A stretch of DNA of 64,000 nucleotides from Chlorokybus atmophyticus. Its lineage: Eukaryota > Plantae > Mesostigma and Chlorokybus algae. The stretch lies in NCBI GenBank assembly GCA_009103225.1, contig RHPI01001715.1, positions 196,606 to 260,605 of the forward strand, read 5' to 3'. Positions 1-64,000 of the stretch are shown piece after piece; positions within the stretch are counted from its first letter, which is position 1; every line of letters starts with the position of its first letter. The position numbers and the translations under genes are program-made. The notes under the pieces are model-generated. The model did no database searches. It was not told the DNA's origin and worked only from the letters and a program-made list of their open reading frames with translations.

Positions 1-1204
1 TTGATTCCCCATCAGAGCAACAGTCAGCTGAGCCACGCTGTTACAACTGTGGTGAGACAGGGCACATGGCGCGCGCGTGCACTGCGGCCAGGAAGGAGAG
101 GCCATGCTTTCTTTGCGGTCGCATGGGCCATCAGAAGCAAGTACGCGTGTGGAAAATGTACTATTGCTTGCTCGTGCAGTTGATTGTTTTACAACTCTAG
201 CATTGAATGCCATCTTACACTTGGCCACTGGTACTGCGTCACAGGACTGTCCTTACGGACTCTGCTTCCGTTGCAAAAAGCCGGGCCACCAAGCGCGTGA
301 CTGCTCTTCAAGGGCTGCTTTATCTGTAGATGAGAGGCTTTGCATCTGCTGTGGGCGATCCAGTCATACGTACAGGGAATGCAGTTTTAAGTACTTGCAG
401 AAGGACCTTGCGGTGAGTGGGGGCCCAGGCGCGCTTGCGGCGGTGGCTTGCGGGGGCATTGCTGCAGCGACATAACAATGTTGACATGTTGCAGCAAGTT
501 GAGTGCTACATATGCGGAGAGCGCGGGCACCTCGCGTGCCACGATGGCCCAGCAGGTTTGCCCTCCAAGTCTTGTTACAACTGTGGTGGCTCAGGTCATT
601 GCGGCGAGGTGCGTGTGTTGATCTATCTTCTTGGTGTAAGGTGTAAAGGCTCTCTGCCTAGCAGCTGTGATAATGTTTGTCTTCTGCAGGACTGCCCTGC
701 ACCAAGGCCCCGCGATCGCTCCTTTGGCGGCATTGGCTTTGGGCGAGCTCGCGATGATGCGCGAGAATGCTTTCGTTGTGGGGAGGTGGGACATTTTGCC
801 AGGGAGTGCACAACATTGTCAGGAGGGGCAAGCAGTAGTAGGCGCTATGAGGTACGTCCAGTTTCTCCAGCAATGTGTGTGTTTGCCACGGCATGCTTGC
901 AGAGTTGGTCAGCAAGCGCCAGCAATTTGTTTGTGTTCGACACATGTCTCTCCTTCCGCAGAGCTTGTCCACAGACCGCATCCAAGCTGCTGCAGACAGG
1001 ATTATGTATGGGGACCCGCAGGGTTTTCACATGCAGCCTGCACAAAGTTATTGGGGAGGTGCCCACATGGCCTCGACAAAGCAATTGAGGTTCGAGTCTC
1101 CCAGCGAGTATGCTACAGAGCAAATGTCGAGGAAACGTAGTGGCTATAATAGAAAAGACGACGACGACCACAGACCTTTCAGCCGGCGGCACAGCCGTCG
1201 GTGA
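1..1204 (+). CDS. Multi-CCHC zinc-knuckle protein, AIR1/2 / ZCCHC7-like (5' end lies outside the window)
   Basis: Exons about 1-140, 245-412, 495-608, 690-851 and 962-1204 join in frame over GT-AG introns. They give repeated CX2CX4HX4C knuckles (RCYNCGETGHMARAC, CFRCKKPGHQARDC, CFRCGEVGHFAREC) and a basic tail ending at TGA 1202-1204. Confidence 0.8.
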
Positions 1205-2300
1205 TGGTATGTCTCTAGTAGTGCATATGCTGTAAATATTGTATCCCTACCATCAGCTCTTGTTAGTACCGGAAAGCTCTGGTACAGTGCGTGCATGAGG
1301 CGCATGTAGTTGCAGCCCCAGCATATACAAATGCCCTGTATGTCTTTGGTACACAGGCGGGCAAGGTAAGGTAAGGTATGGGTGTTGCCTGCAATCAGTA
1401 GGTAGTCTAGGGGTGGTGCATTGCGCCTGTCTGCCAGATTGGTGTGCGGGCTGGTGGCCATATAAACAGGTGTCAAGCTTTCTGTCATGAGTTGTGTCAC
1501 GGGTATTCCCATTCCCTTTGGCTTGCTGATCTCTTTAGTATTGCGCAACACGAGTATCGTGTGGAGTAGAAAACAGTTGAAACCGACATATAAGTCGGCA
1601 TGAGCGTGGCAAGTAACAATTGACAACCACAACCCGCGCTTCCTCATTCGCCCACATGTGACGATACTTCTTTGCTTCAACAATGTCATGATTATTGTAG
1701 CTGGCTTGATGTCACTGATGACAACCGCATCAAATTGCCAGTGAGGCGATGTTGTGCGGGTGGAGGCTTAATGGCTCTATACATCATAAATAGGCAGTGG
1801 AGGTAAAACACACACCTCTAGTTGGGACGTCAGGCTTCAGCCACGAGTCACAGGCCAAGGGTGGATGTGTTGTGCGGCATGCAACAAAGCAGGCGAACGG
1901 ACAGGTGAGAAGCAGCAACCAATCCCAGATCTTGTGGGTGTCGCAGGGTGAACATCACACCGTACCATACCCCTTATATACACTCGGGCATGTTGTGTGC
2001 TTTCCTTGAGACATGCGCTAGAGTGAAAACACAAATTCGAAACAGAACATTGCAGGACGAACAAATGGATGACTCAATGGCAGTGGCTTGGATGCTCCCA
2101 CTCAGGCCTCACGCTACTAGTTGAGCAGCATACATGACAGCATGCACCTCACCTCCGCAACTCGGATTGAGTCGGAGAACATTGCAACGCGAGCGTACAA
2201 TCAAAGATGAACTCCACGCACCGCTTGCAGATTGCAAGCGGCGTCGCGTATACGTGCGTGCATCCGCCACATCATTGTGCGCTGATGGACACACCTCCTC

Positions 2301-5285
2301 CTACCATCGTCCTGGGCTAGAACACGTGCTGCGGCTGCGTGCGCTGGCGTTGTTGTTCACGCCGGTGCCGCAGTCGTAGTAGTCGTCGTGCGCACACCCG
2401 GCGTGACCGCTCTTCCGGAACACGCCCTCATCCACCTTGCTGTTGCTGGTGATGTTGACGGAGCCTCCTCCTGCCGAAGCAAAACGCCCGGCCTTGTCGC
2501 GGTCGAAACCGCTGGACTCGAGAGCGGCTCCGTACGCGGCGCGCGCTTGCGTGTAACACCTGAACATGAGCATGAGTGCGTGTGTGCGAGTATGTATCTG
2601 AGTGGTTGCCCAAGGCTTGTCCACCAGAATAACAACAACAACAACAATGCAAGAGAGCATGCGCGAACCTACCTGTGCACGGCCCCGTGCAGGCCCTCAG
2701 CGAACTGGGCTTGCAACTGCAACTGCGACCGGAATCGCGCTGCCGGCTCCGGCGCTGTCGACATCGCCGCCTGTGTGTGTGAATGTGCGTGTGTGCGTGT
2801 GTGCGCGTATGGGTGCGTGTGCGAGGTAATGAATGAAACAAACCAACACAGTTAAAGTAACTCTCATAATCCTTACCTTGGCTTTGAGTTGGGTGAGGAT
2901 GTCGGCCACATCGTTGATGAGGTCCTGCGTGGCGGCCGCTGTCTTTCGCGCGAGCTGTCCACAGACACGCGCGCAGGCGAGTTCGTCATCACCACCACCA
3001 CCACCATTACAATCACCCGCCACCTCCTCGCTCATGCGTTGTGAAGCCCTCGCCACCACGCTGAGGTTGCCAACGCTCGCCGCCAGCTGCCTCGTCTTCG
3101 CCACGAACACGCCCGTTGCTTTACTGCTGCTGCTGGTGCTGGTGCTGGTGCTCCCTCCTGCCTTCTTCACGCCGCTCGCTAATAATGAGGAGGAGGAGGA
3201 AGCTGGCCTCACCACCTAAGGCCCGGGTGTTGCGTGAATATGTACGTGTACAACAATGTGATGGCAGCAGCATAGCTGAGTAGGAGTACGACGATACGAT
3301 TCTGCAATTTACAGCACGAGCGCATTGCGATGGCGTTGTATGCACCCTGCATGCACACGTGTGCGCGTGCACACGTGTGCAGTATGCATGCCTGTGTACA
3401 TGCATATTGCACAGATGTGCATATGCATGCGTGTGCGTGCGTGCCTGCGTCCGTGTAAGTGTTCTCCCGCCTGTACGTCTGCATGTGCGTGCACGCGTCT
3501 CACTGGCTCTCTCACGCACACGCGTACATGGCTGTGCATACGCTCATATATGCATACGGCCGGATGTGTACGCATCAGGAAAGACGGACACGGACAGACC
3601 CAACGCATTCTCCTCTCACCTCCTCATACGCAACTCCATGCGCGATCTGCCTCCTCAAGTCCGTCACCTCTTTCCGATGCCGTTCGTTGTCCCGCCGTGC
3701 CCGCGCACACGCCGCGCGACGCCAGCAGTCGCTCACCGACACAACAAGCTCACGCAACGCCTCGCGCACTTCTTTTTGTGAGGAGGAGGACATGTGGGCA
3801 CGCGCAAAGGACTGCGCGGCAGACCACGCCTCCGTAGGTACCCTATGGAACAGTTGTTGTTGTTGTTGTTGATGTTGGGAGGGTAAGTATACGAGTGTGA
3901 TTACCATTCGTCGGCTTCGCGCTTTGCGCATACGGGCCGCGTGTGTTCCAGCGCGTTGGCGTCCGTGTGGTACGTGTTGACGAGGCTCTGCACGTGAGAC
4001 AATGTGAGACGTTGTGAGTAGTGAGTTGTTGCACACGCAGCTTGAGAACACGAGTCGCACAGTATCACGACAGAAAGCCGCGCTCAAACCAAGGGATGCA
4101 ACCCAACATACATGCTGTGACAGTCTGTATGTATGATATTTCAAGAGGTCCCCAGAGAGAAGGGCACGACGTGGACGTGCGTACTTGTGCAGGTATGTGT
4201 ACAGGATAAAGGGAAACAGTCTGTATGTACGCATGCCCACACGTACCGTGTACTCGGCGTGATGTGGCAGGTACGTCGCCCCTCCCTCAAACTCCTCCCA
4301 CTCTCTCATCATCCCTCCATACTCCCCCGTGGCCGCGAGTAGTGCGAGTAGTCTCGCGTTGTCCTCACGTGCGCGGGCAGCGGCGTCCTCGGCGGCCGCC
4401 CGGGACCGCGCCAGGGCATGCGCGGCGCTTAAGCTCTCTTTCAGAGCCACGAGCTCGGAAGCCAGGTCGCGGTTGAGGGACTCTTGGGAGGAGAGACGGT
4501 CCTCGCGTGCAAACGAGGCGGACTCGGAGGCGCGGGAGCGATCCTCGGCACGCGCGCGCTCGTCCTCGATCAGCCGCACCCGCTCGTCCTGCACCACGTA
4601 CTGTCACACGATGGCGCAACGCACGCACGCGTTGTTACATGCATGTGGAGGATGACATGCGGGCATGTAACCTCCACGTGCCTGCAGTGCGGAGCGGTGG
4701 CGCTGGAGGGATATCTGCTCCTCCAACGACGATATCTGCGCCTCGAGCATGCGGCGGCGCTCGCTCGCCTCCTCAACAACGCACCTCAACCTGAGACATG
4801 ATCAATAGACTTCTTGACACGATCATAAGCTTTAGACAAACGTGCACACGCCCACCCACCCACCCACCCACCCACACACATTCACACCTGTGTTCCAGTT
4901 GTCGCACGGTCTCGGCATGGGAACGTGCGTCCTCCTCCCTCTCCTCCAGCTTGCGCGTAAGCTCCGCCGCGCGGGACTCGAGCCTCTCGACCGTGCTTCG
5001 AGCGGCGTCGGCCTGGCGAGTGAAGAAACGCGCACGGTCCAACATGTCATCGTCGTGTCTTTGGTCTTTGTCTTCACTCCTACGAGCAGAGGTGGAAGCA
5101 GGCATGCTGGTCTTGTGGTTGCGTACGACACTACGCGTGTACACATTCCGAGCATCGTCGTCATCATGGTCGTCGTCAATGTGGTGGCGTTGGTGTTTGT
5201 TGTCGTTGTTGTTGATGTGTGCAAGGGCGTCCAGTACACTGCGCCAGCTGCTACCACTGCTGCTATTGTTAACGTTCGCCACCAT
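2301..5285 (-). CDS. Multi-exon coiled-coil protein of unknown function
   Basis: E/R/A-rich helical segments in ORFs 4773-5285, 4604-4789 and 3575-4597. Downstream junctions can be joined in frame: AYEE|VVRPASS, TQLKAK|AAMSTAPE and GAVHR|CYTQAR. ATG at 5285, TAG at 2301-2303. Some internal exon borders were not resolved. Confidence 0.6.
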
Positions 5286-6365
5286 TGCTGTTTCCTAATC
5301 AATGTTTTAGTGCATCAGAGCGTGCGGGTGTGTAGCGTCAAGGCCCCTGCGCAGGTCCAGCAAAAGCGCGATCGTTGGTGGTATATGTACGCATGGCTGG
5401 CGGCGTTGTTAGCAGGGAGGGGGGGGGGTATCAAGGGTTCAACGCAATGATAAACGTCATATAACACAATGCCGCAGACACACACGCTACCGCGTAGAAA
5501 GCGCACTAGTACGAAAGAGCTCTCATGACACAACCGAACTAACGAACGAAGCAGCATTACTCCCATCAACCACTGCTGCGACGAAAGTTCCCTTTTGTTC
5601 CGCCTTGCCCATACTCTCATTCACTCGCACTTGCAAGCACTGTGCTCGCGAATCACATTCAAGAGTGACTTTCCGGATAAGGGATCGGTGATGAACAAAA
5701 GCTGGATCGCTTACAACTAATGGAGCAACTGACCATCAAAGCAAGAATGTTTGTTGAGTACATTCTGACCCAACCACGCACACGCAACGCCCACCTCCGG
5801 AGGCGTCCCCTTTCCCCTAACGCCTGGCCACCTTAGTTCGCAGAGGTTGAGATTGCACACCTCAGTACATTCTTCTTCGCCCATGCCAGAGATCAACGAC
5901 GCCTGTTTGGTACCATGTTTCCTTTTCTCTTCTTTCCTCGTCTCACATCGCGCCCAACATACATACCCACGCACGCACGCTACTAGGCCTACCCACCTAT
6001 CTCAGGTTGCGAGCCACGAGTGAAGGCGCGCGTGTGTTTGTTGGCAAGACCTTGTGTGCGACACACCTGCAACGTCCGGCAGGGGGAAAGCGGGCGGCCG
6101 CATGCGAGTGCGCGCGCGCGCGCGGTGCGAGCCAGAAACGGTGCTGCCGCATGTCGTGGCTAAACTTTGCAGTGCAGGCGCATTGAAGGAGGGCGACCGC
6201 ATGCTGCGACTGAAGGTGTCGCCGCATGCGTTGCCCAGAACAACAACAACAACCAGGAGGACGAGGGCGAGGCGGCGGCGGCGGCGGCGGTGTAGGTTAA
6301 TTAGAGCGGAGTGCACAGCTGCAGCTCTCTTTCTTGATTTACTTATTGGGACCTTTGGGATTTGC

Positions 6366-8752
6366 ATGGCGGCAGCGGGTGGAGCGGAGAGCGCCGGAGT
6401 CAGCTGCTGCGAGCCGGCTCCGGTGAGTGTGTGCACAGCACAGTACAGGATTGTATTGGTTGTGTTTGCCTGCTGCTTTGTCTTCCTTTGTTTGCATGTT
6501 TGGGGTTGTGTGTGCCTGTACTGGTCTGCATGGTAAGATTGAACTTAAGAGAGGTTGGTTTTCCTGGAGTTGCAATTGCTGGCGGTTGACAAGTGCAGAT
6601 TCTGACAGCTGGTGCTGTGTGTCTGTTGAGGATTGTGTGCGTAGGTTTGCAACTTGGCAATTCTTCCTAGTGATGGTGCAGATGTCACGTGGTCTGCAGT
6701 TGCCTTTGCTGTTGTCATCTTTCTTTCACTGCTTTCCACCAGTTCATCAAGTCTTTCACCCAACGAACATACACAATTTCAATGTGCATGTCGCTTGTAA
6801 AGCCTGGGGTTTGTCCGTCTCTACTTGTTTGGAAAGCTCAGAGATGAGTTACTCAACCAAGACAAAGTAAACCTCAAATCAGTCAATCGATGGTTCGATT
6901 ACATGGTCAGTCAGTTCGTCTTCTTCAAAACAAACCGCACGATCCTGTCGGCTGCGCGCGTGCCATAACACGACTCAATCACCACCACATGACTGCGTGC
7001 GTGCGTGCGTGCGTGCGCATCAAGAGTTTTCTTCCTGATACTCACTACGCGCATTGCTCGCGTGCACAGGACTGGGCGTCGCTCCCAGACGCGTGCGTGG
7101 AAGCCATCTGCATTTCTGGCGGAGGACGACTCGCCGCCATATGCGCCGCCGTATGCCGGTGAGCGCGTGACATCATATGATAAGGATTGTAGTTAGGATC
7201 CTCTCTCTGTTGCATTGAGTTTGGCAGAATGTATTGCCCCTCCTTGTCCCTTTGTTTGCTACACTGACACTCCAGTCTTTCTAGTACCATCCTGAATTCA
7301 AGCCATAAACCGACATTGCTCATGTTGCGCTGACATTGGAGTCGTGCTACAATTCCATCCTGCTTGGCAACAATCTCGCTCTTTCTTGCGAGTCACCAAC
7401 ACCAACGCTGATATGGTACACCACTCAGGAGCTGGTGTCGCGCGGTGCATTCGGACGTGTTGTGGCGCGAGCTCAACGGGCGAGACTGGCGCCTGCTTCG
7501 TCTACGCAGCAGCAGCAGCGGGCAGAGCGCAAGCAGCAGCGGCGCTGGCAACGGTGGCGTTGTCGGCGGGGTTGGCAATGGTGCGAGCGGTGGCCCCGGC
7601 AGCTGGCGTGCGGCGTACGTGCGGAGACACCGGACATCGCGGAACTGGCGACACAACAATGCAAAACTACAGGTGACTCGTGCATGCATGTGCGTGAGCG
7701 TGTGCGTGTGCGGGTTCGAATGCGCATGTACGTGTGTGCATGTGTGTTGGCGTGTCCCTCATCAGCGATCGTGGAATATCCCGCAGTTGGTGAAGGCGCA
7801 TGGTAGCCGCGTTTGCTGCGTGGCCGCGGACGGCGACTGGGTCGTGAGCGGTTCCTGGGACCGCACCGTGCGCGTCTGGGAACGACAACAACAACACAAC
7901 ATCAGTGATCAGAAGCCCGCGTGGGTCTGCGCCCGCATACTAAAGGGCCACAAAGGCGCCGTATCCGCCATAGCCATCATGGACATTAACCACAACTCCA
8001 ACCCCAACAACAACCACACCCACAACAACAACCACAAGAAGCTCATCATCTCTGCCTCGTGGGACCTCACCCTCCGCGTGTGGGACTCCCGCACCTGGAC
8101 GTGTGCCAAAACCCTCCACGGCCACGACGACTTCGTGCGTTGCGTCTCCACACACAACCACCTGATCGCTTCCGGCAGCGACGATAAGACGGTCCGGCTC
8201 TGGCACGTCAAGACGGGGAAATGCGTCGGCGTGTTGAGTGGACACGTTGGGGGTGTTGAAGCGGTTGCGTTGGGGGAGAAGATGGTGGTGGGGAGTGCGG
8301 GACAGGAGATGAGGGCGTGGGATGTTGGGACGGGAGCTTGCGTGGCCGTGTTGGATGCGTACTCGGGTATTGTGAGTATTGCGTTGGATGAGAGGAGAGT
8401 GTTGACGGGGTTGAGGGATGGGATGGTGAGGGTGTGGGACCCGGCACAGGGGTGGGATTGGGTTCGCGTGTTGGGTGGGTCGGGACGGCGAGACAACATA
8501 TACAGCTATAACAACTACAGTACTGTTGGGCCCGTGCGCGGCGTGTGCGTGACGCACGAGTGGGTTGTTGTCCTCTCCGGAGATGGGGAGTTGTGTGTCT
8601 ACGACAAGAAGCGCCCCGACTTCAGGCCGGTGTTCTCGAGGATCGTCGGGCGGGTCGATCCTGTCTCGCGGGCGGTGGCGGCCGACGACGAGCGCGTGGT
8701 GGTCGGGGATGATGAGGGGGGACTCGCTGTTGTCGACTTCGCGGCAGATTAG
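6366..8752 (+). CDS. F-box/WD40-repeat protein (FBXW7/beta-TrCP-like architecture)
   Basis: A short first exon (MAAAGGAES...) is followed by an F-box split over two exons (DWASLPDACVEAIC...AAVCR|SWCRAVHSDVLW). About seven WD repeats follow (SGSWDRTVRVW, SASWDLTLRVW, SGSDDKTVRLW, GLRDGMVRVW), with stop at 8750-8752. Confidence 0.85.
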
Positions 8753-9476
8753 TATTGTTGTTGTTGGGGGAGGGAATGATTGATGGTTGGACTGGGTAGA
8801 TTTGGCAGAGTTGCGAGGTTTTGTGCTAGGAGTGCTAGGAGCGTGTGTTGATGAAGTGTGCACCTGTTCGTGCACGTGTGCGCGCACGCCTGTGCATGTG
8901 CGTGTGCTCTTGGAAGCTCTGTTTGCTATTGACATTGCAGTGTCTGATTGGTACACATGCTCTCATTACTTGTCTAGTTGTCCCTGCTATTACTACTGTC
9001 GTTACTGCGATCTGTCATCCTAGGTGACGGCACAAGCAGTGCAGAACACTGCCGGTGGCGTCCATGGGTGGCACACAGGGGCAGGCAGAGCACTCTTTTG
9101 GTACCGCGCGTCGCTCAACACCATGGCATGGCACACAGCCATGTGCAAATGGCCATGTCACAGTGACAAGAAAGAGAGCGATTGTGCACCAGGGAAAGAC
9201 CACAAGGAGCTTCACGCCATACAGTAGCTGGCCTGCACGCACATCGTCGCACACACCGGCCAGGACGCCGCTGCTCGCTCCTCAGCTATCAGCAGTTGTT
9301 CCCCACAACCAGCACACAAAGTCATGTGAGTCAACAACAAACGAACCCTCCGTCCGTCCACCCATCCTGCAACTCCTCCCGCCGCCACTGCCTTCCGGTT
9401 CAGTTCTGACTGGCCCAACGGTCTGATTGTCGTAGTCATCGTCGGTGGTGGTGGCGTTGTCGGTGTTGTTGCCGTC

Positions 9477-12400
9477 ATGGCGGCGGCGGCGGCGGCGGTG
9501 GGGATGGGGATGGGGACGAACTACGGGATGGGTGCACCGGGATCCGCTGCCAGCACCGCCAGCACCACCATCGTTACCGCACACAACCACAACCACAACC
9601 ACAACCACCATAACAGCGGCAGTAGCAACAGCAACAGCAGCTTGGAGGAGCTCAAGGGACTGGTGGCGGGGGCACTGGAGAGAAGAGGCGTACTCGCAAA
9701 ACTACGGGTAAGGGAGCGAATGATACGGTAAACTAGTAGCAGAATCAACCACGCTGATATTATTATTATTATTATTATTAACAGTAATGAAGGTAATCAT
9801 CGTGGTTATTAGCTCTATCCCCATTGTCATTAATAGTGGCATTGTCCAGTTGTTGTGATCATAGGGGGGCAAATGGTGGTGGACTACCAGTAGTAGTAGT
9901 CATCCACCAGTATGTTCCTGACTCATCTGTGCTTGAGTGCTCTTCATGTCTTTTGTTTTCTTCTTTCTGTTTTGCAGGCTGAGCTGAGGGCGAGCGTGTT
10001 CTTAGCGCTGGCTGACAGCGGGGGTGATGACGGTGCCGATGGCAACAACAACAGCAATAAGAAGGTGGATGCGTACGTGAAGGGCGGGACGGAGCGCACA
10101 CGCTCTCTGCTGAGCACGCCGCAGGGTAAGTTGCTGGGTGTGAGGGGGGGGTGCTGTTATTGGTAGTGCAGCCATTGCTGCGCCCATAGACACGCACGCG
10201 CACAGGTATACGCATACAAACACGAACATAAACACACGTGTTCACATGCAAGCCANTGGTGTCAGCGTAGTTGTAGAAGCGACCAGCAGGTAGCAGCAGC
10301 AGCAGCAGGCAAGGGGGGGGGGGGCAATGCATGTAAGTGCACACGCGCATGAACATGTTAGTACACTTGCAAATACATACACGTTTATATGTACACAGAT
10401 GCACGCGCAATTGCAGCTTCCCACGCATGCACACACATGCACACGTATGCGTGCGCGCACACACACAATCACCCACACCAACATGCGCGCAGATGCATGC
10501 ACGCGCTCACCTATACGCACGCACACGCACACGCACGCACGCAGGGGAGGTGGCGGCGGAGCTGGTGCGGGACTTCCTGCAGTGGTGCGGCCTCGAGTAC
10601 ACGCTGCAAGTGTTCGTGCCCGAATGCAACCTGGTAGGTAACCTCTCACCGTCATTAACACATGCCAACAATTTTGCCACCTACTCACTAGTGCACACGC
10701 TCACTCCCTCACTTGCGTGCGTGCGCGGCAGCCTGCACAGCGCAAAGACAGGACAAAGCTTGCCTCCGAGGCCAAGCTGAACACCACTCATGAAGCCGAA
10801 GAAGACTCTCCGCTGCTCATGCAACTGCTAACACAGTCAAGCCTCAGCACCACCACCACCACCACCACCAATAACAACAACAACAACAGCAACACCCTCA
10901 CCTCCGTCCCGAAGCTGCCTCTCGGCCAAGTAGTCTCATCATACGCAATCGCACAAACCGCCACATCGTCAACAGCAAGTGGACTCACTCCTCTCGCTCC
11001 TCCTCCCACGCCTCGACCCGGACCCATCAACACCACCACCACCGCCACCACCACACTCAACAACATTACTCTCCCCCCCGGTGCGCGCGCTCTCCCAGGC
11101 TTGACCGGCAACGTCAGTGTGATGAGCAAGAGTGGTGCTGATCGGCTGGGGTCGCCAGCGAACAGCCCGCCGAAGTCGCCGAGGAGCCCCAACTCGCCGC
11201 GAAGCCCAAAGTGAGTGACGTAGTTGGTGTCTTTAGTGTTAGTTGTTGGGTGGGGTGGGGTGAGGACACATATGCAAGGAGTGTGGTGTCCACGTGTTGC
11301 TGCCCCCGAGGATGGTAGCGGTTGCCAGCGCTTGTGCGTGTGCTTTTAACGTGTGCGCATGGGCCGATGGCATTGTGTTTGGTCATCTGAGGGGCTGCTT
11401 TGTGCGCTGTGTCTCATGTGTACATGTGTATATGTGTATGCCGTGTGTTGCCTGCCCACAGAAACCAACTTCTTTTTCCACGTCTACATTCATCAACAAG
11501 CGTCAATGAAACGCAGAGGCAATGATGACCGCTTCCCAGGACGACACGCAGAGCGCTCCCTTTCCCCTCTGGTACCGCTGAGAGATACACGCACGCACAT
11601 ACATACACACACACGTGTGTGCATGTGCCTGCATGTGATTTGTTTATTCACTCACGTCTCCCTCACCCACACCCCTCAGAGTTCTCCCGAGACCCTTTCT
11701 CCCTCCCCCTCCCATTCCCCCTCCGCTCTCTCGTCCCGCTGGCCGCCACCAACCGTCAACATGACAACAACAACAACAACAACAACAACAGGGAAACAAC
11801 CACCCTTGTCTGCCTCCAGACCGGATCCGAGTCCGACGACGACCACGACCGCGGCCGCAGCCGAGCTGGGAGGACTGCCGAGCATTGGGGGAAGGAGAGG
11901 AGGGTGAGTGGTGGAGTGGGTGGGGATGAGTGGAGGGTGGAATCGTGCGTGCGTGCGTGCGTGCGTGCGTGTTCATGTGTGCTTGGATGTTTAGATGTTC
12001 ATGCACGTGTGTGTGCACCAGGTTGCCGCCGTTGGGGCAGAGTTTGACGCCATTGTCGGCTCCACCTTCGCGACTACAAACACACGAGGGTGACATTCTT
12101 GGCCAGGCTGCAGAGCGGCCGGCAGCGAGAATCATCACGCACGCGCCACCACCACCGCCACCGCCACCACCAGCAGCGACATCAACATCAACATCACCAC
12201 CAACGTCAACGATGCAAGCCGTTGGAAGCAAGTCGATGAGCGCAGCGCCAGTGATGTTGCCCAGCAACAACAGCAGCAGCGGTCCTTCCAGGTGCGGGAT
12301 GCACACGTCCACATATGGTGTTGAGTGTTGTTGTAAAGGCAGACTCCTGAGTGTGCTTGTGGTTGTGCAACGATAGTGCTGAAAGGCGAGACATTGGTGG

Positions 12401-12914
12401 CAACATGCAACTAAGCAGCCGCGCCAACGATGACGACAATGACGATGAGGGCTCGTACGCCGATGAGGGCGATGAGTTTGAAGGGTAAGCTGGTTTGCAG
12501 AGTCATGCTTCCAGTTGCATGAAGTGCGCAGCATGGGCATGTGGATGGGTGGTTGCATGCGTGCGTGTGCAGTATGCAGAACATGATGTGTGGTGCCACA
12601 GGGACATCGATGAGTCAATAGCTGAAGAGGAGGTGGATGAGGAGGACATGGACGAGACGGGAGGCGGCGTGGGTGGCGTGGACTACGGGAAGGACTACCT
12701 CGCCGACTCCAAGGAGTTCAACTTCGGGGAGGAGTACGAGCGCGAGGACAACCTGCACTTCTCCATGGTAAAGGCACACAGAGACTGTGCACATGTGGTG
12801 ACTGTGATCGCCTCGTGACCTTGTTGTATTGTGCAGAGTGGCGGCCACAGCGGCGAGCTGCTTGACAGCGGCTTTTCCGATGGCGGGGGCGGGCGCGAGC
12901 TGGACCTGCCATAA
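9477..12914 (+). CDS. FGFR1OP: FOP/CEP43/TONNEAU1-family LisH centrosomal/microtubule protein
   Basis: Spliced N-terminus LEELKGLVAGALERRGVLAKLR|AELRASVFLAL and LisH exon EVAAELVRDFLQWCGLEYTLQVFVPECNL match the FOP/TON1 signature. A long low-complexity region and an acidic tail end at TAA 12912-12914. Confidence 0.75.
10257..10315 (+). repeat. 59-bp dispersed repeat, copy 1 (in a FOP intron)
   Basis: TGGTGTCAGCGTAGTTGTAGAAGCGACCAGCAGGTAGCAGCAGCAGCAGCAGGCAAGGG is identical to 19907-19965. Confidence 0.85.
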
Positions 12915-13842
12915 GTAACAATGATATTACCTCAAGACTTGATCTATGGAGATGCGTTGTGTATAGTAGTTGAGACATATATTGGTAGATCACAAGCCGC
13001 TTGCGGTTGTTATCTTGTCCCATCTCACTTGATTTATTACATAGCAAGCTATGTAGTCGGCCATGGGTTGAGAAGGTAACGTAGTGATAGGAATATGGTG
13101 ATTGGTGTAAAAAGCCTTCACCAAGGCGCTTAAGCACCACCCCACGCATATACGTACATAATGGTAATATATGACAATACTTTCGTGATGTTTGCCTGCT
13201 TGCTTTGCCATTAATCCAATGCGCAGTATAGTTGTGCTGCAATCAATGCATGAATGACAATGTGCTTGTGCACATGCAGCATGCGCAAGCTTGTGCGGGT
13301 ATCACCTTAAAAGGGAGCACCATATGCTTGATGGATGGTGTACAACAGATAGGGCCAGTTATTGGATGCAGCAAAACAGTTCTAGGCTGTTCTCAACATG
13401 CTGGTTGTCCAACAGACATAGGCCTTTACCATCCCTTGCAGTGGACTGGAATTCTTTACCACTAAGTGCCTACCCACACCTGTGTTGTCGCGTGAGGTGT
13501 GCGTTTGTGGTATGTGTAATACACAATTTCACTATTTCAACAACATCGTCACACCAAGTGTAATACTCACTGCATATCTCTGAAGATGCATGATGGTCCA
13601 CCCTGTTTTCTTACATGCAACAATCGGTATAACACCTTATGTGCTTCTGCATAGTGCATGTACAAAACTGCCTCGAGCATACCCTGTACCTTGTTTCACT
13701 AACGCACACAGGGCTGTAGCCCTCACCAAAAGCACGCACCTTGCTGCTGCGCAAGAACCGGAACATAAGGGAGATCATTGTGTATTTATCATAATACCAC
13801 ATCAGGGTCAACACTGTTTGTTCCATCATATCGCAACCACTA

Positions 13843-13897
13843 TGCATTGATCACAATTTGTGATCAATGCAGCATCGTGATTCACAATGCTGCATTG
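13843..13897. repeat. Two overlapping palindromes
   Basis: TGCATTGATCACAA-T-TTGTGATCAATGCA (13843-13871) overlaps CAATGCAGCAT...ATGCTGCATTG (13865-13897). Confidence 0.8.
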
Positions 13898-14234
13898 TCA
13901 ATGCATCATGGCTCACTTGATCATATTCTCCAGTAGCGAAAGAGACCTGAAGCCAACCTAGACATGTGGGTTGGCGCTACTGCCATCTTGGAAACAGCAA
14001 CCAGGACCTCGGCATGCTTTGTTGCATGTGCGTGTGTCTGCAACTCTGCTTACGGGTAACGAACTCTGGACAAGCTCAAAGACAGCACCAACGTGCCCGT
14101 TTCACTCAATACACAATGAACTCACATTTCCCGCAGCAAACTCAGCAACATAGTCAGCTCTACACCAAAGGCGTAACCAGCACACGGCACGTGTGCTGGA
14201 GTCAATTAAGCTAAGCTCAAAATCCCAATGATGT

Positions 14235-16557
14235 TTACTTGAACACCTTGGCCTCAATGTGCACCTTGCCGTCGATCTTGTCTTCCTGAACCCACATATC
14301 TGCAGAGCAGCACAACATGCCATCAGAATGCACAAAAGTGACTCTTCAATGACAATGTATGTGATATACCACTACACGTAACAATACAGATTTGCCACCA
14401 CCGACATGCCTGCCTGCAGGCATACCTTCTAGCCGTGCCTTCTGAGCAGGGTCATTGATATCAATGCGCTTCCACTCATACAGCTCCGTATCGTAGACCT
14501 CGTCCTTCAGTGCCTGCGGGATGTCCGACCCACGGAACAGCCACGCGCCGGTGATCTCAAAGGGACCTTCACCGAGGATGCACATCACACCAAATGCGTG
14601 CTTGCGAATCAAATCGCAGCGCTGGAGGAAGCCGCTGACCTGCAACAGGTTATAGGTGGTCAAGCAATGGCATGAACTAACCTGTGGTCTCACATTCCAT
14701 GTACTGGCAGTTAGAAGTACCTTGTTCATGGTCACATAGTTGACAGTGTTCTCGTCGTTGTACTTGTACTCGGAGAAAAACAGGCAGTAGCCCTCAGGGT
14801 CATACATGTTCCAGAAGCCGCCAATGGCAACCTCCCTGAAAGTCTTTGCGGGCGTGTTCGAGTAGAGGCGCTTCCACTCATCCATAACCATTTTGCTGGG
14901 CGGCAAGAGGTCCAGCGGGTTCTTGGCCTTGGGCTTGGGCGCGGGCTCATCCTCCTCATCGTTGCCAGCTGGCGTCGCAGGGGCAGGTGCTGGGGACGCA
15001 GCAGCTGGTTTCTCCTGCTAGACAGGAGAGTTAACATTGAAAGCCACTAGCAAATGTCTAAGAACCAACATATGTCAGCTTGCTGTTGCGCTTACCTGCG
15101 CGGGCTTCTCCTTCTCCTTCTCCTTCTCCTTCTTTGGTGCAGAGTGTGTGGCAGCCTTCTCGCAAAGTGTAACATCCCCGAGCACAGCGCTAAGATTCGG
15201 TTGGTGCACCAGTGTCATGAACCACCGGACCAGGTGCGGGTACTCATCGCGGAAGCTTTGCTCAAACACAGTTGTGAAGCCTGCTAGCAGATCTACCGTT
15301 GCGAGAATGTCTGCGAGGGTAACACGGTCGCCTGCCAGGTAGGTTGAGCCCTTGAGATGAGCATCAAAGGCAGCCAGACCCTTCTTCACATCGGCAATAG
15401 CTGCGGTCTCAGTCTGCACAGTGAACTGTCAGACGAGACAGCAGGGACACTGCATTTCATGCATGCCAGCAAGCTAAAACATGCACCAGAACAGCATTGC
15501 ATACCTGCTTGTTGTAGGCACCATGGCCTGTGACAGGACCAACCCACCGATCCAGGGCTGCCGTGACCTCTTGCGCAAGCTCCAGCCATTGGTCAACATT
15601 GTGCTGCACAAGTTATCGGAGGGTTAGCACTTGGAGTATTGTAAGTATGACTGACTGACTGAAGCTAGAATACACGGATTGAGGCCTGTGGGGTGCACAG
15701 TGAGGCGCTGCATGCGATGGCACCAGTCACTTGCAATGGATGACATGCGTACAACTGCCCGCGTTGCAGCGCGTGCATGAAGGCATGCAGCAGCTCAGAC
15801 GACTGACAAGCCCTGGCCTGAATGAAATGGGACAATGCCTGCCATTACCATGTCCTTGTCTGGGCCGAGCAAAGAGTCCTTGGCGCCGGACCGGGCAACT
15901 GCAAATGACGAAAGGAATCACGTCATTGCGATGTCGAGTACAATCCAATGATATCCTAGTTTGAATGCGCGTTTATGGCGTACTGCACACTGCTTCTACC
16001 CTCTCAGCTGCACACAGCCATGGCAAATGGCAGGAGATGATGCACTACGACAGGCAGGCACTATGTGTGGTGACCGTTATTGGCCTTGGCATTTGAGCAT
16101 CGGCACAGGATGGAGTGCGCTGGCGGTGTCCACGCAGTGCAATGGTGCTGGTGGAAGCATATGCGAGAGGGGCAAGTGGTAGCCACTTACTGTAGCGAGC
16201 AATGGCATCCTCGCCGAAAACGCTGCCAGAGTCCAGCTTCAGGGAGGGTTTGCCAGCGGGGGCATCCCCAGCGTCGGTAGAGGTCTTCAGCTGAACACCG
16301 GCATAACGAGCAGCTATCTGCGCCTTCTGAGCAGCCCTGCTGCCTTCCGGCGCATACAGAGTCTGCATGCACAACACACATCACATACAAGCGCCTCGTC
16401 AACAAGCCCAAACCACCAGCATGCACAGCATTGAAACGCGCAAACACGCTAGCATGGCCACAGCAGCATGCTGCAGCTCTACGACCGCCGCACAACCCCA
16501 CAATCAGCAAGCTTGTAGCAACCGCATCAACAGCCCCCAACGCACCGCAGGAGCCAT
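14235..16557 (-). CDS. EEF1G: Translation elongation factor 1B gamma (GST-like N-terminus plus EF1G C-domain)
   Basis: The mini-exon MAPA at 16557 splices to TLYAPEGSRAAQKAQIAARY. The GST-C region reads AAFDAHLKGSTYLAGDRVTLADI and the EF1G domain MDEWKRLYSN...FWNMYDPEGY...GFLQRCD. The last exon DMWVQEDKIDGKVHIEAKVFK ends at TAA 14235-14237. Confidence 0.95.
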
Positions 16558-17645
16558 GGCGAAGCACCAGCACAATGGTGGCGCCAACGACACAGCGGCG
16601 GCGGCTGCGGCAGAGAGAGCTGTCCTCAGTGCCAGCCGGAAACCCTAATGACAGAGCGATCCGGTTCCGGCAGACTTCGCGCAGGAAACTGGGATCTCCA
16701 GAACAGGATTGGTTGGTACAGCAATTTGCCACTGGCAACTTCCCCAGGCAGTTCCACTGCAGGCGTGCGTCCACAGCGCTGGCGGCGTTGGCGGCGGCGG
16801 AGTGTTGGCACGGGGATCCTGCATGCGCTCAGGTGTGTGCTGGTGCAGTTGGGAGCGTGTTATGGGAGCTTTCTTATTCACAGTCTGTTTGGCTCGTCAC
16901 GTGCTGCTGTCGAGTGTTTGCATGTTCGACACAGAGCTGCGACTAGCTGTTAGAGAAGCGTAGTACGAGTGGGAAGGACTTGTGAGTAGCTTGCTCTACG
17001 CTGCTTGTTGTGGTTCGTGAGGACGTGGTTGTTGACATACAGCAGGACGGAGTGGTGCACAGGCGATTGCAGTCACACACAGAAGTTGTGCACCGCTTAT
17101 CAACAAAGGTCGCTTCTACAACAGGCATGCTCCTAGCACCAATTTAATTAATCACTCGAAGCCGCATGTCATCAGTCTGTGCCATGATTGTGCTGCTTAC
17201 AGTCAAAAGTCTTGGTTGTGCAGCCTGTTCGTCTGCCTCATGGCTGCGGATGAAACTCCTGCCTTGGGTGGCAGAGCAAATAATGGTCTCACCACTAATG
17301 TGCACTTTTGGCCATACACTGTTGGTTAACTGCCGCACCCCTCATCTAGGTGATCTTAGCGCGAAGAACTCTTGTGGAAGGCAGCTGGTTGGCACTCGCC
17401 ATGACAATGGCTCTGCACGGCTGGTCTTGGCGTTGACGCACTCTGCTGGATAACACAGTTCGCTCCCCGCAGGACTCCATGTACTTAAGCTTATAACAGT
17501 CAGAGTCGTGCTTGAGTTGAGGTTGTACTGAGTCCTGCCATAGTCTTTGCGAGTTGGAGGCGTTTCTCAACTTCTGTAACGATCGGCTTCAGCTAGGTGA
17601 AGCTGGAGGTAGCGAACCTCGTGTCGTGGTTCCCTGCTACTCGCA

Positions 17646-18637
17646 ATGGTGCAGCCTGCCAAACAACAAAGCGCTCATGCAGAAGCCAATGTTTGGTACT
17701 TGGCGTATGGCAGCAACATGAATCCAAAAACGCTCAGCTTGCAGCGCGGTGTGTACCCAGCGGAGTCTTTTCCCTGTCGAGTCCCGGGCTATGTTATCAA
17801 CTACCACCTGCTCGGGTTGCCCTACCTGGAGCCTGCCTTTGCTTCCGTTGAGGACGCATCCCACCCGCACTCGCCTGTCGACTGCCCTGAACTGCATGGG
17901 GTGGCCATGCGCATAACGCCACACGAACTTGATCTTATCCGGCAGGTATGCACTGTTGATGTTGCACTTGTACTGGACTCTCTGTCACGGACACTGCATC
18001 TCAAGTGCAACATCATTGAGCCTTATGTGTGTTGTCATTGCAGTCAGAAGCTGGGCAGGGCTACGATGACATGGGTTACCAGGAAAGAGCGGTGGAAGTG
18101 GTCGGGTATGACGGTCGGAAAGTCAAGGCCATCACATTGGTGGTTGTGTGTGACTCTGAGGTAAGACAACTCAGCAGAAAGGTCAAAACAGTCAGGTTGG
18201 TTTGCCCTGCGTTATGTGAGGTACTATGACACATGCAGATCCGCCCTGGAACCCACCCTAGCCAACGGTACGTGAGGCTGTTGGCGGAAGGTGCGAAGCA
18301 CCATGGGCTCCAGCAGGACTATGTCAAGTTTCTGGGACAACAAGAGTACTTTGAGGCAACCAGTACGCGGCAGCGGATAGGCCAAAGGATATGGTTGTGT
18401 ATGCTGCTCACGGTATTTTTCCCATTCGTTATGCCGTACTTCGTATCAAGACGGTTTAAAGTGCGCTTGCCGAGGTTTCTGGTGGTGAACTTGGAGTTTG
18501 GCCGGCGCCTGCAGTGGTTGGTGCATGACTACTTCTTTAGCCATCTCTTTGGTTCTGGTGCACGCGGCGACATGCCGGTAGCAGAGTCAGCAAGACTGTT
18601 GAGAGCCACTTCCAGCAATGGCATGAAAGCCGGATAA
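17646..18637 (+). CDS. Gamma-glutamylcyclotransferase-like protein (GliK-type) with C-terminal hydrophobic segment
   Basis: The GGCT signature VWYLAYGSNMNP, plus LHGVAMRIT, SEAGQGY and PSQRYVRLLAEGAKHHGL, lies over three exons. A hydrophobic IWLCMLLTVFFPFVMPYF segment follows. Confidence 0.8.
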
Positions 18638-19906
18638 TGCGATGTTCGACAAGCTGTCATTCCCCTTGTGCAGTTCAGACGGTGGTGCAGAACTGTGTTG
18701 CAATTCGGTACCTTGCTGTAGTACATCATTCAGCCTTGAACTTGATGGTGCAGATTTCTGCATGCGAATCATGTCCCTCCATGATGTATTCCCCGTTATC
18801 ACGAACGGTGAAATGTTCAAGAAGACATTTTCAAGGTAAAAGTGACGCAGAGCCATGGATGTTGGGTATCAAGTTGCTTGCAACCATGCGTAGCGTGGCT
18901 ATTGGTTGTGGTTGGCAAGTGCTCTGCATCATGGGAGACACAGCTGCACCAAACATTGTGTTCTTGGCTGGGTAAGAACATGCGTCCATTCTTGGTGTAA
19001 CTTGGTAATGTGAGCAGAATAGAGCATCGTGAAGACGTTAAAATGTTCATGAGAACACACTTGTAGAGTGCATGTGGACTCCATTGTCATCATGCGTTGC
19101 AATAATATACAACATGATATCCTGACGATTTAAAACAATGTTGGACGGCACTATGTGGTGCTCATTGTTGCTGCTTCTTATCGTTTAGCAAAAAAAAACA
19201 TGGATATATGCTTCGGAGCTTGCTATACGCAGCTCTATGTTACATCTGAAGATAAATTGCAATTAAAAGTACATACCGTTATGCTAGTGTAATGCTTTTA
19301 TTTGCATTGCAGCGTTAATAGGTGACAAAGCGTAACGCAATCAAGAATCATATGGTTGCACTACAAGCTGCATACTTGTTAAATAGCTATCATATGGGTA
19401 GTGCGTATAAGTAGCATATCAAGTTATTGTTCTCAAATTACGACATTAAGTGTTTAAGTTTGCTATTACTGATATGGCATACAGACAGCTTGATAATCCG
19501 TATGCATATCATACAAGCCAATCCCATTGTTAAGTATTATTACATAAATATGTTTTTATATAAGTGCAGAGTGATTGTAAATGTACGTGACATGTGATTG
19601 ATACATTATGCATTGTATGTCGCTAAAGAAATACAATTCTATTTTCATCAACTTGGAATGCTTGACAACTCCATGGTGCATAGGCTTTCCAACAATTGCA
19701 ACACAATGTAAGGCACCAGCAAGCACACCAGCCAGCACACCAACAGGCACACCAGCAAGGACTGCATTACCAGGGCAAGGGCAAGGCTATGTGCACTAGC
19801 TACGTGCGTATGCTGGTGGTGGTGGGCGGAGAGGTGGGGCGGGGCAGTAGCAGCACAGCAGGTGTAAGGCAAGGCAAGGCAAGGCAGACCTGAGCAACAG
19901 CGGGGC

Positions 19907-19965
19907 TGGTGTCAGCGTAGTTGTAGAAGCGACCAGCAGGTAGCAGCAGCAGCAGCAGGCAAGGG
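19907..19965 (+). repeat. 59-bp dispersed repeat, copy 2 (intergenic)
   Basis: Identical to 10257-10315 and embedded in a GC-rich, simple-repeat-like stretch at about 19.7-20.2 kb. Confidence 0.85.
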
Positions 19966-21204
19966 AGGTAAGGCGAGGGGGTGAGCGGGATGCTGTGTTG
20001 TGCTGTGCGTGAGGGGCGCAGCAGGCCGGGCGGCTAGGTTATGGCGTGCTGGTCTTTACAGCCGCTTGTTGTAACACCCGCCGCCAGCAGGAGCAGTAGC
20101 GATACAATGGCTGGCCCAACGGACACTTTGCTGAGTCAGATGAGACACAGGCATTCTGAGCGACAGCACTTGACATATCACGTTAGTGCACTGTCAGCTC
20201 AGCAGTCAGTCAATTAGCACAGCAGTCAGCATAGCAGGCAGTTAATCACTTAGCAAGTAGTCAATGGCAACAATTGCAAGCACTCACAAGCTGACGTCAA
20301 ATGCGTGCATTTGTAGCGTTACGCAGTGTGTAAACATGTGCGATGCGCAATTATACAACCAAAAAATGAACCAGGTTTGAACTAGCATCATGGTACTGCT
20401 AATGTGGTACTGTTTAACAAACAATGTTTGCTCCTGTACTAATTGGCGTTCAAACCAGCAGCTGTTTCATGATGTCTTACAACGCGAGCCTGCATCTCCG
20501 CTATGGCAGCCTACCCAACCCGCATCTCCCACCCGCTACGAGAGAGGTTTGCGCCATGAACGCTCATGTACGCCATGTGCTGAGCTTAAGCCTCTGAGGC
20601 CGTTGACATTACCGTAGAGACACGTACATACAACCTACACTCACTGTTGCGAATTTTTTTCATTCCTCATTTTGATAAAATGATCATAAAAATCAAGATT
20701 GCTGTCAACAAAGCCTGTAATCACATTGGGATTACAAACGAAGGCAAGTGATAGTTATTGTAAAGACACATACATTACAGCCCACACTCATTTTTTCGAG
20801 TTATTTATCATTTTAACCTTGCTACTGCTCATAAAGTTAATATGTTGCTTTGTTACTACTGTTGTTAAAGCCTGTAATACTATATCAAGATTACAACCCA
20901 AGGCAACTGATAATTATTTCTGGTTTGTAATGTACGTGTCTCCACGGTATACATGTACTTCAACCCTGCACTGTCAGTGCAGGGTTGAAGAACATTAAAA
21001 CTGTAAAAACGGCATGGTGACTGCAGGCTGCGTTCCATTGATGGGTAGTCATCGCGGGATCACGCTCCAGCCAATGGCAGAGCAGACCAAAGCAGTGCCA
21101 TGCACAACACGCATGCCGCTACTCCGAGCTGAAGTTGTTGGTGTTGTCGTTGGCGAGGGGAACGAGTACATTGTCGTGGGGAGAGGGGTTTGCAGCTGAA
21201 CAGC

Positions 21205-23110
21205 ATGGCGACCGCTGCTGCTGCCACCGTAGCAGTGTGCTCATCTTCCTCGGCTTCTTCTTCGAGGCATGGAGTGGTGCGGAGCAGCAGAAGAGAGCAG
21301 CCTAGCAGGGCTGCGCTGCTGCCACTGAGGCGGACAGTTGCACTTCCAGGAGCAGCTAGGGTTTCTGCCTCTTCCGGCTCGCGCCGAGCGACCGTGTGCA
21401 TGGCCCAAGCCGCCCCCACACAATGTGAGCGCTTGCCTGCAGTCTGACATTGCATGCGGGACAGTAACTGCACAGTGGACAATAATGCAAGCAAGTTCCT
21501 AGTGTAGAAGTTGCCTGAAGGCACTTGTCAGTATTTGCAAGTCGGTGGGTTACAGCTCGTGTCGATGAATGTAGCTGTTGTACTGCTCTTTGTCTTTCTG
21601 TGTCCGAAAATGTCTGGCAAACTCCAAGCTGATAACCCGCGGTTGTTGTGCAGCCGTGAAGTGGTTCACAATATGGGAGTCACTCAGGGACAAGAAGGTA
21701 AGAGGTTTCGACACGCGCCGCAGGGTTCAAGCGACCGTATAAGTTGATGTAATGGCACAATCAATGCATAACACCGATGTATGGCTGTATAAACGCATGC
21801 ATGCTTTGCCAAACTAATAAAGTGCGTGTGTTTGTCGTACAGCTGCGCTCAGTTGGCCTTCAAGAGTCGAGGGACATGCTTGAGAACCACGGCTACAAGA
21901 TCTTGGATGTACGCCCTGCCAGCGACTTCCAAGAGGTGACGAACAGCTGCTGCCATGCACATGCACATCCGCATCATAATTGGCTGCAGATGAAGTGTTG
22001 TGTCCTGTCATTGCTTTTAGCTTCAGAGAAAGTACTACCGGCTTTTGGGGACCGTTCTGTGGTTTCTCCATGTCTGCTGTTGCTTTGTTCACGCAGCTAC
22101 AGCTCACCATTCCGCCATAGACTATTTTTCTGCACTGCCATTGCATGAACTGTAGATGAAGCTTGAGGAAGCGCGCCGGGGGGGGGGGGGGGGGNNNNNN
22201 NNNNNNNNNNNNNNNNNNNNNNNNNNNNNNNNNNNNNNNNNNNNNNNNNNNNNNNNNNNNNNNNNNNNNNNNNNNNNNNNNNNNNNNNNNNNNNNNNNNN
22301 NNNNNNNNNNNNNNNNNNNNNNNNNNNNNNNNNNNNNNNNNNNNNNNNNNNNNNNNNNNNNNNNNNNNNNNNNNNNNNNNNNNNNNNNNNNNNNNNNNNN
22401 NNGGGGGGGGGGGGGGGGAGGAGGGGGTGCTTGTGTAAGAGTGTGAAAGCAGCATGTGCTGCCAGAACTGAAAGCATGGACATCGTCTCCCACTCGCATG
22501 CATTGGATTGTGCGAAATCTAATGGTGCTGAGTGTGCTGCTGGTGTTGCTGTCTTAACAGGGGCATGCAGAGGGTGCAATTGGCGTTGAGCTCTTCAGGT
22601 ACATCAACAGCTGGAACCTCCGCAAGGTGTTGTTCACGCTGCAAGGGGTGGCTGGAACGGAGTCTAACCCCAACTTCACCCAAGGCAAGGCAGCCATGTG
22701 CACACACGCCAAATACTGTAGTACTATGTCTGGCACTGACTGCATTTGTTTACTCATGCAGAGGTGTTGGAGAAGGTTGGCAGCAAAGACACTCCCATTC
22801 TTGTCATGTGCTCTACTGGCGGCACGCTTCGGCCATCTTATGACTGGCCATATGGCAAGCATTCCAGGCAAGTGTTGTTTGTCATCCTCGCTAAGTAACC
22901 AACCTACTATGCATATGAAATTATCTACTGAACTGTGCCCCGCTTGCAAATCACATTAGTACAGCCACACATGTGTAAGCCAACATGCTGGCATGCTTCA
23001 GGTCACTTACAGCTGCCTACCGCCTGTTGGAGGACGGCTTCACCAACGTTGTGCACTTTGGTGCCGGTTTCTATGAGTACGCTAATGCGGGTGGCCCCAT
23101 GGAAGAGTAG
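21205..23110 (+). CDS. STR14: Chloroplast rhodanese-like domain protein (STR14-like)
   Basis: An S/A/R-rich transit peptide is followed by YKILDVRPASDFQE|GHAEGAIGVELFRYINSWNLRKVLFTLQGVAGTESNPNF, ILVMCSTGGTLRP and RSLTAAYRLLEDGFTNVVHF. TAG at 23108-23110. Two introns need GC donors (22685, 22868). Confidence 0.8.
22195..22402. other. Assembly gap (N run) flanked by poly-G, inside a rhodanese intron
   Basis: 208 N characters between G homopolymers. Confidence 0.99.
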
Positions 23111-23624
23111 GAGGACAGCTCTGTGCTCATGCTGTTGATGAGTGTCTATAGTGGTAGGTGCGTACCATTTATTTGTGCATATGTTTTCAGCCGGCAAGGC
23201 TCTGTCAAGTCTGGGATGTGTACATGTGGCGTCTCTGTGTGTGCCTCCATGTGTGCATGCATGAGTGCGTGTACTGAGTAGGCAGCTACGCATGCTAGCA
23301 TATCATGTGTACGCGCACAACATCGTATGGGCGCGTGTGGGCTCTTTGGCACTCGTGGATGTGTGTACAACTTGCTTGCCTATAAGTCCACTGCATGTTG
23401 CAACCTGATGCATTTTGTCGCGCATCATGTCACCTGCAGATCAGCACTTATTGCGAAGAAGTGTGCGCTTGTTGAAAATTCGCTTGGGTTTGGCTGCTGA
23501 CTGTGTAGTTAGTCGTCCATGATAATAGAGGATGAGTTAGTAAATCAGTTATCATAATATGCGGTCGATGAGAGTGATGTTGTGCTAAGGACTATGCACT
23601 CTGTTGTGCCCATAGTACTACTTG

Positions 23625-23775
23625 TTACTACTACTACTAGTAATACTTTTGACGACTACTACTACTACTACTTTCGATGATGACGATGATGGTGACTGCT
23701 GCTGCTGCTGCTGCTGCTGCTCCTCCTCCTCCTCCTACCACTACCACTACCACCATCACCACCTTCTACTACTGT
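23625..23775. repeat. Compound trinucleotide microsatellite (TAC/GAT/GCT/CCT/CAC)
   Basis: Consecutive short trinucleotide runs are visible directly. Confidence 0.8.
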
Positions 23776-24085
23776 GCATGTTGCAGCTCTTATACTGTAT
23801 CTTCTGATAACAATGCGCATCATTGTGTCCCGCATGCTCAGGTCGCGTGTTGAAGAGTACACAAGGTGGAAAGCAGATTTGATGCGCACATACCACACCT
23901 TGGTGAGCATTCAGTGCATTAGTGGCGTTGCAGACAGTGCACAACGCAGAACTACATGCACTGATGACATGCTGTCATACCCTATACACACACACTTATC
24001 CAAAGCACGCCGGATGCCTCCCAACACTTTAATCATAACAAGTCAGTACGACCCCTGAAGCCTCGACTCTCTGTGTCTGTTCCCC

Positions 24086-27000
24086 TCACTGGATAAGAGT
24101 GAGTGTGACATCAGTGGCTGTGGCGGGCAGCAGGAGCTCCCCGTCATTGCTTTGCGCATACTCAGCGCCTGCGGCGGAGGCCTTGACTTTGAGGCTGTGC
24201 GGGAGGCGGAGGGCGTACCCACCGCTTGGGGGGTTGGAGCAGTGGAGCTTGAGCGCAATGACGCTGCTGTTGTCCGCAGCCGGTTCGAACGTGCACGAGC
24301 ACACGCTAAAGTGGGTGAAAAAGTTGTGGAGCCTCATGGTCTGCTTGAACCACTCAGGAGGGGCTCCCGCGAAGAGGACGAGCCTATCGCCGTCCTCGTG
24401 CATGAGCGAGTCCCGGAGGAGGTGCCATAACTCAGCCATCGACCAGCCGTGTGGCATCGCTGACTTGGGTCGCCATGCGGTGCGAAGCTTGTTTGATGCC
24501 CACAACCCAACCCCACTGTCCAGCCCCTCATCCAGCACGTAGAACCCCTGCATGTTGTATGTGGCGAGGTATGCGTTCACTGTGCCGAAACCCGCGTCGC
24601 GGTTGCCGGCAAGAAGGCCTTGATGCGCCCTCGCAAGAGGGAAGTATAGCCAGTCTCCCGGCGCCTGAGCTCCCACGCCAACAAACTGATCGTATGCAGA
24701 AGAACCTCGCATCGGGTAAAGTTGTGTTGGCCACAATACGCTGTACGAACCATACCCTGGAGAAGGACAAGAGCTCATCAAAGTCAAGATATTGCCAATT
24801 ACTACTCATTGTACAAAGAGAGATGCTGATGGCATACCATGCCCAAGGTCTTTCTCGAACTTTTCCTTGTACTCTTGGAACAGCTTAAATGCCAGGTCTG
24901 TGGCCTCAGTGGCGCCAATGGAGTCGTCAATGGCTGTTGCCATAAATGCCGCCGCACGCAAACCCACAATATCAAACGCTTCTGTGTACTCTGGCTGGTA
25001 CCTGCACAGGAAAGGTGATGTTTAGTAGCAGTGAGTATGCGAGTCAAACCGCACCGTGCAACATGTTTGCCATATGACATAATCATTTCTTATGCGTGTA
25101 CACATACCCGTCGCAGGCGCCAGGTTTGAGTTCCTTGCGCACAGCTTCTGGCACCGCATCGCCGAACCCGTTTGAATCCATGTTGACCCAGTGCGGACCT
25201 GGACACATTGAACCATTGGTGAGTGCGGAGCAAATCCATGTGGGCCAAGGGCCTTGTACACAGGTTATGACGCTGTAAGTCAGAAGATGATGCTAACCTG
25301 GTGTAGTGCGGTAGTACTTGATCATGGCCACTAGCCTTTGCACTTGGGGGTAAACCTGTTGTTGTAAGGGAGAACCATAATGAGTATTACAAGTTGTCAT
25401 CAAGCCGTTTAGGACATGACTTGCTGTGAACAGCATGCACAGGCAGAATATTAATCAGATAGATACGGACCTGTTGTAGCCAGTGGCGCTGCTGAGTGTG
25501 AAGCCAATGCTGGCCAGCAATCCACAGAACCTGCCCGGGGTTGTCGGCCTCGGGCGTGTCGCGGCCATTGAAGGGCTTTTCAAGAAACCTGCGCACGATG
25601 GTACTGGAGGCGTCGTGGCGGCCGAGGCGCAGCATTGTGAGGGCACTGTACACGCCGTCACGCGTGAACGGGTTGTAGTTGAACAGCGCCACGTCTTGCG
25701 ACCCATTATTCGTCGCCAGTGACAAGTGCAGCGGCGCAGCCATGTACGCTTCCACCCACCTGCAATTATACGCGCACCCGTACAATCAGGGCCAGTGACC
25801 TTGCTTATGTACCAAGCATAGACTGCTTTTCGGGCAGTCAGTGCAAGTGACTCAGCTTGATGCTAGAAACTTTTGGGTCGCTCAACGACAAACATGGCTC
25901 GTTGTCAGATATTGAATTAGATGCTGCCGAACTCATACCAAACCGTAGGAGTTTTCTCAATGTATGCGTATTACGTTAAGTCGATGACTAACTTGCATCT
26001 CACCTATAGTCGGGCACTTCAGCCCATGAGCTGCCTTTTTGAATGCGGCACTCTTTGGCAGCCTGTCTCCCAACCTGCTGCGAGTTCAGCCCAAGCGTGT
26101 CATGAGCCACACCCTCCTTGAGTGTTGTGGCGTTACCATTCACCAACACCTCCCACCCCTGCTCACCTGCTCTGGAGCGAGGTTTGTCTTGAACCAGTCC
26201 GCGCCCGGATCTGGCTGGCGCGGGCACCCGAGCTCGTCTGCCACACGTGTCTCCTCATCCGTAAACGGATGCACAGGAGCGATGTCCGTCCACCTGTGGG
26301 GCGAGTCAGGGAGGCAAGATGCTGTGTCATAAAGGTTGTTTCCATGGTGTGATCTCGTGTTGTTGTGTTGTGGCACAACATGTGTTGTGCCACAACACGA
26401 GTCAGGGAGGCAAGATGCTGTGTTATAAAGGTTGTTTCCATGGTGTGATCTCGAGTTGTTGTGTTGTGGCACAACATGTGTTGTGCCACAACACATATGC
26501 ACACACACTCACCCGTTCCACTTGTGTCCACACGTGCGCCGGCCCGCAAGAACAGGAAACAGGAATTGGAAAGCAGCGGAGCCACCTGAGAGGTGATACA
26601 ACATGTTTGCCCACAAATAGTAGTCACACATAACCATTGGTCACACTATGTCAGTCGCTCTTTACCTGGAGGTACTTTTGCGTCAAAGCGCATTGCAGCA
26701 GAGCAGTTGCCCATTTCACTCCGGGCCTTGCGGGCGTCTGCAGGTGGACCGGGCAGCGCGACGGGGAGCTCCCCCGTCAACACGAATGCTCCGATGTCAT
26801 CGGTGGCAGAAACCCCCGCTGCGCTCGCCACACGCTGTGCAACGACAGCCGTCTGGCCTGCGTGCGTGTGTGCGTTTGTACGCATGCTTGTGCGTATCTG
26901 TGTACATGTGTATATGTTACCAGACTGAAAGCAGTAGTTGTACCTGAGACAAGAATAGTGTCGCCCGAGGGCGGGATGTCCACATCAAACACCTAAGTAA

Positions 27001-27920
27001 TGGTAAAATCATGAGGACACTGCAATGGAGCAGTCTCGTTGTTTGCACAGTGTTGTTGTTGATCGTGTCAATTTTATCAATTCAACGTTGTATCAGTTCA
27101 ACATATCAACAATGTGAATGCTGCACACACACCTGAGCACCAGCCGCACCGATGGGTCTCAAAGCAACATACAGCGCTACAGGCTCATCGCGGACGCCAG
27201 TGTTGGCAACGCTAACATCGGCGCCCACGACGTAGCCCTGATAATCCACGATGTGTAAGCCCCAGACCCCAGACCCATGGCTGATCATGGAAGAACACAG
27301 CTTCAGTCACTACACCTTGTCGCCATTCGGGCCCGTGTACTCAATCTCCGACAGTTCGGAGGTTACCGTCACGTTGGTGTTTGGAATGCCAAAGGTAGTG
27401 TAAGGCACCAGGCAGCCGCCATGCCTCAGACCATGCCAAGACTGCACGACACAAGATTACAGTTGTGAGAAGACTTGTGCCAACGTTGCTGGTTCAACCG
27501 TTGCCATTGTGTTTCAGCAGGTTACTCACCAGCACGCCTTCCTGTGTGGCAGCCACCAGCTGCCCTCTCTCCCGCAAACTGTGCTGGTAAAGCCAGAAGT
27601 AGATGCCGTATGAAGCGAACCCCGGGCTGAGACAAGCAATCATGCAACAAGTCAGCTTCTATCACTGTTAAGCTGGGCAAGGCTACTCACACGATGGACT
27701 CGCACTCTTACCTGAAGTTGCCTTCAGCTTCCACGAAGGTCTTGACCATGTCGAGGGAGTCTGGGACGCCGATGGGGACATGCTTCTTACCCTTGGGGTT
27801 CAGCTGCTGCACGTCTGCCAGAGAGGCGCTGACACTAGTGCCGGCAAGAACGACGACAGCAACGAGGAACAGAAGCTTGGGCAGGGGCGGACGGCAGCCC
27901 GCCCAGCCTGCTCCTGCCAT
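24086..27920 (-). CDS. Signal-peptide-bearing, bacterial-like six-hairpin (alpha/alpha) glycosidase-like protein, multi-exon
   Basis: An N-terminal hydrophobic signal LLFLVAVVVLAGTSVSA is followed by exons with SPGFASYGIYFWLY, YNPFTRDGVYSAL and PEADNPGQVLW. The C-terminal AMPHGWSMAELWHLLRDSLMHEDGDRLVLFAGAPPEWF resembles glycosidase toroid C-termini. The family is not resolved. Confidence 0.6.
26302..26494. repeat. 96-bp tandem duplication containing nested palindromes (intronic)
   Basis: Two near-identical copies start at 26302 and 26398. Each contains GTGTTGTGGCACAACA-TG-TGTTGTGCCACAACAC. Confidence 0.9.
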
Positions 27921-30625
27921 CGGAGCCAGCTGTCTTCTCCAAGCCAGATTGCGTCAGACCCCAGCCCAAGCAGACCAGCTGATCACCTGCAAGTCATACA
28001 CGAGCGGACCAGACGCACAGCAACGCAATTAAGGCCAGGTGGAGGCAGCTACGGGCGGCAAGCTCAATGCTCATAGACCAATGCTGGCCTCTTTTTCCGT
28101 CTTCTTCTTCTCCTCCAGTTCCTCCTGCTAGTCCCGGCTGGCTGTGTGGGAGGTGCAGGATGCACACTGAAAGCGGAAAGCCAGCCCATGCTTAAGAGCA
28201 GCAGCGCCGGCGCCGTCACATCAAGCTTGAGCAACCAGCTGCAGCGTGAGGAGGCCAAGCATAGGTTGCTTTGGCGTCGTTCGAGCGTTGTCCGCCGGAA
28301 CCCTTGCTGTTGATGATGATGTGACGGCCGCCGGCGCGTGAGGCGATGCTGACAACGACAACCTCAAGCACGAGGACCAGCATGCACAAGCAAGCAAGAC
28401 GTGCAAGCGTGCTGGTGTCTCGGCGATGTGACACTTGAGCCGGAGGGAGGGTGCCACCAAGCTGCTTCGCCCTCACCGTTTTGTGTCGCTGCCTGGGCCC
28501 AAGTTCGGAAGTTCCAAGCGCTGCAACTTCCAGTATAGAGGGTCGTCCGAGACGACGACTCGTCCCTCATAACCTACCTTGGGTGGTGCTACCTTGGGTG
28601 GTGTGACACCACTAGTGTGACACCACTGTCAATTACACCGTGTACACCACCAATTGTTGTATCACGCGTGGTCTTCAATGCACCCTTGAATGTTGCAAGC
28701 GCACCTTTGGTCTTGTGAATATCAGATAATACAACTAATAAAGATGGATATTGTATGATGTAATATTTATATTATCAAGTTGTATGAGATTGTACAGCAT
28801 ATTTTCATGTGGCGTTGCTTGTCTACAGGGGAACTCATGGTGGGCATGGGTGTGGCTGCTGCAAGCTTTTGGCGACCTTGGCAAGCTTATCTACTCATGA
28901 TGATGTTTTGTGTTGGCTTTTTTAGAGGTTTGAAGCAACGCGTTTTTTAAGAATGTGTACATGCAATTGTTATGATATTATAGTTGCGTGTACACGCCAA
29001 GTTTGTTAATTATATATATACACATATAAATCACAACATCTGCACATGTTTAATTGTATTTTTTGGGATACAATGGTTATCGTTTACATCGATGTGATGT
29101 TTGGACTGCATGCTTAAAGACACCAAATTACATGTGTAGCATTTGATACCACGTGCATAATGACCAAATGTACATTATGTATAAATTCTAATGAAGCGCA
29201 TCATGATATTGATACCTGTGGTTTTTGGTTTAACAAGTACTTTACATATTCGTATACGTTGTTGTTACGTACCTGTTTTCAATCATGTGAAGTCTGATTA
29301 TAGGTTATGACAGATATACTTTCTATGGATGATATCTATTATTTGATAGCATTCATACAAATTTATGCATGAAGCTAATGTGTGCTTAAGCACAACTTTG
29401 TATCTGCCATATTATTTGGCATGTATATTGTACAAGATACACAACTTACAGCACATGCGGTGCTATGCTATTATGGCCAATTTGCATTGCTTAATTCAAT
29501 AGTCAAAATACATGTAATATGCTATGTGCAACATGATGTGTTTTACATAACGTATGCGATAATCTTTGGCTGAACAGAGTCATCATGTAACATGCAATTT
29601 GTATGAAGCCATGCAACGCACATCACACTTAAACCCAGCCTCACGATGCATAAACTATTGGAAAGCCCATACTATGCATGGGCAATTGCATATCGCATGG
29701 TCTATTACAGATTTTGTAAAAACCTATCTACACAACAATGCCCATAATACCACCGCTAGCGCATTACACCAGCAACCTTGCAACATGTTTTCCACACCAG
29801 AAACTCAGAAGAGGGAATTCATTAAAGTGTACGGGAACGCCCTGCAATAATAGCATCCAATGGTGCACGTACACTTTGCACAATGTTACACTTTGCACAA
29901 TATATGTATCGTAGGCATGCACAATATATGTATTGTAGGCATGCACAGTCACAAGTTACCAGGCACAAGGCATGCACGCTAGCAGGCGCAGACAGACGAC
30001 ATCCGGGGCCTACGCTAAATGCGGTATGTGTATTAAGTGTGAAAATGTGGCGGGGCAATAGGAAGCAGAAGCAGCTGCAAGCAGTAGCTGAAGGACAAAC
30101 CGGTAGTACAGCGGCTGCATGACGCAAATGATGGGCAGGTAAGTCATTAGATTGGCGGGTTGATTGTCAAGATAATGCACATGGCATGACAGAATTGAGG
30201 TACCGTAGCGGGCCATGCGACATCAATACGTAGATGCTAAAGGCGTGCTCCTTGTCACAACTCCAACTTGTATTATAATTGGCACTGCAATGAAGAGCTA
30301 CTCACTTGCAGTATGAAACGTTGAGCGCATGCGGGTGCCATGATCCCAACATGAGGCCGCATACCCTTGAGTAACATTGTAAAACCGTCCGCCGCATACA
30401 ATGAATGCAGCCAACACAGGTCAGCGCGCCTTGAGCCTTGTGCAGCAATTTTTTACAATGCCACACGTACACGTGTGGTGACAATCACTAGCACACACAA
30501 GTATCAAATCTAACCAACAAATCTAATAAACCAAAGTGTCACACGTGGAAAGAAGTTACCGCATAAACAGCGCATAAATGGCTGAAACTGAAATGCTGCA
30601 GTCTGCCATACTGGCGCATACAAAG

Positions 30626-32475
30626 CTATGAATGCCGTTGCTGGAAGTCTTGCATCAGCTCAATCAGCTTGTCAACTCCAGCAACAGGCATAGCATTGTA
30701 TATCGATGCGCGCACGCCTCCCACAGAGCGATGGCCCTTCAGGGAGGACAGGCCAGCCTTGGAAGCTTCCGCAAGGAATGCCTTCTCCAACTCAGGGGTT
30801 GCCATGGTGAATGGCACATTCATCATGGAGCGCACTTCTTTTGCAACGGGGCACTTGTAAAAGCCGTTGCTGCCCTCAATGGCATCATACAGCTTCTGGG
30901 CCTTGGTCTCATTGATCTTCTGCACTGCCTCGATGCCACCTTTCTTCAGAAGGTGCTCAAATACGAGGCCGCAGGTGTAGATGCTGTAAGTGGAAGGCGT
31001 GTTGTACAAGGACTCGTTGTCCGCCATGGTTTTGTAGTCCAACATGACTGGCGTGTACGGCCGAGCTTTGCCCAGCAGGTCGTCGCGCACGATGACCACT
31101 GTGACACCAGCTGCGCCAATGTTCTTCTGCGCGCCAGCGTAGATGATGCCAAACTTGGACACGTCAATGGGCTTTGAGCAGAAATTTGATGACATGTCAG
31201 CCACCAAGCACTTGTGCTCGGGATAGTCCTTGAACTCAACACCCTGTATGGTCTCATTCGCGCAAATGTGCAGATAGGTAGCATCTGAGCTGAGGTTCCA
31301 TTCGCTCTTGGGCGGGATGTTGGTGAACTTGCCAGGCTTGCCAGTGGCAACAACATTTACCTACAGCCAAGCAACCAAGTCAGTAACGGTGGAAGCATAT
31401 GAGTGCGAGCGCACACACGCATTCATACATGCACCCGCATGCACACATGCGCGTGGGTGTACGAGGGTGCAAAGGCACGCGCGTACATGCATGCTACGCC
31501 TGCGTGCTAAGATACACGCACACACTCGCATATGCACCCATGCACACTCGAACACAAACATACAAGCACACAGACATGCAAGCTTTTGAAGAACCGAGCA
31601 CCTTGCAATACTTGTTTGCCTCCTCAACACCCTTAACACTCCACGAGCCGGTAACAAGGTAATCCACGGTGTCGTCTTTGGCAGTGATGTTGAGGGGAAC
31701 AGCGGCGAACTGCGTGGTGGCGCCGCCCTGCAGGAACAGCACCTTGTAGTTGTCCGGAATGGACAACAGCGTGCGCAAGTCCACCTCCGCCTTCTGAATG
31801 ATGGAGGTGAACTCCTTCCCCCTGTGGCTCATCTCCATCACGGACATGCCGCTACCTCTCCAGTTGAGCATCTCCTCCTGCACATGCATGTGTGTCTCAT
31901 CAGAGAGGTTCGTTGCTTGGTAAGGTGGCAACAGTGAAAGAACTGCAATGCTTGACATACTTTTCTGATTACTACGCACATGCCATGAGTAGCATTTGCA
32001 GCCACAGAGCAAATACTAACTTGCGCATGACGCTATGCCACAGCTGCCCTATGGGCAGGGCTGCCTTTAGCTTGCCATTCAACGCAACGGCAAGCTGAAG
32101 GGCGGATAGACAACTGGCAAGTAGCGAAAAAACAGAAAATGCATGCTTTCTTGTTTGCATGCGTGCACCCACCTGAGCCTGTAGCAGCACTTCGACGGGC
32201 AGGCAGGCAGGCCCAGCGGAGAAGTTGTACACGCGCTGGTGCTGTTCGTATAGGGCGGCGGTGTGAGCGTCGCTGTCGTCATCCCGGGAGGCGGCAACCT
32301 GCTCCCGCGGCGCAGCCACAGCACACCTGGTGATGGTTGCTGTTCTGTCCGCGGACCGCACCACCTTGGGCACCCTTACAGCCAGCGACGCTGCGCTCTG
32401 CTGCTTGCTGCTGCCCAGCTCAAGGCGAGAGCCGGTAGCATACCCACCACGCACGACCCGCGCCGCCGCCTGCAT
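30626..32475 (-). CDS. PSAT1: Phosphoserine aminotransferase, plastid-targeted
   Basis: A transit peptide precedes [50 protein letters not shown] and [20 protein letters not shown] at 30626-30628. Confidence 0.97.
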
Positions 32476-33079
32476 GGCTGCCAGCTCTCACCACCAACGC
32501 AACAGCCGCCGCTGCCGCCGCCGCCGCTTTGGTGCGTAACAAACTGCAGTAAATTGCGAATGTTGCAACGTTCTGTGGGTTTTGAGGAAACCTCCGTTTG
32601 TATTGGTGGTTTCGCATAATTGTGTGCACAAGGCGCACAAGCGGACTTGTGCATGTGTGTACGATCTCGTGGTAGAACGACGGCTCGCTGATCACGCTGG
32701 ACCCACCTAGGTGAGCATTGCATGGGTTCATGCATGCTTGTGCATGTGTGTGAGTGCGTTTACTCGGGATCAACAAAGATTTGAGAGGAGCAAAATGAAG
32801 GACTGCCTAGACTTCAGGCCTTTTAGTCGGCGAAGTTGTGGAGCATAGCTTGTTTCAGAAAGGCTCCCAGTGCTCAAGCTGCTTGCCATTGCTGATGGTC
32901 GTGCGTGTGATGAAGCACTGGCCGACGCAGTCCGTCAGGTTTATTCTAGGTTTATTCTTGTTCGTTGTGCATGAGCACAGTATTTGCTTAGGGGCATGCG
33001 CCACACAGCTATGTTTCAACAATGTGCGCGTGGACGTTGCTTGCTTTCTGTAATGTTTCAGCAGTCATTATAGTGCAAT

Positions 33080-34900
33080 TAGCCGAGATTTGCCAGCAAA
33101 GCAACCAGGTCACTTATGGTCATTGAAAAAAGCATTTGAGTATGGCGCTGCGCTATGCGTGTGCACGCAAACTCCCAGCTGGTTACGTATGTGCAGCTTG
33201 TTATCACACTGTGCAACACACGCACTGTATCGTCAACAGCACGAACGCACTTTTGTGCAATGTTCCTCGAGGCTAACACTCCATACAAACTGCTTCGTGG
33301 CGTAAGTCAGGTCGCTCGTGCATGCGGTGTGTTGTCCAGACTAACATTGCTACTTCTCACACACATAGATGCAACATCTTGCTAGCATGTACAATAGAAA
33401 AAATGTCGCTGAGGCTCCTACTCTGGAACGGATCAGCCTGTGCAGTACAGCTAAGCTAGACAACAGCCTGGAGCTACCCACGCTGTTGAGAAGCTACACT
33501 TGCAGCTGTTGTTTGACGGATTGTGTAGTCAGGACATGTGTGCTTACTGCACCAGCTGCGCAGGGTGATAGTGATGACTGATGACAAGGCTGCAACTACC
33601 AGGGACGGTTGTGATTGAGCCCGCCAGTGATGAAGATTACTGTTGTAATATTCCTCCAAGCAAGCCAGCACGTCAATCCGCGGCCAGCCACATACACAGG
33701 CCTGGCATTGGTGCTGGGGTCATTCGGTCAATCCTCACGCATGGCGCAAACTCAAGCGGCCGCGCAAGCAACGAGCTCAGGCAAATAGGCACCTGCAAAG
33801 CGCTTACGGGCATTGTAACTGCTTGCTTGCATGTTCCGGAAACCCTGGACCCCGCTTCAAGCGCTGCCAAGGTAGTGTTGTATGCGCAAGTCACGATTGT
33901 CGCTGTTTTCACTTTTGATATGCTGTGCACAATTTTGGCTATGTAGTCGTCAAGTGCCTCTGCAGCTGTAGCTGCTTGCGAAGTTCGGCTGCAAGCACAC
34001 CAACTCAAGTAGAAAGAACTTGAAGAGCATGCGTGTGATTATAAGTCAAGCATGTGTGCGTGCATGCACATATGTGCGTGCACTGTGGCATGCGTAGCAT
34101 TGCGAGGGGATGTGCACACATATGCATATGCGTGCGCATGCATGTGGGCCAGCATGCGTATGTGGGTGCATGGGTGCATGCGTGACATAGCCAGCCACCT
34201 GACCTTGTGTTGACAACCAATGAGCCAGTAGCTAATTGATTGTCTAATGCTCGTCGCCCAACACCAGTGGGTGCCATCAGTTGATTTATCATGTTGCATG
34301 ATATGTCTTGTTGTTCATCGGCACAGTCGTTTGGCTCTCCTCCGAAGGCTCGTGCGTTGTTCCATACATCCAGCACAGCGAAGCACAAGGACTCCATTGC
34401 TGTGGCCGGCACTGCCACTGCTAATGAAGGTAATCGTCTCCAGCTCGGACCATCATGAATACAACCTTACTATCACGCTATGACATTTGCAGCACAGAGC
34501 GTGACAAGTGACACTGCACTTCAACTCTCCTGTGAATGCAGCACTCGTCAACAACCGGAGAGGTCTGCATTTGTAAGTGTACACACTCGCATACACATGG
34601 ATATATGCAGACGCCCCACACGCCCCACACACCCAAACATACACGTTGACCCGTCCAGCAATTGGCGTACTTGTGGCAACTCAGCACGGCCCGAAGCGTA
34701 CTTAATTCTTTCTTCATTCAAGGCCACTCGTACACGTTGCAACAATAAACTTTGCCATTTACTTTTGGTTCAAGTTCATGATGGAGGTGACGACCTCCGT
34801 CACGAGGGCTTCCTCGCAATCGAGGACGTCCTCCTGAGCCTGCTTGTCGCTGCCTGCAATGTTACTTTTGGACTGTTGGGTTTGCCGTTGGCTTGAGTGG
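33080..34900 (-). pseudogene. Degraded, unidentified spliced ORF fragments
   Basis: Protein-like fragments (QEDVLDCEEALVTEVVTSIMNLNQK; AEALDDYIAKIVHSISKVK) are separated by intron-like CA/TG tracts. No family was recognised. Confidence 0.25.
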
Positions 34901-34907
34901 ACTGACG

Positions 34908-35075
34908 CAGACGGCCGCAGGCCGAGAGTGGTTGTCAGTGGCACTAACCGGCCGAGAGTTGTCAATCAGTTACCCTTTGGTCGATGTGCACAGACGGCCG
35001 TTGGCCGGTAGTTACGGACAGCTGACAGAAATAGCCGGCAGCTTCTTTACCGTTACACTGCTGTTAATATGTGAC
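34908..35075. repeat. Imperfect ~83-bp tandem repeat, candidate left subterminal region
   Basis: CAGACGGCCG occurs at 34908 and 34991, and GGCCGAGAGT occurs twice. The rest of the unit is only partly similar. Confidence 0.4.
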
Positions 35076-35334
35076 CCTTGCCGTTTGACAAAAGTTGGCA
35101 ATTCTTGCCGTAAGCCAACACCAACATGCCATGCAGCTTGTACAAACCTTGGACTGATTGTTTGGTCTTGCACCTAAAAGCCCACAATATATACAATGTA
35201 CGGGCAGTGGTGAGAGTATGTCCACTTACAACTGAGCAGCCGACTTGCGCATGAAACTATCCTATAACATTGAGTCTAGCTGTCGGACTCATGCGCAGCT
35301 TGTCAACCCGTGGTGCCTGCCTTAGAACTCCTCC

Positions 35335-36189
35335 TCAAACCCCCTCCTCCTGTTCCTCCTCCGACGAGTCTTCTGCTTCAACGCCGGAGTCATCTTCATC
35401 CGCTGCCTCGCTCGCTGACAGTACAGCGGCTACTTCGTCCTTCAGCTTGAATGTCAGCGCCTCGCCGTGCACGCGCATGCGCTTGATGGTCGCTTTGAGA
35501 GTGACCACCTGCATTTGGTAATGCTGTAAGAGTGGCGTGCTGCCAGAGGACTAGCCCATCAGCATACACATGCTTACCTCGTCTTCCGCTTTGTTGCACT
35601 CCGCCAGGCAGACAGTCAGCCTGCCGCGCTGCTCTTGGTTCACTCTGACCAACATGGCAATCTGCAAGCATACTGCTTAATTACCGCTGGAAACATTAAA
35701 CTAGGTCATAGATTACCCGTTCGTTTGACTCCGCAGCTTCTCTTTTGCGACTTGTGAGCTCCCGCAAGTAGAAATAGGCTGTGCATTTGCGCGATTGGTC
35801 ATGCTGTTCATGTGCATGACATTGGAGGTTGTGCATGAGGTTGTGCATGTCGTATTGACAATGTATGTCAAGTGCAAGATACTTGAGGCTGTGCATGTGC
35901 AAGATAAAAGAACTCTAGCATGTGGCATTGACAGTGCATCGTAACCCACCTTGGTTATGCCAGTCTTGTTTCGTCCCTTCAATCATGTCGCCATGGTCGC
36001 AATGTTGGTGGGTCGGATTTTCTTACAGGCAGTATTGTGGTGTGTCTTTGCCCACTCGGAGGGGGAGCCCTGTAAGATATTGCCCGAGTCACTGTTGTCA
36101 TTGGATGTGCCCTTGGTAGTCTTGGTGGGGTTTGACACCGAGGACACCCCTCCGGCACCCTGCCCGCCCTGTGCGAACATGGAATTCAT
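35335..36189 (-). pseudogene. Unknown spliced element ORF with acidic C-terminus and one in-frame TGA
   Basis: It reads MNSMFAQGG...MAT*LKGRNKTGITK|HDQSRKCTAYFYLREL...ESNER|IAMLVRVNQEQ...AEDE|VVTLKATIKRM...EEEQEEGV*. The exons join in phase 0 over GT-AG introns. Confidence 0.55.
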
Positions 36190-36350
36190 CCCGGACCTCG
36201 ACCACAATGCCCACTACGCCCCTGGCAGCGCCGCCAACGATCTCCCAAACGCCACATACCCTTGGCATCACGCCCCTGTAAGGGCATAGCTTGGCGGAGC
36301 TATCAATGGTGTTTTCATGCGCAGGGGGACTGACATTGCCAGAGTTGTCA

Positions 36351-36549
36351 ATGGTACGAACTGCCATTGCCATTGTACAAAGGTACCATTTCAATGGTAC
36401 CTGTGTACAATGCCTATACCTTTTGGCAAAGGCATCTTCGTACCATTGAAACGGTTCAATCAGAATATATATGTATATATAAATATTCAGAGACTCACCC
36501 TGGACGTGCAATGGCTCGATCGTACCATTATAATGGTACGACGGAGCCA
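36351..36549. promoter_or_regulatory. Cluster of GTACCAT/ATGGTAC sites in a divergent intergenic region
   Basis: Paired palindromes GGTACCATT-TC-AATGGTACC (36382-36401) and TCGTACCATTATAATGGTACGA (36520-36541), with half-sites at 36351 and 36438. The regulatory role is inferred. Confidence 0.6.
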
Positions 36550-36615
36550 GTGACTGGCGGCCAAGTTTCCCGCCTCTGGCATGCAAGGGTAGCGGTAGCG
36601 GTGGCGGTGGCATGG

Positions 36616-39600
36616 ATGGCGGCGGCGGCGGCGGCGGCGGCGGGTGTGCGTGTTGCTGGATATGATGCAGGTTACATTGGCGACACCTGTGTCGACGCTA
36701 TTAGTGAGATATGGGAGTCCTTTCTCCGTTTTGCCATGCGCTTCGCCACACGCAGCTCGGTCTACATGCACATCATTAGCAGCAGGGTGTGCAAGCAAAC
36801 CAAGCTGTATGTCGGCCAGCGTCCATTACAGTTCGATGCGGGTCATGTTGAACCGCGGAGTTCGATCCAGGATGCGCACATGCTTGATGCTGAAGGATTC
36901 CTCTAGGAGACACACGCACAGCAGCAACAGGAGGAGGAGGAAGCGAACGATGGCTTTGTGTGCGTGTGCCTGAGAAACCTGTGGCACGCCAACATGGAAG
37001 TGGAGGCGTCCCTTCGCACGCGTCGGAATCAAGGTGGTATGGCTCGGAGCATGCTCTTGCAGTGGCATTCGTGCAGTGCAACAACGGCCAAGGCCTGTCG
37101 GCCTCCGACATGGGGCGGATCATCAAGTGCATCCGAAATGCACACTTCCTGACGGAAGAGCTCCAGTGGGAGACCGGTGTGCATGCGGCCAGCTACCTCC
37201 GGACCACAGTTGCTTTCTCTCAGTCTGAAGTGTGTTCACGGTGTGCGGTGCATGTGCTTCAACCATCAGAGCCTTGTCACATATGCACATGCGAGTGTGC
37301 TGCCGTATCAGAACTACGTGACGGCTGACCTGCGCAAGCCTGGAGACCCTGAGGATCAGGACATCTGCGTCACATATATGCCGGCCAAGGTCTGTGAAAT
37401 GCAGTACCTAATGCAGTATCGATGCAGTATCTATTCTGAGGCCAGCATAGTAAGTAATGCTCTTGGTCGGATCAGGTATGGCTCGCGCGGTTGTATGGCA
37501 ATCCACATGCCGCCAATGGCTTCAATCTCCAGTACACTGGTGACGAGCACAGCTTTGGCCATCCTTCCACGGGCGATTGGTGGAAGGATGTGGAGGTGGA
37601 TTTGAGGAGAGAGGTGGGGGAAGCGTCCTACTTGGCGCCTGCCATTCTGTACAGTGACAAGACCACGCTGGACAGCGCGGGCAAGCGCTCTGGCTACCCT
37701 CTGATGGCATCGCTTGCCAACTACAGTTGGGACATGTATGCTAGCAACATGGGGGTTGTTATGATAGCGCTTCTGCCGGTGGTTCACGCAGTGGCCGGGC
37801 ATCCCACCTGGGCGCATGGCAAGGAATCGTTCTCCATTCGGAAACGTGAGATTTTTCATGACGCTTTGAATGTTGTGTTAGGGGATGTGAAGCGGGCGAG
37901 TTGGGAAGGTCTGCAGCTCATCGACCCGAATGGCATCGAGCGTCGTGTGTTTCCCGCGCTTGCCAACTACATCAGCGATTTGCAGGTAGTGGGCATGAAT
38001 GGTTGTAACCGGATGCAGCCCGCCAGCAAACAGTGCATGGAGGAAGTTGTCAGTAGACCATCTGAGTTTGTCGTGTTGTAGGAGACTGCCACACTCGCAC
38101 GCACTGTGTCGGGCAACCAAACACGACATCTTTGCGATGTTTGTCTCGTCACCAAATCAGATCTGTTGGAGATGGATGAGGACCGGGAATTGAGAACCGA
38201 GGCCTTCTACACACCAGCAATACGTCAGCTGCGGGCGGACCTGCATAGCGGTGTTAGGAATGCTTGCCACACAGCCAAGGCTTTCAAAGAGCAGCACTCC
38301 ATGCATGTCGAGGAGGTAATGGTCATATTACTGGCATTCGTGAGGATGAATGGCTTTCCGTGAAACCAGGCAATGTGGTTTGGCAACAGAATGCACTGTG
38401 GGGTTGGCGACAGTCGCGGGTGCCGGGAGCTGACTGCTACTCTCGTCTTGCCCCTGACGCAATGCATGTGCTGGGAGGCATCATTGACCACCTGCTTGCT
38501 GCTGTGTACGACGCCGCGAAGGAACGAATGCGTCCATCCACGAGACAAATTCTGCAGGCCAGGCACGTCTTTGGTGTTGCTTTTGTGTTGAACACAAAAG
38601 CCAACAACACGTGCTCACGAGCAGATGTGCACAGGCTGAATGCATGCAAAGCGACTCTGCGGGTTTCGCACTTTAAGGCACCCACAAGCACAGTAGATTT
38701 CTTCCTGTCCGACCACTCCTTTCAGGTGGTGGAGAAAGTGGCGGTGCTGCAGCTGCTGCCGGTCCTCGCAGACGGTTTGCTGCTCGACAGTGAGGGCAAC
38801 GATTTCTTCACCATTGCTGCCGCATCGCTTGCCCAGTGGAACAAGAAGTTGCTGAAGGCGCATGAACACACAAGAGAGACCCTAACCGCAGCCGACAACG
38901 AGCTGGCTGCCTTCAAAGCTGCAGTGCTGCATCCGCTACTGTCGTCATATTCTGCACAGAAGTCAGGTTGAAAGATCGAGAAGATGCATCAGCTCACTCA
39001 TTTTGGGCCGGCAATTGTCAGCAGTGGACACCCAGATTGGTTCAGCGCCAACCGCATGGAGCAGACGCACGCCCAAAATATCAAACGGTGGGCGCGTGGT
39101 GGCAACAACCGGGACTACCAGGCACGTATCCTGAAGGCATGGAGCTGTGCGGAATATGTGAGAGAGGATGGCATGGTCGTGGATCCCGAGATGCGCTCGG
39201 TCATGGCGCAGGCGCGGCAGCAGTGCTGTAATGTCATGGAGAAGACGGACAAGTTGCTACGGATGGATGTGCTGACAAGGAGGGAGTCCAGCCCGTACTG
39301 GAGCGGATCTGCGCGTAGCCGCCAAGTCGCCTTGAAGACTCCATTTGCCGACAAGCTGCCTGCCACCCTGGACAGCTGGTTGAGGAGGGAACAACTGTAG
39401 TTAGCCGACGGGTGGCGTGCTGTTCGCGTGGTGAACGGAGGCGCAGCGGTGTACATGACATCAGGAGTCAGCATGGCGCGCGCAACTGGGATGTTCCATG
39501 GGCGGCCTTGGTTCTCTACACTTGAGTTGGAAGGTGATGAGGACGGTGTGAACGTGACGTGGTGGGCTCAGGCACTCCTTTTTCTGCGCGTGGTGGTGTG

Positions 39601-39847
39601 GGGTGGTAGCGGCGAGCGCGTGTGGAAGGAGGTCGTGTTTGTCCGCTGGTACACGAAGCTGGATGTGACGAGCGACACAAAGTGCATCGCTCTGGAATGG
39701 GAAAAGCGTCGAGGCGGTCCACATCTCGATGTCGTGACTCTGGAGCAAGTAAAAGGCATTGTCCAGCTGCTCCCCATGTTTGACAAGGACAGCGCCCGTG
39801 TACAAGAGGGCAAGTATTGGGTGAACGTTCACTGCACTTCCACGTGA
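36616..39847 (+). pseudogene. Plavaka-family transposase, spliced, with in-frame nonsense codons
   Basis: Motifs LAPAILYSDKTTLDSAGKRSGYPLMASLAN, FHDALNVVLG...GLQLIDPNGIERRVFPALANYISDLQ|E, CDVC, PDAMHVLGGIIDHL, KIEKMHQLTHF...G...FSANRMEQTH and a C-terminal FHGRPWFS...FVRWY...IVQLLPMF...YWVN match the Plavaka pattern. In-frame TGA at 38969 and TAG at 39398, probably also TAG at 36904. Confidence 0.85.
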
Positions 39848-40050
39848 CACATGTACTTGTTCCACTACTCTGAGTTTGGAGCATATCAGTCAGTTAGGCA
39901 TTGCTAATTGTATGCTAAGACTTTTGCATGTGGACGTGCACAATACCGGGCAGCTGTCACTGCACAACTGTCACCACAAACGAATGATCCATGCAACATT
40001 CAACAATCAGTCCGCCGTGTGGCATTAAGCATCAATACAGTGCACCACAC

Positions 40051-41801
40051 TTAAGCCTCATAGTACCATGACACAGGAGGGTAGTCACAGCGCATATCCA
40101 TTGTTTCAAGCATGAGACGCCGTATGCACTCCGCCATTGCGGGAGGAACTGCATTCGATATGGAAACGGCCGAGGTCATCCATGGCACTCCCAGCGCTGT
40201 TTGCCACGCAGCAATGCCGCCCCTGGTGCTTGGAAGGCCATAGATCGGGTACATCTGCTGTGGCGCAGTTGATGTCACGATTGTCTTCTTCGCGCTAGCG
40301 GACAAGTGCGGCGATAGCAGTCCAACTGCCTTGCCCGCGTGCGAGCAGCGTGCTGGTGGGGTAGCTACCACTGGCTGTGTCTCAAACAGACGGTGTCGGA
40401 AAGTTGATAGGCCAAACATCGTGCCACAAAGGGACAAATTGGGTCTGAATGAGGAAGCTGCTCCTGGCACATTCTCAATCACAAACTGGACCTGGCTTGC
40501 AAGCAGCAGACGTCGGACGAGCGGCATCATATCCTGGTGTCTCTAGGATGTGCCATGTGCCACCCGTTGAGGTGCCGGGATAGCACCTGAATAGGCCTGG
40601 CATGGTGGACTGGCCCAGATGAGCTCGTACTCGCTCAGCTCTCCTGCACTCAGGGTGCATACATCGCGGTGTATGAAGGGCAGCGGGTACTCAGAGGAGG
40701 GACTTATGTCCATCCCGGTCACGTCAAAGCCTGCGTGGTATAGACCGACACTGGCACCGCCACCGCCGCAGAATAGGTCGAGTGCCCTTGGTCTGCGTGT
40801 GCGTCCCAGCTTGTTGTCAAATGGCGTGTATGTGGTCAAGGCTGGCCGTGGTGCTGGCCAGGGACTAACAATGATGCCGTCCGGGCTTACTTTGCGACTG
40901 ACGTTCTCCCCTCCGGCGCGCAGAACATGGCGTGCCCCGTCAACTGATGTGTACGCGAATACGTTGTGCCCTTTGAAGTTGATGGTTTGTGGTCGATCAC
41001 CGTCATCGAATACTATACGGTGCTGCCCTGCAAAGACATTTTCCATTGCACCATGCATATATGATGCGTCCTCAATCTCGCACGCCACGAAGCGATGCTG
41101 ACCTGACGCTTGCTTGAATGATTCCACAACGCCCGCATACCATTCCCCATCCAGCGGCCAATGCACCATGACACTCACACCGATCAGCTGCTCGCATCCC
41201 AACTTAACTGCGTTCCGCAGCCGATGCAGTGCGCTGTCCAACGGTTGATGGTCTGCCTTCTCTACAGCGGCCAGGGGATGGAATTGCCCATGCCCACACC
41301 GTGCAAGACTGCTCTGAATGCGACAACAGCTTCAACATGCATGAAATAAGCATACGCCCAACATAACATGCAGTGATACGTCGCGGTCCACTCTTGTGGA
41401 TTACCTCCACAGCATCCACCACCTGTCCACTAACCACATGTCCCGGTGTTGTCCATGTGAAGAAGCGCATGGGTTCCGCTCGCCACTCGAAGCATGAGCG
41501 CGAGCACGATTCGCACACGCACGCAATGGAAAAACTCGGGTTCCTTGCACAGCACTTGGCCGAGGCGGCAGCCAAACACGTCGACATTGTGTGTGGTGTG
41601 ATGCCAGCAAGCAGCACTAAAACCGTGGCACACTGTCTGCACTCGCTGGCATTCGGTCAAGTGTGCTCGCATTTGCTGCCTACGGCCATTGGCACATACG
41701 TACGCATTGCATTGTGGGCACACCAAGCATGGTCTCCTAGGTGAGGGTGATTCAACTGCTGCCGCCGACATCTTGCAATAGGAATCGGCACGGCTGCCCA
41801 C
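40051..41801 (-). pseudogene. Tudor domain fused to a small phage/actinobacterial-type C5 DNA cytosine methyltransferase; one in-frame TAG
   Basis: Tudor: LIGVSVMVHWPLDGEWYAGVVESFKQASG|QHRIVFDDGD after removing a 75-nt intron at 41028-41102. MTase motifs: I RALDLFCGGGG, IV WASPPCQAYS, VI FVIENVPG, LCGTMFGL, VIII RHRLFE and X SNAVPPAMAE. TAG 40543-40545 is in frame with the downstream ORF. Exons upstream of about 41340 are uncertain. Confidence 0.85.
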
Positions 41802-41907
41802 AAACTGAGCGAGACTTTAGGGTATAGGCATCAATTGGGGGTTGCCAGCTTACGAACCCTAAATGGGTCAAACTTCAAGTGAAGCACGACTGTACCTTAT
41901 ACGCTAT

Positions 41908-41948
41908 TGCAGTACCATGCATGGTACTGCATCAACATGAATGGTACT
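41908..41948. promoter_or_regulatory. GTACCAT-GC-ATGGTAC palindrome upstream of the methyltransferase gene
   Basis: A perfect 24-bp palindrome TGCAGTACCATGCATGGTACTGCA (41908-41931) plus a half-site AATGGTAC at about 41940. Confidence 0.6.
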
Positions 41949-42122
41949 CCATCTGTTAATGGTGCTACAGTACAAGGATACTCGCATACTACCACGATCG
42001 TAGAGTAATACTGTGCTGTCATGCCATGGAACCCAGAGCGCTGTCCGAGTTTATTGCTGTCAACCACGCTCAAAACCAGCGAGGTATGCAAGCCATGCAC
42101 TGACTCATGCGCCGGGCAGTCA

Positions 42123-43019
42123 TCATACACATGTACAGCCAATGCTTCTAAAACAGCAGATATCTGGTGCACCATGCACCATGCTGCAACTATACATGTA
42201 CCTACATGGTTCACAAGCGTTCAACACAAAACTACAGAACATGCACAATTGGCATTTAGGCGGGGGCCAAATTACCGCCGACACGTTGGCGTCTTGCATC
42301 AGGCGTGGCGACCAAAACGGGTGAGGTTGCTTGCAGAATGGACACGCTTGTAGATTCTTTGATTTATTTGCCACAGTCTTCTGATGTGCTATGATGCAGA
42401 CATGGCACATCGCTTTCTTGCAACAGGGCGTCTCCCCATCCGCTGGGGGGGGTGGCTCTTCAATGCGACAAATCAGCACACATGGTGCACGCGGGTGTGC
42501 AAGCTGCCTCTGCCACCAAACTCTGTTATCGCGTCGCAGGCGTAGCGACTCCCATCTGAATGGCGCAGCATAACGCTCCACTGCCTGCTCGATCACCTGA
42601 CGCCCATCTGCCGCCATACACCACCTGCTGGTCTTGGTGGTCTCGTCCAGCATGCGTTCATCCAGGCCCTCGACATGGCTGTCGTCACTCGTGTACTCCC
42701 CCGCATCGTCATTTTCTTCGAGCTTCCACAGAATCAGCTCGACGTGCCGTATGACATACAGCCACTGCCAGCCAAAGCATGCCAAATACAGCTCGAATGG
42801 TTTTACTTACCACCCAGTATGTTTGCTCAGGTAGTGGCACACATCTCGACCCGCATCAGTCGACATCGACAGGTACATCTGCTGCAGCAGGTCGAAGTTC
42901 TGCTCCGCGGATAGCTCTTGCACATTGCCGGGGTGCTGCGGCAGCAACAACACCATCATATCGAGGACGGCGAGGGGCAACAACGTACTACGGATGGCCA
43001 TATCGTGTATGGGTTCCAA
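42123..43019 (-). CDS. RING-type zinc-finger ORF (element cargo; probably the 3' part of the OTU gene)
   Basis: CVLICRIEEPPPPADGETPCCKKAMCHVCII...ACPFCK shows RING-like Cys spacing. An upstream exon ends KHTGW at a GTAAGT donor. Confidence 0.6.
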
Positions 43020-43428
43020 TCACGGCCAATCCCCAGAGGTCTGTTTAGACCGCATTCTCCGCGTTTGCTCCCACTTATTGCAAACTTTCGTCACCCACCT
43101 CGAGGCATGCCGCATGCGGTGATGCAGCGCGTCTTGAGCGCTGTAGGGTGATCAACTCCTTTGCACTACGAGTCAGCCCCTCAAAGCGTCTGCGCGTCGG
43201 TGCTTTTGAGCTTAGGCAGCTCGTGCCGCTCCGGCTGTCTCTCTGGACAATGCTGAGCAGCCACTTGACGCTGTAAACCAAATGTACTTACTGTGCCTAC
43301 TGTGCCTACTCAGAACACACAGTCAGCCCCAGTGAGGCTTCGAGGCGCTGTGCTTCTTTCAACGTTGTAAAGATGCCTCACCTTTCCTTTTTTGGTCATG
43401 TCAGCGTCCTTTGTGACAACAACCTTCC

Positions 43429-44808
43429 TTATTTTTTGTCAACCTGCACATCCTGGCAGGCGCTCTCCGTGGCACTGTTACTCAGAGGAGGTAAGGCGTT
43501 ATCTTCTTGCTCCACAGCCTTGCGCTTGTTGGTTGCCTCCCGTTCCTCCACGACCTCATGTTGCTTCATGAGGTCGAGCATGAAGCCTTTGTCTTTCAGC
43601 GCAGCTTTCAGAACACCTCGATCAATCTCTTTACCAACAAGACAGGCTGGGATCAATGTGGCAAGCTTAGTGGGAGAGGGCGAGCTACAGCTGCTTCTTG
43701 ATGGAGCTGCCTCCGGATGGTCAGAGTGCGGTGGCAAGTGAGTCTCCGCGGCAGGAAGGGAGGGTGCTGAATTGTTATTGCGAGCATGTGGCTGTGGTTG
43801 AGGGGAGGCAGGATGTGCAGAACACTCGGCTACTTCTTGCCTAGCACACAAAGGCGAGGCCTGAGGCATTGGCGCAGCACTTTGGGTCACAACCGGTGGT
43901 AGCGGGGAATTGGCAACGCCATTCCGCCACTCTCCGATCAGGTGTGTTACCTCCGGTGGCACTTCATGCATAGGCCACGACCACTGTTTGGTGCTTGCAG
44001 GCTTAAGGAGCCAACAGTGTCATTCTTGCTCATTAGGAGCAGTGTTGCCTACCACCAGGACTGAGTTGGGGGCTTTTTTATTTCCAACCCAAACTGCGCT
44101 GCCGGGCCGTGGCACCCACTCCCCATGCTCGCGCTGAACGGTCACGCAGCCAATTAACAAGCCCAGCTTGTTGGCAAACATGGTCATCTGCAGGTGCTCG
44201 ACGTACACATCTTTTCTCCGCACGATCTGTCGCACCTTGGCCATGGCTAGGTTAATGTTGCAATTGACATCAGCCAACATGGTCGCAGGCAGTTTGTCGT
44301 AATACTGCGCTATCTCTCCCGCGGCACCAGTGGCTCTGCAGAAGTCTAAGATTCTGCTCGCCACGCGTGCATCGACAGCCTTGGCGGTGACTTTGCGGAG
44401 AGTGTCCCCCCTGCCGTCGTCGCCCATAGTGTCCAGCATGGCCCAAAATTTGCTCGAGCTGGGGCACTTGTGATCATCCAGGACACTATGCGCTATGGAT
44501 GGCCTGGCGCGAAATACACAATGGTAGAAACAATTACCATCCGTCGGCGTATTGAAGTGGTCCCATGAGGCGAGCTGGCCACCTAGCATAACTGATGGCC
44601 GTATGCGGGTTGCGGCCAGCTCCTCTAATGACTCGCTGGCAGGTGGTGACCCCTGCTGCATGCGCATACAGCACTCAAATGGTGTGTCCAACCGTGGACG
44701 GCAAGAGTCACAGTGACTGATAAAGTACCTGAGTTTGGGGCAGACTGCCGGCTTCAACTTGCAGCGGGTGGGGTAAGGTAGGTGCAGAAGCCACATCGGT
44801 TGTTGCAT
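43429..44808 (-). pseudogene. OTU-like cysteine protease/deubiquitinase domain plus Pro-rich linker; in-frame TGA
   Basis: Catalytic-type motif TPTDGNCFYHCV and helix YVEHLQMTMFANKLGLLIGCV. TGA 44020-44022 is followed in frame by HCWLL (putative catalytic His) and by ORF 43429-43971. Confidence 0.65.
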
Positions 44809-45589
44809 TGTGCTGTGGTCTCACCGGTGGCGGCAAGAAAGATTGTTGCCCCGCAACCATCGGTGCTGCTCGTGGAGGAGATGGCAGTGCATTAAGGATC
44901 GGTGCCGCGGAAGGTGGTTGCGCTCTGGATCACAGACTCGTCACGGAGCTCGTGAGCCATGGGCACATCATGCGCCACTGCCCCAATGGACATGTCGGGA
45001 TTCAACAGGCCAACATGCATGTTAAACTGATGCCGCATTGCCGCCACGCCCATCAGCAAGTGGGATTGAAGGACCAGTTGATGGGATTGAATCCAGGCTT
45101 GCATAAGAGCTCCAGCAGGACCTAGTGCACTGTGGTGCTGTCAACCAATCACATGTGGGTTAGCTGCATGCTTGCGACACTGCAATTGCAATAGTCAACT
45201 GCATCACACCGTCATCTGTTGGTTGCTTCGAACAGTCACCTGCGGCATTGCTGGTTGATGCACGAATGATTGCATGGTCTGCGTCATTGCTGGTTGATGC
45301 ACTATGGGTTGAATGCCGGACGAATGGCCACGCGCTCCTGTGCTCAAACCTAGCCTACTTCGTTCGTCACGCGCGCGCGACTTCGCACGCTCACGCACAT
45401 CTTAGCATGCAAAGGTAGGCATGCATTGGAGGTGCATGCAGTCAACATGCACAGCGAGATTGGCAACAACATACCGCCGCCCAGCTCTGTCTATCTGCTC
45501 TGGCTTCCGCAATGTCGGCTTGACTGTAGGGTGGGTATGGGTGAATAGTGGAGGCCTGCAGCCACGCTACATATATCACATGGACTGCG

Positions 45590-45925
45590 CTAAAAAACCA
45601 ATTGCTCTTGCAAGGAAAAGCATGTGACTATTGAGCGTACCGCTGCATTCCTTTGTGCTTGTTCCCACACCCGCAAATGGTCCCGCATGGTTCTAACAAG
45701 GGGCTCCAAGGACTGCAGCTCCTGACCCACTTCTTGTTGCAGAAAGCGAGCCACCAAGCAGCTCTCTGTGTGAAGATGGTCTTTAATGGCTTGCCTGCTG
45801 GTTTGTCCAATGTTGGTGATGCATGTTGGACAGCCCCATTGCTGACGCCTGCCATGATCCATGACGTGGCGCCCGGTAGTAGCTGGCTTCGCTGCTTGAA
45901 CTCTTACGACCACAACTTCTCGCAA
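45590..45925 (-). CDS. Putative zinc-finger-containing 5' exon of the OTU/RING gene
   Basis: WGCPTCITNIGQTSRQAIKDHLHTESC has C2HC-like spacing. Its linkage to the downstream exons is not established. Confidence 0.3.
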   Translation of the reverse strand: MREVVVVRVQAAKPATTGRHVMDHGRRQQWGCPTCITNIGQTSRQAIKDHLHTESCLVARFLQQEVGQELQSLEPLVRTMRDHLRVWEQAQRNAAVRSIVTCFSLQEQLVF

Positions 45926-45934
45926 GATGTGCCA

Positions 45935-45966
<32 letters not shown>

Positions 45967-46123
45967 ACTCCTGGTCCTCCGCCTCCTAGTCGAACCCAGG
46001 CCCACTATGCTTGACATTCGACCCGTCATCGACCTGGTGCCCCTGCGTGCCATCGTCCGGCCATCAATGAAGCGTGTTTGGGTGAGTGCACGCTAAATCC
46101 CATTTGGGCTGATCGAGCAATGC

Positions 46124-46278
46124 CTCTGTCGTACCATGAATGGTACGACAGAGCCATGGTATGGCAATGGCTAGGGTTGGACGAGAGATGCCTCTGTCGT
46201 ACCATAAATGTTACGACACATCCTTGTTACCAATGGTTGTACGAAGCATGGATGGCACGAAAGCATAAGTCGTACCAT
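46124..46278. promoter_or_regulatory. Cluster of GTACCAT/ATGGTAC sites in a divergent intergenic region
   Basis: A perfect inverted repeat CTCTGTCGTACCAT-GA-ATGGTACGACAGAG (46124-46153), an imperfect copy at about 46190-46218 and a half-site at about 46270. Confidence 0.6.
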
Positions 46279-46459
46279 CATCCACAGGAGCAAGGCTGCA
46301 CTACAAGTGCGACTCTAGTGCGGGACACTAAACGTTTGAACCGCCTCATTTTCGTTTTCGCGCCTCGTACATTCGGGCGGGCCAACCGGCGGCGACAGCG
46401 TTGGAGGCGGCAGCGCCACTATCAGCTAAACAGGCGGCACCCGACTATCAGTTAAAAAG

Positions 46460-48279
46460 ATGCCTCGTGGTCCATCCGTAGGTGCACCTCGTCGTGGAGG
46501 TCGGCGCCAGTTGTTCACATTGCCCGCAGTGTTCAACCAGGCAACCGTCGCCAACCAATCGCAGCAAGACCCCGCGCTAACGCCCAGCACATCACAACAA
46601 CTCCACCTGACACCGCAGTCGCAAGGGCAAGCTCGACGGCATGCGTTCTTGATGCACTGTGCACGTTGCTTCTTGCTCAACTACTAACTTGGATGCTTGC
46701 TTCTTTCATAACTGGCATAGTGACTCACTGCGTGCTTTCTGGATACACTGTGCACGTTGTTCTTCTTTCGCAACTATGAGGGTTGCATCTTTCATGGCTG
46801 GCAGCATGACTCATGTGGTTGTGCTTGCAGAGGGTCGATTGGAACCCCCAACCCAAACGCATTTGGCCGTGACGTGGCAACTTCGGCCGTCAGCAACCCT
46901 TCCCCAAGTAAGTGGAAGATTGGCAACGAGGTAAGCACTGTGTGACACTGTGACACTGTGTGTATGTGTGTAACGGATTGTTTTTGTGTGGACAGCATTT
47001 GCGAGATGCCGTCGTTGAAATCATAAACGGCCACTGGGTAGAGAGCCACGTTTATCCCAAAGAGGACACTATTCGTAATGTCATATGTCAGGTGCTGTGA
47101 ATGCTTCATGACCGCACTACACCGTGACACTGACAACCTGCCCGTGACAGGTAGTTGGCTTCGACCATGACGACGAGGCCGATGCGGCCAAGTTCTATGA
47201 GGTGTACTCGACTCCCAAGGAGTGCCCCTTCCACTAGAATGTCGCCTTGAAGAAAGCTACGCAGGTCCGGTCTGAGAACGTCACCAAGATCAAGCATATA
47301 CTTGAGAAGGAGTACAAGTGGACAATGTTTAACAGCAACAAGCGCAAGTGAGTTGGGTCCCTCACCACCATGTCTGCTATGCAACACTCTTACTCAGCCT
47401 CCATACACACGTACGCATCTCGCCTATCTTAACCGATTCAATCAGGCACATCGACGCCCTAATGGACCCCGAGACTTAAAGCCCAGATGCGCAACGCGCT
47501 CCAAAGTAAGTCACATGCACTATTTTAGCCTGGTGCAGGCTCAACTTGAACTATTTATATCGTGACTAATGCCTTGTTGGTATAACTGTCGCAGACAAGT
47601 CATGGCGGAGATTTGAGGTGACCGACAATGCAAACACGGAGCGGAGGAGATACATCTATGAATGGGGCAATCCCATAATCTGGCAAATGATCGTGCAATG
47701 CTGGTCTTACGCCGTCACTACACTTGGTCGCCGGCAGCTGACAGTCAACCACCTCGCATACCTGTTGCTTACAGTGAGCACTCTGAACTCCATCATTAGC
47801 AATTCAAGCATGCTGTAGCCCCAAACTACAGGCTTGCAGACGCGTTGCAGTGAATAGTGGCTTTTGATGCCACTAACACATGCCTGTAAACTACGCAGAT
47901 GGAGCGCATCCTAAAGGGCAAGGATGGAGACCCTCTCCTAGCTGCCAGCATCGACACACATGAAGAGTACCTCAGCGAAATCAACACCATGATCATGTCA
48001 ATGAAGCGGGAGATGAGGCAACGGTACGCAGCCCTCTAGCCATTCACCCTTGTGAAACGTCGCACTGCATCTTGTGTCGAATACCTAAAAGATCCCAATC
48101 GGCGCCGGCCGCAAGAGACAGCAGCTCGTGACCCACTCGCTGAGGCAGAAGCGGCATTTGATTGGCTGGCACAACCGTTTAAAGAGGAAGAGCAAGCTCC
48201 GGCATCTCCTCCACAGGCCCCAGCGCGTGGTGCTTTGTTCCATGATGACGAGCAAGGCAATGATGAAGAGGAGCTGTAG
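46460..48279 (+). pseudogene. Unknown multi-exon element ORF (possible accessory/TnpA-like protein) with three in-frame stops
   Basis: Exons SKWKIGNE|HLRDAVVEIINGHW...ICQ|VVGFDHDDEAD...NKR and a last exon MERILKGKDGD...DEEEL are joined over GT-AG introns. In-frame stops are TAG 47235, TAA 47477 and TAG 48037. Confidence 0.6.
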
Positions 48280-48622
48280 CGCAGCTGGTAGTCCGTTTAG
48301 CTGGTAGTGTACATAGCTACAAGGCTTTTGTGACTGAGTGTTGTGCATCTTAAACCAGCTCAGTCAATCGTCATTATGCTCATGCATGTCAATACTTGCA
48401 TCCCTATGATATACAACAGAACTGCATTCGAGTCACATCATCGAACTACAAGCCTTGACAAGTGACTGAGGAACAATGTACACATTTCAGGTACATGTAC
48501 ATTGTACAGGCACATAACAATGCTGGCAGTCAGTGACAGTCGCGTGTAGTCAAGATATGCAAATACATATGATGACAGTTAAGCATTAATCACCTTCAGT
48601 TGTTAAAGAATGCCTTATTTTG

Positions 48623-48993
48623 TCGATAATTACCTAGTTGGTGCTTGTGAACTAGGCTTGGTCGCCTGCGCTGGACTGGTGTGTAACCTGCAGGTGCCTG
48701 TCACATAGGCTGAGTCACCTAAGTAAGACTGATGTGTAATTTGCAAGTGCATGCTAATGAGGTGTAGTCGTCTGTTAACGCTTGATGTGTAACTTACAGG
48801 TGCCCGTTAATTAGTTGTAGTCACCTGTTAAGGCCTGATGTGTAACTAACAGGTGCCTGTTAAGTATCCAATGTCACCTGCTAAGGCCTGATAGGTAACT
48901 AACAGGCGCCTGTTAATTAGGCATAGTCAATAGTTAAAGACTGAATTGTAACGAAAAGGGCCTGATAGTAACGGAAGTTGTTTTCAGGTCCCT
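48623..48993. repeat. 53-bp tandem array (about 6-7 units) with palindromic core, candidate right subterminal repeat
   Basis: Units start at 48676, 48729, 48782, 48835, 48888 and 48941, with a degenerate one at 48623. The core is TAACAGG-N2-CCTGTTA. Confidence 0.9.
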
Positions 48994-49390
48994 GTATCGA
49001 GATTACAGGTGGACTGAGCCACGACAGTCTAGATTAGTATCCTCAGGTGCACGGTTGTTGCCAATATCTAGTCGGCTGGCAGGGAAAACGTATTGCGACG
49101 ATTGCAAATACTAAGACCTCAATTACTTCTTCGCGCAGTCTCCCACGAATGATGTTGCTGCCCTTCCCCGTGGCTGTCGCCGACATCAACGTCAATCCCA
49201 TTGCCCTCGGCATGACTCATCCAGCAGCGTCGGCGTCGTCCACCTCGTGCCGAGCTTTAAGCTATACCCCTTGCTCTTTAATTGTCACACACGCATGCAT
49301 GTTGGCATCGTGTGACTACTGCGGTGCTATCTGTGGCAATGCGTGCGACAAATCCACAGACATTGCATGGTGCAAGTGTCCGTGCGCACG

Positions 49391-50234
49391 CATGTTTGCT
49401 TAGGTGCTTATGTGCGCGCGTGTGTGAGGGAAGGGTTATAAGCCGAACACAGTCGATCTGGCTGGACAAGGACGAGCGCGAGTACAGGATTGGTGTGCTT
49501 CTGCAGCACATGGCCTGATTGAGAAGGCTATGAAAAGCGAAGGCGCACTTAATATGGAAGCTTATCGCATGGGCTGGCCTGACGCTCAATTGCAGCCGCA
49601 CAATTGTCAACGATGGAGAAGGTAACCAACTTGCAGCATGCAACTTTGAGCTTGCAAATGAGCACAACTCAAGAACACAACAAGTATGTGTGAGAATGAG
49701 TGCGCGTGTGCATGCGCGCACTCGTACGTGTGAAGCAGTAAAAGAAAGTACAAGCATTTAATAGCAATAGCAAGTGTGCTTGGAGCTTGCATAGAAAGTG
49801 GTAATGCATTCAACTCGGTAGAAGTAGAAGCCTCCAATGGTCTTAGACATGTGCGTGCACCTGCGCATGCACGCGCGCGCTCACATGTGTTTGCTTAGGT
49901 GCTTATATATGCACGTGTTTGTGGGCAGGGTTATAAGCCGATTACAGTTGATCTGGTTGAGGACAAGGACAAGCGCAAGTACAGGATTAGTGTGCTCCTG
50001 CAACTGATGGCGAACCTGATAGAGAAGGCTGTGGAGAGTGAAGGCGGTGCCTCAATGCAACACTTGATATGGAAACAAGCTCACGTGTCGGGAACGGATG
50101 AAGGCAGGTTGTGTACACTCATGAAATGTTGTTCTATTTACTTGATATGGACACACAAAGGGCTTTTAGGATGGAAGGGTAACAAGGGGATTGTTGCCTG
50201 CCAAGTGTGCAGCTGTAAAGGCGACGAGATGTAA
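49391..50234 (+). pseudogene. Tandemly duplicated (period about 495 bp) degenerate intron-plus-exon unit
   Basis: TGTTTGCTTAGGTGCTTAT...GGGTTATAAGCCGA occurs at about 49393 and 49888. Copy 2 encodes GYKPITVDLVEDKDKRKYRISVLLQLMANLIEKAVESEGG, and copy 1 is frameshifted. Confidence 0.55.
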
Positions 50235-52434
50235 GAGCTGCCCCGTAAGAATTGTGCAAGGAGCTGTCATAGCGTAGTACACAAATGGAGCTGCAAGCAG
50301 CTGTAACCCATGTTGTCGATGTCTATGGTATGAATCAATTAGACGACAAAGCTTTTCAAATCTATGTCTGAGAGAGTTGCCAATACGTAACGCGTTGCAA
50401 CCAAAAGCTAGGGTTGTCATGCTATAATTATTGATACCAATTTGTACACACTCGTGCTTGATACAAATTATCACAAGTGCATGCATGCATGTATGCATCA
50501 CGGGGTAAGAGCAATACTGCTACTTAGTGTAGGTAGGCAGGTAGGTAGCAAGTAGGTGGACAACTTGGTGGCTTGCGCGTGTGTTACACTCTTATGCCAT
50601 GCAGTGCATGCCACAATCCATGCATACTATATATTGTACAATAATACTGCAATATTGACAGTAATACTAGCACGGACCGGAATTGTAAAAAAGCGTTTAA
50701 AAGAGTTTGCTTGTAGCCTTCTCCCTGTTTGGCTTGAGCTGAGCATGTTGATAAGTCCTGCACACAGCACACATATTGGGAAGTATATGTGCGCATGCGC
50801 GTTGGGTGTTCAAAGATTAAAGGTGCTGTGCACATGCTTGTGCTTAAGCTTGTGTGCTCGCGCACGTGTGCGACAGCATGCCCTTGAGAAGATGAGTTAT
50901 TCATGCCTCGGCTACCGCCCTGTTACTGTTAATGATCTCAGGCTATATCACAATTTTTAGATGTGTTACACGCTGTCCAAGTCAACCGACCAAGAATGGC
51001 GTATAGATGGTTTTATGAAACACTTTTCCAACATGAAGGAATAATCAACACCATCAGCAAATCAATATAGTACACAAACATAAGCAAGATGGAGACGTGC
51101 AATTACTTGAATCGATATCGATTATATAGTTGGACTCCTTACTCTATGATATCCATGCAGCAACACTCGTGCCAACACCATTGAGTGCTTGCATATGGCT
51201 ACTTGCTGGCTCCCCCGCCAAGCACTTGAAACGCTTACACACCTTATATCGATGCACAACACTCCACAACACTTTAACAACATTTCTACCACCTAATAGC
51301 GGCTATTAGCGTTGAGGGCCTTGCCATCATGGCTTGCTGACACCTTGTTGTAGTACTACAGGGCGTTAGCAAGCCTTTCAAAACAAGTCAGGTTCAAAAA
51401 AAAGCATCGACCAAAGGTAATGGCGCGTTAAGGGCCGACTGCAAAGCCGATTTGTGATCACTAATATGACATTTGTTAAAGAAACAACTCCATGGACCTT
51501 CCCATTTTTAGCGAGTGACCAAGTAGGTGGTGTTCTACCGCAAAACACCACTGCCGAAAAACACCGCAGGAGTTACCCGGCACTGAAGTTGGATTTGAAA
51601 AAAGAAATCTATCCGCTCTATAGAAATTGCATATTAACCTTTGGGGTAAGTTAACTTGCTAATCTATCCCTCTAATCTACCTGCTTAATGTGTCTGTACA
51701 ATCAATGGATACATGCAGCCGGCAACTTCTGCGGTGAGGAATGCCATTCCGAAAGCGAATCTAGCGGAAACGATTGTTGGTGGCGATTGCAAAGCCGTTT
51801 TTTGTGACATATCAGACGTATCAGGGCTCTGTTAAGCTAGCATCTCGTTTGATAATCCAATCTTTAAGCGCCCACGAGAGTGGAGTCTTGCGGCGACACT
51901 CACCATATTCCATTAATTTGAAAGCGATTGCTTTTGCAACAAACAACACAACCGAACGCTGCTGTTAGCAGCGGCTTGTCGGTTGCAATGCTTCAAGGTG
52001 CACCGACTGAGTTTTAATGGTCGTCTTATTGACCTTGATTACGGTTTGACGGGTTGCGTCGCTGCAGGCTATAGCTTGACGAGGAACCCCAAGTTGTAAA
52101 ATTGATGTACGAAAGTGGGGGCGTTACTGACTCCCGACCTAGCCAATAACTCGATGAATCTCGGAGAATGGTCCAATCATGCTCCAAAACACCTGCGCCC
52201 TCGCCGCCTCCAGGTGCATTAACCCGCGCTATGCCATATATGCCTAGCAAATGCTTACTGTTGTCAGCGCATTTGCCTCTATAACTTACAGTTTTCCGAG
52301 CAACTTTAGGCGTGGGTGCTTGTAGAATTATTCAAGTATGGCCAATAAGTCGCCAATATCAATGTATTTGAACCATATCTTACTTGACGCAGCCAAGTCT
52401 AACAATTTCGCGGCCAATGACAGAGCGGTGGGCG

Positions 52435-52479
52435 TTGCAAACATATGGGCTATGATGCGCATAGCCCATATGTTTGCAA
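52435..52479. repeat. Perfect 20-bp-arm hairpin with 5-nt loop
   Basis: TTGCAAACATATGGGCTATG-ATGCG-CATAGCCCATATGTTTGCAA. Confidence 0.9.
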
Positions 52480-54797
52480 GTCTGATTACCCGTGATGCCC
52501 GTTTGAAATGAACAACATAATTAGCTTTGATGCGATAAAATACATTTATATCATTAAACTATCACACACTCACGCACGCACGCACGCACCCACCCACGCT
52601 TGCACACGCGCACACACGTGCCATGCCATATGGCATATGCCACACGGTGTACATTTATGTGTACATACATCATTATATTGTTTGATGTATGACAAATCAA
52701 ACGCAATAACATTTATTGATTTTGCCTTCATTATTAACACCTTAAAATTGATATCATTGATAAACACAGTAGTGGTAGACACTGTTGTAGAGACGCGGTG
52801 CCTATAGAAGTAGCTGCCGAATACTATTTGGCTTGTCACAAAAGTATATGTCAAGCTGGTCGCAAATCTTCTACAACAAGTTTATTTCAATCCCCGCACG
52901 GTCTGTCCATTTTATCACTCGGTCGGCTACTCTTGTTGTCGATAAACTCTGCAGCTCAGATAGGGTCGCTTGGATCAAATCCAATGATTAATCCATCAGC
53001 AGGCACACCTTCAAGCTTTCACTTTGGATTCTTGCAAGTACAAACAATATAGTTATTACATCAGCACCAAATTGCACTGTCACACAAAAAGAACACAACA
53101 ATGGAAAATGACAGTACCAATGCTTGAAATACTCAGTAAACGGTAGTACCACGTAAGGTAGATTCCGCCCTACCATACGCACAAAAATAAACCTAGCCAT
53201 AAAACCGCATCCGTCATTCTCTTCACTATTTGAATCACAGCAAATGGCAGGTTGTCTAGAGTCAAGGAAATTAAAGTTGCTCGCTTTAAAAAACCGCGTT
53301 TTTTACTTAAGCGCATGTTGCAGAGCTTCGCCATCTTGTCTATAAATATACTGCCTTGGTAAGCATCTACAGCACATCATGTGTTTTGAAGATTATTTAG
53401 CAATTAAGTTTATTGCTAAGTATACACCTACCACAACTACTCGGTAGTATGATACTGACTACTCATGTATTGATGGAGCCATAAACTCCAAAGCTCCCAA
53501 GGAACTGCTAAGATTCATTCACATTGCAATATGAACGACCACCGTTTGCCTTACACAACCGATATGACCTTCAATGCTGCCCACTAAAACAGCTCAACGG
53601 TAAGTACAGTGCATCGTTGCAAGCAACAGCAAGAGTGCATGTTGCCATGCAGCTCAGCGCGCGGCGAATGCATTGATGCAGTGACTATACAACCACATCT
53701 TGCACAGCTAGCAGCAATAGCCAAAAGTTACACAACAACACTATAAACAGAAAATAAACTCACACTCAAAGTATAACAGCACGATAGGAGGAGGCTTGGG
53801 CCAGATGTTAAGCGCGACATGGTCACCATCATTCAATTCATCATCCCGCATAGCTCCAATAACCAGGATCTCTTTGACGTTCAACCAAGTTGCGCAAGTA
53901 CTCCTCTGTTTTATCATTAGCTGCCTTTCCCTTCTTGCCATAGAGCTCGTACTCCTCTAGGCCGATAAGTCTGCATTCTTGCAGCGAAGTATATATATAT
54001 ATATAGATAGATCATTATATTGCCTGATGTATACAACACTGATATGTACCTACATGTTTAGCTGAATAATGCGGCGCACCGTCAGCGGCAAAAAGTCACG
54101 TGCAGATTCCACACCGCTGAAAAGACGGACACATGTGTCCACTCTTGTGTTATCGACCACAATTGCAACATCTAAGTTAGAGAAGGACGTAAGGCGGCAC
54201 CTCACTCGCAACGCAGCTGCTGACAAATATTAGCTACTGCATGCGCCAATTTAGCGCTGCCAACCTAATTGTGTCATATCATGCAAACCATGCTAAAACC
54301 ATTGGTATTTTGTTATGTTTCTCCCAATATTCATGCTATTACCAATACTATAACAGAAAACTTTTTCATCGCAATTATGATGCAATCAATGAATTTGCAT
54401 CTTTTGTAAGTATGTACACACACTTACAAAAGCGTGTGCACACACTTATTATTGTTCTGCTGCATGCGGCAGCGTGATAAGGTGTTGAGGCTTAGCAATG
54501 ATCCCGTTGTGGTTGGTCATTATTATTGATGTCACATCGTACAATGTATTATCACATAATAAGTCGTATCTCCATAATATGTTTAAAAATACCGTGAAAT
54601 ACTCGTTTCATTTTTGTCATATTGTATTGGTATTCGTACTTTGTATCGTGCGAATATGGCGCGAACGTGCTTTGCAGCCGCTTCCTTCGTTCATGTCATT
54701 TGCATTGTGTTTAAAGTGGTGGTTGCGCCCGGACCTGGCCATTGTGGCACATGTAGCGATTGCCTGAGCGTTGCTTGCATGCGTCCGTTGAAAAATG

Positions 54798-54836
54798 CTG
54801 GCAATGGTGCCATTGTCACAATGGCACCATCGCCAG
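54798..54836. repeat. Near-perfect nested palindrome
   Basis: CTGGC-A-ATGGTGCCATTGT-C-ACAATGGCACCAT-C-GCCAG. Confidence 0.8.
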
Positions 54837-55160
54837 TTGGGTATGTACGGTACATACCCAACTGCACCGCCATGCAGCGCGTCAACATCAGTATGGCCAC
54901 CTACATGTTAGCCATGGTCTTTAGCATCAATGCATGTCATGTCAATGCACATCACAGTCCGCACATGCATCATATGGTATTGACCACCGCCAGGCTATGT
55001 GCATAAAGAAATGCGATGCAGTATTATGGCATGCATGACACATGCCATATTGGTGTGCGGTTGCAAGAGCATATGCATTAATGTACATGATAATGAAAGC
55101 GTTGCATGTGTATTATCAAATATTTGTACAGAGAGATAGTGGCATGCTTCGGTGCGCTAC

Positions 55161-55202
55161 CATTGGTAATTTGCTAAGCAACAAGTGTGTGTGTGTGTAA
55201 GT

Positions 55203-55236
<34 letters not shown>

Positions 55237-55287
55237 CGCTGCCATTGGTTTTTTGCTAAGCAACAATTGTGTGTGTGTGTGTGTAAC
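55161..55287. repeat. Short direct duplication around a (CA)n microsatellite
   Basis: CCATTGGT...TTGCTAAGCAACAA-(TG)n occurs at about 55161 and 55242, with a (CA)15 run between the copies. Confidence 0.7.
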
Positions 55288-56765
55288 ATATATGCAATGT
55301 TATGCATGTGACCCCATTGCATTGTGAACATGACATGCACACACACACGCACACTTGCACACGCCAGCAAACAACTTCTTACACCACCGGGCTACCTATA
55401 CAAATCAGGTAGCTACTTTCGCTAAGCCCTTGCCCCGTTAGTCAACATGCATGCGTAGTTACCTGTACACAAGTAGAGTCCCCATAGTTAGGCACCGGTG
55501 TGGCTGTAGTTGTGGCAGCAGCACAAAGCAGACGGACTCCCCCTCCCTCTGCTCTCTCGCTCTCTCTCCACCCGCCGCCCTGCTTCTCTCTTGGCAGTCT
55601 GTGTGTGTGTGTGTACAAAAGATGCAAGAGAGAATTGTGTGTATACTCATATATGATGTGAAAACTTGCATGCGTCAGCATGCCCTCAATTAACAACTTG
55701 GGATTAGCTACAGCAGCCTGCAACATGCGCATAACCGGGTCAAGCAGTTAATGAACACCACAATGTGGGGCTGGCGCTTTTCTCAATCAATCCGGAGGTG
55801 GCTGGCAGTGTCATGCCCAATCAACACCATCATCGGTTGTCCTGCTGTCACGTGTGTTGTTCGCAGATAACACACGTGATGATACACGTGACAACACAGC
55901 GTCGACCTCAACGGCACAGGCAGTCGCATGTCATGCTGACATGCTGCACACCAGCCAACCCTAACCCTTACGGCAAGCAGAGCTACCCAATGACGGCAAT
56001 TGCAGCGCGTTGTAGGAGCAGAGAGTGGGTGAAGGCGGCGGTTCGGGGAGAGGGAAGGGAATCCAGTTAGTCTGCTCCTGTTGTCATTCACGCTGCAAGG
56101 GCTGCCGCCAACCACATCGCGGTGCTGATGATGATTTGAACACTTGCATGCTTGTATGACTTACGGGGAGGGCAAGTATAGTAGCAGCGCGTACCCCGGT
56201 GATGGGTTAAGTAAGATGCTGTGGTGGATGTGGTGGTGGTGAATGACACCCCATGCATTGATGTGAATGACACCTCATGCATATGCAAAAACAATGGCAA
56301 GATGATAGCAACAAGCAGCAACATCAGCAGCTACATAGCAGAGCAAGCAACCCTAGCAAGTAGGAGCAATGGCACACAACTTGGCTTTGAAACAGGCACG
56401 GAGGATGCACGCAAGATAACAGTGAGATGGGCCCCATAACTGCACGCTCAAGGAGGGAAGGAAGCAACAAGCCACGGCTCCTTACCTGAGCAAGCAGCCA
56501 CAGTGAGAATGCATGTGGCATATGTAGCATACTATTTCTTGTACACCTAACAATACCACGTAGCAACACTGTTTGCCAATCAACCGATGAGCTAACAACA
56601 GCTACCAACATCCACGAATACACCAACTCAACACAGTAATGCGGCACCACACCTATCCGCTAACTTGAGATTTACCACACACATTAGTCATCAATGCTTC
56701 ACCTAACAACCTACAGCCTGCAAACGCACATACACGGGATGGCTGTCCACGGAGTTGACAATGTT

Positions 56766-59700
56766 CTAAGAAGCGTTTCGCAAATCAAACAAGCGGTGTT
56801 TTTGCTGTACAGAGTCATAATGCCGCAGAAGCTGCGAGAAGTTGAGGTTCGGCTCCGTGCCATGGTCTTCGCCTGGGCTTGTCGCATCACTGACAACATT
56901 TCTGCAGCAGGGGACATTGACAATCACCAAACTTACATGGAGAGTTGCTGGTGACACTGCTATTAATCACAATGCGCACCTTGAAGGTGAGGTGGCCAGC
57001 TCCTTCAGGTGCATGAATGTGTAGGTCGGGATGCTCTTCAAACGCGTGCGTAACATGCGGAAGGCCTCACTCTGCAGCAGCCACACAACGGTCACAATCT
57101 GGTGGCTCAATCTACCCATGCCAGATGCAGCAGCTGCAGCACCAACAGCCAACCTGGGGTAGGAGCATCAGCAACCCGTATAGAGTCTTCATCAAGAACG
57201 GATGTCTGTTAGGCTCCAGCAGCTGCGACAACAAGAGAAACTGAAATCTTTTAGATTGCATAACATCACACTGCTATGCACAGCAGCCATTGTGACGCGC
57301 GTGTTGTGGATATGTTCAAGGTCACTGCTTTGCGGTTTCGTGCATGACTTACAAACAACAAACCTGAAGGCGAAGATATGTGAATGTCGGTGACTCGATC
57401 AGATGCACAAGCCTATCCACCTGCGCTTGTGAAGTAAGCAGGGATGTAAGCTCACAGCCAGACTACCTGGCACGCATGCACGCACGCGCGCACGCACGCA
57501 ACCGATGACGCACACCTGCACGAGGATGCCCACACTGAGGTCAGACTGGCCGCCAAGGCGCGTGATGATGGAGCTAGCATGCGGGTACGCTTGCGCAAGG
57601 AGGCAGAGAGCAATGGCAGCAACGGGCGAGTGACACCAGCACGTGTACAGCGCGGTGAGAAGGGATGCTCCCTGAGCGCTGTGGAGAGACTGTCTCAGGG
57701 CGGCCCGCAAGGGTGCGGCCTCCTCGGACGTGAGCAGAATGATGTTCAGCGCCTGAACCATCACATCCGCAAACTCGACGTTCTCCTCCTCGGTCAGGAT
57801 GGCCGCAAGCTCCCTGTACACGCGCTCAGCGTCCAGCACCACGCAGAACCGCCTCAGCACCAGGCTGCCTCTCTTCTCCAGCAGCAGGCGCTTGCCCTCG
57901 GCGTTCCTTGGCTTGAACTGCGCCAGCAGACCTGTAAACAGTGCCCGAAATATCTTTTCGTCCTGCGCCAGTGCAGCAAGCACCGCCACTGCCCCCAAAA
58001 CAACCTGCAGAGTATGCACACAGAATCGGTGTTACAAGTCCATTGTTGTGGATGTTGATGCTCAGCAAGAAGATACAAGTCTACCTGGTCACTCGGGTCC
58101 GCCAGTATACCCAAAAGTGATGCGAAGAGGTCATCAAGCTTACCGAGAACCTGCACAGTGTGGCTGGCTGTTGTTGTGGACTGCAATGTGTAGTCGCTGT
58201 TGATGTCAAGGTGTCAATGCTTACCTGTTGTGGCTGTGCTTGCAGAAGAGCTGATATCCATTTCATGGCTTCCAGTCGCGTATGCTCCCAATCATGCTTC
58301 ATCTCTCTGAGCAGAAGGGTGCATGGCATCCCACATCATGCTGCAACAACTACCACAGCAACAAGTCCACACAACTAACCTTTGTGCCACTGCTAAGACA
58401 GCCGTGGCGTCGAACTCAGCCGGAGTCAGAAGACACTGTTCTCTCATCTCACTGTTTGTCTTTACAGCCAACTGCTGACAGACAAGACACAATCAGAGAA
58501 GTTAAGAGTGCATGCTTGCAATGATAACTTATGCGATGGGAAAGGCTGAACGCAATAGCCACAATCACACACTATGCACATACCTGTGAGATGTTTTCTG
58601 ATTTGGTTGATATGGACGCCAACAGGGCTCCCAGGATGGAAGGGTAGTAAGGGAATAGCTGCTTTCCTGCCAAATGTACAAACTCGCGCAGCTGCACAGT
58701 TGACAATATGTGAGCGCTGCTTGCCAAGTTGGCAGGGAACAAATGAAGGCCCTGCTGGTAGTCGTAACCCACCCACGTTATCGCTGTCTGTTGCGTGAAC
58801 TCATCAGATGACAAAGCCCTTGACACTAGTGTCTGGGACAACCGCCCATACGCAACGCTCTGCAACACAACAATGCCAGGTTTGCTGTGCTATGATTGTT
58901 GGGCTCAGTTCTGCTTTACACAACACCACCGCACATGGACACTGCAAATGCTGGTAGCAGTACCGGCGCGGACTTGAGTTCTTGTAGAAACTCGCCCAGT
59001 GCAGAATCTGCTTGTAGCCTTATCTCTCTGTTTGAGTCGCTTAGCATGTTGAAAAGTCCTGCGAGTACAAAGCATTGAGTGTGCGCAAGAACGCCCGCAT
59101 GAGTATGAACACCAGCGCATGCGCTGGATAAGAACTGAGACGTTGGTTAAGCATTTGCTATGCCCCTTACCGTCAAGGAAATCGGGCAAGTAAGCCAGCA
59201 TGTTTATGTCCGGCACGCTATCCAAAACAGTTACCCAGCCAACCAGAAATTGGCGCACGTACGGGTTTGGCACGCTGAGACGCTCTCGCAGCACCGGGAT
59301 GAACTTCTCAACACTATCGTACATGTGGTTCAGTTCAACGGCAAACACCCATCATGCATGCAGTGGTTGGCAACACACGCATACACCCAATCAGCACCTA
59401 AACTCTTCACTCTCCGTGACAATGTCCTGTGCATAAATCAATATCATTATTGAGCAGGTGGACATGAGTGCACAGCAGGGTGCTAGATTGACAGGAGGTC
59501 ATCAGAGTTTACCTTGACAAGGCGGTCCAGTAAATGTGCGGCATTCTGCACCATAGGGTCCGCGTCGGCGGAGAGCTTGCACAACGCGTCAAACACGTCG
59601 TTGAAGTAGCGGATGAAGTGCAAGCGCGACACCTGCGATCCGCAGGTACACCTTTTGTTGGCATCTGTGCACGCACAAAACAGAGAGAGCAAAGAACATT

Positions 59701-60686
59701 ACCAAAATAACAACAGACAAACATGCATGATGTCATGTGACTCCTGATCAACGAACCTTTGCTATGTTGTAAAGCGACTCGCATGCGTAATACCTCACGC
59801 GCCCCTCCTGATCCGTAAACAACCGCAGCACGGGTGGCACTATTCTCTGCTAGGACAGCACACACAACTGCTGTGACAACTGTAACCCGAAAGTGCAGTG
59901 CAACAGCGCAAATGAACTGTTTCTCACGTCCAAATAGGCTCCCGACTCATCAGCCAGCCCAACTGTTACAGCCGCGAGCCCAATCAACCCACCCTGTGCC
60001 ATGTTCATGATAAGCAATTGGTCAATATTGATCTGTTAATCACAGGCGCAACGACAGCATTCACCTTGCGAAAATTGGACTGTGGCGAGAATGCGTAGTC
60101 GTTGATCAGGAGGTGCAGTATGCGGTATATCTGGTCACTGTCCCTGCACGCCACGCAATGCTTGACAATGTTCTCCACCTGCCCATGGAATGCAATGCTT
60201 GAAAACAGCAATGTGATCTCTCCACCAGCCAAAGCACTGCTAACATCAGCAAGCTTAGGCCAACAACAACCATGTTCACATGCAGCTTAGTTGGCCAGCT
60301 GTACTACACTCATGCCCACACCAATGCCATACGGCGATAAAACCTTTGTTCATGCATGCACAAGGCAGCGACTAGCCATGCACGGACCAGCAAGTGTGCT
60401 TAATGAAGTGGCATGAACGCAGCAGCGGCAAGCTCACTCATTCATTATGTCAAGCATGGCTGCATGCTGGATTCGTGCGCAATAACAAGCTTGCGACTGA
60501 CTGACGGTCGGCCTCAACCTCGACTGCGGCAGCCTTGCGCTTGTCGTAGAGCTTGTCGCTGAGGGCGCGCAGTAAGGGCGGCGGGAAGACGACAGCTCCT
60601 CCAACTCCGGAAACTCCGCCCCCTCCTACTCCAGCCGATGCTCCGCTTCCACCTCCGCCACCGGGTGGGCGGGGCAACTCCCCCAT
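56766..60686 (-). CDS. VAC14: VAC14 (PIKfyve/FAB1 complex HEAT-repeat scaffold)
   Basis: [26 protein letters not shown]|[95 protein letters not shown] and [11 protein letters not shown]. The last exon reads [17 protein letters not shown]. Confidence 0.95.
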
Positions 60687-62859
60687 CAGCCAGGCTGCGT
60701 ATGCTGCCGCGGCTGCATGGGAGCGCCCCTTCAAAACTCTCACTCTCACTCTCGCTGCCCGTCCGCCCGCCTGTTTGCCCGCCCAGCAGCGCACTGCCCA
60801 GGCAACTCTGAGAACGCTTGCTTCCTGGTGCGCCTTAGGCCTGGCCAACACATGAGGTGGAGGCTAGTACTATAGCAACTTGCCACATTGCATGTTGTGT
60901 GTTAAACACAAGTGTTGGTTGTGCTGCGAGCATCACAACATGGGACATGTGCTTACAGTGCCGCACTGACATGCATGATAATGCATAACTTGTAAACCCC
61001 TCGATTACATATTTCCATTCCAATTATTACACATAGTATAAGAAGAAAATATAACATTACTTGTGATAGCATCACGCGATTGCATAATATGAGATACATG
61101 TTCAACTAAGGTCATTCATTGTGATAGAGTAAAGCACCGCAGGTTACTTGCAATGTGTATATAGATATGTATATATGCACATATAAATATATATATATAT
61201 ATGTCTTTTGTTCACGATAGCAATGTTGAGGTGCTAATAATCATTACTAGTAGTACAAATTAATGTTGTTTTCTAGTATACACATGCCAAACATTATCAA
61301 ACAACATTTTAAAATCACGTTGCAGTTGTTAAAAACATCTGCTTCATATGCTCAAGATATTATTTTACACAAACTTACAACGTTATGTGTGTATGTGTGT
61401 GTGTGTGTGCGTGTGTTGTACATGTGTGTGTACATATTCATATATGTACGTATTGTATCAGTTGTACGTGTACATATTTATGGACATGTTTGTGTATTGA
61501 TATATGTTTGTCAGTTTGTAAGCATATACAAATATACATGTGCATGCGTAATGACATGTAATCGCACATAGTACAAGGTTGTGCTGATACTGCAACGAGC
61601 GAATAAAACACGATGTGCGCGGTTGCGGTCCAAGCTGCACTCACTCATTGTGTGTGCTGCATGCACATCACTATACTTATGTAAAGATGACAATAAGTGC
61701 AACTATGTATACACTTAGTGTAAAAGCTATGTACCGGTATGTTTGAAGGAGGAAGGGGGGGGGGGGCATTGAAAATTGCAGAAAATGATGTATTTCATAT
61801 AAGGTTATTCTCTATCGCATGTTGTATCGATCAACAAAGCCTCAGCGAAATGCATACCTCAGGGGGGGGGCAAGTAACATGTGACAACAATTCATTACTA
61901 CTTGTAGCATTTTGCTTTGTTGAGACAAGTCCAAGCACCCTCAGCTGTTCGCTCAATACTTTCCAAGTCGGTGTTGATGGCATAACTTGGTGGAGTTCGT
62001 GACGGCGAATATCACGCGGCGTCTCTGCCGTCAAACGCCGAGTCAAACGCCCGACACATCCTGTCCGGCGCGTTGCATTCAGCCCTGTCCTTTGCAGGCA
62101 GTCAATGCCATGCAGCTTGCCAAGCTTGTGGGCCACATGCCCTGGTAGTGCCTTGCTTGTGCAGAACGTGACGACGCTGCTGCGGCCAGTCCTGTGCTGG
62201 AGGAAGAGCAGGCAAGGCTGAACTGAGGCGCAGAGCTTGCGTGGAGGTGCCGGCAGGAGAGGTGAGCAGCAGAGACGAACAAGCTGCGGTGTCTTGTCGG
62301 CGTACAATGGCTAGCGTGGTTATTGGGATGTCGTGAGATCGTCACTGCAGTGTTTGTGGCAGTATGTGAATCATACAGCAAGCTAAGTAGCAGTAAGGCA
62401 TACTTGGTGCAGGGGGCAATGGTACTGCTGACTGGTTTGACAAGTAGTCCTTGGCAAATCAACCCTGTTAGGTTGTAACATACTGCATGCAATCCTGAGT
62501 TGTTTCACTGTAACCTGTGTGCAAGAGGCAGCGTTGTTCGTCTGTGCTGATTCTGTCATGATCGATGTAAGCAAGCTTTGAGTGAGTGACTGCAGTCAGA
62601 GCGTATGCTCTCTTGGTGATGATTTGTGCTGGGCGGCCTCTCTGTCGACTTGCATACTGTTCAGCAATCTTGCGTGGAGTGATGATGCTGGTCTTCACAA
62701 ATAGTTCCCTGTTTGCATGCAGCTTTTGCCGGGCATCTCGTTCAGCTGATTGTTTTGGCCAGTGTAAAATGGCCCATGTCACCGGGTATGTGTTGCATGC
62801 CTCTGCGTGCTCTTCACCTCACCTGGTTTCGGCAGGTGTGTTCAGCTGACTAACCAACC

Positions 62860-63751
62860 ATGGACGTGACATATTTGCTCTACGCTGTTCTTCTGCTGGC
62901 AGCAACATATTGGCTGCTGCTGAGAACATCCCGCCGCTCTTCCAAGCTGCATTCGCCCCCCGGACCAACAGCGCTGCCAATTCTTGGCCACCTTCACTTG
63001 GTGCGAACTGCTTCCAACATTGCTGCATACCCTTGATTAAAAGCGCGCGTGCGTGTGTGCGCACTTGTTCTTCATCTACGTGCTGCCATGCGAGTGCAGT
63101 GCATGTGTCTGCGCATGCGCATGTGTATGCATGTACTTGTCTGTGCTTGTCTGTTGCTTGTGGCCATTAGGCTGTCATCATCACCAAGGTGATGACAGCC
63201 CAAATACCTGGGTTCACAGCTCACATCATGCTGACTAGTCAGTTCTATGGCAGCTGGGCACTGCACCTCACCGCTCACTTGAGAAGTTGGCGGATAAATT
63301 TGGCGGCTTGGTGCAATTACACTTTGGTTCGGTTCCAACCGTAGTGGTGTCGGATCCAAAGGCTATTGATGAGATTTTTTTGAAGCATGCAACTGTAACT
63401 AGCACTCGGCCACGCCCGCTTCCAGCAGCATTGGTAAGAACCTTCGTTTGTAATTGTCTGTAGAGGTTCATCACTGGCATGTAAGCTACTTACCTGCCTA
63501 GCTTTGTTGATAAAGCTTGTAAAGGTGAGCTGTGTGCTAGCTGTCAAGTGCCTGTATGCATGTGGTAACCATACGGTGTGCAGGAGCTGACCACACATGG
63601 CGGCGATGATGTTGCGATGGCCGAGTATGGCGACAACTGGAAAAAATTGCGCCGCATCATGCACGTGCACTTTTTGTCCAAGAATCAGATTCAGCAGTCC
63701 GAAGCCCGCATTACCACGGAAGCCAAGCATTTGTTGCAGAGTTTTTCAAAG
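62860..63751 (+). CDS. Cytochrome P450, A-type/CYP71-clan-like N-terminal part (3' end lies outside the window)
   Basis: Exons 62860-63000, 63254-63433 and 63584-63751 give the membrane anchor MDVTYLLYAVLLLAATYWLLL, the hinge PPGPTALPILGHLHL|LGTAPHRSLEKLADKFG, LHFGSVPTVVVSDP and the C-helix YGDNWKKLRR. Confidence 0.9.
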
Positions 63752-64000
63752 GTAGACTGAACGTAGCCTCATTGCTGATGTGCTCGCTTGAATTTTCACA
63801 AACACGTTGACTTATGTGCAACACATGCATGCACCAGGCTGCACAGAACGATCAGGCGCTGGATCCAGGACCTGATTGTTCGTTGATGACAGTAAATGTA
63901 GTCTGGACGTTTCTCTATGGCAAAAGGTACGCCAAGACAATAGAACAGCACTTCCACGCGTATGTGCGGGGGAGAAGGGGGTAGCTTTGATGCGATAAAA

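Follow-up and report, generated by a model that had tools for sequence, protein, structure and literature searches.

A copy of a ~14-kb Plavaka transposon in the green alga Chlorokybus atmophyticus carries as cargo the gene of a compact, phage-type C5 cytosine methyltransferase, which in its predicted spliced form is fused to a Tudor domain predicted to read histone marks and preceded by a Cys-rich region. The copy lies in a window of 64,000 nucleotides (contig RHPI01001715.1 of assembly GCA_009103225.1, positions 196,606 to 260,605; all coordinates below are those of the window) and is dead, but related copies are free of its break, and the element is therefore likely able to methylate DNA in marked chromatin, its own being the probable target. 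An original prediction had described the Tudor-methyltransferase fusion; beyond it, the present analysis finds that the premature TAG in the gene is specific to the window copy and that the gene is Plavaka cargo, and adds a predicted second intron (41314-41404) with a Cys-rich exon.

The transposon and its setting

The element was delimited by its coverage in contigs from public runs, of which X1 and X2 represent one sample, X3 comes from another study and X4 covers little. In X1-X3 (three of the four runs) depth is even from 34833 to about 49100 and zero at 33000-34133 and 49443-50000, defining a copy of ~14.3 kb (34833..49100); contigs with about 10% divergence are also present in X2 and X3, contig depth in the runs not being equivalent to copy number. 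The empty flanks could alternatively reflect a different strain rather than an insertion. The same loose letters precede 34833 in both X1 and X3, and the left end is probably truncated, while the right end is estimated at 49080-49150, close to a subterminal array of five 53-nt tandem repeats (48640..48904). Terminal inverted repeats of the Plavaka form (TGT..ACA or CATCA..TGATG) were not found between the two end regions, nor were target site duplications of 2-3 bp; TGATG is present at 49150 and CATCA is absent from 34601-35100.

The window is nuclear DNA, and the element is flanked by spliced green-lineage host genes within 2.4 and 8 kb, namely phosphoserine aminotransferase at 30629-32487, whose top match is the Arabidopsis chloroplast enzyme (341 bits vs 270 for the next), and VAC14 at 57-61 kb of the window. 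One X4 contig touches both element flanks (34709-34814 and 49232-49490), which hints at insertion into an older repeat or gene, the joined sides being short and one of them 26 nt. Beyond the right end, an exon-like pair (49381-49514 and 49876-50011) is duplicated, 495 nt apart and 81-86% alike. Over the whole window, CC/GG is low on a single-strand count (about 0.6-0.8), CG is low too, and TG/CA is high.

The transposase gene (36894..39847, plus strand, start approximate) is spliced and matches PF18759 with an E-value of 4.6e-23 (82.4 bits, cut-off 26.3). Its product holds the motifs by which Plavaka (CMCT) transposases are defined in the available text of PMC12730594, the DDE, C(2)C and H(3-4)H motifs: D in YSDKT (37650), D in YISDL (37968), C(2)C in CDVC (38133), H(3)H in KMHQLTH (38981) and E in MEQTH (39056). 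The gene is broken in the window copy by an in-frame TGA at 38969 and a TAG at 39398, and a search with the transposase found no relatives in viral sequences. The methyltransferase gene and the transposase gene are arranged tail to tail, and a single X1 contig of 2521 nt runs without a gap from the end of the transposase gene through the enzyme to the Tudor domain.

A palindrome, GTACCAT-N2-ATGGTAC, is located at 41912..41927, ahead of the methyltransferase gene and ~140 nt from its predicted ATG, and sister palindromes with spacers of N2..4 occur at 36383 and 36522, both before the transposase, and at 46131. These four matches in the window all fall within the element, compared with none in 100 shuffles. 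The half-sites GTACCAT/ATGGTAC cluster at 36351-36548, 41912-41947 and 46131-46278, ahead of element genes, with 14 of the 22 half-sites of the window falling in the element; the clusters may serve as binding sites for a protein encoded by the element.

Other parts of the element also look coding. A further cargo frame, weakly assigned, runs on the minus strand at 44023..44820 and has no Pfam match, but contains at about 44540 a DGNCFYHC motif, which we take to be OTU-protease-like and which PDB entry 7y5m matches weakly (E 0.57). The minus-strand region 42126-44820 also holds a proline-rich stretch and, near 42300-42560, a Cys-rich RING/PHD-like stretch without family match. Additional coding-looking frames at 45593-45985 (minus), 47100-48300 (plus) and 35338-35550 (minus) show a CxxC...H..C stretch as well as acidic and coiled stretches.

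It is very unlikely that the methyltransferase gene is instead part of an endogenous giant-virus fragment, or a domesticated host gene, that merely lies beside a Plavaka transposase. Such an arrangement has a parallel in Amoebidium, where the available text of PMC11244446 describes gene clusters that simply have Plavaka transposases at their sides, and it would fit with the lack of detected ends and target site duplications and with a sister-clade member of the enzyme on a giant-virus MAG contig (see below). However, the unit covered by the runs holds both genes and ends on both sides, the same palindrome precedes both genes, the host genes on either side are of the green lineage, and no viral core gene was seen among the frames of the element.

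Structure of the methyltransferase gene

On the minus strand a frame runs from 41331 to a stop at 40051-40053, with a TAG at 40543-40545 as its sole interruption. Its larger part, exon 3 (40051..41027), encodes the second half of the Tudor domain with its FDDGD motif, a stretch of 81 residues without methionine that extends to motif I of the enzyme, and the compact C5 methyltransferase. Exon 2 (41103..41313) encodes the end of the Cys-rich region (CGHGQFHP), a linker helix and the first half of the Tudor domain, the last recognized by its match to 7DE9. Between them lies the predicted intron 2 (41028..41102; 75 nt, phase 1, stop-free), which splits the Tudor domain, contains in-frame ATGs at 41058 and 41046, and with its borders CAG/GTCAGC...TTTGCAG/G resembles the host introns of the phosphoserine aminotransferase gene. 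Near-repeats flank this intron in the region 41020-41110, CAGGTCAGCATCG and CAGGGCAGCACCG, each reading GQHR, as would be expected if the intron had been born by duplication of a proto-splice site.

Upstream, intron 1 (41314..41404, 91 nt, GAG/GTAATC...TTCAG) is predicted from splice-site fit and from the frame link to exon 1 (41405..41771), whose translation supplies the ATG and a Cys/His-rich region. The exon 1 prediction rests on this splice-site fit and one 5-nt indel; the Cys/His-rich region is likely zinc-binding, and no family match to it was found in Pfam and other searches. The predicted spliced product comprises 519 residues in the order Cys-rich region, Tudor domain, C5 methyltransferase, with unknown letters at the 41518 indel and the TAG as the sole obstacle. 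The splicing of both introns is predicted from sequence, no splice joint at either intron having been seen in the four runs X1-X4, of which X4 is RNA by guess only.

Tudor domain

A phmmer search of the PDB returned six matches to the Tudor region, of which that to 7DE9, the Tudor domain of RDM15, is the sole significant one (E 2.2e-5), whereas the Tudor of 53BP1 was matched in two weak pieces, one on each side of the 75-nt insert. Pfam detected no Tudor domain in the unspliced frame or in its halves, and a single-sequence fold of the unspliced Tudor was poor (pLDDT 53) and yielded no Tudor. The structure 7DE9 represents RDM15 bound to H3K4me1 by a cage of W616, Y623 and Y641 and the acids D643 and D645, with an H3R2 pocket formed by E647 and Q654 (available text of PMC8184781). 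After the predicted splice, W (at 41160), Y (seven residues further), F, D and D of the window protein match the offsets of the three cage residues and both aspartates, in the register set by the 7DE9 phmmer alignment. Of 81 GT..AG cuts that start in the Tudor stretch, intron 2 is the one that restores this spacing, bearing out the earlier claim that removal of a 75-nt intron reveals a Tudor domain upstream of the enzyme. The domain is thus most similar in structure-based sequence comparison to the RDM15/PDS5C and MSH6 Tudors, but differs from RDM15 in its third cage residue (F), in the E647/Q654 positions, which are P and G, and in its fusion to a transposon enzyme. The H3R2 pocket is therefore lost and specificity for H3K4me1 is not to be assumed, while binding of methyl-lysine is predicted for this PDS5/MSH6/RDM15-type Tudor with its cage intact.

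We consider it improbable that the Tudor domain and the enzyme are made separately, with the 75-nt stretch retained, translation starting at 41046 or 41058, a reader-less enzyme as the product and the Tudor half left as a separate or relic exon. The two in-frame ATGs in a stop-free stretch would permit this; spliced RNA was not seen, and a 153-nt X4 contig of depth 3, taken as RNA only by guess, continues for 16 nt beyond the donor site. In addition, a Tudor domain was found, at E under 0.04, in none of 286 relatives. Against separate proteins, only the intron 2 cut rebuilds a gap-free Tudor domain, whose second half lies in the enzyme exon, and the splice sites are of host type. The diverged contigs argue in the same direction: 7 of 9 exonic variants are synonymous (p 0.001-0.003 against an expectation of 25-29%), the synonymous ones comprising five in exon 3 and two in exon 2, and both variants inside intron 2 fall at codon positions 1-2. 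These counts are small and come from a few low-depth contigs, in tables showing 40 rows out of 60 and 40 out of 402. The single frame, the 81 residues without methionine and the synonymous variants on both sides of intron 2 together point to one protein with both domains.

Methyltransferase domain

The enzyme motifs start on the minus strand at 40782 (I, LDLFCGGGG), 40611 (IV, SPPCQ), 40479 (VI, IENV), 40401 (VIII, FRHRLFE) and 40155 (X, NAVPP). All the motifs named in the original prediction of a compact enzyme were thus located in order, and motifs I, IV (PC), VI (ENV), VIII (RxR) and X in this order place the protein in PF00145. The family profile (25.6 bits, cut-off 22) and the DNA methyltransferase family phrog_363 (E 3e-26) agree with this assignment, as does a structural model built with 117 relatives, which folds as a Rossmann-like C5 methyltransferase and reaches pLDDT 85-98 for the greater part of the enzyme. 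Without exception, the 118 aligned proteins keep the catalytic cysteine (C244), ENV, RxR and the prolines of motif X, and the enzyme is predicted to write 5mC. Ratios of CG, CC and CHG words revealed no clear difference between element and flanks, and no target motif emerged.

Structural alignments gave identities of 12-19% to DNMT1, DNMT3, MET1 and DNMT2, no canonical DNMT chain was present among the 11 PDB sequence matches at E<=10, and Pfam detected no BAH, RFD, PWWP-ADD or SNF2 domain in the window protein. Among 1486 matches, the best 20 of the 120 listed are 33-46% identical to the enzyme. By affinity and architecture, its sequence is not of the canonical eukaryotic DNMT1, CMT, DNMT3, DRM or DNMT5 type, in line with the earlier view of a compact phage- or actinobacterial-type enzyme distinct from DNMT1, CMT and DRM.

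The relatives of the enzyme fall into several groups. The compact family includes actinophage genes annotated as DNA methyltransferase (179 records), and these compact actinophage-type enzymes (PHROG 363) share with the window enzyme the LCGxMF-RHRxFE block and the W...AxPP end, but in the phage forms have neither reader nor intron. The top matches carry a methyl-CpG-binding domain (MBD, PF01429) inserted in the variable region, and one such cluster includes Klebsormidium nitens GAQ92615.1; the MBD, present for example in P0003, P0006, P0124 and P0144, is absent from the window enzyme, which has the SPDG and DYPP end motifs in common with this algal group. A second group has a longer insert, and one of its members comes from a contig of a giant-virus MAG (L160). 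A careful tree of 48 selected rows, rooted at the midpoint, places the enzyme in a 25-row clade with the MBD-inserted and long-insert groups (support 99/97), from which compact bacterial and phage forms, including those of actinophages, are excluded; a quick tree of 120 rows gave the same grouping (SH-aLRT 93). The sister group differs between the trees, being on the MBD side with 93/71 or on the long-insert side with 85. Of the phylogenetic check proposed earlier, the placement in a clade with algal and giant-virus enzymes was obtained, the canonical DNMTs being compared outside the trees, by structural alignment.

Three side observations concern these relatives. The proteins P0003-P0007, P0012, P0014, P0124 and P0144 form a phage-type C5 subfamily with the MBD in the variable region (methyl-read, methyl-write); a search for this subfamily in viral and metagenome contigs gave, among the matches listed, ones of compact length only. 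Klebsormidium GAQ92615.1 is annotated only as a hypothetical or MBD protein and stands beside a HIT-hydrolase-like frame. P0137 and P0138 are compact C5 enzymes of the pithovirus type, with either another C5 methyltransferase or an AlkB-type 2OG dioxygenase as fusion partner.

The original prediction also held that a prokaryotic or viral methyltransferase had been captured. The phage-type enzyme, the host-type introns and the caged Tudor domain support a capture, but the nearest kin are algal and giant-virus enzymes rather than phage genes, so that the capture probably took place via eukaryotic viruses or algal mobile DNA. No Tudor fusion was found in the best 120 of 1486 matches of near length, in the 4 matches among 2317 longer candidates, in the best 150 of 2991 representatives, where the query ended at the TAG, among 69 candidates for the Tudor region, or in the 286 relatives named above. 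These negatives are weak because the libraries call intron-containing eukaryotic genes poorly.

Decay of the window copy

The premature TAG (40543..40545, minus strand) is found in the window copy only, and the other copies have TGG (Trp). In the runs, C at 40544 accounts for 7.2 of 7.2 depth in X1, 101.6 of 107.1 in X2 and 137.3 of 143.1 in X3, and tryptophan occupies this column in 16 of 20 aligned relatives. From TGG in X1-X3 it follows that the window copy has decayed, whereas the frame of the family is open at that codon. Reassignment of TAG as an amino acid codon is out, given the TGG in other copies and a 244-codon host exon that reads normally. The window also lacks 5 nt at 41518 relative to the other copies (X1-X3), resulting in a frameshift in exon 1. 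Over 39900-41408 it differs from the X1 contig at 20 places, with no new stop among the 19 checkable.

Comparison of the window with X1 gave A>G/T>C at 160 places as against C>T/G>A at 65 (p 2e-10), and 19 of 28 listed A>G/T>C places are in a CG or CHG context vs 42% expected (p 0.005). We infer that this bias is the pattern of methylation-driven deamination and that the stop may be one such change.

There is a slim chance that the fusion is a passive passenger and that no copy existing today has catalytic activity or a function. The stop and frameshift of the window copy and the lack of expression in the runs examined are compatible with idleness, as is the statement in the available text of PMC12344493 that silence is common among orphan DNMTs derived from viruses. 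However, the main form in three runs has tryptophan at the stop, the checkable differences introduce no new stop, exonic variants are biased toward synonymous change, and the catalytic and cage residues are intact, all of which argue against this reading.

Proposed mechanism

With confidence slightly better than even, we propose that the spliced 519-residue protein docks on methyl-lysine nucleosomes and adds methyl groups to cytosines close by, those of the element itself being the most probable targets. A compact phage-type enzyme would have reached algae via giant viruses or other mobile DNA, and the element would have fused it to a host Tudor domain of the PDS5/MSH6/RDM15 type. H3K4me1 marks transcribed gene bodies in plants. 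A transcribed copy of the element may likewise gain a low-methyl lysine mark to which the Tudor domain could bind, with the Cys-rich part and/or the GTACCAT palindromes giving preference to the element. Writing of 5mC there would tune or disguise the element's own chromatin. Host CG/CHG methylation and deamination may later have killed the window copy, the stop corresponding to a C-to-T change in a CAG context. It is by analogy only that self rather than host is proposed as the target.

The same protein aimed at host chromatin, so that gene bodies with H3K4me1 or insertion sites receive 5mC, is an unlikely alternative on present evidence; the 5mC would then damp host defence genes, mark targets or add to gene-body methylation. 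H3K4me1 marks plant gene bodies and is read by PDS5/MSH6 Tudors (available text of bioRxiv 10.1101/2024.10.15.618488), the cage and both aspartates are kept, and the Tudor domain alone would confer no element specificity. On the other hand, genome-wide methylation of host genes would be mutagenic and costly, and specificity for the element could come from the shared palindromes and the Cys-rich exon.

Comparison with known systems

The following comparisons draw on the available portions of the cited sources. Plavaka elements are present in green algae (PMC13519894), and the giant Plavaka elements of red algae (17-19 kb) carry accessory genes PAG1-3, among whose products are a 2OG oxygenase and a methylase of the adenine type that is joined to SET (bioRxiv 10.1101/2025.02.11.637652). 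They resemble the present element in their size, in having several cargo genes, in the fusion of a methylase to a chromatin domain and in inverted repeats beside a cargo gene, but in PAG2 a SET writer accompanies an adenine-type enzyme of PF01555, whereas the window protein combines a PF00145 C5 enzyme with a Tudor reader, and does so in a green alga. Fungal Plavaka/CMCT elements carry TET/JBP (PMC12730594) and thus also own a cytosine-modifying enzyme; these oxidize and erase 5mC, whereas the window enzyme would write it and has a predicted histone reader.

Mobile elements encoding C5 methyltransferases, proposed to methylate themselves, are known among retrotransposons, with SymbioLINE-Dnmt, SymbioDIRS-Dnmt3 and the Klebsormidium Dnmt3 elements (PMC5890265), and in the viral Mariner-1_OLpv (PMC3627910). 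Their enzymes are DNMT3-like or of other types, in contrast to the predicted spliced reader fusion in a nuclear cut-and-paste element, and the word 'tudor' occurs 0 times in the main text of PMC5890265. Orphan eukaryotic DNMTs are generally without companion domains and ChloroDNMTs often have a PWWP (PMC12344493), while fusions of readers with transposons have been surveyed in bioRxiv 10.1101/2021.11.30.470311. No description of a Tudor-C5 methyltransferase in a DNA transposon was found among the matches listed in full-text literature searches.

A parallel in design is the bdelloid N4CMT, a host gene of bacterial origin described as 'histone-read, DNA-write' (PMC8885841), in which a methyltransferase of prokaryotic type, gained by horizontal transfer, is likewise joined to a histone reader. 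N4CMT writes 4mC, reads silent marks by a chromodomain and silences transposons, whereas the window protein is predicted to write 5mC, has a Tudor domain of the active-mark type and is owned by the transposon. It is conceivable, although we think it rather doubtful, that the transposon assembled a histone-read, DNA-write enzyme for itself, with a C5 methyltransferase of viral type as the writer and a host domain for an active mark (H3K4me1) as the reader, and so places 5mC on transcribed chromatin, in mirror-image fashion to N4CMT and CMT; this viral enzyme lineage, having gained an MBD separately in other algae, would then have been rewired twice, and such elements would be a possible source of gene-body-type methylation in green algae.

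Transposons are known to carry erasers (TET), histone writers (SET) and bare DNMTs, and new, as judged from our searches, is a transposon-owned reader-writer that would link a histone mark to 5mC. It provides a ~230-residue C5 enzyme supplied with a natural targeting module, points to a route by which new eukaryotic DNMT architectures may arise, from phage-type enzyme through giant virus and algal transposon to reader fusion, and makes it possible to test directly if mobile elements use chromatin state to direct DNA methylation.
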